A DNA stretch of 64,000 nucleotides from assembly GCF_006345805.1 (NCBI RefSeq), contig NC_043017.1, positions 7,130,001 to 7,194,000 of the forward strand. Reading direction: 5' to 3'. Source of the DNA: Octopus sinensis (taxonomy: Eukaryota). How positions within the stretch are numbered: position 1 is the stretch's first letter; each line of letters starts with the position of its first letter. This document shows positions 1 to 64,000 of the stretch, piece by piece. The position numbers were made by a program, and so were the translations under genes. The notes beneath the pieces were generated by a model that searched no databases, was not told where the DNA came from, and saw only the letters and a list, made by a program, of their open reading frames with translations.

Positions 1-1449
1 GGGGGGCGGGTTTGAGAGATATATATATAAACGGGCAGCGAAGTACGGGATGTACATTACTGTACATCTATTTAGTAGTACTCTCTCTCATCTGTACTTA
101 CATACTTTGGGCCACAAAAGTGAAGTCAACAAAGTGCTGAAGAGGCCTCATAATGCTGAAACATGTCCAGAATCTTTAACTTTTGTTTTCCTTTTTATGA
201 CTTAATCAAGAGGAAGAGCAGGGTTCATGGCCCCTTTTAGGGAGGTAAGTAGGAAGGCAAGTGGGTAAATAAGTAGGTGGATAGGTAGGTAGGTATACAC
301 ACCAAATTGTGACAAAGGATGGCGCTTTGTATTTGAGAGAAGACATCTCCCTCACTTTCTTAACACTATGAAACAAGAGTCAAGAACTGATCTGCAAGTC
401 CTTTTGGGGTTTAACCCTTTCATTACCAACCCAGCTGAAACCGGCTCTGGCTCTGAGTACAAATGTCTTGTTTCCATAAGTTTTGAATTAAAATCTTTCA
501 CCAAATTTTAGTCACAATTTATGTTCCTAACACTATATATATATATATATATGAGGTGGTTATGGCACTGGGCTGACAATCATGAGGCAGTGAGTTTGAT
601 TCCAGGACTAGGCTGTGTTGTGCTCTTTAGCAAGACATTATTTCATGTCATGACGTCACTGGTGCCAAACTATCAGCCTTTGCCTTTCTCTTGGACAACA
701 TCAGTGGCATGGAGAGGGGAGACTAGTATGCAGGCGCGACTGCTGGCCTTCCATAAACAACCTTACCCGCACTTGTGCCTTGGGGGGGAACTTTCTAAGT
801 GCAATGCAATCCCATGGTCATTCATGGCCGAAGGGGTCCTCACCCTTTTAAAATGAGATTTATCTCTCGCTGGATAGAGTACTCTTTTTGTCGAGCCTAC
901 TAATAACGGAACAGTAAACTACATATAACTATCATCATTGTTTTATGTCTGCTTTCCATGTGGGCGTGGGTTGTACAATTCAACAAGATCCAATAGGTTT
1001 GAGGACCAGTGTCTCAGTTTGGGCAGGGCATTTATGGCTGGACGCCCTTCTTGACACCAACTTGCAAAAACGTAAAGAGACCCCAAAACTGAGAGGGAGA
1101 ATAAGAAAAAGGACAGTGACTTTCGGCATATATATTGTTTGTTCCTTCTCAAGCCAAGCCTGGCTCATTAGGGCCGGTTTCCTGGTTTCCTCGGCGTATA
1201 GGCTCCCCACCTGGATGGGACACCGGTCCGTCGCAGGTGAGCTGGCAGTGTTTCTACAGTTGGATGCCCTTCCTAATGCCAACCACTCCGTGAGTGTAGT
1301 GGGTGCTTTTTACGTGCAACTGGCTCAGGGGTCAGAAGAGGCTGGCAAACGGCCACGTTCGGATGGTGCATTTTAGGTGCCACCGGCACGGGTATCATAA
1401 CTACAATTTCCATTTGATGTTGACATAATTGACTCAATATATATATATA

Positions 1450-1930
1450 TATAGTAAAGTTTATTTGCCAACGATGTTATTGTTGTTTGGCCCCAGGAAA
1501 AATCTTTTCCAGCTGGCTTTCGACACACCGTTTGTGTCTGCAAAGTGTAAGCCAAGGAAGGTCATCACTCCAATCTCTAGCCCTACGTGGTACTCAAAGA
1601 CCTAGGCTTCCGGGTTTTTTTCCACATCCTCGATGCAAGACAATCACAGGCTAGTGATGGAAGCTCACTCAACTTGCTTAAACTATATATTTTTTAAGCG
1701 ACACACAGTCGCTGATCATCTCACAAAGAGAGAAACAGCTAGTTTTAAATCTCTGAGAGAGAGATGCAATAACAGTACCAAATAGTAAAGTTTATTTGCC
1801 AACAGAATGTGACAGTCCTGTTCAAGTACGATGTTACTACTGTTGATCCCCAGGAAAAATCTTTTCCAACTGGCTATTGACACACACTTTGTGTCCATAT
1901 AGAGTAAGCAAGGGAGGTCACCTCTCCCAT
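1450..1930. repeat. Local direct duplication (1450-1580 and 1782-1930)
   Basis: atagtaaagtttatttgccaac and ccccaggaaaaatcttttcca.ctggct occur in both blocks. Confidence 0.7.
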
Positions 1931-2898
1931 CTCATATTGTTCTCAAACAGAATACTTTGTCCAACTTTAAACTATGTACTAATTATAGTGAAAGGAGGAG
2001 GAGGAGGAGGTAGAGTTGATAAGAGAGATAGACAGATAGACTGGCGAATGGATGGTTGGAAAGATTACGGGAGGCGGGATGGTACCGAGCGTACTGGACA
2101 GTGGTCAGAGACTGGCATTAGATAGGTCGTTTCCAAGCTGTTTTACTCATTGCAAGCTATGCTTCAACATTTGACCATCATGTAATGTAAATAAATGGTA
2201 AACCATGTGCTGAGATCAGACAAGTTTCTTAAACTATAAATATGTAAAATGAAGAAATTCATTGTTACAGCAACTATCCAGAGATTTCCCAGTTACACTG
2301 GGGCTATTTTTTCTTCTTTTACTTCCCCATGGTTTTGTCCTCCCTTGTTTTCTTGCGTGGTGGACTCTGACGTGTGATATGGTCACTGACAGCACAGATA
2401 CATCATCATCGTTTTAATGCCCCCTTTTCTGAGCTTGCATGGGTCTGATGAAGTTTATTGAGGCAGATTATCCGTGGTTGGATGCCCTTACCTGTTTCTG
2501 CCAACTTTCACCAGTTTCCAAGCAAGGTAATATTCACCCCATGGTGAAACAGGTTTTCACCGAATATTGGAAATGAAATGACGTTTATTTATAGCAATAA
2601 TGCAATACCAAAACAAGGAGATACAAAAACATATGCACATTCACACTTGCACACATCAGATGGGTTTTTTCAGTTCCTGTCTACTAAACCCCTTTATAAA
2701 GCTTTTGGCCCTGAGGCTATAGTAGAAGACACTCACCCTAGGTATAATCCAGCAGGGGTGTATATTCCAGGTGAGCTAGGTGTCTGCTGTGACTTAATCA
2801 CAAATCTTACTGGAAAACTTGTTATAGCCCTGCTTGAAATTGGGTGGCATTGGGTGTAGTGGCACACCCAATACAACAACCACTGATATGCAGTGGGA

Positions 2899-3128
2899 TG
2901 GTAAGCTGGCAGAACCGTTAGCACACCGGGTGAAATGCGTAGCCGTATTTCGTCTGCCATTACGTTCTGAGTTCAAATTCCGCCAAGGTCGACTTTGACT
3001 TTCATCCTTTCGGGGTCGATAAATTAAGTACCAGTTATGCACTGGGGTCGATGTAATCAACTTAATCCGTTTGTCTGTCCTTGTTTGTCCTCTCTATGTT
3101 TAGCTCCTTGTGGGTAATAAAGAAACAA
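2899..3128 (+). mobile_element. tRNA-derived SINE (family A), full copy with TSD; many more copies (e.g. 4909-5112, 14239-14458, 19685-20240, 21262-21405, 63265-63660)
   Basis: B-box-like GAGTTCAAATTCC; 13-bp target site duplication ATATGCAGTGGGA (2886-2898 and 3129-3141); inserted into another SINE. Confidence 0.85.
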
Positions 3129-4826
3129 ATATGCAGTGGGACTGAACTCCAAACCATGTGGTTGGAAAGCAAACTTCTTAACCACACAGCCACACCTGTA
3201 TCTCTAGGAGATTATGGGTATGATTACTGATCCATGCAAGACAACAGCAACCCAGATTAAGTTAACTGTTTACATGAAATGACCATCCAACCCAAAGATT
3301 GTTCCCTTGTCCCAGATGACCAACAAATCACACAAGACATGACATAAGACATCTACACACATGATCATCTACAGAAGATGACCATATCACCACCTCACCA
3401 ATTTTTAACCATTTCTCACCATGTTTCCAACCTACGAAAACAACCAACAGTTTCATTTCATTTAGAAAAATATACAACATTTAAGTTTATTTCGACATCC
3501 ACCAAGTGTTTGAAACACAACAAAAGACTTTTTGCATGAAATTATGCTGGAAGGAAGATTTTTTATTTAAAATATGAACATTTTAACCCTTCTGATACCA
3601 ACCCACCCCAGACTGCTCCTTTGTTCTGTAAGCTTCCCGTTTTAAAATGATCTAAATTAGTGGTTCTCAAACAAGGCCCCTATGACTTTGGTGGTTGAGG
3701 ATCCAACAGACTAGTCCTATTTCCCTCAAGGCAAAAAATATTTTTAACAATTTCTTTTTAATAATTTCTTCCTAATAATATTCCATTATAAAAATAACAC
3801 GAGTTTTAAAACATCGAATGGCCAGGAAGGTTCATTTGGGCAAAATAGGAATCAGAGGGGTCCATAAGCAAAAAAAATGGTTGAGAACCACTAATCTGAA
3901 TTAACCCCTTAGCATTCAGACTATTTTGTCAAATGTGATATTGATTTATTCACGTTGTTTTGAATTAATCGTACATTATCTTGTAGCTTTGAGATTTCAA
4001 TAATGAGATTGTTTATTTTTGGATTGGCACTGTATGGGAGGTATGAGAAACTGGATCTGGCCAGCTTGACAAGTAGAATATTTTGGCCATATATGACCAG
4101 CTTAAATGCTAAAGGATCAAAACCTTCCATCAAAATTCCATGTTAGTTCATGTCCCAAACACCACCAAAATAATTAGTGAAGATAATTTACTAAATTCTT
4201 CATTATCCCCATTTAATGTCCATGTTCCATGTTGGCACAGGGTGGCCAGTTTGACAAGGATCCTTTGAGTCCAAGGACTGCATCATACTAAGGGGTCTAC
4301 TTTGACATGGTTTCTACAGATGGATGCCCTTCCTAATGCCAACCACTTTACAGCCTGGACTGGGCATTCCTTTTTGTGTGTGTATGTCTTTCTATTTGTG
4401 CTAACCCCTACCGCCATCACCACCACCACCACTTGACAACTGGTGCTGCTTTGTACATATCCTTGTAACTTAGCAGCTCAGCAACAGAGATCAACAGATT
4501 AAGTACCAGATTTTTTCTTTTTAAAGCATCAGTACTGGAGCCAATTTGTTTGGCTAAACCCTTAAAGCCAAGTGCCCCAGCATGGCCTCAGTCCCAATGA
4601 CTCAAACAAATAAAAGGTCAAAGATTTGAATAGCACACAGAGATACATAAAAACACATGTAAGAACATTTAAAATCTTTTTTAACATTAAACACAACCCT
4701 TAACCCCTAAACCTGAAAAGAGACAAGTAATTTTTCTTTTGTTCATACATTTTGCTAAGTCAAACATTGAGCTCAGAATGCAAAGATACATGAAACACTG
4801 AAAAGCATTTTGTCCAATGTGCTAAC

Positions 4827-5309
4827 CAGGGAAATGGGGCCAGGGTCGGAGTTGGGGAGTCGGAATCGGGAACAATTAAGAGGTAGTCAGAGTCAGTAAA
4901 ACTATACCTATTTCTTTACTACCCACAAGGGGCTAAACACAGAGGGGACAAACAAGGACAGACAAATGGATTAAGTCGATTATATCGACCCCAGTGCGTA
5001 ACTGGTACTTATTTAATTGACCCCGAAAGGATGAAAGGCAAAGTCGACCTCGGTGGAATTTTGAACTCAGAACCTAATGGCAGACGAAATACGGTTACGC
5101 ATTTCGCCTGGCATGAGTCTTGAGTCAGTAAAACTATACCAACCCCGACTCCAACTCACAGTGTCTTTCTTCTTTAATACAAACCAGTTATAATGTATAG
5201 GCTGACTCAGAGTACAAGCGTATGCATAAGCTTTATGAGATATGTAGACCACAGTCACTCAGTTACATAAAGAGGAGTCAGAGTTTTTTGTTTCAACTCC
5301 ACAGCCCTG
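4827..5309. mobile_element. hAT-like MITE with nested SINE
   Basis: CAGGG...CCCTG termini, 8-bp TSD GTGCTAAC on both sides; interior homologous to 52066-52304. Confidence 0.8.
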
Positions 5310-7725
5310 GTGCTAACCCATTCTTTTTACAGAAGAAATTTTTCACAAGTGATTCTCCATTTTTTGCCTATGGAAACCCCTTTTGGCTCCCCTTTTACTC
5401 AGATGGACCCTCCATAACCATTCAAGGTTAAAAAAAAAAACAAAAAACCCTATTGCATTTTTAAAGTTAAATATTATTGGGAATTACATAAAAACAAAAT
5501 TGTTAAAACATTTTGCATATTGTTGAAGTATAATTGATTGTATTCCTTAAATCCGTAAAAATGTTTTAGCCCGAAGGCTGTGGCCATGCTGGGGCACCAC
5601 CACTGCACATAAATCCCACATGTATTGCACATAAATTTTTAACAAATTGTATATGGACTCCGCTGGGAACCACTGGTCAACAGGATCAGAACTGACCTAG
5701 GGTTAATCAAACACCACCGTGCTAAGATGATTGCCAGACCCCCACCCCACCGCCACCTCCGCTACAGTCCCCTTCCATTTTGTAGAACCATTTCTCTTAT
5801 GTAAGAAGAGATTGCCCAGTTGTAAATAAAGAAGATTGCTACACAACAAAGATGGTTTATAGACACAGTGTACTGACTGACTGGCTCTCGATTCCTCTGA
5901 TGTAGCAGTGTTTGATGGAGTGGCTACAGAGATTACTGGCCTGAGAGAAGGGGGAGGGGAGTACATTTACACACACACAGATTTAATATCTATTACATTT
6001 CGCAAACATCAATCATAATAAAATACACATTAATTTCCCATATTTTACGAAGATCAATCATACATCAAGCACCACACACACACACACAAACCAATACACA
6101 GAATGATCATCCTTACAGATGTACACTCCCTTACATGCACACACACACACATACACACACACACATACACACACACACAAATCAACTGCACATTTCCTAA
6201 CACACACACACATGGAATGATCCTCCTACACATTCATATCATAATTTACAAATACACAACCATCATCTTCATATCCACACACACACCCACACATGTGGTA
6301 GGAGCCTGTTTGAGATGACATTACCACATGGTGGCAAAGATGACCATTGAGTGCAACATAAACTGGACAGTTAGTACACACGTACTGTGGACATATGCAT
6401 ACACAACTGCAATATGAAACCAATGTTGAATTGACTGAAACAATTACTAGCGTGTGGCCTGAGGATGGACATTTCCAGATGTATTGACCAGATATATATA
6501 TATATGTCCATCCCTGGTCTCAGATCCAGTAAAATTGTTTTTGTTTTTTTTACAAAAGCAATAAAATACCCAGGGGCTATAGTAGAAGACACTTGTAGAA
6601 AGGCACTAGGGTAAATTCCAATAAAAAAGACGTAGCTTCTACAATATGTATTGAGCACGTCTAAATAAAAACCAACATGTGGTTAAGAACTTTGCCTGGC
6701 AGCTATGTGGTTTCAGGTTCAGTCCCACTGTACTAAGTGGAAACTGTATGGAAGTTTATAATATATATATATTAAAGGTGGTTTTTTTCTATTTTTTTTA
6801 TATATATTAATATTGTGTGAAATTTGATTTAGTATTTCTAAATTGAATTTTTCCCTGTAAGTTAGGATTAATATTCCCTCAAATAATTATTATATATATA
6901 TATATATTTATATATATGGGGTCATTTCATTATGTTGAAGCGTTAATCCCTACACATTTTTTTACCCTGAGGTGCTACCCAGTGGTTCCAAATACCCAGA
7001 AATGGTACCATTATCCAAGAGAAGCCTTACCTCACATTCAACTTGAAACACCCCCCCCCACCACAGCTAAAAACTAAGAGCTAGTCACACTCATCCCTTG
7101 TGACTCACCCAGCTATTCATCATCACACAAATATTTCTAAACAGTTCTAGGTTCAATATAATTCTAACAATGAGAATTAAGGTCTATTTTTTTTTCTTAA
7201 ATTAAAATTTTTTAAAAATAGAAAAAAAAGGAAAAAAATTATTTTTCTTCAAATTTTTGAAAAACAAATTCATTCAGAAAAATAAACTTTAGAAAAAAAA
7301 AATTTTAATCTTTTGTTTTTAAAATTTTTTTTTTTGGCATTTTACTCATCACAGAAATTGTATTAATTACACATCACCGTATGGATTCTAATTCACTTCA
7401 AGTTTCACTTCCTGAAAAATTGCAACTAATATTTGAAACTCTCCTCATCACCAACCCGTCACCACCGCCACTGTGTGGTAAAAAGTGTGTTTCATAGCTA
7501 CATGGTTCTAGGTTCACACACACATATACAACAGGCTTCTTTCAGTTTCTGTCGACCAAATCAACTCACAAGGCTTGGGTTAGCCCAAGGCCATAGTGGG
7601 AGACATTTGCCCAAGGTGCCTTGCAGTGGAACTGAACCCGGAACCATGTAATTGGGAAGCAAGCTTCTTACCACACAGCCACATCTGCGCTCGTGAACTA
7701 AGATGATGTACCACCTGAGACTATG

Positions 7726-8140
7726 GATGCAAGACAAATTTCCTCATGGATATGAAGCCAGATCATATGCTGATACCTATTGACAGTGAGAGTGAACTGA
7801 GGTAATGCAGAGTAGAGCATTGCATCATAAAGACAGTGTGATGCGAGATAAACCTCCTCATGGATAAGAAGCACTCCCGGATCATCAACTGGTGCCTGTT
7901 GACAGCTAAGGTGAACTGAAGTAATGAAGAATATAGAATAGCACCATAGAGACAATGTGATGCGAGATAAATCTCCTGGATGTGACTCCAGTCTATCACC
8001 AGTAACATTCTCATATGATCCGGTGGTTTCTATTGACAACTGGAATGGACTGAGGTAATGAAGAGACACTGCCATGAGAAGAAAAGCTCTTCGTGGATAA
8101 GCTACCTGTCTATCACAGGTAATATTCATAGCAGTCAAAT
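7726..8140. repeat. ~120-bp diverged tandem repeat (about 3.5 units)
   Basis: Recurring gatgc.aga.aaa...ctc.tggat ... ttgaca ... actga.gtaatg blocks. Confidence 0.75.
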
Positions 8141-9849
8141 CTCCCTCAAAGTGACACATTCAATACTTGTAATCCTACGTCGCTGGTCACAGTGTACTTC
8201 ACATTATTTTTAGCTTTCTGAATCACACCACACCAGTGGCTAGGTGAACAGGCCACCACTACCCCTGATCGGAAGGCCAGACAGCTTTTCTGTCACGGGG
8301 TGACCCCTTTATAGGTGAGTGAGCTGAAGCAACGGGAAACAACGTTTTGCTCAAGAACACATTGCACCTTCCAGTCCAGGAATCGAACTCATGATCTAGC
8401 AGTTCAGTTGTGAGTGCAACACCCTAACCACAAGGCCACGTGCCTTTACAGATGCCCCAAACAGGGACCAAGTTTTACTGGGAAACATTACCCGTGACAC
8501 ACCAACAATGCATTGAAGATTACCATTCACACTTAGCAGGGGCCCTTCTGGTTGCCCCCCTTGTGTTAGGTTTGAGGGATTTTTCATCAAAATATATTTT
8601 TCTTTTTCTTTTTTTTCTCTCTCCCTACCAAAGGAACAGGCATGGCTGGGTGGCACCTTGAGCAAGCATCTTTTACTATAGCCTCGTGCCAACCAAAGCC
8701 TTGTCAGTGGTCTTGGTAGATGGAAACCAAAATGAAGCCTGCCATGTATATGTGTGTGTGTCGCCACCCCCGCTGCTTGGCAACCGGTGCTGGTGTGTTT
8801 ACGTCCCTGTAACTCAGCAGTTCAGCAACAGAGACTAGCAAAATAATGCTTCAAACATAAAATAAGCACCAGGAATGATTTGTCCAAGATGGTGCCCCAG
8901 CATGGTCGCAGTCTAATGACTGAAACAAGTCATTAGAACAAAATTTTTCAAGACGGTGCCCCAGCATGGCCGCAGTCGACTGAAACAAAAGGTAAAAGTT
9001 CTGTGTGTCCACCATGTGGTTTTGAGGCTGTCTTTAGTGAATTTCACCTTGTTGCAAGTATTTGGCCCAGACTCCTTGTTCTTTCTCTCCCTGCAACATC
9101 CATCCTTCAGTTTGGATGTCAGCTTCATCAATCTTAAAATGTCTGCAAAAGGGGATGCCAGCAAAGGACGGGGGCGGGGGAGGGATACTACCTCTCCTTT
9201 TCTGATTACTCAATTAAAAAATTTTTTTTTTCCTCTCTTTTTTTTTTTTTTGCAGTATAAGAAAAGATTTGAACTTAAATAAAGTAGTATCATCGCTGCT
9301 ACCATCATTTTCCCAAGCAGCACCCCCACCGCCATCATCTTCACCAGCAGCACCACCCCCACCATTATCATCATCACTACCACCTCCAGCAGCACCATCA
9401 TCATCACTGTCATCATCTTCACCACCCACCCCCCACCACCCATCATCCTCATCACTGCTTCTAACCCCCACCTGCCCATCCCCATCATCATCACCAGCAT
9501 CATCATCAGTCAGTGAAGTTTTGAGTGCATCATATAGCAGCACCCCCACAGACTTGGGAGTAGGATTTAAAACATAAATAAACCAGCTTTCATTACAAAG
9601 TTCTCCTGCAAGTAAATTCAAGACAGTAGTTTGGTAATTTAGCAGCTGAATAGTAGGAACGGATGGTGGGAAGGAAGAACCGGTCTCTATGGAAACGATA
9701 CAGAGAGTGCACAAGGTGTAATGAGATATAAATTGATAAAAATATTAAAATAAAAAAAAAAACGACAACAAAAAATAAACAAAGGCAAAATGAAAACACA
9801 ACAAAGTGAAAACAATTCCAATATTGGAGGCAAGCACTCAACAACTACA

Positions 9850-10640
9850 ACTTAAACACCACTTATATCAACTATGACCTAAACACCAGCTATATATATA
9901 TATATATACCAGCTATGGCCTAAACACTATAGATAACAGCATTACAAAACAGCTTTAGCTTAAACACTATAGATATATAACAGATATGACCTAAACACTA
10001 CAGATAACAGATTTAGCCTAAATCCTACAGATAAAACAGCTTTAGCCTAAACACTAGATATAAAACAGCTATGGCCTAAACACGGCAGATACAAAACAGC
10101 TTTAGCCTAAACACTATAGATATATAACAGCTATGGTCTAAACACTACAGATATAAAATAACTATGGACTAAACACTACAGATATAAAAGAGCTTTAGCT
10201 TAAACACTATAGGTAGATAACAGCTATGGCCTAAACACTACAGATACATACCACCTATAGCCTAAACACTACAGATATAAAACAACTTTAGCCTAAACAC
10301 TAGATATAAAACAGCTGTGGCCTAAATACTACAGATATGACAGCTATGGCCTAAATGATAGTTACTATGATTATGAGCTAAACACTAGACAACAGATATA
10401 GCTTAAACACTACAGATATATAATAGCTATAGCCCAAACACTTTAGATATATAAGTTATGATTTAAACACTACAGATAATAGCTTTAGCCTAAACACTAA
10501 GTAACAGCTATGGTCTAAACACTAGTAATTATAACCTAAACATCACAGATATATAATAGCTATGACCTTAACACCAGTTATACAATAGCTACTGCCCAAA
10601 CACTAAGTTATAATATGACACTTAGTATCTAAATGCTAAT
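9850..10640. repeat. ~30-bp minisatellite
   Basis: More than 20 diverged units of CAGCTATGGCCTAAACACTACAGATATAAAA. Confidence 0.9.
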
Positions 10641-12469
10641 TATAAGTTATGACCTAAGCACTGTAATCATATAAGAGATACGACCCAAACCCAAGTTTTA
10701 TTAACTACCAGTTAAATACTAATTACTTAATAGCTGTGATCCATATGCTACTGTTATCAGCAATGACCTACATCTGACCTAAAATGAAATAAGAGCTATC
10801 AATGGTGATGTATCCGATGGGGAAATGCTTAGCAGTATCTCATCTGTCTTTACGCTCTGAGTTCAAATTCTGCTGAGGTCGACTTTGCCTGTCATTCTTT
10901 CGGGGTCGATAAATTAAGTACCATTTGCATACTGGGGTCGATCTAATCGACTGGGCCCCCTCCCCCAAAATTTCAGGCCTTGTGCCAAGAGTAGAAAAGG
11001 ACATATCTGATGGGGAATAAGAATAAAACACTCCCTTACAGTACCCAGGACATCAAAAAGCCTGTTGTACATAATAATGGTATGAGGGGTGTTAAGAGCC
11101 TACAGTACCCCAGAAGTTTGTGTGACATCTTGGGAAAGTGGCTGCTACTATAGTCCTGGGCCTAGTAAGTGGATTTGATAGATGGAAACTGAAAGAAGCC
11201 TGTCATATAATCATGTATGTGTGTGTGGTGGGGAGAGGTATTATTGTCTCCTGGTGATAGTTGTAAACGAGCATCACCACCACGCAAATGGTGTCCTTTG
11301 TTTCTAATCTTCTGTGGAAGCATGGTTGGTCTAGGGGAAATATTCCCTTGCTTGGAAACAGGCAAGGGTTGGTGACAGGAAGGGCATCCGGCTGTAGAGA
11401 ATCTGCCTCAACAAATTCTACCCAACCCATGCAAGCATGGAGAAGTGGATGTTATGGTTATGATGGTGGTGGTGGTGGTGGTGGTGGTAGTGATGGTACC
11501 TGGACAATGTGAAAGGACTGTTTAACTTATAATGGGACTGAAACTTTCAGGAATGGCAAAATAAACTTAAAGAATTCTAGAAGAGAAGAAACCAAATAAG
11601 ATTTATAACATTGTCAAATTGATGAAGGAACCTCTTCATAGTTACTTGATCTGCTTTAAAAAACAGTCAAATCCCAATCAAATCACATCATACCATCTTA
11701 TCCCATTCAATGCCAACCAGCTGAGGTTGCTCCTGGACTCCTAAAGTACAAAATTCTTGTTTCAGAATAACCTAAATTAAAACCTTCAATCAAAATTTTC
11801 TATTAATTTAGGTCTTGAACACCAGCTTAATAATGAATTTATTTTGCTAATTTCTTCATTAGTTTCAAAATTAATTGAAACGAAGGCAGGCTATTTCAAC
11901 AGAAATACAATATTATTTGAAAAAAAAAAAGGTTAAATACTGTATGACACCATCAGCTTTGTTGCTCTGTAACTCATCTAAAACTACCCTTCGTTCTGTG
12001 AAACTAATTCCCAGTTTTAAATTGATCGAAATTAAAGCCTTCCATTTTCCAGGTTCATTTATGTTCTAAACACTTGACTTAATTAATGAAGGTTATTTGA
12101 TTAATTTCTTCATTAATTTCAAAATTAACTGAAACAAAAGGCAATGCATTTCTACAGAAAGGTTAAGTAATTCTTTGAAATACAAGGCAAAGCCTTTCTT
12201 AACTCTTTCAATACCAACACACCTAAAACTTCCCCTTAGTTCTATGATACAAATTCTTTGTTTTAACTCTTTAGCATCAACATTATTCTGTCAGAAGTAA
12301 TGCTTATTTATTCTCATTGTTTTGTATTAATCGTGGTTTGAGATTTTGAAGAGGTTACTGTTTTTAGAATGATATTGTAAGGTTGGTGTGAAAGGCCAGA
12401 TCTGGTCAGTTTGGTAATAAAACAGGTAGAATATTTTGGTCAGATATGGTCGGTTTAAATGCTAAAGCG

Positions 12470-12699
12470 TTAACCCTTTTGATATCAACCTGGCTGAAAC
12501 CGCCTCTGGCTCTGTAGTACAAATGTCTTGTTTTCTTAAGTTTTGAATTAAAATCTTCTACCAAACCTTAGTCACAATTTATGTTCCTAACACTAGCTTA
12601 ATGATAACTAAGTTATTTTACTAAATTCTTTGTTATATTTAAAATTAATTGAAAGAAACACAGAGCATCTCAACAGAAATACAGTAATGAAAGGGTTAA
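12470..12699. mobile_element. piggyBac-like MITE in a nested MITE cluster (about 11700-12850); related copies at 411-535, 3901-4120, 37320-37490
   Basis: TTAA-CCCTTT...AAAGGG-TTAA termini; adjoins a second TTAA-bounded element at 12263-12473. Confidence 0.72.
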
Positions 12700-15600
12700 A
12701 ATGTTCTAAATTAAGAATTTCTATCAAAATTTCATGTTAATTTATTTCAAAGACCCAGCTTAATAATCATTAAGTCAGCTAGCTTTTTCATTAGCTTCGA
12801 AATTAATTGAAACAGTGTATTTGAACAGAAACATGGCAACCAAAAGGTCGAATAAATGATATACTGGATAATGACGTTGTCCTAGATACCACTCAAACAC
12901 ATGGAAAGGCGAACTGGTCACATCTGGAATGCCTTTAACCATACATCTGTTAGACGAGGAATGAATTGCGGCTAAACAACACGTGGCTGCAATGCTGAAG
13001 AATTAAACGAGAATAAAGTGACAATCTTTTATCTTCCACTTGTTTCAGTCATTGAACTGTGGCCATGCTGGGGCACTGCCTTGAAGAGAGGTTTTTAGTA
13101 AAATGAATTGACCCCAAAATTTATTTCTTTTTTTAAAGCCTAGTAGTTATTCTATTGGTGTCTTTTACAGAACCACTAGGTTACAGGTATATAAACAAAC
13201 CAACACCAGTTGCCATGTCGCAGCGGGGAACAAATACATTTTAACATATAAAGACACACACACACATATGTATATGTATATATATACATATATATATGAT
13301 GACTCCTTTCTGTTTCCATCTACCAAACTCACTCACATGGTTTTGGTCCGCTCAGTGCTACAGAAGACATCTGCCCAAGGTACCATGCAGTGGAACTGAA
13401 CCTGAATTTATGTGGTTGGGCTGCAAACTTCTTACCACACAGCCATGCCTATATATACATACATACATATATACATATACACACACACATGTATGTAAAA
13501 GAATGGCATAAATAAAAAATAAATAAATAAAACGAAAACATTATCTGACAAGAATATTTTAATAGACAGCTGTTCTTTGACAAACAATTTACAGCAATAA
13601 AGAATTGCTTTAAAAACAAGTTCCTTTCTCTTAAAATGGTTGTTAAAAACCGTTTTTTGTTTTTTTTTTCAATAAAAACCATTTCAGTCAATCACCATTG
13701 ATTTTTAAATCAGATTTTATTGAGTATTTTCTTTTTTATTTTAATTTTTTATTCCCAAGAGGTGATCCTGTAGATTATCGACATTATGTCAGGAATTGTC
13801 ATCTTACCGTTTTTCTGTTTTATTTGTGCTTTGGTTGCCCTCCTTTCCTTAGAAAATTGTTTTAGCTACACCTACCTACCTACCCTTATATAATGCAGTG
13901 TAGCCATGTATATCCTCTACAGCAAGACACTTGTGCTTGCCCTTCTCCTATACTTTTTAACCTTTCAACATCTGACACAAAAACAGCCCCTCCACACTTT
14001 TGGTCAGGGGGACTTGTCCCTCCTTTATTGTACTTGTCTAGCAAGTTACTTAGGGACCTCACAAACAGAGCACCCCTGTTTACTTCATAATGTTTTTGGC
14101 ATTAGGAAGGGCATCCAGCCCTAGAAACCATGCCAAAGATGTCATTGAAGATCTCCAAAGCCCTGCTCCTGCAGCTTACTGGATCTTGTCAAATTCTTCA
14201 ACCCATGCCAGCATGGAAAATGGATGTTAAATGGATGACTGGCAGAAACGTTAGCACGCCGGGCGAAATGCATAGCCGTATTTTGTCTGCCGTTACGTTC
14301 TGAGTTCAAATTCCACTGAGGTCGACTTTGCCTTTCATCCTTTCGGGGTCAATAAATTAAGTACCAGTTACACACTGGGGTCGATGTAATCGACTTAATC
14401 CATTTGTCTGTCCTTGTTTGTCCCCTCTATGTTTAGCCCCTTGTGGGCAATAAAGAAACAGATATGTACACTTATCATGGAACTCCTTCAGAGTCGAGCA
14501 AGATTAACCCACTCTTTGGCCAATGTCCAACTGGAATAAGTTTAACCTGAAACCAATGTTCCCTCCATGCTGCGTGATTGTGCGTGCACATGTGCTTTAT
14601 AACTAATACACAACAGGAAAGAAGAAAAAAAACGTTTGCACATAAGGTTTTGAAAAATGAAACCCTTTTTCTTTTTTAATTGAAGAAATCTTAGCAATTC
14701 TCAGTCGTATTACCTGGATGGATGCACACTTATTTTACAAAGGAAGACAAGATTTGCACACAAACAAGTTTCTAAACACACAGAGTAAAAAAAAAAGGTT
14801 ACAGAGAATATTGCCTGAGATCAACTATTTCCAACACAAACTATAACCATATCACACACCATGTAGCATGAGGCCTCTACATGAACCTACATGACTCAAG
14901 TCACTCTACTGTTTTAAATAAAAAAAGAACATATTGGATATTTATTCTTAGATGTATTCCCAAAATGACAAAATGGTTACAATTAGAATAAACATGTTCC
15001 TTTAAAAAAGAATAATTTTGCTACTTATTACAGGCCTTTGTCATCTCCACTGTGAAGTTCAGCCCTGTGAAATCTGCTTTCAACATACCTTCCAATGGGT
15101 TCCTCTCTCACAGGTTTCTTCCACTTGGATCACCTGGTATTTTTTTTACCCTCCTAATCCATACAAGATTCTAAGCTTTGGAATGTCTTTAATTTCATAA
15201 TAAATTCAACAGCTGGAGTTTGAACTGAGAATGCTGAGAACCAGAAGATATACTGTAAAGCCCTTCTGTCAACATGCCAATGATTCTGCCAGTTTCACGC
15301 CCTCAAAGCAATGTGAAATGAAATGCTTCACTGAAGAACACAACATGCCACCAACTCTGGGAATTGAACTCACGATCTGGTAATCAGGAGCGAAACACCT
15401 TAACCACTGGGCCATATAATACAACTCAACATTTAAAAGTATATTCTCTAACATTGTACTTAGTCCAATCTACACAAGTAATCATCATCATCATCATCAT
15501 TTAATGTCCACTTTCCATGCCAGCATGGGTTGGACGGTTTGACTGAGGAAAGGCAAGCCAGGAGACTGCACCGGGCTCCAATCTGATCTGGCAAGGTTTC

Positions 15601-16957
15601 TACAGCTGGATGTCCTTCTTAATGCCAACCATTCCAAAAGTGTAGTGGGTGAGGGTCCATGGGTTTAAAATGGTTGAGAGCCACTGAACCAGATAGTCAT
15701 GTATAGATTAGGAGGGTTATCATTGTGTGTGTGTAGTTATGTGGCTTAGTGGTTAGGCTATGGCACTCACAATCTCAAGATTGTGGTTTCAATTCTCAAA
15801 CCAGGTGGTGCGCTGTGTTTTTGAGCAAAACACTTTATTTCACGTTGCTCCAGTCCGCTCGGCTGTAAACGGTCACCCCATGGCAGACAGGCATCTAATG
15901 CAGGGAAGACGTTATGATCTTGGTCACTTCCATACCATAGGAACCGGTCAACAAAACCTATGAACCACAGAACTTGAGACAGTGATGTCACAGGGTTGAT
16001 GATGGCAGGGGGGGAGGTAGGCTATAGCAGTGATTAGCAATTAGTTAATTAGTTACAATCAATGATCATAAAGGTAGGTGGGGTTTGATAGTGTTCTACC
16101 CCAACACCTGAATATCACAATTGGTTAATTGGCAGAGGAGTATTTTGCAATAAATAGGCTTTGGAGGTTGGTGTCTTATTTTGACCTTTTACTCATTTCA
16201 GTCTTTAGACTGTGGCCATGCTGGGGCACCACCTTGAAGAATTTTTAGTTGAATGAATCGACCCCAGTACTTACGTATTTTAAGTCTGGTGGTACTTATT
16301 CTATCGATTTGTTTTGCTGAACCGCTAGGTTTTGGGGATGTAAACACACCAAGGCCAGTTTGTCAAGTAGTGCCTTGACTTCATGTGATAGATGTAAACA
16401 CAAACTGATATAATAAGCATATACAGAGAAATATTTGTATGTGAAAACATCAATGATTGTTTATTCAGTGTAAACAAACAGCAACATACCACAGCATATG
16501 CAGAATGTCTGAAGGAGAGGAGAGAGAATGTATGTGTGTGTGTGTGTGTATCATTATCAGCATCATTTGAAATAATATTTATGTACATGTATTTCTGTAT
16601 TCCTACACACACACACACACACAATAATTGTTATTATTATGCAAAAGTGTCGTAAGTACAAAACGTTGCTTTTTCAGAAAATGTAAAAAATAGTTTCACC
16701 ATTCCATAGCAAAACTGTTGTACTACAGTTTGACCAAAAGAACCAGCTATTGCAAGCAAAAATAAATATTAAAAAAAAAAAAAAAGTATTTGGACGTACG
16801 ACAGTTTAACATAATAGCTACGAGATATACCAACACACACACAAGAAATTAGGAGTAGCATATACAATAAACTATCAGCTTTGAGCAAACAATCACATGG
16901 GTTGAGTATTTTCTCTCCTGTCTCTAGACACATACACACACGTGTGTATGTGTATAT

Positions 16958-17305
16958 CATCATCATCATCGTTTAACGTCCGTTCTCCATGCTAGCATGG
17001 GTTGGACGGTTCGACCGGGGATCTGGGCAGCCAGAAGGCTGCATCAGGCTCCAATCTTATCTGGCAATGTTTCTACAGCTGGATGCCCTTCCTAACGCCA
17101 ACCACTCCGTGAGTGTAGTGGATGCTTTTTACGTGCCACCCGCACAGGTGCCAGGCGAGGCTGGCAATGGCCACGGTCGGATTGGTGCATTTTACGTGCC
17201 ACCGGCACGGAAGCCAGTCGAGGCGGCGCTGGCATCGGCCACGATTCGGATAGTGCTTTTTACGTACCACCAGTCCAGGGGTCCTGGCATCTGCCGGGTG
17301 CCAGT
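16958..17305 (-). mobile_element. LINE/SINE 3' tail family ending in (GAT)n; many copies
   Basis: Recurrent gttaggaagggcatccagctgtagaaac...aacccatgctagcatggagaacggacgttaaacgatgatg; also at 15480-15650, 41400-41575, 47980-48170, 50870-51150, 59352-59500. Confidence 0.75.
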
Positions 17306-18084
17306 CATATATATATGTATGTATTTTACTACAAAGTTTGGAGAACTGGTGGTAAAGAATAAGTTCAATGAAGGTGTGTGAATATATACAACTGAGATAA
17401 TTAACATCGCTGTTGATATAGTGTGTTGTTTGTCTAATCCAATAAAACTACGTTATTATTGCAACAGCATTCCAATAGTGACCAACCAGCCTGTAGGGTA
17501 TTATTTAATGCCTTTTCCTTATTTAAAACAGTACAGTGTGATATGCAGGAAATTTGCCTGCTATTTCTAGCATGTATTGAGAACCCTATGGTCAAAGTTA
17601 TTCTAGACGGAGGTCAAGAATACGTATACCACCCGCTTTAGGCGTAACCCGTAACCCTAAACACCGGGTGTACGTATTCTTTACTTTCGCCGACCACCCC
17701 TGCTTAAGATTTTTTCCCATCTTGGGGTCCGCTGTTCAGTGTTTCCCTTCTCGTTTTAAGACGATTGGATGTGGTTTGAGGTAGGATTTAGCAGCTATTT
17801 TTAACAGCTCTATTGACCACATTCGGGCTCCTTATGCAATGTAATGTAGTATATAAGCCGTTGTGAAGTGTGATGAAACACAGTACGGGAATGGTGCGGC
17901 GGTGCTGTGGAGGGCGGCGTGGAGTTGTGTTGTGTGTGTGAACAACATCTTAGGATGAAATAGATTGTTCCTTAACATCTTTATTGATCGCCTTAAGAAC
18001 CTGATCACTTTTCTCTGCTGTGGAAATCTGAGATAACACACAGACACACACATTCAGAACTACAAAGACAGTACAAAATGAACT

Positions 18085-18245
18085 CATACACACACACACA
18101 CAAAACATATATATATATATACATATATATATATACATATATATATACATACACATATATATATATATACATAAATATATACATATACATATATATACAT
18201 AAATATATACATATACATAAATATATATACATATATATATATAAC

Positions 18246-18293
<48 letters not shown>

Positions 18294-18673
18294 ACATATA
18301 CATATATATACATATACATACATATACATACATATATATACATATACATACATATACATACATATATATACATATACATACATATATATACATATACATA
18401 TATATACATATACATATATATACATATATATACATATACATACATATATATACATATACATATATATATACATATACATATATATATATACATATACATA
18501 TATATACATATACATATATATATACATATACATATATATACATATACATATATACATATATATTATATATATATACACATATAATATATATACATATACA
18601 TATATATACATATACATACATATATATATACACATATATATACATATACATATATATATACATATACATACAC

Positions 18674-18704
<31 letters not shown>

Positions 18705-18850
18705 ATACACATATATATACATATACACATATATATACATATACATACATATATATATACACATATATATACATATACATATATATACATATACATACAT
18801 ATACATATATATACATATATATATATATAATATACAACATATATATACAT
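18085..18850. repeat. (TA)/(TACATA) compound microsatellite
   Basis: Directly visible. Confidence 0.97.
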
Positions 18851-21498
18851 ACTAAAAACTACAAAAACAGAACCACATACACAAGCACTTTATACAAAGA
18901 TACACAAATAGTTACATATTCTCCTCACGATCAAAACAACAAAAGCTATACATACACGCTGTGTGTGTGTGTATACACACAAAAGCATTCAAAACTACAA
19001 AAACTCTCTCTTTCTATACACACGCACTCTCTTTCTCTCTCTCTCTCTCCCCACACACATTTTCAAATATTTAAAACCAGTTACAAACACACATTCAAAT
19101 CATATCCACGCATTCATTTGTCTAAAAATCTCTCTTCTCTAAAGTATAATCTAGAAATTTGAACGACTCGGCTTTCTTTCGGGTTTTTGGCCACAAATTG
19201 AAAGTAGGGAATATTGACATTCTTTGGTAATGTCCAAGCGAACGTGTCGAAGAGGCAACTCTTACCATTCTTTTTCTTTCTTCAGTTTTCTGTTTTTGAT
19301 TCATGTCTTCAAAAACGGAAATTACGATTTTCCGGAGAGGGAAGAAAAAATTAAGAAATAAGAAAAAAAAGACATCTTTCCAAATTTTTCTTCTCCAACA
19401 CCCTCAATTTTTTTGTTTCTAATATCATTATTATTATTATTACTACTACTACTAGCAATCGTTAGTGCATCTGATAAAATGCTTAATGTCATTTCGTCCG
19501 ACTTTACGTTCTGAGTTCGAACTTCGCCGGGGTCGACTTAGTCTTCTGTTCCTATCAAGATCGATAAAATAAAGACCTAGTTATGCACTGGGATCAATAT
19601 AATCGACTAAACACATCCTCAAAATTGTTGGCCTTGTGCCAACATTAGAAAAAATGATCATCATTACTATTATTATTGAGATGTCGCCGAGGTCGACTTT
19701 GCCTTTCATCCTTTCGGGGTCGATAAATTAAGTACCAGTTACGCACTGGGGTCGATGTAATCGATTTAATCCGTTTGTCTGTCCTTGTTTGTCCTCTCTG
19801 TGTTTAGCCTCTTGTGGGTAGTAAAGAAATAGGTATTTCGTCGGTCTTTACGTTTTTTGAGTTCAAATTCCGCCGAGGTCGACTTTGCCTTTCATCCTTT
19901 TGGGGTCGATAAAGTAAGTACCAGTTCCGTACTGGGGTCGAAGTAATCGACATAACCACTTCCCCAACATTTCAGGCCTAACCCTAACTGTACCTTTAGT
20001 AGAAAGGATTATTATTATTATGATGATGATGATGCAGCGAGTTGGCAGAATCGTTAGCACGCCGGGCGAAATGCTTAGCTGTATTTCGTCTGCCGCTACG
20101 TTCTGAGTTCAAATTCCGCCGAGGTTGACTTTGCCTTTCATCCTTTTGGGGTCAATTAAATAAGCACCAGTTACGCACTGGGGGTCGATATAATCGACTT
20201 ATTCCCTTCCCCCAAATTTGAGGCCTTGTGCTTCCAGTAGAAACGACTATTATTATGCCCATCGACATTTCGCTCGCCTTTACGAGTTCAAGTACCCCTG
20301 AGATCGACATAGTTTTGCATCCTTTCGAAATCGATAAAATAAAAATACGACTCAGGCACTGAGGTCGATGTAATCGACCCCGGCCCCAAATTCCAGTCCT
20401 TGTGTCTACAGCAGAAAGAATTATCATCATTATTATTATTTATTCGTTTTTTTATATCTTCCTTTGGATGGGAGGGGATCCACGTTTTTTTTTAAAACAA
20501 AGATTACATTTCTGAGAGAGAGAGAAAAAAATCCTTTCCAAAATATCAATAACCGATCACTTAACGATAATTTTCCATTTTCAATTTGTGATCATAAACC
20601 GACAAGTAAATTATATCTTCATCTAAATATTTCGACGAATTTTCTTGTCTCTCATAAAAGCTTAGATTGTTAAGATATTGATTTAAAATTCAGTACAGCA
20701 ATTGAAATAACGATCTTTCTTCGTGTGAGCGCGCGCACACACACACACACACACATATATATGCATACATACATACATACAGACCTATATACATATACGT
20801 GCATAAACATAGAAACATACAACATATACGAGCATACAATATATGTACATACACACACGCATACTACATATACATACTCATACTACACACACAATCACTC
20901 TTGGCAAGACTCAATTTAGTAAAGAATGACAATTTAGTGTAAAAAAAAATACCACAAAAACACCCACGAGAAAAGGTCGTTAGCATTGCGTTGAATATAT
21001 CAAATATTCTTTCGGTTGTCGACACGGAAATATATTTATTTCTATCAAGTGTAGTGTTTGTTAGTGAAGATGTGAAGATCTATATGAAACAATAAACCAC
21101 AGGCAGAGATTTACTTGATGACCAAATTTGCAGTTCTGAGTGGAAGAAATTTACGATTTAACAAGAACCAAAGGCAGAAATTCCGTTCCCGAAAGAGAAA
21201 AAAAACTATATATAAAATTAACTTAAAAATTAAGAGGGAAAAATATGAATATGTATGTGATTCTTTATTACCCACAAGGGGCTAAACATAGAAGGGACAA
21301 ACAAGGACAGACAAATGGATTAAGTCGATTACATCGACCCCAGTGCGTAACTGGTACTTAATTTATCGACCCCGAAAGGATGAAAGGCAAAGTCGACCTC
21401 GGTGAAAATATGAATATGTATGATGACAACTTGGATATCCTTCCATAATCTATATATATTTCAAATCTTAATTGTGTATGATACAAGTCACAGAAATA

Positions 21499-21533
<35 letters not shown>

Positions 21534-21704
21534 CAAGAATTAATATTGCGTAGATATAAAATATTTCTTCGCATAGTAGTTTAGCAAAGAGCTCAATGAA
21601 ATAGTTCTCTGCGTGTGTGCGTGTCGCTCAGCGTAAGTGAAATAATAAAATTTAGAAGTATATAATGTGGTATAAGTATGTGTGTGTATATTTAGGTAGG
21701 TAGG

Positions 21705-21733
21705 TAGATAGATAGATAGATAGATAGACAGAT

Positions 21734-21822
<89 letters not shown>
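21705..21822. repeat. (GATA)n microsatellite
   Basis: Directly visible. Confidence 0.97.
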
Positions 21823-24800
21823 GGTGTGTGTGTATAATTACATTTGTGTGTGTGAGGATACGCGTATGGTAATGCAAGCGTGCTTTTTATTGAAATCATC
21901 CGACTCTGTTCGCTAAAAATAATGGAAATAAAAAGAGAGAGAAGCTAGGCCAGTGCTTGGTTGTTTTAAAGTGTGTGTTTGCGATTAAGAGAGAGAGAGC
22001 GCGAGACAAAGGTGCCACTTCTTTGCTTTTGTGCTGACCCACTTTTAGATGAGAGAAGTTCATAGGTAGGTTCTGACGACGACCACGACGACAGCAGCTC
22101 GATCGATTTGTTAGAAACAGATCAACTCATAATTTATTATTACCATCGCCACCACCACCACCACGATGAGTGCGCTGATCAGCAGCAGCGGGAGGATAAG
22201 CAAGCAGGCAAGAGGCAGGCAGTGATATAAACCGAAAAAAAAAAAAAGGAAAGGAAAGGAAAAGAAAAAGACGATCGACACCCGCCAAAATCGGAGATTT
22301 CTAAAAATGAGATACTTTGGCTTTGATGTGTGTGTGTGTAAAATGTAAGAATTTCACAGCTCCTACACAAGTGAAGAAGAGAGAGAGAGAGAAGGTGATA
22401 GAGAGGAGCCATCACTGTGTATTGCATGCACGTAAACTGTGTCTGCGAATCTCTCTCATTCTCTCTATATATATATAAATATGTAACTATATATATGTGT
22501 ATGTATCTACTATATACATATGTATATGTCTGTGTGTGCCAGGAAGTGAAAGAGAGAGAGAGAGATAGTGTGTCTGTGTGTGTGTGTAGGCGCTGTCTGT
22601 CTGCCTGCCTGTTTGTCTGCCATCGTTTCATTCGGTGCAACAAACACACACGGAAGGAAGATTGAGGTTAAATGGTTCGAAATGAAAAATTCTCTTTAAT
22701 TTTTGTTATGCAGAAATAGATCGACATTGTGTACCTAGGTCTGCTTTATCCAATGCCTCCTTCTTTATTACTATTATTATTATTATTATTGGCAATGTTT
22801 TGCCTTTGGTATAACATTATTATTAAGACAGGAGGGTGTGATTTGAGAAAGATTTGACTGCTATTTTTAGCGAGATTGCAGGTGGAGTGATGACGGCGTA
22901 GCTTAGAAGACGAAGACATGTTTAGTTGGAAATGTGAAGTGGCATAATTCGTTCATGAGTCTGTTGAATAAACTTCACGTTTTCCCAACATCAATAAATC
23001 ATAAATGGTTTCTTTTTGACTCATCATATCGAGTTCTTTTGAGTCATATAAATAAATAAATAATTCTTTCTATTATAGGCAGGCATAAGGATTGAAATTC
23101 GAGGAGAGGGATTAGTCAATTACATCGACTCCAGTGCTCGACTGGTGCTTATTTCATCGACCTCGAAAGGATGAAAAGCAAAACTGACGTCGTTGGAATT
23201 TGAACTTAGAACGCAAAAGACCTAGAAGAAATGCCGCTAAGCATTTTGTCCGATGTGCCATCGACTCTACCAGTTTGCCACCTTAATGATAATTAAGAGA
23301 GTAATTTTTTTTTTTTTAGGAAACGAGGCCAGTAATTTTGTGGGGAGAGGGTCAGTCGATATCGAGCCCTGTACATAAGTGGTACTTTTATGTGCCCCTG
23401 AAATGACAAAAATCAAAACTGACTGTACTTGATTGAAGCCAAAATTGACTTCGGCGGAATCTGAACTCAGAATGTTATAAGCCTGCATAAATAACGATTC
23501 CCGATTAAGGCACGATTTCGAGAGAAAGGGCTTAATCGATACAATTGACCCAGAAGTAGATTAACACTTTATTTTATCGACCCCCAGAGGAATGAAAGGC
23601 AAAGTTGGGCTCGGCAGGATTTGAGTTCAAATAGTAAAAGAAGACAAATGCCGCAAAGCATCCCCCACTCCAATGCTCTAACGATTTTGAATATCCATCG
23701 CCCTTTATTTAATGGCTACTGACTTAGGCAAAAGACCAGCTATTTTGATGGGAAGTGGTTAATCGACCCCAGTACTAGACAGGTACTTTATTATATCGAC
23801 CCCAGAAGGATAAAAGACAAAGTTGGTCTCGCAGGGATTTTAACTCAAGAGCCGAAAGAAATACCAAAAGGTATTTTTCCGACGCTCTAACAATTCCGTT
23901 AGCTGGCCTTATAAAAATGGTCTCAAATTTTGGAACAAGGCCAGCAATTTCGGGGTGGAGTGGGGTTAAATAGTTTACATCGACCCCAGTGCTCAACCGG
24001 TACTTATTTTATCGAACCAGAAGGGATGAAAGGCAGAGTTGACTCCGGGCTAAAGACGGGACTGCCCGGCGCGCTACAACGATTCTGCTAGCTCGCCGCC
24101 TTATAATAATGAAAATAGTGCTCTCTTTCAAAGTAAATTGTGCAGATAAGACCACACATATTTTGGAGGGAGAATAGTGCCGGTTTGAAATCAATACCTT
24201 CAGTAATTTGATTAGCAACTTTATCCGTATTCGATATACATCCCCCATGGGATGAAAACCAAAACCGACACCGATGCGATTTGAACTCTGAATATAAAGA
24301 GCTGTAACCAAATACCGCAAAAGAGGTATTTTACCCGACACTGTAAGGAACATTAGACACCGGGTCACATTATTATACGAAGAAGGGAGGGATTTAAGCG
24401 AATATATTAAAGCCAGATCAATTTCTAATCGTTGATAATGATTCACACAAAAAAAGTGTGAATAATATCAGCAACTCTACTAATTTTAGTCCCTTTGTAT
24501 AATTCCATTCATATGTAGGACCCTAAATATACTGAACTTTAATGTACAATTTGGCCATCACTGATTAAGCAAACCTATAACCAAAGGCAATCCAGCCTTG
24601 ACTGCCCTGTATTATTTTCTTTCTGGGCATTAGTGCTATTAAATAACAATTCAATTGCTTTTTCAAAAAAGAAAATGATTTAAGGGAGACTAGTTCTAGG
24701 TTAACAAACCATGTAGAAGCCGAAATGGAAGAACCCTCTCCGCGTTTGCATAAAAACCTCCTCATTGGCGGAGTTTCAAAAACCCCAATATCAAAAACCA

Positions 24801-27517
24801 TATTTGTTTAAACCCTAAATCGGAAACACTAATTTAATTCAATTTGCACACCTATAAATTTGTAAAATTAAAGCGTCGTTATTTTCCCCCAACACAAATG
24901 CGCGCCCCACACATGCAAAGTTGCAATCGTTTCTAACACTGAAAGATTCCTAAACCCTAATTAAGGATTCCCTCGTTATGAGGCGGTCGTTTTAGAAAAT
25001 GGGCAAAAAGTAAATATATTTTCGAGTAAGGAGAAGGAAATATTCAGAAATAAGAGTCTGAAATAAACAGAAGAATCGATAAAAAAAAACAAATACTGAA
25101 TTATTTCTAAGATGTGCTGCGTAAGTGCGCGTAAGGCTGAAGGAAACAAGTTATATATTTAAAACTTGTTGTACAGCCAACCCTCCAGGTCAGTACTAGT
25201 CGAGCGGACTTAAAAAGTATACGAGCAATGACCATCCTAACATATTTTGAAGGATAGTTCATCAAGAACCACATTATCAAAACGTTATCCCTTCTGGTTT
25301 TAAAACGGTATAACCGTGATGAAGGGAAATTTAACTGCTGCTCCTAACAGGGCCGAACGGGCACACAGACTTCTTTGTTGGTTCGCGTCACACAGATGAA
25401 CAAAATACGCTTGTGTACATCTATACATACATACACACACACAAGCAGTCACGCTGTACAAATCGACTGCTTATAGAATATTTGAAGAATGGGTAAATTT
25501 CGAAGAATATAACGTGTTTGTTGTCTTATCCAGTTGACATCCTTGGGTGAACCTTATGACTAAGAGTCTTCTAGCCGTGACAATCCCGTCTTTTATTCAA
25601 ACATAGTATATCCAGAACCAGTTTCCTCGGATTTTAGTCTGAATTATCTAACGTGTCCTTCGTTCTTGAAAAACAGTAGGGGGTGATTTGAGGGCGATTT
25701 GTCTATTGTTTCTGATAGCTTGAATGGTTTGTATAAGCGGCTCCATTTGGTAGCATATATACTTGCTATTGTTTAGCAACTATATATATACATATATATA
25801 TGATCCAGCAGATTATTGACCAACACATTTTATTCATATATAATAGCTAATTTCTAGGACTACATTATCCAATGTGCCCTCCCTATTTTCGAAGGCGATA
25901 AGCGTGAGTTGAAGGGCTACCTGGCTGCTATTTTTAACGAAATCGACCGACCACGTGGAAGTTTCCTCGTCTCGTACTGTGGTCTTATTTAAAAGGCGGT
26001 GCGCAATATGATGGTGGGGAAAAGAAGAAGAAAAAAAAAAGAGAAGAAAGCCAGATATAAATGCAAACTTCAGAAACTTATACAGGCGCTATTTTCAAAT
26101 AAAAATTATACGGCTTATAGGAAAAGTAAGCCAGCAAGCAGAATGGTAACAGCAACGAAAATATTACACACAAGAAACAAAGGCTTCACTCGTTTGGCGA
26201 AAGGAGAAGCGATATTGTGTCTAGATTTTACGAAGACACGTCTCAGAAATATGACTTATATTGCATATTGTATACGCACATGCATACACGTAATGAATAT
26301 ATATGTGTGTGTATATATATATATAATGCGTGTGTGTCTGTCTCTATGTGGAAAGCTTCCCTTCTATATCAGTTAGTTATAGGAGTGGGTAATCTCTATT
26401 CTAACAAAGCCGACTGACATGGCTAGTCGGTGCTGGAATTAAAACAGTGTGGAGGAGGAATAGAGAGAGAGAGAGAGAGAAGCAGAAGAAAAAAAACCAG
26501 GCAGAGAGAAGGAAAAGGTGGGGAGACGAGTGAGTGCTATATGGAGAAAGATCGTTTGATTTCACTGCATTGTCATTATATTATATGTGGTGTGGTGGTA
26601 GGAGACATATAAGCATCAAGTATTGCTGCTTTTGGCGCCCAGATTCGCTCTTCCACAAACAACAATATCCAACTAGCGAGCCGCTGTGTAGAGAAGCTCG
26701 GTCTGCTAGAAATAGCAGCTATGTCCACCCGCCCACGAATCTAACTCTTACTGCTTAAACAAACAAACAAGATCAAAACAGAAGGGCGCGTTGGATAATA
26801 ATGTTCTGTGTATACAATAGTCTTGGGGGAAAGATGGTCAAGGCTGGAATGCCTTTGATCATAGGTTTGCTCGCTCGCTCTGAGTTTGACCTGAGGCTAT
26901 AAACACTATTACAGCATGCAGGTACGCACATACACACATTGATAGAGCGCGAAGCGTGAAAGAGATGAATCGAGAGAGACAGAGAGGTAAAATAAAAAAA
27001 CAGATAGGTAGATAAAGTAGAAGAATGAAGGAATAGATAAAAATAGAAAAGTGAAAAGAGAATGCCGGATTTAGGAAGTAGAACAGAGAGAGTTAAGTGT
27101 TTTTAAGAAGTGCTCCACTAATATAGTAGTAGAAAAATAAAAATGAAATAAACAAAGGGGGAGGTGAGAAGAAGAATTAGTGAGATAATGAGGAGATGTA
27201 GTATATTAAATAGATAGATAGACATGGTGCTTTCGTTAATTGTTGAAGGCGAAAAAAAAAAGAGAAGCGAAATGTATGGAAACAAAGAGAAAAAAGGAAG
27301 GCAGCCAAGTTGGTTGGTGACGACGGGTCCATCCGCCTTTGTTTCTTCTTCAAAACGTTATTATTGAATGGATGGATCAGAAGAGAGACTTAATAGTTAC
27401 TCACTTGTAAACAATGGATTAAAATCTATTAAGACAGATTAATTACTGTATTGCTTGCGGTCGTCGTTGTTTGTTGCTACTCAGGTTTGAAGAGGAATTT
27501 TTTTTCCTTTGCTAATG

Positions 27518-27559
<42 letters not shown>

Positions 27560-28870
27560 CGTGAGAACTTTTTGTTTGCTTTTTATCTACACGTATATTT
27601 CAGACTTAATTTAATTTCTTTAACCCGCCTTTTTTTTCCCCCGATTTATTTCTTAAATCCAAATCCAAACCGTTTATTTTTATTGTTTGTTTAAAGTAAA
27701 GGGATCCTCCAGAAAAACAAAAGAGATTTTTTTAAAAAAGCGGTTGGAATTGTGTTCAGCCAAAAGTTGGGGTTTTATTCGATCTTAGAGAAAATTAGAA
27801 GCTTGAGAATAAATAATGGTGAGTTGTAAATAAATTGTAGATTAATGAAGAGATTGGAATGAAAGAGCGGGGAAGAAATTAAGAGAGAGCGAAGAGAGAA
27901 GATACAGAGAAGAGCGATAGAAAGAGAAATGGTTTTAGAGAATGGATTTTAGAGAAGAGAGACAGAGAAAGACAGAGGGAAAGAGAGACAAGGAAGGGCT
28001 CCAGCGAGAGAAAGATAGAAAGAAAGAGTGCTAGAGAGACAGAGAGGAGTCCAGAAAAAGAGAAACAGAGAAGACAGGGTATAGAGAGAAAGAGAGAGTC
28101 TGGAGAGAGACAAATAAAGGAAGGGTTCCAAAGAGAGACAGAGAGAAGACAGGGTCCAGAGAGAGAACGAGCTTTGCTCCGCTTTTTTTTTTTCTTTCAT
28201 AAAGCTTCTCTTTGAAAGCTACAGAAAAATCTGAAAATGTGAAATGGTGAAAAATATGCCAAATATAGCCAGGCACCTACCTTTGTTTTGCCATTGTTAG
28301 CTTCGGTAAGATTAGAGTGATCCTCGCTACTCATAGTTTGACCGGTATTTTACACAGAAACTGTCCCAAAGTTGTCAGAAATCCTAACTTCTCTTTCTCC
28401 CTCACACTCTCTCTCTCTCACTCTCTCTCACTCAATGTCAGTCTACTTTTTTCTCTCTCCCTCTCCCTCGAGTTTTTTACTCTGTCACTTCCTCTACTTC
28501 CTTTACTGCCTCCTCCTCCGCTGTTGTGCATCTCTCTTCCTCTTTGTCTGCCCACTCTCTCTCTATTTCATTCTCCCTCCTTATCTCTCCCTCACTTTCT
28601 TCTTTCCTCCCTTCCTCTCTCTCTCCCATCTTTTCCGTTCGTACTCACACTTCTTCTCTAACCTTCACCTTCAGGACAAATTTAGATTATATTCTCTGCT
28701 AAAATATTAAAATAAAGCAAGTATTCAATATATTTTTCTTAATTGAAAAAAATTCAATTTAAATTTTAATAATATTTCAAACCTATTTCACAAGTAAATT
28801 TGATAATTTAATGCCGAAGTTTGTTGCCTTCATAGGACGTACACATTAACTGCGGATCTACCTCTGTGGT

Positions 28871-28878
28871 CCTCTTCC
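28871..28878 (+). promoter_or_regulatory. TCT core promoter / 5'TOP motif of RPL36A
   Basis: CCTCTTCC matches the YC+1TYTYY TCT consensus of ribosomal protein genes and starts 22 nt upstream of the ATG at 28893. Confidence 0.75.
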
Positions 28879-28892
28879 GCTAAGCATTGAGA

Positions 28893-28895
28893 ATG
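28893..28895 (+). CDS. RPL36A: 60S ribosomal protein L36a/eL42, coding exon 1 (ATG only)
   Basis: ATG followed directly by donor GTGAGT; supplies the Met for exon 2 (VNVPKT...). Confidence 0.85.
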
Positions 28896-30243
28896 GTGAG
28901 TACACGTTTCTAATTTTTCCAGATTAATCCCTTACCATCTTGCATCATTTACAATATATATTCACCATAAACCTTTTTATTAACACATATAGGTCTGTTT
29001 TATTCCATTTTATGAAACTTACGTATTTTAAAACTGAGCCTAAAAGGTTTTATAAGCAAAATTTTTCTCCATGTCGGAGTCTAAAAACTTGTACAGTTGT
29101 TGCAAGTTCAGAGCTTAAATATGTTTTTCTTCTAAATTTTCCCCTCATCTTTCAAATAATTTAGAGAATATACTTTTAATGTTACGTTAGTTTTGCCAGT
29201 TTTATCTATTGTGTATTATTATTATTTATAATAAGCTTTTAGTGATGATATTTTAATGTCTATAATCACATGGTGTCAGCCTTCTACATAAAAATTACTG
29301 AATATGTTGGATTTATCAATACTAAATACCATGAATTTATACAGTTTATCAGCATTAAACAAGCTTTTGTATGCATATAAACATATATAGGTAGTATTAT
29401 ATATATGTATAGGTAGGTATATACTTTTTTAAATTTAAAAGTTTGTAATGTTTCAGGAGATCTGGTTTCTGGTGAAGACCCTCCACTTCATCTATTGATT
29501 CCATTTCTCAATTATAACAACCGTCCTTCAATATACACACACATATACATTTGATTGATCTAGCATAAACTTTGAAAGTAATAAGTTAGTGGATGGAAAT
29601 GCTGTTAAGGACCATTGAGGAGCCCCACTACTTGAACACGGAGGTCCCGAAGCTTCTACGTAACGATGTGTAGGGTAGGGTTAGTTTTTAGGGTTTACGG
29701 TGTCGTTACACGTCTGCACAGCGTACATTTAGAATGCTTTTGTACGTAACACCTGCATTTAAGTATTACCTGAAAATCAACATTCAAGAGGTCTCCTGCA
29801 GTTTCGGGATAACTCATCTAAAATTTGAACGAGCAATGGTTTGTTTAGTCGGCAGTTTTTAAAAAAGTGAAAATTTATTGAAAGAGGAACAAATGAGGTA
29901 TAATGTACTCGAATTCAAGTGTTGATGTTTAGGCTCGGGTTTGTCCTTATTGAGCAGAGGAGACCTACGACTCTGGGTTAAAGGTATTCCACCCACGACC
30001 ATGTTTTATGTATATCAGGAATGACATCATTGCAGGGATATCTGGCTGTTATTTTTAGCAGTCAACTGTCCCTTGTTTTAAAGACTATTGGCTGATCGAG
30101 GTTGAACGAATTTTGGTAAACCAGGGAAGCTTAAGGCCTTAATTTTCGTTATGTATCCATCACTATCACATCAGCAAACTCAGCTTATCTAGTTTCTGTT
30201 AAGATTTGTTCCCTAAATTTTATATTTATATTTTGTCTCGCAG

Positions 30244-30355
30244 GTGAACGTCCCCAAAACCCGGCGGACCTACTGCAAAGGTAGAAAATGCAGGAAACAT
30301 ACTCTTCACAAGGTGTCACAGTACAAGGCTGGTAAAGCCTCACTATGTGCCCAAG
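30244..30355 (+). CDS. RPL36A: RPL36A/eL42 coding exon 2
   Basis: Acceptor tgtctcgcag; [37 protein letters not shown] plus 1 nt; donor GTAAGA. Confidence 0.97.
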
Positions 30356-31609
30356 GTAAGACCCTAAAGTTGTATTTGTATTTTTACTGTTATCTCTGCA
30401 CAATGCATCTAATGATCCACGAAGAAGTGACGTAGTGTCATAATCATAAGTACATGGCCATGGTAGGTATTAAGCCTTTCATTCCCTATGGACTGTGGGC
30501 CATCGGCGACTTTTCTCCACTGTTCTCAGCTCTGAGCTGTCCCTGAAGGTCTTCCTCTCCCAGCCCTTGGTTTTGGATTGTCACTGATGTTCCTGTAACT
30601 TTACTATTCTCTTTGTGGGGTTGTTGGCCCTATGCAAACCGGTTTTTACTTCTGGGAAGGGGATGACCGTATTAGTCAGGCTTTGACCTGTCTGGCATAG
30701 GCCCTCCAAGGAGCTTGCATTGAGTTGGTGCTGCTCAAGGGTTAGGGTTGGCATTAAGGCACACTGCGACACAAGAACTGGACTTGCGGTAGATATTCGC
30801 ACGAGTTGTGGTGCAAGTGTAAAGTTTGCTGTTGGTTTGGCTTGAACGACAGTTTTGATGCCAGATTAACTTGCTGCCATTCACATGGTATGAGAAACTT
30901 CCTGAGATCCTTTAGCAACTCTCCGTATTTTGGACAGTTTCGATGTATCTATTGCTTGTTGCCTGTGTTTCTGATACTGAAGTGGGTGAAGGGAGTGGCA
31001 TAAAATGCTTTTGAGGGTGATTTTGAAAGTTTTTTTCAAAATCACAATTCTTTGCTGTATGAAATACATGAGTACTTTTTCAAAAAGGGAAAGGGCTAAC
31101 CTTTATGTAACTTCAAGGGAGAGTTATTCTAAAACACCACTGTATTTAATGTTCATAGTCTATATAATCGATTTACTTCGACTGACGATCGTGTTTATCT
31201 CAGCTGAAATGATTAGCCAACTGCTGCAGTATGTGCTTATATGCATCCACGTGGTTAAATTTACAAATAAAATACAGAAATCATGAGGAATGCTAAGTAA
31301 AATGGTCGAAGTAGGAAAGTTCTCTTTTTTTTTTTTATATTGATGATATGAATTCTGTTAAGGGTCCTTAATAAGAGCAGTGATCATCTACTCAGTAGAG
31401 GCTATGTTGGTAACCTTCATTGTAAATATTAGGGAGTCTGTATTTAAGAATTTTTTAAGGGATAATACGTAGTTAAATCGAAGCAGGAGGAAGGGGTTTC
31501 ATTCGACAACCTACATGTTGCTTTGAACCTAGCACTTGTTTGTCGCCAACGAGTCTTATGAATTCACTGTCTTGAAATAGGCTATCCTTCCAAAGCTCGT
31601 TGATATATA

Positions 31610-31640
<31 letters not shown>

Positions 31641-32090
31641 CTAGTAAATAATCTTAGAAGCAAGACCTGAATGTCTCACCTTTTCTCTGATCTTTCTAAG
31701 CCTTGCCCCTTTTGTATATCCAATAATTTGTAATTAACGTAGTTACGTCCCTTCTTTTGTCAAAATTATTTTGATATTTGTAAGAGTTAGAAAACCTTAA
31801 TGTCGAGTTTGTAAAGCGTAATTGTTGCATGTCTGTGATTCCATTTCATTCGTTAACTGTTTTAGTATTAAGAAGCGAGTCATTCCTTCATTTAGGGAGG
31901 TGGATCCATTACGGGGAACTCCTGTGGTTTCTCTCATTTGGGTGAGAAATTCTGGCAATAGGGAGACAACTGCTGTATCCTTGTAGGGAAGGACTCTTTA
32001 GAATTAATCAGTTAACTGAGAATCGGATCCTAGGTTGTAATTGTGTTTTGTCTTATATATTGGAATTAAAAATGTTTTATTTATTTGTAG

Positions 32091-32158
32091 GTAAGAGACG
32101 TTACGACAGGAAACAAAGAGGTTATGGTGGTCAGACCAAACCTATCTTTCACAAAAAG
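32091..32158 (+). CDS. RPL36A: RPL36A/eL42 coding exon 3
   Basis: Acceptor ttatttgtag; (G)[22 protein letters not shown] containing the GGQ motif; donor GTACGT; phase matches exon 2. Confidence 0.97.
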
Positions 32159-32280
32159 GTACGTATATTCGCCTGTCTTTTTTAATGTTCTCTCTTTCTG
32201 AATGGCTCGAGTATTATGTTGGCTGCCTTACCAGTGTTATGAGTTCAGGGTGTGAAAATTTGCTTTTCGTATTTCTCTAG

Positions 32281-32397
32281 GCTAAAACCACCAAGAAAAT
32301 TGTCCTTCGAATGGAGTGTACAGAATGCAAATATAGAAAACAACTGCCAATTAAACGGTGTAAGCACTTTGAGCTTGGAGGTGACAAGAAAAAGAAG
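32281..32397 (+). CDS. RPL36A: RPL36A/eL42 coding exon 4
   Basis: Acceptor atttctctag; [39 protein letters not shown]; non-canonical donor AAG|GCAAGT. Confidence 0.95.
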
Positions 32398-32464
32398 GCA
32401 AGTCCTGTTTTTATTCTTCCTACTTTTTGTGCATTTGAACAGTCATTTTGTTTTTGCACTAACA

Positions 32465-32651
32465 TCTTCCTGTACATCAGTGTCCAGCTGTAGTCATTAT
32501 GACCAGTGTTTTTGCATTGGTCAGTTGACCGTGTCAGTTGTGATTGTACCCAGGGAAGGAGATTAAACTGTCAGGATTAAGACGAATGGACCCAGTGCAA
32601 CCTCTTTCTTAATGTTGAATGACTGGTGTCTCGCATTCACCTGCTACAATT
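32465..32651 (+). ncRNA. Box H/ACA-like RNA, subfamily A, copy 1 (RPL36A intron 4)
   Basis: Long 5' hairpin (TCTTCC...GGAAGG), H box AGATTA at 32560-32565, 3' hairpin CAGG/CCTG, ACA at 32646-32648. Confidence 0.75.
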
Positions 32652-33418
32652 CGATTGTTCTATTTGATGATTGGTGTTCAGTATCTTTATAAAATAAATG
32701 TAACATTTGGGTAGTGACTGCAATTCCTTGAGCAGTATCATGATGGAACCAGTAATGCGGTTCCAGTTAAGAACTGACCAGCTTAGGTCAGAGAATGTCT
32801 GGCCCTGGTGTCCATTGTGTGATCTTGTTAAACTGCTGTTATTCTCCTGCATCTGTGTTTGTTCAGGTAAGGCAGGATGGGTAGAGGGATTTCCATAGTC
32901 TTATCAGTAGCATTGCAAAATTATTTTAACCCCTATATCCTTCATCTTACTAAGAAATACGTAGTGGTAGATATGATTGTGGTTTCGTTAGTTGTACAGT
33001 CTGGTCTTCAATGGTGGTGGTCATCATCAGTGTTGTACTTTGCTAATCAAAAAGTCACTTGCTGTCCTGAGGTAGCATTGATCAGCTTATATACAATAAT
33101 AGTACCATGGTTTTCATATAAGCAAAACCCCTTTTCATATTGTTCCTTATCGTAAGCAACCCTTACTCGTTATTATCGGTCAGTGTTGGCAATGGAAGTA
33201 GGTCCTTATTGGCGACACTGCAGATGGTAATGTTGAGGTAGCTGTTGTGTTGTCGTTTCTCTCAGTAATAAAGTTTATTGTTTTGAATGTACCATAAGGA
33301 AAGGTGTTAGTCAATTGGTAGAATGTGTTTTATGTCACTTGTGTGTGGTTAGTTTCTGTTCAGGTAACTGATTGCATTTCTTGTTTATATTTTGTATCAT
33401 GCAGTAATAGCAATAATA

Positions 33419-33602
33419 CCTTCCTGTACATCAGTGTCCAGCTGTAGTCATTATGACCAGTGTGTATGCATTGGTCAGTTGACCGTGTCAGTTGTGATTG
33501 TACCCAGGGAAGGAAATAAACTCAGGATTAAGACGTATGGACCCAGTGCAACCTCTTTCTTAATGTTGAATGACTGGTGTCTCGCACTCACCTGAAACAC
33601 CT
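33419..33602 (+). ncRNA. Box H/ACA-like RNA, subfamily A, copy 2
   Basis: Near-identical to copy 1; H box variant AAATAA still fits ANANNA; ACA at 33597-33599. Confidence 0.75.
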
Positions 33603-34257
33603 TCTAGCTTGTTCATATTGATGTGAGAACACGAAATATGGTGTAATCTCATCAAAGAAATTCTTCTCTTAAATATATTTATATGTAGAGTCATAGTTTC
33701 AGGAAATTTTCTTTGTTTTGATTTCATTTAGCAACAACTCGTTTTGGTTTTAGTATGGAAACTTAATCCTTTCCCATTTAACTTGGTCATTTCTGACCCA
33801 ATTGTTGTTTTCTGTTCAGACAAGCCAGGTCTGACCTCTCAAACCTACACTACTATATCATTCTCTAAAGTAATTATGTTGTTGAAATTTCAAAGCTATG
33901 AGATCATTTAAAACTGAATAAATAAGCTTTGTTTGACAGTAATCTGAATGCTAAAGGGTCAACGTCTTCTCATTGTCGACTAACTACTGTCTTACTACCA
34001 TTACCATTGAGGTCTGACAGCATATAAAGCCTGAGCATTCAATGGGCATTGTGTAATTTCTTAAATGCAGCTCTTCACTTAATTTATACACACCTATTTA
34101 ATTAACTTTTATTGATGTTAACATAGAAATGTTGCTCTGATTTCATTTAGCAATGAACTCTTTTTTTGATTAGCAACCTTTGTGCCAGGATTGAGATGAA
34201 AACTTAAAACCTCATTAAGATTTGATTTATTAATATTGCTTTCATATAGTTTATATA

Positions 34258-34428
34258 CTTTCCTGTACATTCTTTGTCTGGCTGTAGTTAGTGTGTCCAG
34301 TGTATGTGTATATATACTGGCCATTGATTGTGTCAGTTGTGATCATGGAGGGACATTTACACTTAGGATTGACTAGACCCAGTACAGTCGCTACATTAAC
34401 TGGCTTCTCAGTGTTGCCTGCTACATTA
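34258..34428 (+). ncRNA. Box H/ACA-like RNA, subfamily B, copy 3 (degenerate)
   Basis: Homologous to copy 8; ACA at 34423-34425 kept but H box reads ACATTT. Confidence 0.45.
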
Positions 34429-34566
34429 TTTCAGCAGTTGAATGTAAAAACTGTATTCAAATCACTTCTAGTTTATTTCACTAATCTACATCTCTGGTTA
34501 ATGTAAGAAGTCAATATTTTTACATTGATTTGGCTTAAAGACGGTCTGGTTGGGCTGGGGAATATA

Positions 34567-34715
34567 CCTTCCTGTACATCAGTGGCTAGTGTGTATACAT
34601 TGGTCAGTTGTGATTGTACCTAGGGAAGGAGATTAAACTGTTAGGATTTGGATGTATGGACCCAGTGCAACCTCTTAATGTTGGATGGCTGGTGTCTCAC
34701 TCATCTGCTACATGT
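34567..34715 (+). ncRNA. Box H/ACA-like RNA, subfamily A, copy 4 (internally deleted)
   Basis: Deletions on both arms shorten the 5' hairpin; AGATTA and ACA (34710-34712) retained. Confidence 0.55.
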
Positions 34716-36253
34716 CTTTTCATTTGGGTTGACTTGCTGTGGTAGGTATATAATATGAGTAGCCATTTGTTAATGCAGGTGGTTGCATTACATATCAGTC
34801 CCTAAAGCTTGGTATATTTTTTTTTTAAATGGGGTTCACAATACAATAATTATCACTTACAGTACCCATTGTCCATGCTTGCATGGGTTGGACAGTTTGG
34901 CAAGCTGCAGAATTACATTAAGCTCTGATATGGGCTCTGCAGCTCATCGCTTGTTACCTGATGTACCGACTAATTGCTCAACCTCCATTTCACCTAATCT
35001 ACACCATGTAGCTGTTGGGGTCAGGGTATTGAAGACAAAAAATCAATTTTGCTTCTGTGTATGCAGTCTTTTTTTTTTTTCTTTTAAATTCGTTTATATC
35101 TCTTGTGAACAAATCATCTGCTTCAAAGCCATGTGAAGTATGAGTTCCTTTACTTGAATGTGTGGCAGCTTGCAAGCAGGAAAGGAATATAGTTATAAAA
35201 CAGTGCCCCAGTAGCACATTCGTCTGACCCATGCAAGCATGAAATAGCAAGAGTAAAGCTAATCCAACTGCTGATCTTTTCTGTTTACAATTACTGTAGC
35301 ACGATTAAATCATACCACAGTATTGCCCAATACATGCTTCACAAATTGTAATGTTCTCGGTTTACTTGGCATATATTGCCAGAAAGCCATTGGGCTTCAT
35401 ATGTCATGTACTGACATTCAAAATGTATCCTATTTATACTAGAATAATAGGGTCACCCAAAGGCTCATCTGTACTCTTCCTTTTCTCTCTCCTCTCCCCA
35501 CATCAACATCTCTTTTAATAGAATGTTTCCTTCAGCATGGAAAGAGGGCACTTGTTTGTTTTTTGCGAGGAATTTGTTCTATGATAAAAATCATTTGATT
35601 TCCTCTGTGAAGTTGGCTGAGAATTGAGCCCTTGCTGGGTGGGGCATGGCTAAACACCATTTAGACTGGTTGGTTTCTCTGCCCACACCCTCCATCTTCC
35701 TCGTTGCTTTTTCTTTCTTTCTTAGTTGAGGTAATTCTGGGAGGGATTTTCCCTTGGTAATCTAATTTTTTACACTTTAAATTTCTTTTCTTTCTAAAAC
35801 TTCATCTTAGAAAGAGGGATTGTTATCATTGTCAGGGTTGAGTTTTCATTTACTTCTGGTGTCTGAATGTGAAACCAATGCTTGGTTTGTTAAATTACAG
35901 AAAATATATTATGTGGAGAGGGAACATTTGGAAACTGGAGAATTTTTACACCATAGATAAACTGTTGTGTTAAGCAGTTACTTAGTGAAGCCACATGTTA
36001 TCTCTGGTGTTGTAGGACTTCTGTTGATAACTTTGTTAAAATATGGTTTTGTGTTATAAGCCATTAATTTCTGAGTTGGTTAGTGGCAGGGAAAGGCATA
36101 AGTAATCTCTTGCTGCCCTAGTTTCTTTTCATTTAGCAATAAGCTCTTTGTTTTAGGTTTAAAATGCTATATTTATGCCAGGCTTGGTCTGGAAACCTAA
36201 TTATCTCCTCAAACTAGGTTTATACTTTGTTAATATTATGTATAGTTTGTATA

Positions 36254-36366
36254 CTTTCTTGTGGATTGTATGCGTCTTTCTGCAGTTGTGACCAGTGTGT
36301 GTATGTATATTTATATATATAGGTCATTGACTATGGTGATTTTTAATTGTATAAAAGGAGATATAT
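36254..36366 (+). pseudogene. Decayed subfamily B copy 5 (5' hairpin remnant)
   Basis: Residual similarity (gtgaccagtgtgtg...ggtcattgact) and the same flanking blocks as copies 3 and 8; no 3' hairpin recognised. Confidence 0.4.
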
Positions 36367-36700
36367 TAGCATTTACATTGTTATATTTCTATTGAAATAG
36401 GCAGCTTTGAGTTAATTTTGGTTTTAAATTTAGATCACTTGAAACCAGGGGTGATTTGGGGAAGTTGATATGGAAAGGTTTGATTTGAGGTTTAGGCTAG
36501 ACCAAAAATTGTCATTAGGTACAATGGTTGGTCTCCCATTGTTGGCTGAGGTGTTGTATTCAAATCTCTTCTAGTTTATTTCATGAATCCAGTCTGTATT
36601 AATCATGTTCTTGAATGTTTTTACATTAGTTTGATCAGAAAGCAATGTGGTGGTTTGTGTGTGTGTGTGTCAGTGTATAAAAGTTTAATATTTGAAAATA

Positions 36701-36887
36701 CCTTCCTGTACATCAGTGTCCAGCTGTAGTCATTATGTCCAGTGTTTTTGCATTGGTCAGTTGACCGTGTCAGTTGTGATTGTACCCAGGGAAGGAGATT
36801 AAACTGTCAGGATTAAGACGTATGGACCCAGTGCAACCTCTTTCTTAATGTTGAGTGACTGGTGTCTCGGACTCACCTGCTACATAG
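36701..36887 (+). ncRNA. Box H/ACA-like RNA, subfamily A, copy 6
   Basis: Full-length; AGATTA H box; ACA at 36882-36884. Confidence 0.75.
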
Positions 36888-37529
36888 CTTTTCCTTTGGG
36901 TTGTATTGCTCTGGTAGATACTGGTGGCTTGTTGTCATCTGTTGCATGTTTTTCTTCAGCAAGAGACATGAAGTTTTGGTGGTTAGAGAAATAGATTGGA
37001 TTTTTTACATCCTGTCTGTTGAATAAAAGAATATATTTCACATGCCTTATAAATATGATTTTGCTTGACCTTTTGGCATTTAAACTAACCACATCCTGCC
37101 TTTTATACTTGCCCTGTAATATAAGATAGAGATACTGAAGCTAGGAGATGGTGCATGATTCAAAACAATGATTGTAAATTTGGTAGGGTCGTTTGAATTC
37201 CAAAGGTTTATGAGCTGAGTTCCTTAATTAGGCAACCATTGTTCCCTTTATGTAGCACTTTCCAATGCAGGGTTATTCAGTTTGTAGTGTTAATGAAATA
37301 AACTTGGTTGACTTCATATTTAACCCTTCAGCATTCAGATTATTCTGTCAAATACGTTTGTGTATTGTTTTGAATTAGCCATGCATTATCTCATTGCTTT
37401 GAGATTTTGATGTTTACCTTTAGGATGATGATGTAGGGTAGGTGTGAGAGGACAGTAGAAAGTTTGGGTTGGCTTAAATGCCAAAAGGTTGAGTCCTACA
37501 TGTATGGTGAGTTAGCTAATGTGCTAATA

Positions 37530-37715
37530 CCTTCCTGTACATCAGTGTCCAGCTGTAGTCATTATGACCAGTGCTTTTGCATTGGTCAGTTGACCGTGTC
37601 AGTTGTGATTGTACCTAGGGAAGGAAATAAACTGTCAGGATTAAGACGTATGGACCCAGTGCAACCTCTTTCTTAATGTTGAATGACTGGTGTCTCGCAC
37701 TCACCTGCTACATAG
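37530..37715 (+). ncRNA. Box H/ACA-like RNA, subfamily A, copy 7
   Basis: Full-length; AAATAA H box; ACA at 37710-37712. Confidence 0.75.
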
Positions 37716-38073
37716 CTTTTCATTTTGGTCATATTGGTGTACTGTTTTTATAAGTAGAAGCACTTTATAGGACTTGGTGTAATGTCTTCAGTGAAGCTGA
37801 TAAACTTACTTGTGATTAACATATTTAGGACTGCAGGTTGTAATACTCGCAGTTTGGTATTGTAGCCTTACATCTATACTTTCGTGTTTGAATAACCTCA
37901 TTATACTTAGCTATAGTTTCAGTAAATTGAGTTTATTCATGCTAAGATAGAGATGATGACGTTTTCATTGTTGCTCTAATTTTATTCAACAAATTCCATT
38001 CTGTCCATTGGCATGGAAGCCTGTGTCTTCTCAGTTTAGATTTGTATTAGTGTTTGTGTATAATTTATATATA

Positions 38074-38115
38074 CCTTCCTCTGCATTCTATGTCTGACTG
38101 TAGTCATTGTGTTCA

Positions 38116-38177
<62 letters not shown>

Positions 38178-38292
38178 TGGCCATTGACTGTCAGTTGTGA
38201 TTAAACAAAGGGAGGGACATTAACAATCAGGATTGACTTGACCCAGTGCAGTCGCTAAGTTGACTGGTGTCTCACTGTTGCCTGATACATTA
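38074..38292 (+). ncRNA. Box H/ACA-like RNA, subfamily B, copy 8
   Basis: H box ACATTA; lower stem ATCAGG/CCTGAT; upper stem GACCCAGT/ACTGGTGTC 15 nt from ACA (38287-38289); (GT)n(TA)n expansion at the apex of the 5' hairpin. Confidence 0.6.
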
Positions 38293-38494
38293 ATTTCAAC
38301 TGTTGGATAAGAAATTGTATTCAAATCTCTTCCACTTTACTTCATTGATCTCTCTCTAACATAAGCTAGTATTTGTTTTTTACTAAAAAGACTATGAGAT
38401 GGTCTGTAAAATCAATTTATACAATTATTTTTGTCACTTGTATATATGTTTATTTAAAATTGCTAAAACTGCTTTTGTTTAATATTTGAAAATA

Positions 38495-38681
38495 CCTTCC
38501 TGTACATCAGTGTCCAGCTGTAGTCATTATGACCAGTGTTTTCGCATTGGTCAGTTGACCGTGTCAGTTGTGATTGTACTCAGGGAAGGAGATTAAACTG
38601 TCAGGATTAAGACGTATGGGCCCAGTGCAACCTCTTTCTTAATGTTGAGTGACTGGTGTCTCGCACTCACCTGCTACATAG
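38495..38681 (+). ncRNA. Box H/ACA-like RNA, subfamily A, copy 9
   Basis: Full-length; AGATTA H box; ACA at 38676-38678. Confidence 0.75.
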
Positions 38682-39352
38682 CTTTTCCTGTGGGTTGTAT
38701 TGCTCTGGTGGCTTGCTGTCATCTCTTACAGGTTTTTCTTCAACCAGAGATATATGAAGCTTTGGTGTTTAGTGAAAAGGATTAGGTTTTTTTTTTACAT
38801 AATGTCTGTTGAATAAGAGAATACGCTTTGGTTTCCAAGTTATTTTATCCCCCATGATTGGTATGGCAGGAGAGGCTCTTCAGTTTTTCCTTCATGTGAC
38901 AGACTGTGGAGCACTGTCACCCCATCCAACCTGCTTCAGCGTCATAAGGCATACATAGACACACTGGTTGTACATCAAATGGCTATGGAGTTCCAGGAGA
39001 ATAGAACAGGAATCAAAGGGGTCCCTCGCCAAAAAAAAGTAGGAGCTACTGCTGTGGATTGAGTGCTGTTGCATTGCTGCCCAGAGCTAAACAGTAGATA
39101 GATCTATTGGTTTCAGTTACATTTGCATCTCTCTTCTGTGTATAACAGATTATGATTAGGCTGTTCTCAAAAACTTGTGAGCTCTCAGCTTTGTGGTCAA
39201 TTACAATCATAAGAACAAGCGTGAGAGAAACTGGGCAGTTGGTTTTAATGTCTAACTTTGTGTGTATGCATGATACATGTGAGTGTATATATTTGCGATG
39301 TACATGTGTGTATATTTCTTTTTACTGAAAGCATTTTTCTCTTTCATTTCAG

Positions 39353-39373
39353 GGCCAGATGATTCAGTTTTAA
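39353..39373 (+). CDS. RPL36A: RPL36A/eL42 coding exon 5 (GQMIQF*)
   Basis: Polypyrimidine acceptor ctttcatttcag; encodes the typical eL42 C-terminus GQMIQF-stop; spliced total is 106 aa. Confidence 0.92.
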   Translation, partial: GQMIQF

Positions 39374-39386
39374 AGTGTTTCTTAGG

Positions 39387-39392
39387 AATAAA
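39387..39392 (+). terminator. Polyadenylation signal of RPL36A
   Basis: AATAAA starting 14 nt after the stop, followed by a GT/T-rich downstream element. Confidence 0.75.
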
Positions 39393-40210
39393 TGTGAAAG
39401 AGAACTATTGTTTCTTGTTTTATTTTGTTTTTTAAACCTGTGTTTCAAATCCAGTCCAGGTGGGAAGATTTATTGACCAAAGTCTATATATCTTGGTGTA
39501 ACTATTTACATTTCTGAAAGTGATTGACGGGGGGTGAGGGCATGGAAATGAAGGTGTGTGGGTGCCCGGTATTTAGTGTTCAGAAAGGGATGGATTTGTA
39601 GGTCTCTTTCACAGTGAAAGGGTTCACAACTTCAGTGCAGGTAATGCCTTTTTTTTCTACCATATTTCTATTGACAGTCTATCTTTGTTCCAATTAATTT
39701 CCAAAATACTGATGAATTTAATAAGCATGTCACAAAAGTCAATATTAAAAATATTGGTGTAACCGTATTACTTTACTCCACACTATAGAGCAGGTCCTGC
39801 TTGAACTGTACCCATCCTTGGATCTCGGGCTTAAATGTGGCCCAAGGGTATCTTTACTGGAATTCCCTTCACTATCAATATTCAAGCCAGCTACTTACAT
39901 GAAATTATCCTTACATCACAGCCATTTAATGCAAAAAGAAAGATTTTTATGCAAACAATTTTGGCAACAAAAGGGTTGACCCTTTTGTTGCCAAATTTGA
40001 ATTTTTGAGGGGAAATTTTAAAAACTAAGTTGCCCTATTATATTCGGCTGATCGTCAGAGTTTTACTGCACATAGCAATTCAGTTTTGGCATGAAAAAAG
40101 TTTATAATTGCATGTGTGTTAATAAGAAAAGTTCAACTTTCAAGTTAGTATATAAAGATTTTAGTAATTTAATGAAATGAAATGAAATTGAATTTTGAAA
40201 TGAACAGGGC

Positions 40211-40296
40211 TCATAATCGTTTTTTTCTCTCTTCTTCTGTGATATACGGGAGGCACTTCATGTGAAAGCGAGGACACTGGATTCTTATCAGTTCAT
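40211..40296 (-). CDS. FBXO3: FBXO3 coding exon 11 (terminal)
   Basis: (D)ELIRIQCPRFHMKCLPYITEEERKKRL*; PRFHM motif; spliced CDS is 1236 nt, 411 aa. Confidence 0.9.
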
Positions 40297-41203
40297 CTGT
40301 GAAGTAAAAGAGAAGTGATTTATATGGGTTGGAGATAATCAGGATAACATAAGAAACATTTCATTGAAGCAGTTTATATGGCAAAAACAGATCAAATGGC
40401 AAGTGTTCATGAAACTTAATATAACACCTGCTATTTGATCCCTGTTTCTGCCATATAAACTGCTTCAATGAAATGTTGCTTATGTTAGGTCCTATAATTC
40501 AGAAGCGTCTTGGCTTGTTGATGTGGATCAAAACCTCTGCAATAACATCATCAACACTGTCTATTCTACCCTTGTCAGACGAAGTTTATTGAGGCAGATT
40601 TTCTACCAGATGCTCTGCTTGTATGACAGTGACCCTCATTTACAACTAGCACACGAGTTTCCTTTGGTCGAGTTGGGCCTTGCCCAAGGTGGTTGTGAAG
40701 CATGGGTCTCTTGAAGTTTGGTTCGTCAGCTTTTGAAGCTGGAAACTGTTTAAGTAGTTTAAATAACAAGTTGCCACAATAGTGGGTGATTTAGGGGTTA
40801 GGTGGTTGCTGATGAAGGAGCAAAAGCTCCCACAATATGACATACATGCCCATTATCCATTTTTTTCATCTGACATCTCAGATACAAAATGTGCTGGCTA
40901 TAATTTGTATAGAACATTTGGAGAGATAACCGTAACAAGGTTTCAGAATGCTAATGGATGGAAAAGGTCAAATGAACACACTACTTTCTTACCAGGCTAC
41001 AAATTTGGGGTGACAGAGAAGAAAATGTTTGTGTAAGATGTTGCACTATTTCACTTTTCTTTTTCTGCATTGTAGACAATTATATAAGAAATTAATGGAT
41101 TTCTTTCCTTACACTTAATGAAAAGGGCTTCTATTTTTAAGAACCTTTAAGTGGTGTGAAAAAAGAAGAAAAGGTTTAGAATATAAAAGAAATTATCACT
41201 TAC

Positions 41204-41317
41204 CTGTTGCATAGATGAGCATTGTGAAAAAGCCCACCATATTTCCATATGTTGTATTGAAGGTGACACAACTAACCCACGAAAATTCAACTCCAGGTCT
41301 CATTATAGGGTATTTAC
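41204..41317 (-). CDS. FBXO3: FBXO3 coding exon 10 (ApaG)
   Basis: KYPIMRPGVEFSWVSCVTFNTTYGNMVGFFTMLIYAT. Confidence 0.93.
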
Positions 41318-42465
41318 CTGCAAAGGAAGAGGTGATTTTTTTAAATTTTAATATTGTGTGGTCGTTGCCAGTGCTGCCTAATTAGCTCCGGTGACACGTA
41401 AAAAGCATCACTGCCGCCGAACTGGCATAAAAACCACCCACTACACTCTCGGAGTGGCTAGCGTAAGGAAGGGCATCCAGTTGCAGAAACTCTACCAGAT
41501 CAGATTTGAGCCTGGTGCAGCCTTCAGTCAAACCGTCCAACCCATGCCAACATTGAAAGCGGACGTTAAACGAGGATGCATGCATTCACTCAGATTACAC
41601 TACATTTTGCCTAGATGCCGTAGTCTTTATCTCCATTAAAGACGTTTCATCTTTACATCAGCTGACGGTTAAGGCTGACTCGGAAACGACGTCACTAAGT
41701 TAATTAATACTTGGCAAGTAGGGGAGACAACTCTAGAGATATTCTTAGTGTTAAGATTATCCTCAGGGAAGTATATTTGTTTAATGTTCTGGTCGGAATT
41801 TTGATGATTGAACAAACAGTAACAATAGCAAAGAATAATTGCTTAGAAAAATGACAAACGTTAATTGTTAAGACGTATCATGCCCGATTCTTTAGGAAGT
41901 GACAAACAATGGGAGGCTTGGCTCTTATTTAAAATATATGCCTTCCACTTATTGTATTTCGATAAAGATTAGTGGTGCGACCTATCCACTGGACGTCTGA
42001 AGTAGACGGCGGGCGCGTACTCTGGGCCTGGGCTTTTCAGTTTTAAAAATTGCAAACCGTAAGTATATTAACGTTAAAAAAAGGGTCATGTAACTCCCCA
42101 AATTATAATGCGATCCATCCGAAAATATGTACAGTAAATCCATTCACGAGGCTTTGGTCGGCCTTTTCTATTTCAAGCCAAGGTAACAACGGAATATAAT
42201 AAATACTGGATGAGCCTTGTGAAGGAGACAACAAAAGGCCGAGATATCTGGTGGCTTTGCTGTACTCAAGACATGTCCACCATGGCAGAATTGATGCTGG
42301 CGTTGCATAAAATCGCCCAGCACATTCCGTAAAATGATTGGCATTAGGAAGGGCATGTAACCATAGAAACCAATCCAGAATAAACAATAAAGCCTGGTGC
42401 AAGCCCTGACCGTACCAGCTGGAAAAGCGGATGTTAAATGATGAAAGAAACAAAGATTACTTTAC

Positions 42466-42581
42466 CTACAACACCTGGTCCACTGATTCGGTCTTCTATT
42501 CCATTTTCATCGGTGCTAATCCAATGCCGAGAGATTAACTGACATGATTTAGATTTTGGTGCGTCTTCAAACATGGACATC
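42466..42581 (-). CDS. FBXO3: FBXO3 coding exon 9 (ApaG)
   Basis: MSMFEDAPKSKSCQLISRHWISTDENGIEDRISGPGVV(G), ApaG QL.SRHW...G.GVVG motif. Confidence 0.94.
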
Positions 42582-42963
42582 CTATGAAACAACAAAAAAT
42601 AAAGTTTATGAACAAATGTCATTATCATCATCGTTTTAACGTCTATTTTTCCATGCTTGCATGGGTCAGGTGGAATTCATTGAAGCAGATTTTCTACAGC
42701 TGGATGCCATCCCTGTTTCCAAACAAGGTAATGCATTTTCTTCGTGGTTGGGCATGTCATTTGTTTCCAATCTTCTGTAAAAGAAAACATGCCCAGCCAT
42801 GAGGAACCCTTGTTTGGAATCAGGGATGGCATCCAGCTATAGAAAATCTGCTTCAATGAATTCCACCTGACTGTTGTCTGCTAGACTATTCATCAATCGT
42901 TGCAGATTTTATATTCTTTTGAAAATTCCAGCAAGACAGAATATAAGAGAGAGAGAGGCTTAC

Positions 42964-43098
42964 GTGATGCGATATGTGAAAAAAAACTCCGGTGGACTTG
43001 TCATGCTTATCATGCTAAGTTCTGGGTGGAAACAAGTGCTGACTTTTACAGAGAACATGTTATCAGTCACTGCAACGGTACCAGGTTCATGGTAAAAT
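42964..43098 (-). CDS. FBXO3: FBXO3 coding exon 8 (start of ApaG domain)
   Basis: FYHEPGTVAVTDNMFSVKVSTCFHPELSMISMTSPPEFFFTYRI(T). Confidence 0.93.
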
Positions 43099-44252
43099 CT
43101 GAAAAAGAAAATAATAATAACTAAAGCAGTTAAGATTGTTTAATACTTTCATAGCAATATTTCTGATGAAATTAATCCATTAACTGCCAAATTATTTTAT
43201 TCATATTTTGGGGGCTTTGCCAGGTGTCTTAGGAGTTAATATAATTTATAGTATTTAAATTGCCTTCATGTGTGAATTATTTTGGAAATAATGATAAATT
43301 TTTCAAAAAGTCTCAAATGGGGATTGCTGAAAAAAAAGAATATTTATCCTTTTCTATTCAATTGCAATAATAAACATTTTAGTTTTTTCTTCTTTTGAAA
43401 CTATAGTATCAAATGCGAATGTTTATGAAATATCAATGAATGATATAGATGGGAACGGCAAAAAAACAAAAAAAAATGTTCAAAACTGTCAATATTTTTG
43501 TAGTTCAAAAATTGCGATTTACGACATAAAATGTCCTCTGGAATTAGGCAGAGCTAATAATGACCAACTTTAACTACTAAATATTGTTAAACACACCAGG
43601 CAAAATGATTACTGGTATTTCAACCATCTTTATCCTGAGCTCAAATTTGCCTTGCATTCTTTTTTTTTTTTTTTGGAGGGGGGAGGGATCTATAAAAGTA
43701 CCAGTTGAATACTGGAGTTGATGATTTGCTGGCAGAATATGTTGGGCTAAATGCTTAGCAGCATCTCATCTGTCTTTACGTTCTGAGCTCAAATTTTGAC
43801 TATGGTGTATATATAGAGAGAGAGACAGATATGTCTGAAGTGCTCAGCCACTTGCACGTTAATTTCACGAGCAGGCTGCTCCGTTGATTGGAACACTCGT
43901 CGTCGTAACCGACGGAGTGCCGGTCTTAACCTAACAACTACAACGGCACTCACGAGTCAAGGAAGAGTTATTTCCCTTGCGTTGAACATAATGGAAACCA
44001 ATCTTTATGATGTTTGACAATTTCAAAGTTACTTTTGTAGTAAAAGTGACAAAAGACGTTTTAGGACAGCGTCTTTCATCATACTGTACTTGCTAATGCC
44101 CACCGTCGTTAATTTCCTCATATTTTTCAGTTTAAGAATAAAAAAAAAGGTCAAATGTGGCCGTTTATTATTCTTAGAGTTAAATATATACGTAGGAGTG
44201 AGAAGTAAAAAAACAAAAACAATTCCCCACCTTAGGTTGAAAATTTGGGAGC

Positions 44253-44600
44253 TCAATAGTCTCTAATGGCAAGGCTGATGCACTGGAACAACCAAGCACC
44301 ATCACAAGCTTCACCAGTTAGCTCTGCGAGGTGAGCTGCCAGTGAAGACAGGAACCTCGCAGTCAGTGGTCCGACCCCACCAAACGTCTCGAATGCCACA
44401 GGATGGAAAATGTAGTTGGCTGACAGATTGCAGTACTTCAGGATTTTGTTCCACTCAGCTGCAGAAGCTGTGTATCTCGCCCTGGCTGCAGCATCCGGGA
44501 TGAGAAGAAGCAAAGGAATCGCTAACTGTGACTTTCTAGACAAGGCATCTGTCTCTCAACCAGGACCACAGGGTGATGCCATCAGGTCAATCCTTCGCCA
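44253..44600 (-). mobile_element. Non-LTR retrotransposon C-terminal restriction-like endonuclease fragment (CRE/R2-type)
   Basis: AAE..K..KY..L...YIFHPVAFETFG..G.....FL...LFQ.IS.AI pattern; lies in FBXO3 intron 7. Confidence 0.75.
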
Positions 44601-45425
44601 TTTAAACTAGCTAAGTCCACCCCCAAATATTCTACCTGTTTTATGTTCAAACTGGCCGGATCTGGCCTCTTACACTTCTGTTACAATGTCATTCTAAACT
44701 TAAACAGTCACATTATTGAAATCTTGAAGCTACAAGATAATGCATGATTAATCGAAAACAATGTGGATAAATAAGGATTACATTTGACAGAATAATCTGA
44801 AGACTAAAGGGTTAAATATAAGTAAAGTTTCACAAATCGAAATAAACCACACAATCAATGTTTCGTTCCAGTTTCCGTACCATAAAGCAACTAAGACATA
44901 CAACTCCCTTTTTCACTACATCAAGTGAAATACATTTATCCATCTCTATTCTTTTCCTTACTTCAACCAAAGCAGATACCTTCCATGGCACAGCACTTCT
45001 TCCTCTGAGTAAATCATTCATAAAGAAAATGTCTGTGGTAAGAAGCTTGCATCCCAACCACATGGTTCCAGGTTCAGTCCCACCACATAGCACCTTGAGC
45101 AAGTGTCTTTTTCGACAGCCTAGGGCCGACCAAAGCCTTGTGAGTGGATTTATTAGACAGAAACTGAAAGAAGTCCATTGTATATATATGTGTGTATATC
45201 TATGTACTTGTGTTTGTCAACAGGTGTTGGTGTGTTTACATCCCCGTAACTTAGTGGTTTGGCAAAAGAGACCAACAGAATAAGTACCAGGCATAAAAAT
45301 TTAAAAAAAAGAAATCCTGGGGTTGATTTGTTTGACTAAAACTCTTCAAGGCGATGCTCCAGCATGGCCACAGTCAAACGAGTGAAACAAGCAAAAAATA
45401 AAAGTATGTAATTGTTGTAACTCAC

Positions 45426-45510
45426 CGATACATTTTGTTGTCAATAATGGAGAAGCGACCGTTTTGCAAGGTCTCTGCAAATTGTGTGAGCCACCGTAGA
45501 TAGGAGTTTG
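45426..45510 (-). CDS. FBXO3: FBXO3 coding exon 7
   Basis: (A)NSYLRWLTQFAETLQNGRFSIIDNKMY(R); donor GTGAGT; phases 1/2. Confidence 0.88.
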
Positions 45511-46310
45511 CTGTGACAAGAGGAATAAATTTAAAAGAAAAAAAACATTCAAAATAGACATAAAAGAAATATCTTTGTTGTTAAGGCTTAAAAAAATTTA
45601 TAATTTTGCTTCAGAGGCACAAGTGTGGCAGTGCAGTTCAGAAGCTTCTTTTGCAACCATAAGATTTACAGTTCAGTCTCTCAGCGTGGCACCTTAGGCA
45701 GCAAGTTTTTTCTACTCTAGTCTGGAGCCAATAATTGCCTTGTAAGTGAACTTGGTAGATGAAAAATATGCGGAAGCCCATCATAAATTATAATAAATAG
45801 TCATCGATTTATAATAATAGTGGTCGTCATCATCAATATTATTATTAAGGCAGTGAGCTGGCAGAATCGTTAGCATGCTGGGACAATTGCTTAGTGGCAC
45901 TCCGTTCGAATTCTGCCAAGCTCAACTTTGCCTTTCACCCCTTTTGGGGTTGATAAAATAATTACCAGTTGAGCACTGGGGTCAATATACTTGACCTAGT
46001 CCCTCCACTAAACTTGCCGGCCTCATGCCAAAGTTTGAAATCATTATTATTATTATTTAATTTCCGTTTTTGATCCTGGCAATAGTTCGACGGGAACTAT
46101 TTTACTCAGGGGATTCGGCCCTTGTAGCTATTTGATCTTCAAAAGATTCAATTATACTTTTGTAATTAAATATCATTACAAATTCTATAAAAATATTTTG
46201 TGCATTGTAGGATTATAACTAATTTATTGCAGAAAAATTTTAACGACAATGTCGTAATATGGACCCCCAAAGGTCATAAGAACCATTGATCTAAACAATG
46301 TTGCTCTTAC

Positions 46311-46464
46311 CTGAAATAAATACATTCCCTCGTTGTACATAATGGACGTGGTAGAAAATGGTGCTGACTGGCAGGTCACACTTATCGGAGATTACCAGAT
46401 ACTGGCAGACATTCGACCTGGAACAATCAGTGATTTGGCAACATCCACGAAGCATCCCACGTTC
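46311..46464 (-). CDS. FBXO3: FBXO3 coding exon 6
   Basis: ERGMLRGCCQITDCSRSNVCQYLVISDKCDLPVSTIFYHVHYVQRGNVFIS; open frame, phases 0/1. Confidence 0.85.
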
Positions 46465-47285
46465 CTAAAGCAAGATGGCATCAGAAAGAGAAAGAAGAAA
46501 CACGATTATTGGAAATATTGTGTTATGGTCATCTCTATGTAATTTTGACTGTAACCCATGGTTTAAGTGCACTGCTAACACAGCAGGACATGGTATTGGC
46601 TTATGAAAATGTTTAATGTACTTTGTAGCAAATTATGGTTGCATGCTGTGTGCCTACAAGTCGTTAGAAATATTGGTAATTACATTTATATAGGTGCAGG
46701 CCTGGCTGTGTGGTTGAGAAGTTTGTTCTCCAATCATATGGTTCTGGGGTGCACCTTGGGTAGATGTCCTCAGCTATAGCACCAGGCTGAGCAAAGCCTC
46801 AAGAGTGGAGTTGGTAGATGGAAACTGAAAGAAGCTCACCATGCATGGGTGTGAATGTGTGTATAGGTGTATATATGTGTGCCAGTCTCCTTTCCTTGAC
46901 ATCGTATGACAGTTGTAAATGAATGCTACCATGTTGGAAGCAGTTCCTTCGTTTGGCTTTTGTGGAAATATTTTTGGCCACAGGGAAATATCACTTCACT
47001 TGGAAACACACAAGGGTTCATGACGGGGTGAATACATGGATGAGTGTGTGCATGTGTGTGAGAGAGAGAGAGATGGTGTCTTCTTGTTTTGACATCTTGT
47101 GATGGTTGTTACCATTATACAAGCAGAATCCATTTCCAATCTGCCATGTAAACATGTCTGGTCCCTGGTGGGATGAAATATTACCTTACATGGAAACATG
47201 AAGGGCACCCAGCCATAGAAAATCTGCCTCCAAGTGAACATTAAAATGACGACGATGATGATGATGAAAAACAGTCAACTCTTAC

Positions 47286-47367
47286 CGCATAACTCATCTT
47301 TATGGAAGCTAGTGGAAGAAGTTTCTCACAGACTGCATGGTCAGCTATTTGTACCATTCCCAAAACT
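47286..47367 (-). CDS. FBXO3: FBXO3 coding exon 5
   Basis: VLGMVQIADHAVCEKLLPLASIKMSYA; phases 2/0 fit both neighbours. Confidence 0.88.
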
Positions 47368-48439
47368 CTGGAAAGAGACACAGAGATACATTGTCATAAG
47401 AAACATATTTTGGAATTTAAAAAAAAAAGGAGAAAATAGACAGCTCCTGACAAGGGAAGTTTGATAAAATAATATTTCAGGCACAAAGGCCCATTTTCAG
47501 AAGAAAAGAACGGTCTAAAAATAAAAGTTCAGTTATGTAGGATCTGTTAATCCATTCAAATTTGAATGGATTAACGGATCCTACATAACTGAACTTTTCT
47601 TAGACTGCTCTTAAACACACCAACACTGGCTGTCTCATAAAAGCATCCTGCAGCTGGCCCAAGACTGTAGCCATGAAAGTCCAACCAAAGCCTTGCAAGA
47701 AGATTTAGTACACAGAATTATTATTATTATTATTATGACGTAAGGCAGTGAGCTGGCAGAATCATTACCACGCTGGATGAAATGCTCAGTGGTGTTTCAC
47801 CCATCACTACATTCTGAGTTCAAATTTGCCTTTGATCCTTTCGAGGTCAATAAATTAAGTACCAGTGAAACACTGGGGTTGATGTAATCAACTAATCCTC
47901 TACCTTCAAATTTTAGGCCTTGTGCCTATAATAGAAAGGATTATTATTATTATTTATGTACCGGTGACACATAAAAAGCACCAACTGATCATGACACATA
48001 AAAAGTACCCACTACACTGACAGAGTGGTTGGCGTTAGGAAGGGCATCCAGCTGTAGAAACACTGCCAGATCTGACTGGAGCCTGGTGCAGCCTCCTGGC
48101 TTCCCAGACACCGGTCGAACCATCCAACCCATGCTGGCATGGAAAACGGGCATTAAATGATGATGATGACTACTACAACTACTACTTCTGACCAATGGCA
48201 GTAGTAGAGTGATGGACTGACAGAATGGTCAAATTGTTGGACAAAATGGTTTCTGGTATTTAGTTATGGGGTTTCACATTCTGATTTCAAACCCTGCTGA
48301 AATCAATTTTGCCTTTTATCCTTCTGGGGTGAAGGAAACAAAATACCAGTCAAGTTCTGGGAGTCAATGTAATTATCTAACTCACTCCCATAAAATATTC
48401 ACTGGGTTCATATCCAAATTACAAACGGCAATTACTTAC

Positions 48440-48557
48440 CCAAGATATTCTGTTAGGGATTCTCCATTGTGAAAGCTCAGGGAGCATCTTAGATCTTTCG
48501 GTAGGGGACATCCAATGTATTCTTCAGCTTCAGCAAGTTCCTTCTCTCCAGCTGGAC
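48440..48557 (-). CDS. FBXO3: FBXO3 coding exon 4 (SMI1/KNR4 domain)
   Basis: GPAGEKELAEAEEYIGCPLPKDLRCSLSFHNGESLTEYLG with the E..IGC.LP.D.RCS...HNG motif. Confidence 0.93.
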
Positions 48558-48859
48558 CTACAATGATACAACAATTATTAAAAACTTATAGAAACAGTAA
48601 TAAAGCAAGAACTGCCAGGCATGGCTGTGCAGTTAAGAAGAATCACTTTGTAACCATTTGAGTTTGTGTTCGGTACTACTGTACAGCACCTTGGGAAAGT
48701 TTCGGAATCACTGGTCCATGGTACTCACTTGCCTGTTTGGTTCTCAAGAAATCAAGAAAACCAATACCAGACAGACAAAATACTGGGACCAAATGTAATC
48801 TACTAAAAAGAAAATTAACAATTCTTGAAGTTGGTGCTCTCTCTCTAGCATGGCCATAG

Positions 48860-49065
48860 TCCAGAAATATAGCATCAGTGGTGCTTTTCCCTGGCACAAA
48901 CCCAAACTGCATCTCATCTAGGCTGATTCTCTCTCCCTAATTAGTTGGGCTATGAACTTCTTCATTACCTGATCCAACAACTTGATACCTCTGTAATTAT
49001 TTGTATCTAAAGTGTCACCTTTACCTTTGTAGCAGTTGACTATGGTGCTGCTACTGTGATACCAT
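48860..49065 (-). mobile_element. LINE (RTE-like) reverse transcriptase fragment
   Basis: MQFGFVPGKSTTDAIFL motif; a further RTE-like piece (ARIRTSWPKFRELLP..KGRLY) at 58078-58190. Confidence 0.75.
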
Positions 49066-49770
49066 GTGGACTGAGGTCCCCATTGACAGGCCACTGATAT
49101 TAGCCTTCTTAATAAAGGTACTATTTAGAAAGGTGAAGCTCCCTTCAGTCATGAATGACCATGGGATTGCTCCTAGAAAGTTCCTCTTTGAGACACAAGT
49201 CCAGGCAAGGTTATTTATGGGAGCCCAGCAGTCGCCCATGCATACCAGCCTCTCCTCTCCACACTACTGATGTTATCCAAGGGAAAGGCAAAGGGGCCAA
49301 TACAGCTTGGTACCAGTGATGTCGCAACTCATTTCTACAGCTGAGTGGAACTGGAGCAACGTGAAATAAAGTGTCTTGCTCAAGAACACAACACACAGCC
49401 CAGTCCAGGAATCGAACTCACTGCCTTATGATTGTGAGCCCGAAGCTCTAACCACTGAGTCATGCGCCTATAATGATACTATATACATTGCGGGTGTGTG
49501 TGTGTGTACCCTTGTCATGACACCACATGATGGTTTTAAATGAGCATTCCTGTCATACAAGCAATATTTGTTTCTAGTCCGCCATAGAAGACATGTCTGA
49601 CCATGAGAAAAATATCACCTTGCTTGGGGACAGGAGTGGTCTGGCAACTGGAAAGGGCATCTGGCCAAAGAAAAACCATCCTCAGCAAATTCCATTTGCA
49701 AGGATGGAAAAGTGGAAGTTAAATGATCTCTCTCTCTCTCTCTCTCACACATGAATGGATGTAGACTTAC

Positions 49771-49925
49771 CAGCCAAGGAATTTTTCAAGAGAGGTACAT
49801 TTGTTTCTATATAATTCTCAATGGTTCTCCAAGCTCGCTTGATTTGTTTATAAATTGGTAGATATTTGCCATCTTTTATGTAGAGTTTCTTGAAGAAACT
49901 TCTCCAGGAGACATTCTCAGGACAT
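49771..49925 (-). CDS. FBXO3: FBXO3 coding exon 3
   Basis: CPENVSWRSFFKKLYIKDGKYLPIYKQIKRAWRTIENYIETNVPLLKNSLA resembles FBXO3 WKSLF..Y...GRY...Y..IKKAW; canonical splice sites. Confidence 0.92.
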
Positions 49926-51449
49926 CTGCAGGCACAAGGAAACAAAAACCAATGTACACTGTAACTTTTAAATTCAGAATAGAAGAAATTTTTAGTACAA
50001 AATAGAATTTCACAGTCTGTGTGATATAGAGGACAGTTATATACAGAACACACATATATATATCAAAAGGATGTGTTATAATACTATTCCACAGGCATAC
50101 CAACAACCCAACATACCTCCATCATCAGCTGCCCCATGGATTTCATTATGGTTTTGACACCAGGCCAGTACCATTCAATCTGGCAGTGTCCACAGCACTA
50201 AAATAAGTGTTGTTTAGGAACAAACAAACCAAAGAAACCACTCTCTCAAACACATTAAAAATGGTAACAAAAACAGGACAGTAAAGACAGTACAAAATAT
50301 AAACAGTAAAAGACAGGACAAGGAGAATAACAGTAACACAAACACAGAGAGCTGTTAAGCCACGACGAAAGAAAAAATATTTTGAACACTTTTTGAGGTC
50401 AGCAAGAGAGAGACAGGAAAGTCGTCCACACTTGAAGGAAGCCAGGTGAGAAAGACAGTAGTAGCCTCGTCGCGGGTCAACGACGGGAGGGAGGAGGAGG
50501 AGAAAAAAAAGAGAATGCTTGTAGAGAAAACCAGAAAGAATGAGGAATGAGAGAGCCCTCCCGTCGTTATATATATATATATATATATATAAAGTTCAGC
50601 AAAATTTAGATTCAAATGAATATGGTACTTAAGTCAGATGCACCAGAATTTTGTAAGGTATTATCCAAATAAATCCACGGGGTGATTATAATAAAAATAG
50701 ACAACAAGAAAATGTTTATTAAAATGATGTAGCATGAAACGATCGTACCAAATTACCGGAGATATACTTGTTTCTTATTTTGATATATATATAAAGCCAA
50801 AATCATAGTTGTGGCCAGTACCCCAACTGGCTCCTGTTCCGGTGGCACATAAAATGCATCATCTAAACATACTCAATGCCAGTCTCCACTGACTGGCTCC
50901 TGTGCTGGTGGCACATAAAAAGCCACTATCCAAATGTGGTCGATGCCAGTGCCCCCAACTGGCTCCCAAAGTGATGGCACGTAAAAAGCTGTATCCAAAC
51001 ATGATCGATGCCAGGGCCGCCTGACTGGTTCCCATGCTGGTGGCACATAAAAAGCTACCAATACACTCTCAGAGTGGTTGGCGTTAGGAAGGGTATCCAA
51101 CTGTAGAAACTGTCCAATCCATGCCAGCATGGAAAACGGATGTTAAACGATGATATAGTCATGTGATTTTGCTATTATAATTTTGTGTAAGAAATTTTTT
51201 AAGTGGTGTTCTAAATTATAATTCAACCGCAAGATGTTAATTATTTCACTAAATTTCCCTTCAGACTCTTAATTTCAAAATTAATTAAAACATAGAGGCA
51301 GAGTATTTCATTAAAAACACAGTTTAAAACAGGAATGTTTGTAATATGGAGAGGCATACATGACATGATCCGTACGAGGAGAGACATATTTTACACAATC
51401 TTAGGAATTGCTGTTTTAGTAGGAAATAAAAAGGTAAAAAACGACTTAC

Positions 51450-51539
51450 GTTTCTTCAAGAAAATTTTGGTAGCAAAATCTTTTCCATAGCAGATCATCA
51501 AAATGAATATCGTAGAAACGTCTACACACTTTGCAGCAC
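51450..51539 (-). CDS. FBXO3: FBXO3 coding exon 2
   Basis: CCKVCRRFYDIHFDDLLWKRFCYQNFLEE (F-box C-half); AG/GTAAGT boundaries; phases 2/2. Confidence 0.92.
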
Positions 51540-52065
51540 CTACAATGTGAAACAACAATATACACCGTTGCAGCGAGTGAATATATACAGACAAAATAAA
51601 GATACATACCTTTACAGTTAGAGGATATATAAGAGAAAAATAAAGATTGATACTGTTCTAGTGATAATATGAGGTACTTATTTTGTTGACCCCCAAGAGG
51701 ATGAAAGCAAAGTTGGCCTTGGCTGAAATTGAACTCAGAACAAGTCTGGTGAGCTAACAATTCTGCCAGTTTGCCACCTTATTATAATAAATAAATAATG
51801 ATGTACAGTTTTGTAGTTGCAATATGATGGATAAATAAAGACATCCACTGGCAGCTACATCATTATCCTCATCATTTAACTTCCGTTTTCCATCCTGGCA
51901 TGACAGGAGCTGGCAAGCCAGAGGACTGCACCAAGCTCTACTGTCTGTTTTGGCATGACTTCTACTGTTGGATGCCCTTCCTAATGCCAACCACTTTACA
52001 CAGTGAACTCGGTATCTTTCACATGGTACCAGCAATGGTGAGGTCTATTTTGGCATAGTTTTTAC

Positions 52066-52304
52066 CAGGGCTGTGGAGTCAAAACAAAAAACTCTGACTC
52101 CTTTTTATGTAATTAAGTGATTGTGGTCTACATATCTCATAAAGCATACACTTGTACTTTGAGTCGGCCTATACATTATAGCTGGTTTATATTAAAGAAG
52201 AAAGACACTGTGAGTCGGAGTCAGTATAGTTTTACCGACTCCAATTCTGACTCCAGCAACCCCTTAATTGTTTCCGACTCCATGACTCTCACTCCACAGC
52301 CCTG
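52066..52304. mobile_element. hAT-like MITE
   Basis: TIR CAGGGCTGTGGAGT / ACTCCACAGCCCTG; 8-bp TSD GTTTTTAC. Confidence 0.88.
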
Positions 52305-52849
52305 GTTTTTACAGCTGGATATATATGGTGTTAAAGCCACAATAAGGAACAGAAATAAACACAAGTACATTTTTACTGCTACAACATGATACGGAAATAA
52401 TTATTGTTACTATCATAGCTACAACATTCATGTAGTGTCATAGCACAATATTAATATGCATATAACACAGAAACATCATTCTATATGACCTTCAAGGTAC
52501 ACTGGCACCTCGTCACCACCATCTTTATTTCACTTCCAGTTCCACTCCAATTACTCCCACCCACCACCACTATCACTATCATCAGCATTTAACATCCATG
52601 TTCTATGCTGGTGTGGGTCTGATGGTTTGACAGGAGCTGGTAAGCCAGAGGGCTGTGCCAAGTTCCACCGACCATTTCAGCATGATTTTTACAGCTGGAT
52701 GCCCTTCCTAACACCATCTTTATATAGTGCAATCTAGCCATCTATTTCTATGGCAAAAAATCTGTTCCTGCCCCCTTTTTTTCCATACTTTAACCTCTTA
52801 ATCCCCTAGCACAAAGTTGCCTCCCATCATCACCATCACCTCCTTAACA

Positions 52850-52979
52850 CAGGGGTCCCCAAAGTTTTCAGATCATCGACCCCCGGGGATGTACAAGAAA
52901 ATAAATATATGATAATAATTAAGTGCAGTTATCGACCCCCCCCCCCAGGGGTCAATATCAACTACTTTAGGGACCCCAG
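52850..52979. mobile_element. Short hAT-like MITE
   Basis: TIR CAGGGGTCCCCAAAGT / ACTTTAGGGACCCCAG; imperfect 8-bp TSD CCTTAACA/CCTTAATA. Confidence 0.7.
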
Positions 52980-53900
52980 CCTTAATACAAACAAGGTTGT
53001 TCTTTCCAGTTTCCTGTGTAAAACATGTTACAAAAGAATAATATTTTGCTCAGAAACAGGTGAGGATTGGTGACAGGAGGGGGGCTTCCAGCCATAGAAA
53101 ATATGCCTTAAGTTCCATCTGACCATGTAAGCGTGGGAAAGTGGTCATTAAAACGATGATGATGATGACAGGTGCACACACAGATATAGGTATCATCATC
53201 ATCGTCGCCGTCATTGTTTTAATGACCACCTTTTATGCTTGAATGCATCGGCTGGATACTCGTCCTGTTGCCAACACTTACCTGTTTACAAGCAAAGTAT
53301 TATCATCCTGTGAAGGCACATGGCTCAGTGGTTATAGCGTCAGACTCACAATTATGGGGTAGTGAGTTCGATCCACGGACCAGGCTGTGTGTTGTGTTCT
53401 TGAGCAAGACTCTTTATTTTCATGTCGCTCCAGTTCACTCCGCTGTAGAAATGAGGTGCAACATCACTGGTGCCAAGCTGTATCGGCCCCTTTACGTTTC
53501 CCATGGATAACATTGGTGGCATGGAAAGGGGTGACTGGCATACATGGGTGACTGTTGGTCTTCCATAAACAACCTTGCCCAGCCTTGTGCCTCAGACGGG
53601 GAACTTTCTAGATGCAATCCCTTGGTCACTTGTAACCGAAGGGGGTCTTTACCCTATTATCTCCTCATAGCCAGACATATTTAACAAGACTTGAGATGAA
53701 GGTGATGCTTGTTAACAATTATTGTGCAATGACAGGACAAACAGACACACATGGAAAACATGTCAAATGATGATAAGTAAAATAACAGATTTTGGTTTAT
53801 AATTTCTAAGTTCTACAATTATTTCAATGGTTAACATTTAAACACCATCAATATATATATATATATATATATATGCACTTATAAATACATACATACACAC

Positions 53901-53960
<60 letters not shown>

Positions 53961-54193
53961 AATATGTGTGTGTATGTATAGAGACAAACACACATATAAG
54001 TGTAAATATGTGTGTGTGTGAAAAGTCTGAATTATATTTCGTCCTTTTATTTTGGAAGGTTCTATGGGATACCTTTCCATAAATTCACATAACACACCAC
54101 ACACACACATATATATATATATATAATGTAATGATGTATGTGTGTGCGCATATGCATTTATATATATATATATAAAGATATATAATAAAAATG

Positions 54194-54234
<41 letters not shown>

Positions 54235-54699
54235 CTTCCCTTCTTTAGTTTTTCAAACAATTTATTTCGAATTCCATTTTCCAATGTTTTCATTCCTGTT
54301 TGACGACTTCAATGTTATTTGTCAGTTATTTTCTTAAAACTGTGTGTAACCGCGTAATGGCAGTATTATTGACCCGAAAAAAAAATTATGCGGATTGTTA
54401 ATTAGAATTTTTGTTGTTATATTTACGTCCCAAAAAAGGAAAAAATATTGCGCTGCAAAATATTCATTTCAAACTAGACGAACGTGGTATTACCATAATT
54501 TAGAATTTCCTGAATATTGTAGAATAGCCGAGACATACTTTTGATAATAAACAAATAAAGGAACCTAAAATTAGGACAGTTGCTTTTTGTAAAGAATATT
54601 ATATGAAGAATAAGAGACAAACACAGCGAAGGAAATTATTAAACAGTGCAGCAGGATGCATAAAAAACCAAAATAGCAAGGAAAAGGTCGAATTCTTAC

Positions 54700-54800
54700 C
54701 TGATTAAATCTCTAAAATCAAAATATGAAAATATATGAACGAGAGTTTCTGGGGGAAGATGGAAAATGTTGCATTGGGTTTGTTGAGCAGAGATTTCCAT
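54700..54800 (-). CDS. FBXO3: F-box only protein 3, coding exon 1 (F-box N-half)
   Basis: MEISAQQTQCNIFHLPPETLVHIFSYFDFRDLI(R), F-box LPxE..IFSY pattern; donor GTAAGA, phase 2. An acceptor-like ttccag precedes the ATG, so an upstream exon may exist. Confidence 0.88.
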
Positions 54801-55369
54801 CTGGAAACGTCAAATGAAGAAAGACTGGAAGAGTGAGGAAACCAACGGGTCACTGGTGTGTGTGTGGTTCGAATAAGCGAATAGTGTGGTGTGAGATTAG
54901 AAGACATGGACAGGGCGGCAGGGGGGCCTTAATGTATGCATAATGTTTAGGATAATAAAGGGAAAACTTGGAGGAAAAGAAACTTTGGAATACTCGGTCA
55001 ATAAATAAACTATTAGTTACCTCCCTTGCCGGTGATAGGCCTGAAACTTACTCCGTGATAAAAAGAGATGATTTATGCAAAGACTGCAATACACACACAC
55101 ACATACACATATATATATATACATAAAAAGCATACACACACATACATACATATGTGTGTGTGTTTTTTTATTCTTTTACTTGTTTCAGTGATTTCACGGT
55201 AGTCGTGCTGGAGCACCCCCACTTTCGTCGAACTAATCGATCCCAGGACTCATTCTTTGTAAGCCTAGTAGTCATTCTATCGGTTTGTTTTGCCGAACCG
55301 CTAAGTTACTCGGACGTAAATACACCAACATCAATTGTCAAGCGATGGCGGGGACAAACACAGATACAC

Positions 55370-55442
55370 GAATACATACATACATACGTACGTACGTACA
55401 TACATACATACATATACATACATACATACATACATACATACA

Positions 55443-55473
<31 letters not shown>

Positions 55474-56115
55474 CATACATACATACATACATTACATACA
55501 TACATACATACATACACATACATACATACCATACATACATACATCCATACATACACACATACATACATACATACATACATACATACATACATACATACAT
55601 ACATACATACATACATACATACATACATACATACACACATACATACATACATCCATACATACACACATACATACATACATCCATCCATACATACATACAT
55701 GCATACATACATACATACATACATACATACATACATCCATACATACATACATACATCCATACATACATACATACATACATACATCCATACACACACACAT
55801 ACATACATACATACATACATACATACATACATCCATACACACATACATACATACATGCATACACACATACATACATACATACATACATACATACATACAT
55901 CCATACATACATACATACGTACATACATACATACATACATACATACATACATACATCCATACATACATACATACGTACATACACACATACATACATACAT
56001 ACATACATCCATACATACACGCATACATACATACATCCATCCATACATACATACATACATACATACATACACACATACGTGCGTGCATGCATGCATACAT
56101 ACATACATACATATA
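55370..56115. repeat. (TACA)n microsatellite expanded inside a family B SINE
   Basis: Directly visible; SINE sequence resumes on both sides. Confidence 0.97.
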
Positions 56116-56699
56116 CGTCGGGCTTCTATGAGTTTCCGTCTACCAAGTCCACTCACAAGGCTTTGGTCGGCCCGTGGCTATAGTAGAAGACACTTGCCCA
56201 AGGTGCCACACAGCGTGGGTGGGAAGCAACCTTCTTTATTTCTTTTAAATTGCCATAAAGGCATTACATAGAGGGGGGGACACTACAACACATGTGGGGA
56301 CATGTAGCAACATAAAAATATGGCGCTATGAATGACACATGAAAATGGAGATGAGAAACAGTAAATTCAAAATATTAAAATAATGATACATGAATGATGT
56401 CTGAGAAATGAGAATATGAAAAGTGTGTTACTCACCCCCACACTGAGTAACGCCACCCCTTAGTCCTGAGTCCTCTTTGGTCTTTGATCTAGTCTTTCAT
56501 TTACCATTTTCCCCATCGCTGAGTGACAACACTCTCTCCTCCATGTACACGTAACCTTTTTTCACCGGGGGGAGGAGTCTTGTAAATTTTGTGGTGTCTG
56601 TTCTTTCTTCTTTTTTTTTACCTGTGAGGAGATTGGAAGGTATAAGACAAATAGTGTCTGTATGGGGAGGGTGGGTCTGAGTGGTCTTGGGTGGGATGG

Positions 56700-57700
56700 A
56701 GTTGGTCTGGGGTCCCACATCACACTGACTATTCTTCCGCTTCTTTCTCTTTTTCCTTTTATTCTCTGTCCCTGTCCTTTCATCCTCCTTGTTCTTTCTA
56801 TCTGTGCTTCTTCTTTTTTCTCCTCCATTTCCAGCACCACTTCTGTTGTTTTCCTCCGTTGAGGGCAGTGAGCTCTAATGTGGCATTTTTGGCCACATTT
56901 AAAGCATAGCGGAACTCTGCCCTCTACCCATACTCTCAATACTATTTCTCCCAACATCACTGTCTCTGCCAAATTTTCCGGGTGCTTCACCTCTGCTTCT
57001 ATGATGATTTTCAAGGTTTTTCCTCTATATCCTCCTTCCTCCATCTCTGTGGCTTGGAGGACAGCCATCTCCTCCTCACTACCAACGAGGACAGCTGCCG
57101 CAACCCAAGCCACTTCTATATTGGGTGGGATTCCTTCTACCCTCACCTTAGAAGTCTTTCTTCCAAGGTATGTGGGTAGAAGTACTACTTCTTCCGTTTT
57201 TACAGTTGTACTCACCAGCCTCTTTGCCTCCTCTGCAGTCCTAAACTGGACAACCACTGTCCCATATCCATTTCCTTTCGCTATGAGTGTCATTTCCTTT
57301 GAAAGCCCCTTCAATGCTTTTTCTACTTTTTCCCATCTCCATCCACTCCACCCTCCTACTCTCCACTGAGTACACCTCGTAGATAATGGTTTTCTTTTCC
57401 ATATTTTCCATGACCCTTTTGGAGGATAATAACTTTACGTCACCTCCCACCTTCTGTGTCATCTGTCTCAGTTCCTTCAGTCTGGCTAGGTCCACCTCCC
57501 TTTTCTTGACCTCTGCAGCTTTGGCAAAACCCTTTACTCTTTCCAAATGCTCATCCATTCTATTTACCGCCTTAAAGAGCTCCTCCTCTGCTGAGGATTG
57601 CTCATACTCGCTAAGGTCTGAATACATTTTCTTCCACTGGTACAACACTCACCGACAAACCGCCACCAAGCAGTACAAAAATTTCTGTCTAACTCATCAA
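56700..57700 (-). mobile_element. Non-LTR retrotransposon ORF1 (gag-like, zinc knuckle), frameshifted
   Basis: Overlapping ORFs 57241-57648 and 56562-57314; CFKCGQKCHIRAHC (CX2CX4HX4C); no ORF2 follows. Confidence 0.75.
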
Positions 57701-58541
57701 AAATCAACAGAGCGAATAAACCAACTCATGCGTGGAGGCAAGCTTCTTTATTTCATTTAATTTGCCACAAGGGCAGCACACAGAGAGAAGCTTGTGTGCT
57801 GGACATGGACAAGATGAGACAAAATGAAACAAAATGATACGGATGAGAGGGATGTCAGTGCCCACCGACCAACAAACCCTCGAATACAAAGTTTCTTACA
57901 ACAATTCTCTTTGTCAGGTCCCCCAAGCTAAGTGACTTGCCGCCTGCAGACAACTCTGCATCGACAAGTCAGGGCCTGCAAAGAGGCAAGCTTCTTACCA
58001 CAGACACTCCTGCACCTGTATGTGTATATATACCACCATGTTTCACCACCATGTAGCATAGCTGTTCATAAACAAGCTTAGTATAATCTGCCTTTCCTTC
58101 TGAGGAAGAGGTCCTTTGTTAACATTGTTACCAAAAAGGGTAATAGCTCCCTGAACTTTGGCCAGCTGGTTCTAATTCTAGCAACTATGATTTCACACAT
58201 ACACACACACATGGGTGTAAATGCATGTATGTACACATGTATATATGCATGCATGTGTATGTAATGTATGTATTTGTGAGAAAAAAAGAAACAGAGGAAT
58301 AAAGAAAGAGATTGGAAGGTATAAGACAAATATTCAAATGAATAATTTTTTGAAATAAGTTTTATCAGGGACATATTTCAAAAGTTACACATCTCTGCAC
58401 CAAAAGCCATTATGTGACTTTCTGTGATGGCACCTACAGCAGTATAGTTTATTTTCTCAGAGCATCCACATTTAATTGGGAATTTGACTAAAGGTGGTAC
58501 TCCAGCATGGCCGCAGTCAAATGACTGAAACAAGTAAAAGA

Positions 58542-58586
<45 letters not shown>

Positions 58587-59319
58587 TACATGCATATATA
58601 TATGTTCAATCTGTCCTCAACAATTTTCAGAAAAAATAAAAGGTATTTTACAATCCCTAAAAGTGAATCCTCGTTTTTCTAGTACAAGGGCTAAAATAAC
58701 CTGTGTTAACGCATGGTCAATTAAATGATCAGCTATGTGCATCAGTGTCTACTCGGTGACCTCATCTGACCTTTCTACTGACACCAACTGCTGGTCCAAC
58801 TGAATTCCTCTGACACATTGACAAACATAAAATGTAAACCTAGCATTTATAGATTATTGCAAATATTTCACAATGACTAAAGTGTCTGAGCACTAGGAGT
58901 TTCTTACATTTGTGCGTGTGTGTGTGTGTGGTTATGAAGCTTGCTTTGCAACTACTTGGTTTAAGGTTCAGCCCCACTGCTCAGTACCGGGAGCAAGGTG
59001 TCTTCTATCAAGCCCTGGGTCAACCAATGACTTGTGGGTGAATTTGGTAGACAGAAACTGTGTTGAAGCCCATTGCGTGTGTGTGTGTGTATCTTTTATC
59101 TTTTATCTGTTTCAGTCATTAGACTGTGGCCATGCTGGGGTACTGCCTTGAAGAATTTCTAGTCGAATGAACCAATCTCTGTACTTATTCTATCAGTCTC
59201 TTTTGCCAAACCACTTAGTTACGGGGACATAAACACACCAACACCAGTTGTCAAGTGGTGGAGGGGGACAAACTCACACACAAAGAAACACACACCTCAC
59301 ATGTAAACTCACACACAAG

Positions 59320-59351
<32 letters not shown>

Positions 59352-59649
59352 TGGAGTGGTTGGCATTAGGAAGGGCATCCAGCTGTAGGAACTCTGCCAG
59401 ATCAAGATTGGAGCCTGGTGCAGCCATCTGGTTCACAGTCCTCATTCAAATCGTCCAACCCATGCTAGCATGGAAAGCAGATGTTAAACGATGATGATGA
59501 TATATATAAACAACAGGCTTCTTTTAGTTTCCATCTACTAAAATCACTAACAAGCTTTGGTTGGCCCAAGGCATCCTGTGTTTGGAAACACAAGGAAACC
59601 AGCAGGATCTGCCAGAAACAACATCAGATATTTCCATGATGTGGTCAGC

Positions 59650-60070
59650 TTACTCTTTTACTCTTTTACTTGTTTCAGTCATTTGACTGTGGCCATGCTG
59701 GAGCACCGCCTTTAGTCGAGCAACTCGACCCCGGGACTTATTCTTTTTGTAAGCCCAGTACTTATTCTATCAGTCTCTTTTTGCCGAACCGCTAAGTGAC
59801 TGGGACGTAAACACACCAGCATCGGTTGTCAAGCAATGCTAGGAGAACAAACACAGACACACAAACATACACACATACACATATATATATACATATATAT
59901 ATACATATATACGACAGGCTTCTTTCAGTTTCCGTCTACCAAATCCACTCACAAGGCATTGGTCGGCCCGGGGCTATAGCACAAGACACTTGCCCAAGAT
60001 GCCACGCAGTGGGACTGAACCCGGAACCATGTGGTTGGTTAGCAAGCTACTTACCAAACAGCCACTCCTG
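59650..60070 (-). mobile_element. tRNA-derived SINE (family B), near full length; other copies at e.g. 13025-13450, 45030-45390, 55170-56215, 62865-63245
   Basis: Recurrent head gtggctgt.tggtaag...ggttcagtcccactgc and tail ccagcatggccacagtcaaatgactgaaacaagtaaaagag, found many times in the window. Confidence 0.8.
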
Positions 60071-60084
60071 CGTCTGGTGTGCTT

Positions 60085-60438
60085 GGTGTGCTTTTGATCA
60101 GGTATCAGAAGAGGTGGCACCCATCGAGCAGAGACCTTCACTGTGCCACCTTTGTAGTGCAGAATATTCTCAACTCTCTCATGGGATATGCTAATGGCAT
60201 TGGGTGTTTGATTTTTAGTCAATCGTATCATCTATCACCAAGTGGTCGACATGGTCAATGTTTTCCTCTGGATGTCCTGCGTAATTCAGATACCATCTTT
60301 GGCACCGTTGAGAAAGCTGAAATGTTACCCACCAATGTAGCAACCATGTCAACATGAATGTCCTTGTGGATGGGGGGGAGGAGCAAAACCCCTTTTCTGC
60401 AGGTACTTGATAACACCACAATGCCAAATTCTGTCCAT
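60085..60438 (-). mobile_element. Mariner transposase N-terminal relic
   Basis: MDRIWHCGVIKYLQK..., KDIHVDMVATL, ISHERVENILH...KVSARWVPPLL (WVPxxL motif); frameshifted. Confidence 0.8.
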
Positions 60439-60539
60439 TTTTAGGAGAAGCTGCTTCTGATTATATTTGAAGTTTTCTTTGAGCAGTCACATGTCAATTT
60501 ACCTGGAAAGAACAATACAGTTCTGTAATGTATAAAACC

Positions 60540-60910
60540 AGTAAATCCTGGTTCAAAGAAACTAAATTTTTTTTTCTTAGTCTCTACGTTATTCCGAATG
60601 GCCATTCTCACGCTTCCTCTTCCTGGTAAATACACATGCTCTTTATATTAACGTTGTTTGCACAACATTCACTCCCTCCTAGAAAAAGAAGGAAAAGAAA
60701 ATCACAGATCAAGCCTTTCAGGGGCTTTCTGAATTCTTTGTGATCGATGCAGCTGAGGGGATTCTTCCTTTTGTTCTTGACGGTTATCTCTTGGAGGAAG
60801 AGAAATTTTAGTTGGTTCTTTGTCCGACTCTTGAGGGACAAACGTTTGAGTTAGGTTATCAATTGGTTAATCCTGCTGGTTTTTTTGTATGTTTCCAAAC
60901 ACAGGATGCC
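60540..60910 (-). mobile_element. Ty3/Gypsy-like pol end, polypurine tract and start of 3' LTR
   Basis: Minus frame ends ...PQLHRSQRIQKAPERLDL* (stop at 60702-60704), then AGGAGGGAG (60680-60672) followed by TG; LTR extent uncertain. Confidence 0.65.
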
Positions 60911-61729
60911 TTGGGCCAACCAAAAGCTTGTTAGTGGTTTTAGTAGATGGAAACTAAAAGAAGCCTGTTATATATATATATATAATATATATATATCATC
61001 ACATACACACACATGACAGGCTTCTTTCAGTTTCTGTCTACCAAATCCACTCAGAAAGCCTTGGTCGGCCCAGGGCTATAGTGGAAGACATTTGCCCAAG
61101 GTGCCACACAGTGGGACTGAACCCAGAACCATGTGGTTGGGAAGCAAGCTACTTACCGCACAGCCACACCGGGGGTAGGGTACAAAAAGAAGTCTTTCCA
61201 CATGTGTTTATGTCGTGTTTGTCTTGCAACACCACCTGACAACTGGTGTTGGTTCATTGACATCCCTCATATCTTTGTGGTTTAGAAAAAGAGATCGATA
61301 AGAATAAATACCAGACTTTAAAAAAAAGATTAGTCCTGGGACCGATTTGTTTAACTAAACCCTTCAAAACGGTGCCCCAGCATGGCCAAAGTCCAATGAC
61401 TGAAACAAGTAAAAAACAAGCAATAAAAGATATATATTGGTTAAAAAAAACCCTCCAAAAAACTTGCATTAATCTTTGGAAAGGAATTTCAACTTGAACT
61501 TGGCTCCTCGGAAGAAAACCTGTGTGGGTGTCCATAATTATAGGGTTAGGGTTAGGGTCTGTTGCTGCTAGCTATCTGTTTAGCTATGAATCTTCTTCAC
61601 CCTTGTCTGACAATGCCATAATGACTGTCTACAATGGAGTCAGGGTGCTTTTATGTCTAGACATATGAAATATTTACTATGAAGGAAACAGGGGTGGGTT
61701 GGGGGTGGCTGGCTGGCTGGCTGGTAGGT

Positions 61730-62135
61730 GATGTGGTGGTGGTGGTGGTGGTGGTGGTAGGGGTGACAGCAGCAGAGGGGGAGGTTGTGGTGGTGGCGGT
61801 GATGGTGGTAGTGTTAGTGGTGGTGGTGGCAGTGGCAGTAGTGGAGGTAGTGGCAGTGATAGTGGTGATTATGGTGGTGGTGGCTGTGGAGGTGGGGGCG
61901 GTAATAGTGGTTGTGGTGATGGCAATGGTGGTGGTGGTTGCTGTCATTTCTGGTAGTGATATTGAAGGTAGTGGCAGTCGTGGTGGAGGAGGAGGTGGTG
62001 GTTGTGGTGATGGCAGTGGTGGTGGTAGTGGTTGTTGTCGTTTCTGATACTGGAGGTAGTGGCAATGGCAGTGGTGGTAGAGGAGGTGCTGGTGGCGGTG
62101 GAGGCAGTGGTGATGGTGGTGGTGGTGGTGGTGTC
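61730..62135. repeat. (GGT/GGC/AGT)n trinucleotide low-complexity tract; similar (CAT/CAC)n at 9285-9510
   Basis: Directly visible. Confidence 0.92.
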
Positions 62136-64000
62136 TGTGGTTGCAGAGGTATATTGTCGGACACATCATGGGGGAATTACGATAATAAGCTGCCTCAGTC
62201 AACTTAAGGACAAGTGTCACTCGGTCGAGTCTTTATAGAAACATGCGTATGTCATAACACGTATATGTCATTCATATGCTAACACAACAACCTGAGGACA
62301 TTGAAATTCATGTTACGTTAAACACACATAAACTCCTAAAATAGACTGGGATTTTTTCTCATTTATTATTCTAATAATTAATTAATTTATTTATTTTATA
62401 ATTTATCAAATTATTATATATCAAATTGTTTTTTTTTTCATGATAATAATGAGGGTTTGATAGGTCTATAAATTTTTATAATTCTGCAGCAGGTAAGTTT
62501 TAGCAGTGGTTGATATAAACCAGAACAGTGCAATAGGAATGGGGTCTACTTTATTTTGAAGATAACATGTGACAGCACAAAAGCAAACTGCCCTGCCTGG
62601 GACCATAAACACACAGTTACCATCTGAAGGAATTGAATGCGCAACCATTCGGTGAGTAACCTGTTATTTTAATCACATAGTATAATAACAATATCTTGTA
62701 GTTAGTATCCATTTATACAATGTTTATAGTAGTGGTTCCCAACCTTTTCACAGTGGTTCCCAGGAATGGTTCCCCGACCCTTTTATTTAAATGAGTTTTC
62801 CCACAGACCCCTTTTAATATGCTTATCCTCAGCTGCTCCTGCTTAAACCATCAATTGTCTGTACTCTTTACTCTTTTACTTGTTTCAGTCATTTGACTGT
62901 GGCCATGCTGGAACACCACCTTTAGTTGAGCAAATCGAGCCTAGTACTTATTCTATCGGTCTCTTTTGCCAAACCACTAAATTACGGGGACGTAAACACA
63001 CCACCATCGGTTTTCAAGTGATGTTGGGGGAACAAACACAGACATATACACACACACATACATATATATATATACACATATACACGACGGGCTTCTTTCA
63101 GTTTCCGTCTACCAAATCCACTCACAAGGCTTTGGTCAGCCCGAGGCTATAGTAGAAGACACTTGCCCAAGGTGCCATGCAGTAGGACTGAACCCAGAAC
63201 CACGTGGTAGGTAAACAAGCTACTTACCACATAGCCACTCCTGCACCTAAACTATTCCTTCAAATTTACGTTCTGAGTTCAAATTCTGCTGAAGTCAACT
63301 TATCCTTCATCCTTTCGGGGTCGATTAAATAAGTACCAGTTATGCACTGGAGTCAATGTAATCGACTTAATCCCTTTGTATGACCTTGTCTGTACCCTCT
63401 ATGTTTATCCTCCTGTGGGCAATAAAGAAATATTCGTTGGTTACTAAGGTGGCAAGCTGGCAGAAACGTTAGCACGCTGGGAAAAATGCTTTGTGGTATT
63501 TCATCTGTCTTTATGTTCTGAGTTCAAATTCCACTGAGGTCAGCTTTGCCTTTCATCCATTAGGGGTCGATAAATTAAGTACCAGTTGTGCACTGGGATC
63601 GATCTAATTAACTGCCCCCACCAAAAACAAAAATTGGGGGCCTTGTGCCTAGAGTAGAAAAAATTCTTTCAGTACCTGTTAATCAGCAGGATCGATGTAA
63701 TCGACTTAATTCCTTTGTCTGTCCTTGTGTTGTCCCCTCTATGTTTAGACCCCGCCCCTCTGCAGGCAATAAAAAAATAAATATATAATCATCGTCATCA
63801 TTAGCATGGCTTTCGTATCCACTGTTTTTCATGCTACCACGGGTCGGAAAGAATTTGATGAGGTAGATTTTTCTATGTCCAGATACCCTTCCTGTTGCCA
63901 ACCATTACAGTTTGCCAAGCAAAGTAATATTTACTTATGATCAGGTAAGACTAAAAACAAACAACACCGCTTGTATGATGGTGTTACTCATTTACAACTA

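Follow-up and report, generated by a model that had tools for sequence, protein, structure and literature searches.

Organization of the locus

The window, a 64,000-nucleotide stretch of Octopus sinensis DNA, contains the gene RPL36A/eL42. Its five coding exons (28893-28895, 30244-30355, 32091-32158, 32281-32397 and 39353-39373; + strand) give a spliced translation of 106 aa, and two of the exon pieces match Pfam Ribosomal_L44 (PF00935). Intron 4 has a non-canonical GC donor and holds eight snoRNA-like elements plus one remnant: five full copies, one deleted copy, two diverged relatives and one half-copy, all in the sense orientation (Table 1). The members lie 0.3-2 kb apart and span 6.2 kb. 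This exon model bears out a preliminary description of the locus, which had placed about nine elements sense to RPL36A in intron 4. The five full, one deleted and two diverged elements of that count stand; the third diverged relative is a 5' half only, and model R3 did not match it.

Table 1. Coordinates of the host gene, its fourth intron and the array members in the window
Feature	Position	Strand	Characteristics
RPL36A/eL42 host gene	28893..39373	+	106-aa spliced translation; Pfam PF00935
RPL36A intron 4	32398..39352	+	6,955 nt, GC-AG type; contains the entire array
SNORA81-like copy 1, intact	32465..32651	+	H box AGATTA 32560-32565; loop motif 32601-32614; ACA 32646-32648; R1 55.7 bits
SNORA81-like copy 2, intact except 3 nt missing in hinge	33419..33602	+	H box AAATAA 33514-33519; loop motif 33552-33565; R1 54.7 bits
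Diverged relative 34258, likely decayed	34258..34428	+	H box broken (ACATTT); conserved loop gone
Internally deleted copy 34567, likely decayed	34567..34715	+	shortened upper 5' hairpin; conserved loop minus 4 nt
Remnant, 5' hairpin of diverged type, without 3' hairpin	about 36236..36330	+	BLAST 67-70% to 34141-34327 and 38054-38146
SNORA81-like copy 3, intact	36701..36887	+	single broken pair in upper 5' stem; loop motif 36837-36850; R1 47.7 bits
SNORA81-like copy 4, intact	37530..37715	+	H box AAATAA 37625-37630; loop motif 37665-37678; R1 55.1 bits
Diverged relative 38074	38074..38292	+	H box ACATTA + ACA; 5' hairpin expanded by (TG)n(TA)n; other sequence in place of the conserved loop
SNORA81-like copy 5, intact	38495..38681	+	H box AGATTA 38590-38595; loop motif 38631-38644; ACA 38676-38678; R1 48.1 bits

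The full copies are 184-187 nt long and 0.92-0.97 identical in all ten pairwise comparisons. In nine of the ten pairs the flanking windows fall to 0.41-0.59, compared with a random-pair mean of 0.44 (maximum 0.53), which confirms the earlier observation that identity drops at the RNA ends. The exception is the pair 36701 and 38495, 89% alike across 357 nt with the flanks included. The loop motif is identical in all five intact copies, and four of the five changes at paired sites preserve the pair in an alignment judged by eye. With R3, a joint model that itself includes the 34258 copy, the deleted copy and the diverged copies 34258 and 38074 reach 60-105 bits. Among the genome matches listed, whose counts are lower bounds, intact copies occur in intron 4 only (at least six of seven DNA matches, at least five of five motif matches and at least two of two matches of the diverged type). 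This supports duplication of the DNA in cis within a single intron, as proposed in the preliminary description, and goes against the dispersed transposon that it had considered.

No tRNA was found in the window, and a microRNA candidate at 38094-38194 was rejected, its matches being due to the TG/TA repeat and below the cut-off. The stretch, in whole or in part, is present in 20 of 21 listed sequencing-run rows (7 studies, three organism codes).

Box H/ACA architecture and fold

The intact copies read hairpin, ANANNA, hairpin, ACA, with an H box of AGATTA or AAATAA and the ACA 3 nt from the end; like box H/ACA snoRNAs, they are intronic and sense to their host gene. The class assignment of the preliminary description thus agrees with the boxes, the two-hairpin fold and the compensatory changes described below, and two of its details need amendment. 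The ANANNA boxes hold for the five copies and for 38074 (ACATTA) and fail in 34258, and the distance between the upper stem and ACA, given as 15 nt, measures 14 nt, or 15 if the terminal G-U pair is excluded.

Folding energy distinguishes the 5' hairpin from shuffled sequences (z of -5.4 and -6.0). The 3' hairpin alone does no better than its shuffles (z of -0.25 and +0.43), so its support comes from covariation. Across the joint alignment, which draws on few lineages and includes five near-identical rows, 16 of 36 pairs are altered on both sides. In this alignment 94.6% of cells are paired, compared with 35-50% after sliding, and the 4-bp stem closing the terminal loop is 100% paired, with two of its pairs swapped. 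The two-hairpin fold is kept through compensatory changes.

The copies are divergent SNORA81 homologs

At the gathering level, Rfam returned no matches within the window. However, the SNORA81 model (RF01241) aligns end to end with 33418-33602 at 21.4 bits; this is the best score, lies below the gathering cut-off of 45 and places the copy as a divergent homolog. The match to copy 38495 covers 18 nt only. The 14-mer CCUCUUUCUUAAUG is identical between the Rfam alignment and 33418-33602, and this 3' loop occurs with a GUCU element in all five intact copies.

Using a pattern that combined the loop motif of the copies with GUCU and the ACA spacing, we retrieved 11 metagenome stretches. Three contain, between them, four SNORA81 genes scoring 80-190 bits, one of which adjoins SNORD2 and SNORA63; the other eight have no SNORA81 match and were set aside as chance matches. 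Two of the four genes differ at the 5' end, which spoke against a conserved microRNA such as miR-1248, which overlaps human SNORA81 (PMC4696412). A model built on the four genes (R1) scores the five copies at 47.7-55.7 bits over its full length, with the next match at 14.2. Because a motif taken from the copies led to three of the four reference genes, R1 is partly circular. Model R2 consists of the 5' half only and excludes the search motif, which removes this circularity. With R2 the five copies rank first to fifth among 17 matches, the fifth at 23.4 bits against 23.2 for an unrelated AT-rich match. Motif scans of viral contigs gave no matches, and RF01241 had none across the genome among the 40 of 305,335 candidates that were scored.

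The resemblance extends over the whole RNA. The Rfam model has 179 positions, close to the length of the copies, and they share the 5' ACCUUC stem, GGAAGGAGA ahead of the H box, the inner stems, a 12-nt loop (CUCUUUCUUAAU) on its 4-bp closing stem, and GUCU 14 nt upstream of ACA. Judged by R1, R2, the end-to-end Rfam alignment and the compensatory pairs, the copies are divergent SNORA81 (HBI-61) box H/ACA snoRNAs and not an unnamed family, contrary to the earlier view that no named family matches. A literature search that included the supplements of PMC3511168, and that lay mostly outside subscription journals, found no publication on invertebrate SNORA81 or on this locus.

SNORA81 is hosted in EIF4A2, unlike the array in RPL36A, and the 79 kb examined around three exon matches of eIF4A type contained no SNORA81-like sequence. 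The arrangement also differs from that of L068, whose two SNORA81 paralogs occupy separate introns; here five copies share one.

The rRNA target is missing and the guide pocket is rewritten

SNORA81 has a single rRNA target (PMC8759569), the 28S residue U4636 (formerly U4606) in helix 96 (bioRxiv 2026.10.06.757013). Read from vertebrate-type pockets, the site is GUGUA-U-N-UGCUU. It maps to helix 96 in a 28S fragment of eukaryote type, and its gap-free counterpart in O. sinensis is GUUUG-C-G-CGCUC. Across 35 rDNA matches the target base is C in 31 (29 by script, 2 by eye) and T in none; the helix is missing in the remaining four. Because the target base is C, a U4636-type modification is impossible in O. 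sinensis.

The guide side has changed as well. The strands AAGCA and UACAC are not retained, AAGCA having been lost from the copies, and the rewritten 5' pocket is not complementary to helix 96 around U4636. In both minimum free energy and centroid folds, GUACA and UGUAC pair across the pocket, which is thus predicted to be closed. From these sequences we conclude that the array copies are not functional U4636 guides. The preliminary description mentioned neither the loss of the 28S target nor the rewritten pocket.

A conserved 3' loop as the proposed retained function

The 12-nt terminal loop of the 3' hairpin is identical to that of vertebrate-type SNORA81 genes. On balance we favor the reading that this tandemly duplicated divergent family, facing C instead of U at its target, is likely still produced, and likely retained for a function of the conserved 3' hairpin and not for U4636 modification. 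The copies would be transcribed together with RPL36A, bound at their H and ACA boxes by dyskerin, NOP10, NHP2 and GAR1, and freed by trimming once the intron is debranched. Releasing the inner copies would take endonucleolytic cleavage of the spacers; failing that, they would stay joined as snoRNA-ended long RNAs. Recursive splicing was rejected as a release route: a strong pyrimidine tract accompanies a single YAG|GTRA site in the intron, and at least one such site arose in 393 of 1000 shuffles.

In this scheme the terminal loop and the GUCU stem, which lies 14 nt from ACA, are predicted to act as a docking site, and the extra copies to raise the dose. A scan for loop complements in rRNA, its spacers and five snRNAs gave a best value of -12.1 kcal/mol, at a GGA repeat in ITS2, which 4 of 30 shuffles equalled or exceeded. 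With no complement in rRNA or snRNA surpassing the shuffles, the docking partner would most likely be a protein.

More tentatively, SNORA81 may have a second function, independent of guiding, that resides in the 12-nt loop and was kept from vertebrates to O. sinensis. The octopus lineage would have lost the U4636 target and the pocket, and its SNORA81 gene would have been relocated to RPL36A and amplified. We hold this broader proposal to be possible and somewhat doubtful. In human cells a guide-region mutant does not rescue growth, which speaks for guiding, rather than a second function, as what matters there.

The alternative that survives best, though we think it unlikely, is a target switch: the copies would guide pseudouridylation in the ordinary way, with a 5' pocket that has come to pair with a different U (L020:8302 is an example) or with an RNA outside our scans. 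Target gain and shuffling of antisense elements are known from vertebrate snoRNAs (PMC6984369), and L068 carries a SNORA81 paralog with an altered pocket. The candidate residue, which lies upstream of the sarcin-ricin loop in a 28S insertion specific to the lineage, was the top match for all three copies scanned and sits at the canonical 14-nt spacing. Copy 33419 offers it six Watson-Crick pairs on the 3' strand, and C-to-U variants in other copies still pair with it, as G-U. However, shuffled target sets attained its score of 11.5-12 in 2, 5 and 8 of 20 cases, the other strand forms mainly G-U pairs and a mismatch, and the pocket is predicted to be paired shut. More generally, no target rose above shuffles for three copies against the organism's own 18S, 5.8S, 28S, U1, U2, U4, U5 and U6, and a hand-made pattern for targets of the 38074 copy's 3' pocket had no matches in L020, L046 and L022. 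A new target may nevertheless exist, because genuine guide duplexes are short and frequently score no better than shuffles. If the 5' hairpin served as a guide, the invariant 3' loop would still lack an explanation.

The same loop bears on a second, improbable alternative, that the array is a decaying relic. Its purpose would have been lost once the target became C, with unequal crossing-over making the array and gene conversion keeping the cores alike in the absence of any present function. Gene conversion can hold repeat cores alike without strong selection. Four of the nine elements are damaged or diverged, the shared flanks of 36701 and 38495 mark a recent duplication, and snoRNA loss alongside an rRNA U-to-C change has been described (PMC6984369). 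Against this, the high identity of the cores gives way, outside the RNA, to values close to background in all but that pair, and boxes, loop and pairing are intact in five copies whose loop is the same as in vertebrate-type genes.

We give very little weight to the idea that function resides in long RNAs with snoRNA ends (sno-lncRNAs), or in a cis effect on how the GC-AG intron is spliced, and not in the monomer. Two snoRNAs in an intron do yield sno-lncRNAs, including the H/ACA-ended SLERT (PMC11028025), and the GC donor would suit a splicing effect; yet the spacers are not conserved, and the conserved loop would again go unexplained. That the copies are a transposon or snoRNA-derived SINE is hardly conceivable: one 70-nt 5' fragment lies on another chromosome (L007; 79% identity), but the matches cluster in intron 4, homology continues past the boundaries of the RNA, no poly(A) tails are present, and neither target-site duplications nor, among the genome matches listed, dispersed full copies were found.

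Comparison with known systems and significance

Intronic clusters, host switching and orphan snoRNAs after target loss each have precedent. In Drosophila, several H/ACA snoRNA genes can share a host-gene intron, as stated in PMC3089462; unlike those clusters, the octopus array is one family, spaced at 0.3-2 kb over 6.2 kb, for which our scans found no target. Mammalian SNORA35 is a conserved orphan that faces C at one rRNA target position and has lost its 18S guide function (PMC6984369). SNORA81 in the array is likewise retained opposite a C, but SNORA35 keeps its sequence, whereas here the pocket was rewritten and the gene amplified in a new host. With sno-lncRNAs such as SLERT the array shares more than one H/ACA snoRNA per excised intron (PMC11028025); those RNAs have two terminal snoRNAs, in contrast to up to eight elements in this intron.

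These observations extend SNORA81 to an invertebrate in which the Rfam model misses it, and a one-family, one-intron array offers a system for studying how clustered H/ACA RNAs are released from one lariat. Work on human SNORA81 treats it as a guide with one target, the modification of which supports the growth of ovarian cancer cells (PMC8759569; bioRxiv 2026.10.06.757013). A lineage unable to make the U4636 modification, yet keeping five copies with an invariant loop, points to a second role of the loop that is testable, also in human cells. If such a role is real, the array would amount to a naturally occurring separation-of-function mutant of a human snoRNA linked to cancer.

An array of duplicated copies in one RPL36A intron

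RPL36A encodes 106 aa in five exons, and its intron 4 carries, at the starts given in the preliminary description, five copies of 184-187 nt that are 92-97% identical in all ten pairs. Its observation that identity drops around the RNA ends also holds, since flank identity is 0.41-0.59 in nine of the ten pairs, where random pairs average 0.44. Its count of nine elements needs amending: a joint model that includes the diverged 34258 copy finds the deleted copy and two diverged copies at 60-105 bits, but the ninth consists of just a 5' half. Likewise, the H box and ACA are as described except in the 34258 copy, whose H box reads ACATTT. The 5' hairpin is much stabler than shuffles (z -5.4, -6.0), and the 3' hairpin is no better than shuffles.

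Coordinates of the features discussed (window positions unless a record is named)
Feature	Position	Remark
RPL36A intron 4	32398-39352	GC-AG type
GC donor	32398-32403	AAG/GCAAGT
Intact copies (starts)	32465, 33419, 36701, 37530, 38495	
Deleted copy	34567	
Diverged copies	34258, 38074	
5'-half remnant	~36236-36330	
CAG/GTAA sites	32868, 33365	between copies 1 and 2
TTTCATTTAGCAA blocks	~33720, 34140, 36127	upstream of diverged-type copies
Inverted repeat	40345-40487	46 nt, 96%
Inverted repeat	42665-42871	64 nt, 97%; 33-nt piece shared with 40574-40606
5'-hairpin fragment	L007:1484-1570	minus strand
SNORA81 paralogs	L068:259-439, 745-926	
Eukaryote-type 28S fragment	L103:1-344	
rDNA	L020:1-8854, L022:9026-9901, L046:919-2735	
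rDNA insertions and dispersed 28S fragments	L046:2736-7317, L020:5526-7328, L047	

A DNA search of the 2.72-Gb genome listed seven matches (a lower bound), six of them inside intron 4; the other is a 70-nt fragment of 79% identity. Genome-wide, the loop motif matched five times (reversed control, 1) and the diverged type twice, always in this intron. The many dispersed copies by which the preliminary description would have recognized a transposon thus failed to appear, and we dismiss that origin almost entirely. Copies 36701 and 38495 are 89% alike over 357 nt, spacer blocks recur near the diverged copies, and homology fades beyond the RNA ends; these features show that the array spread by DNA duplication at several ages. 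The likeness of the copies could also reflect gene conversion acting on a decaying array, which we think improbable.

That 70-nt fragment, an isolated 5' hairpin of the family on another chromosome, lies within repeat-like DNA and is intermediate in sequence between the intact and diverged types. Two near-perfect, MITE-like inverted repeats lie downstream of the intron.

The array is a divergent SNORA81 homolog

The Rfam comparison proposed earlier gave a divided answer: nothing matches the array at gathering level, yet the full 179 positions of the SNORA81 model can be aligned with 33418-33602 (21.4 bits), including an identical 14-mer, CCUCUUUCUUAAUG. A second copy gave an 18-nt match only. 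When a pattern of the loop motif CCUCUUUCUUAAUG, GUCU and ACA spacing was run on metagenomes, 11 stretches fit, three of which contain four SNORA81 genes (80-190 bits). One is flanked by SNORD2 and SNORA63, and we read two as adjoining eIF4A exons. A model of these four genes (R1) scores the five copies at 47.7-55.7 bits, the deleted copy at 14.2 and all else lower. The preliminary description could not match the array to a named family; that is not borne out.

The motif search had itself supplied three of the four genes, so a further model, R2, was built from the 5' halves only; it ranks the five copies first to fifth of 17 matches (30.9-23.4 bits), with an unrelated match at 23.2. In the joint alignment, both sides have changed in 16 of 36 pairs, and 94.6% of cells are paired, compared with 35-50% for slid partners. 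In the stem that closes the 12-nt loop every position pairs, and two of the pairs are swapped. We regard homology to SNORA81 as very probable. The array falls short of the curated Rfam score, has a different host gene and lacks the guide feature; it is therefore a divergent SNORA81 homolog and not a functional U4636 guide.

The surroundings of three eIF4A-like exon matches, 79 kb in all and possibly short of whole genes, showed no SNORA81-like gene. In one metagenome stretch (L068), SNORA81 paralogs occupy adjacent introns of an eIF4A-like gene, one with a canonical and one with an altered pocket; their loops are identical.

The literature searched, thin on subscription journals, yielded no report of an invertebrate SNORA81, and the accessible text of the squid genome paper gives 41 H/ACA loci by homology, families unnamed (PMC6962438). 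Intronic clusters and snoRNAs that outlive their targets are already known. Drosophila clusters, as described in PMC3089462, similarly place several H/ACA RNAs in one intron. The conserved SNORA35 was retained after one target turned C, and the same paper describes loss of pug18S-1279 accompanying a U-to-C change (PMC6984369).

The known target is absent from the rRNA

SNORA81 has a single reported rRNA target (PMC8759569), U4636 in helix 96, adjoining eL31 (bioRxiv 10.64898/2026.10.06.757013), and this target is conserved in Xenopus (PMC6984369). Three of the four reference genes carry the pocket strands AAGCA and UACA(C/U) at a distance of 14 nt from their H box, so the target reads GUGUA-U-N-UGCUU. 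In a eukaryote-type 28S fragment (L103), the 12-mer lies 18 nt downstream of the sarcin-ricin motif and aligns gap-free with GUUUG-C-G-CGCUC in the octopus 28S; Rfam puts this stretch in the helix following the sarcin-ricin loop. We take the site to be human 4636, given the helix assignment in the cited papers and the human sequence. The known target is absent from the octopus rRNA: across the 35 genomic rDNA matches, the base is C in 29 by script and in 2 more by eye, the helix is absent in 4, and T occurs in none. The array's pocket strands complement neither the old site nor its new sequence, and predicted folds place a GUACA/UGUAC pair across the 5' pocket.

The L103 fragment, whose record bears the title of a bacterial metagenome-assembled genome, is likely a binning contaminant. 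The octopus rDNA is very divergent and GC-rich with long insertions (18S ~2,640 nt, 28S ~4,900 nt), and other rRNA modification sites may also have been lost. Other insertions are presumably an R2-like retrotransposon at its usual 28S site; numerous 28S 3' fragments, dispersed over chromosomes, were possibly mobilised with it.

Possible function and release of the RNAs

Judging from sequence, we lean toward the array RNAs being made and kept for their 3' hairpin, which would most likely serve to dock a protein, and we would place this reading ahead of its competitors. The main evidence against it is that a human SNORA81 guide mutant fails to rescue growth, although the authors say that they do not exclude other effects (bioRxiv 10.64898/2026.10.06.757013).

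A switch to a new target is possible but doubtful. In a pocket scan of three copies against 18S, 5.8S, 28S, U1, U2, U4, U5 and U6 of the same genome, nothing exceeded shuffled targets. The top 5'-pocket match, in a lineage-specific insertion (L020:8302), was equaled by 2, 5 and 8 of 20 shuffles, and no complement of the conserved loop outscored shuffles. Among the diverged copies, one target pattern made for the 3' pocket of the 38074 copy matched nothing in L020, L046 or L022.

By analogy with established H/ACA biology (PMC11028025), the array would be co-transcribed with RPL36A, core proteins would assemble on its H and ACA boxes, and the intron would be debranched and trimmed exonucleolytically. 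Trimming by itself would free only the outer ends, leaving long snoRNA-ended RNAs; inner copies would require endonucleolytic spacer cuts to become monomers. That the long joined products are what matters seems quite improbable.

The array-bearing intron has a non-canonical GC donor, and the remaining three RPL36A introns begin with GT. Two CAG/GTAA sites were rejected as recursive splice points, showing no enrichment over shuffles. The repeated TTTCATTTAGCAA blocks, each with a pyrimidine tract, look like a splice acceptor or are perhaps duplicated spacer alone.
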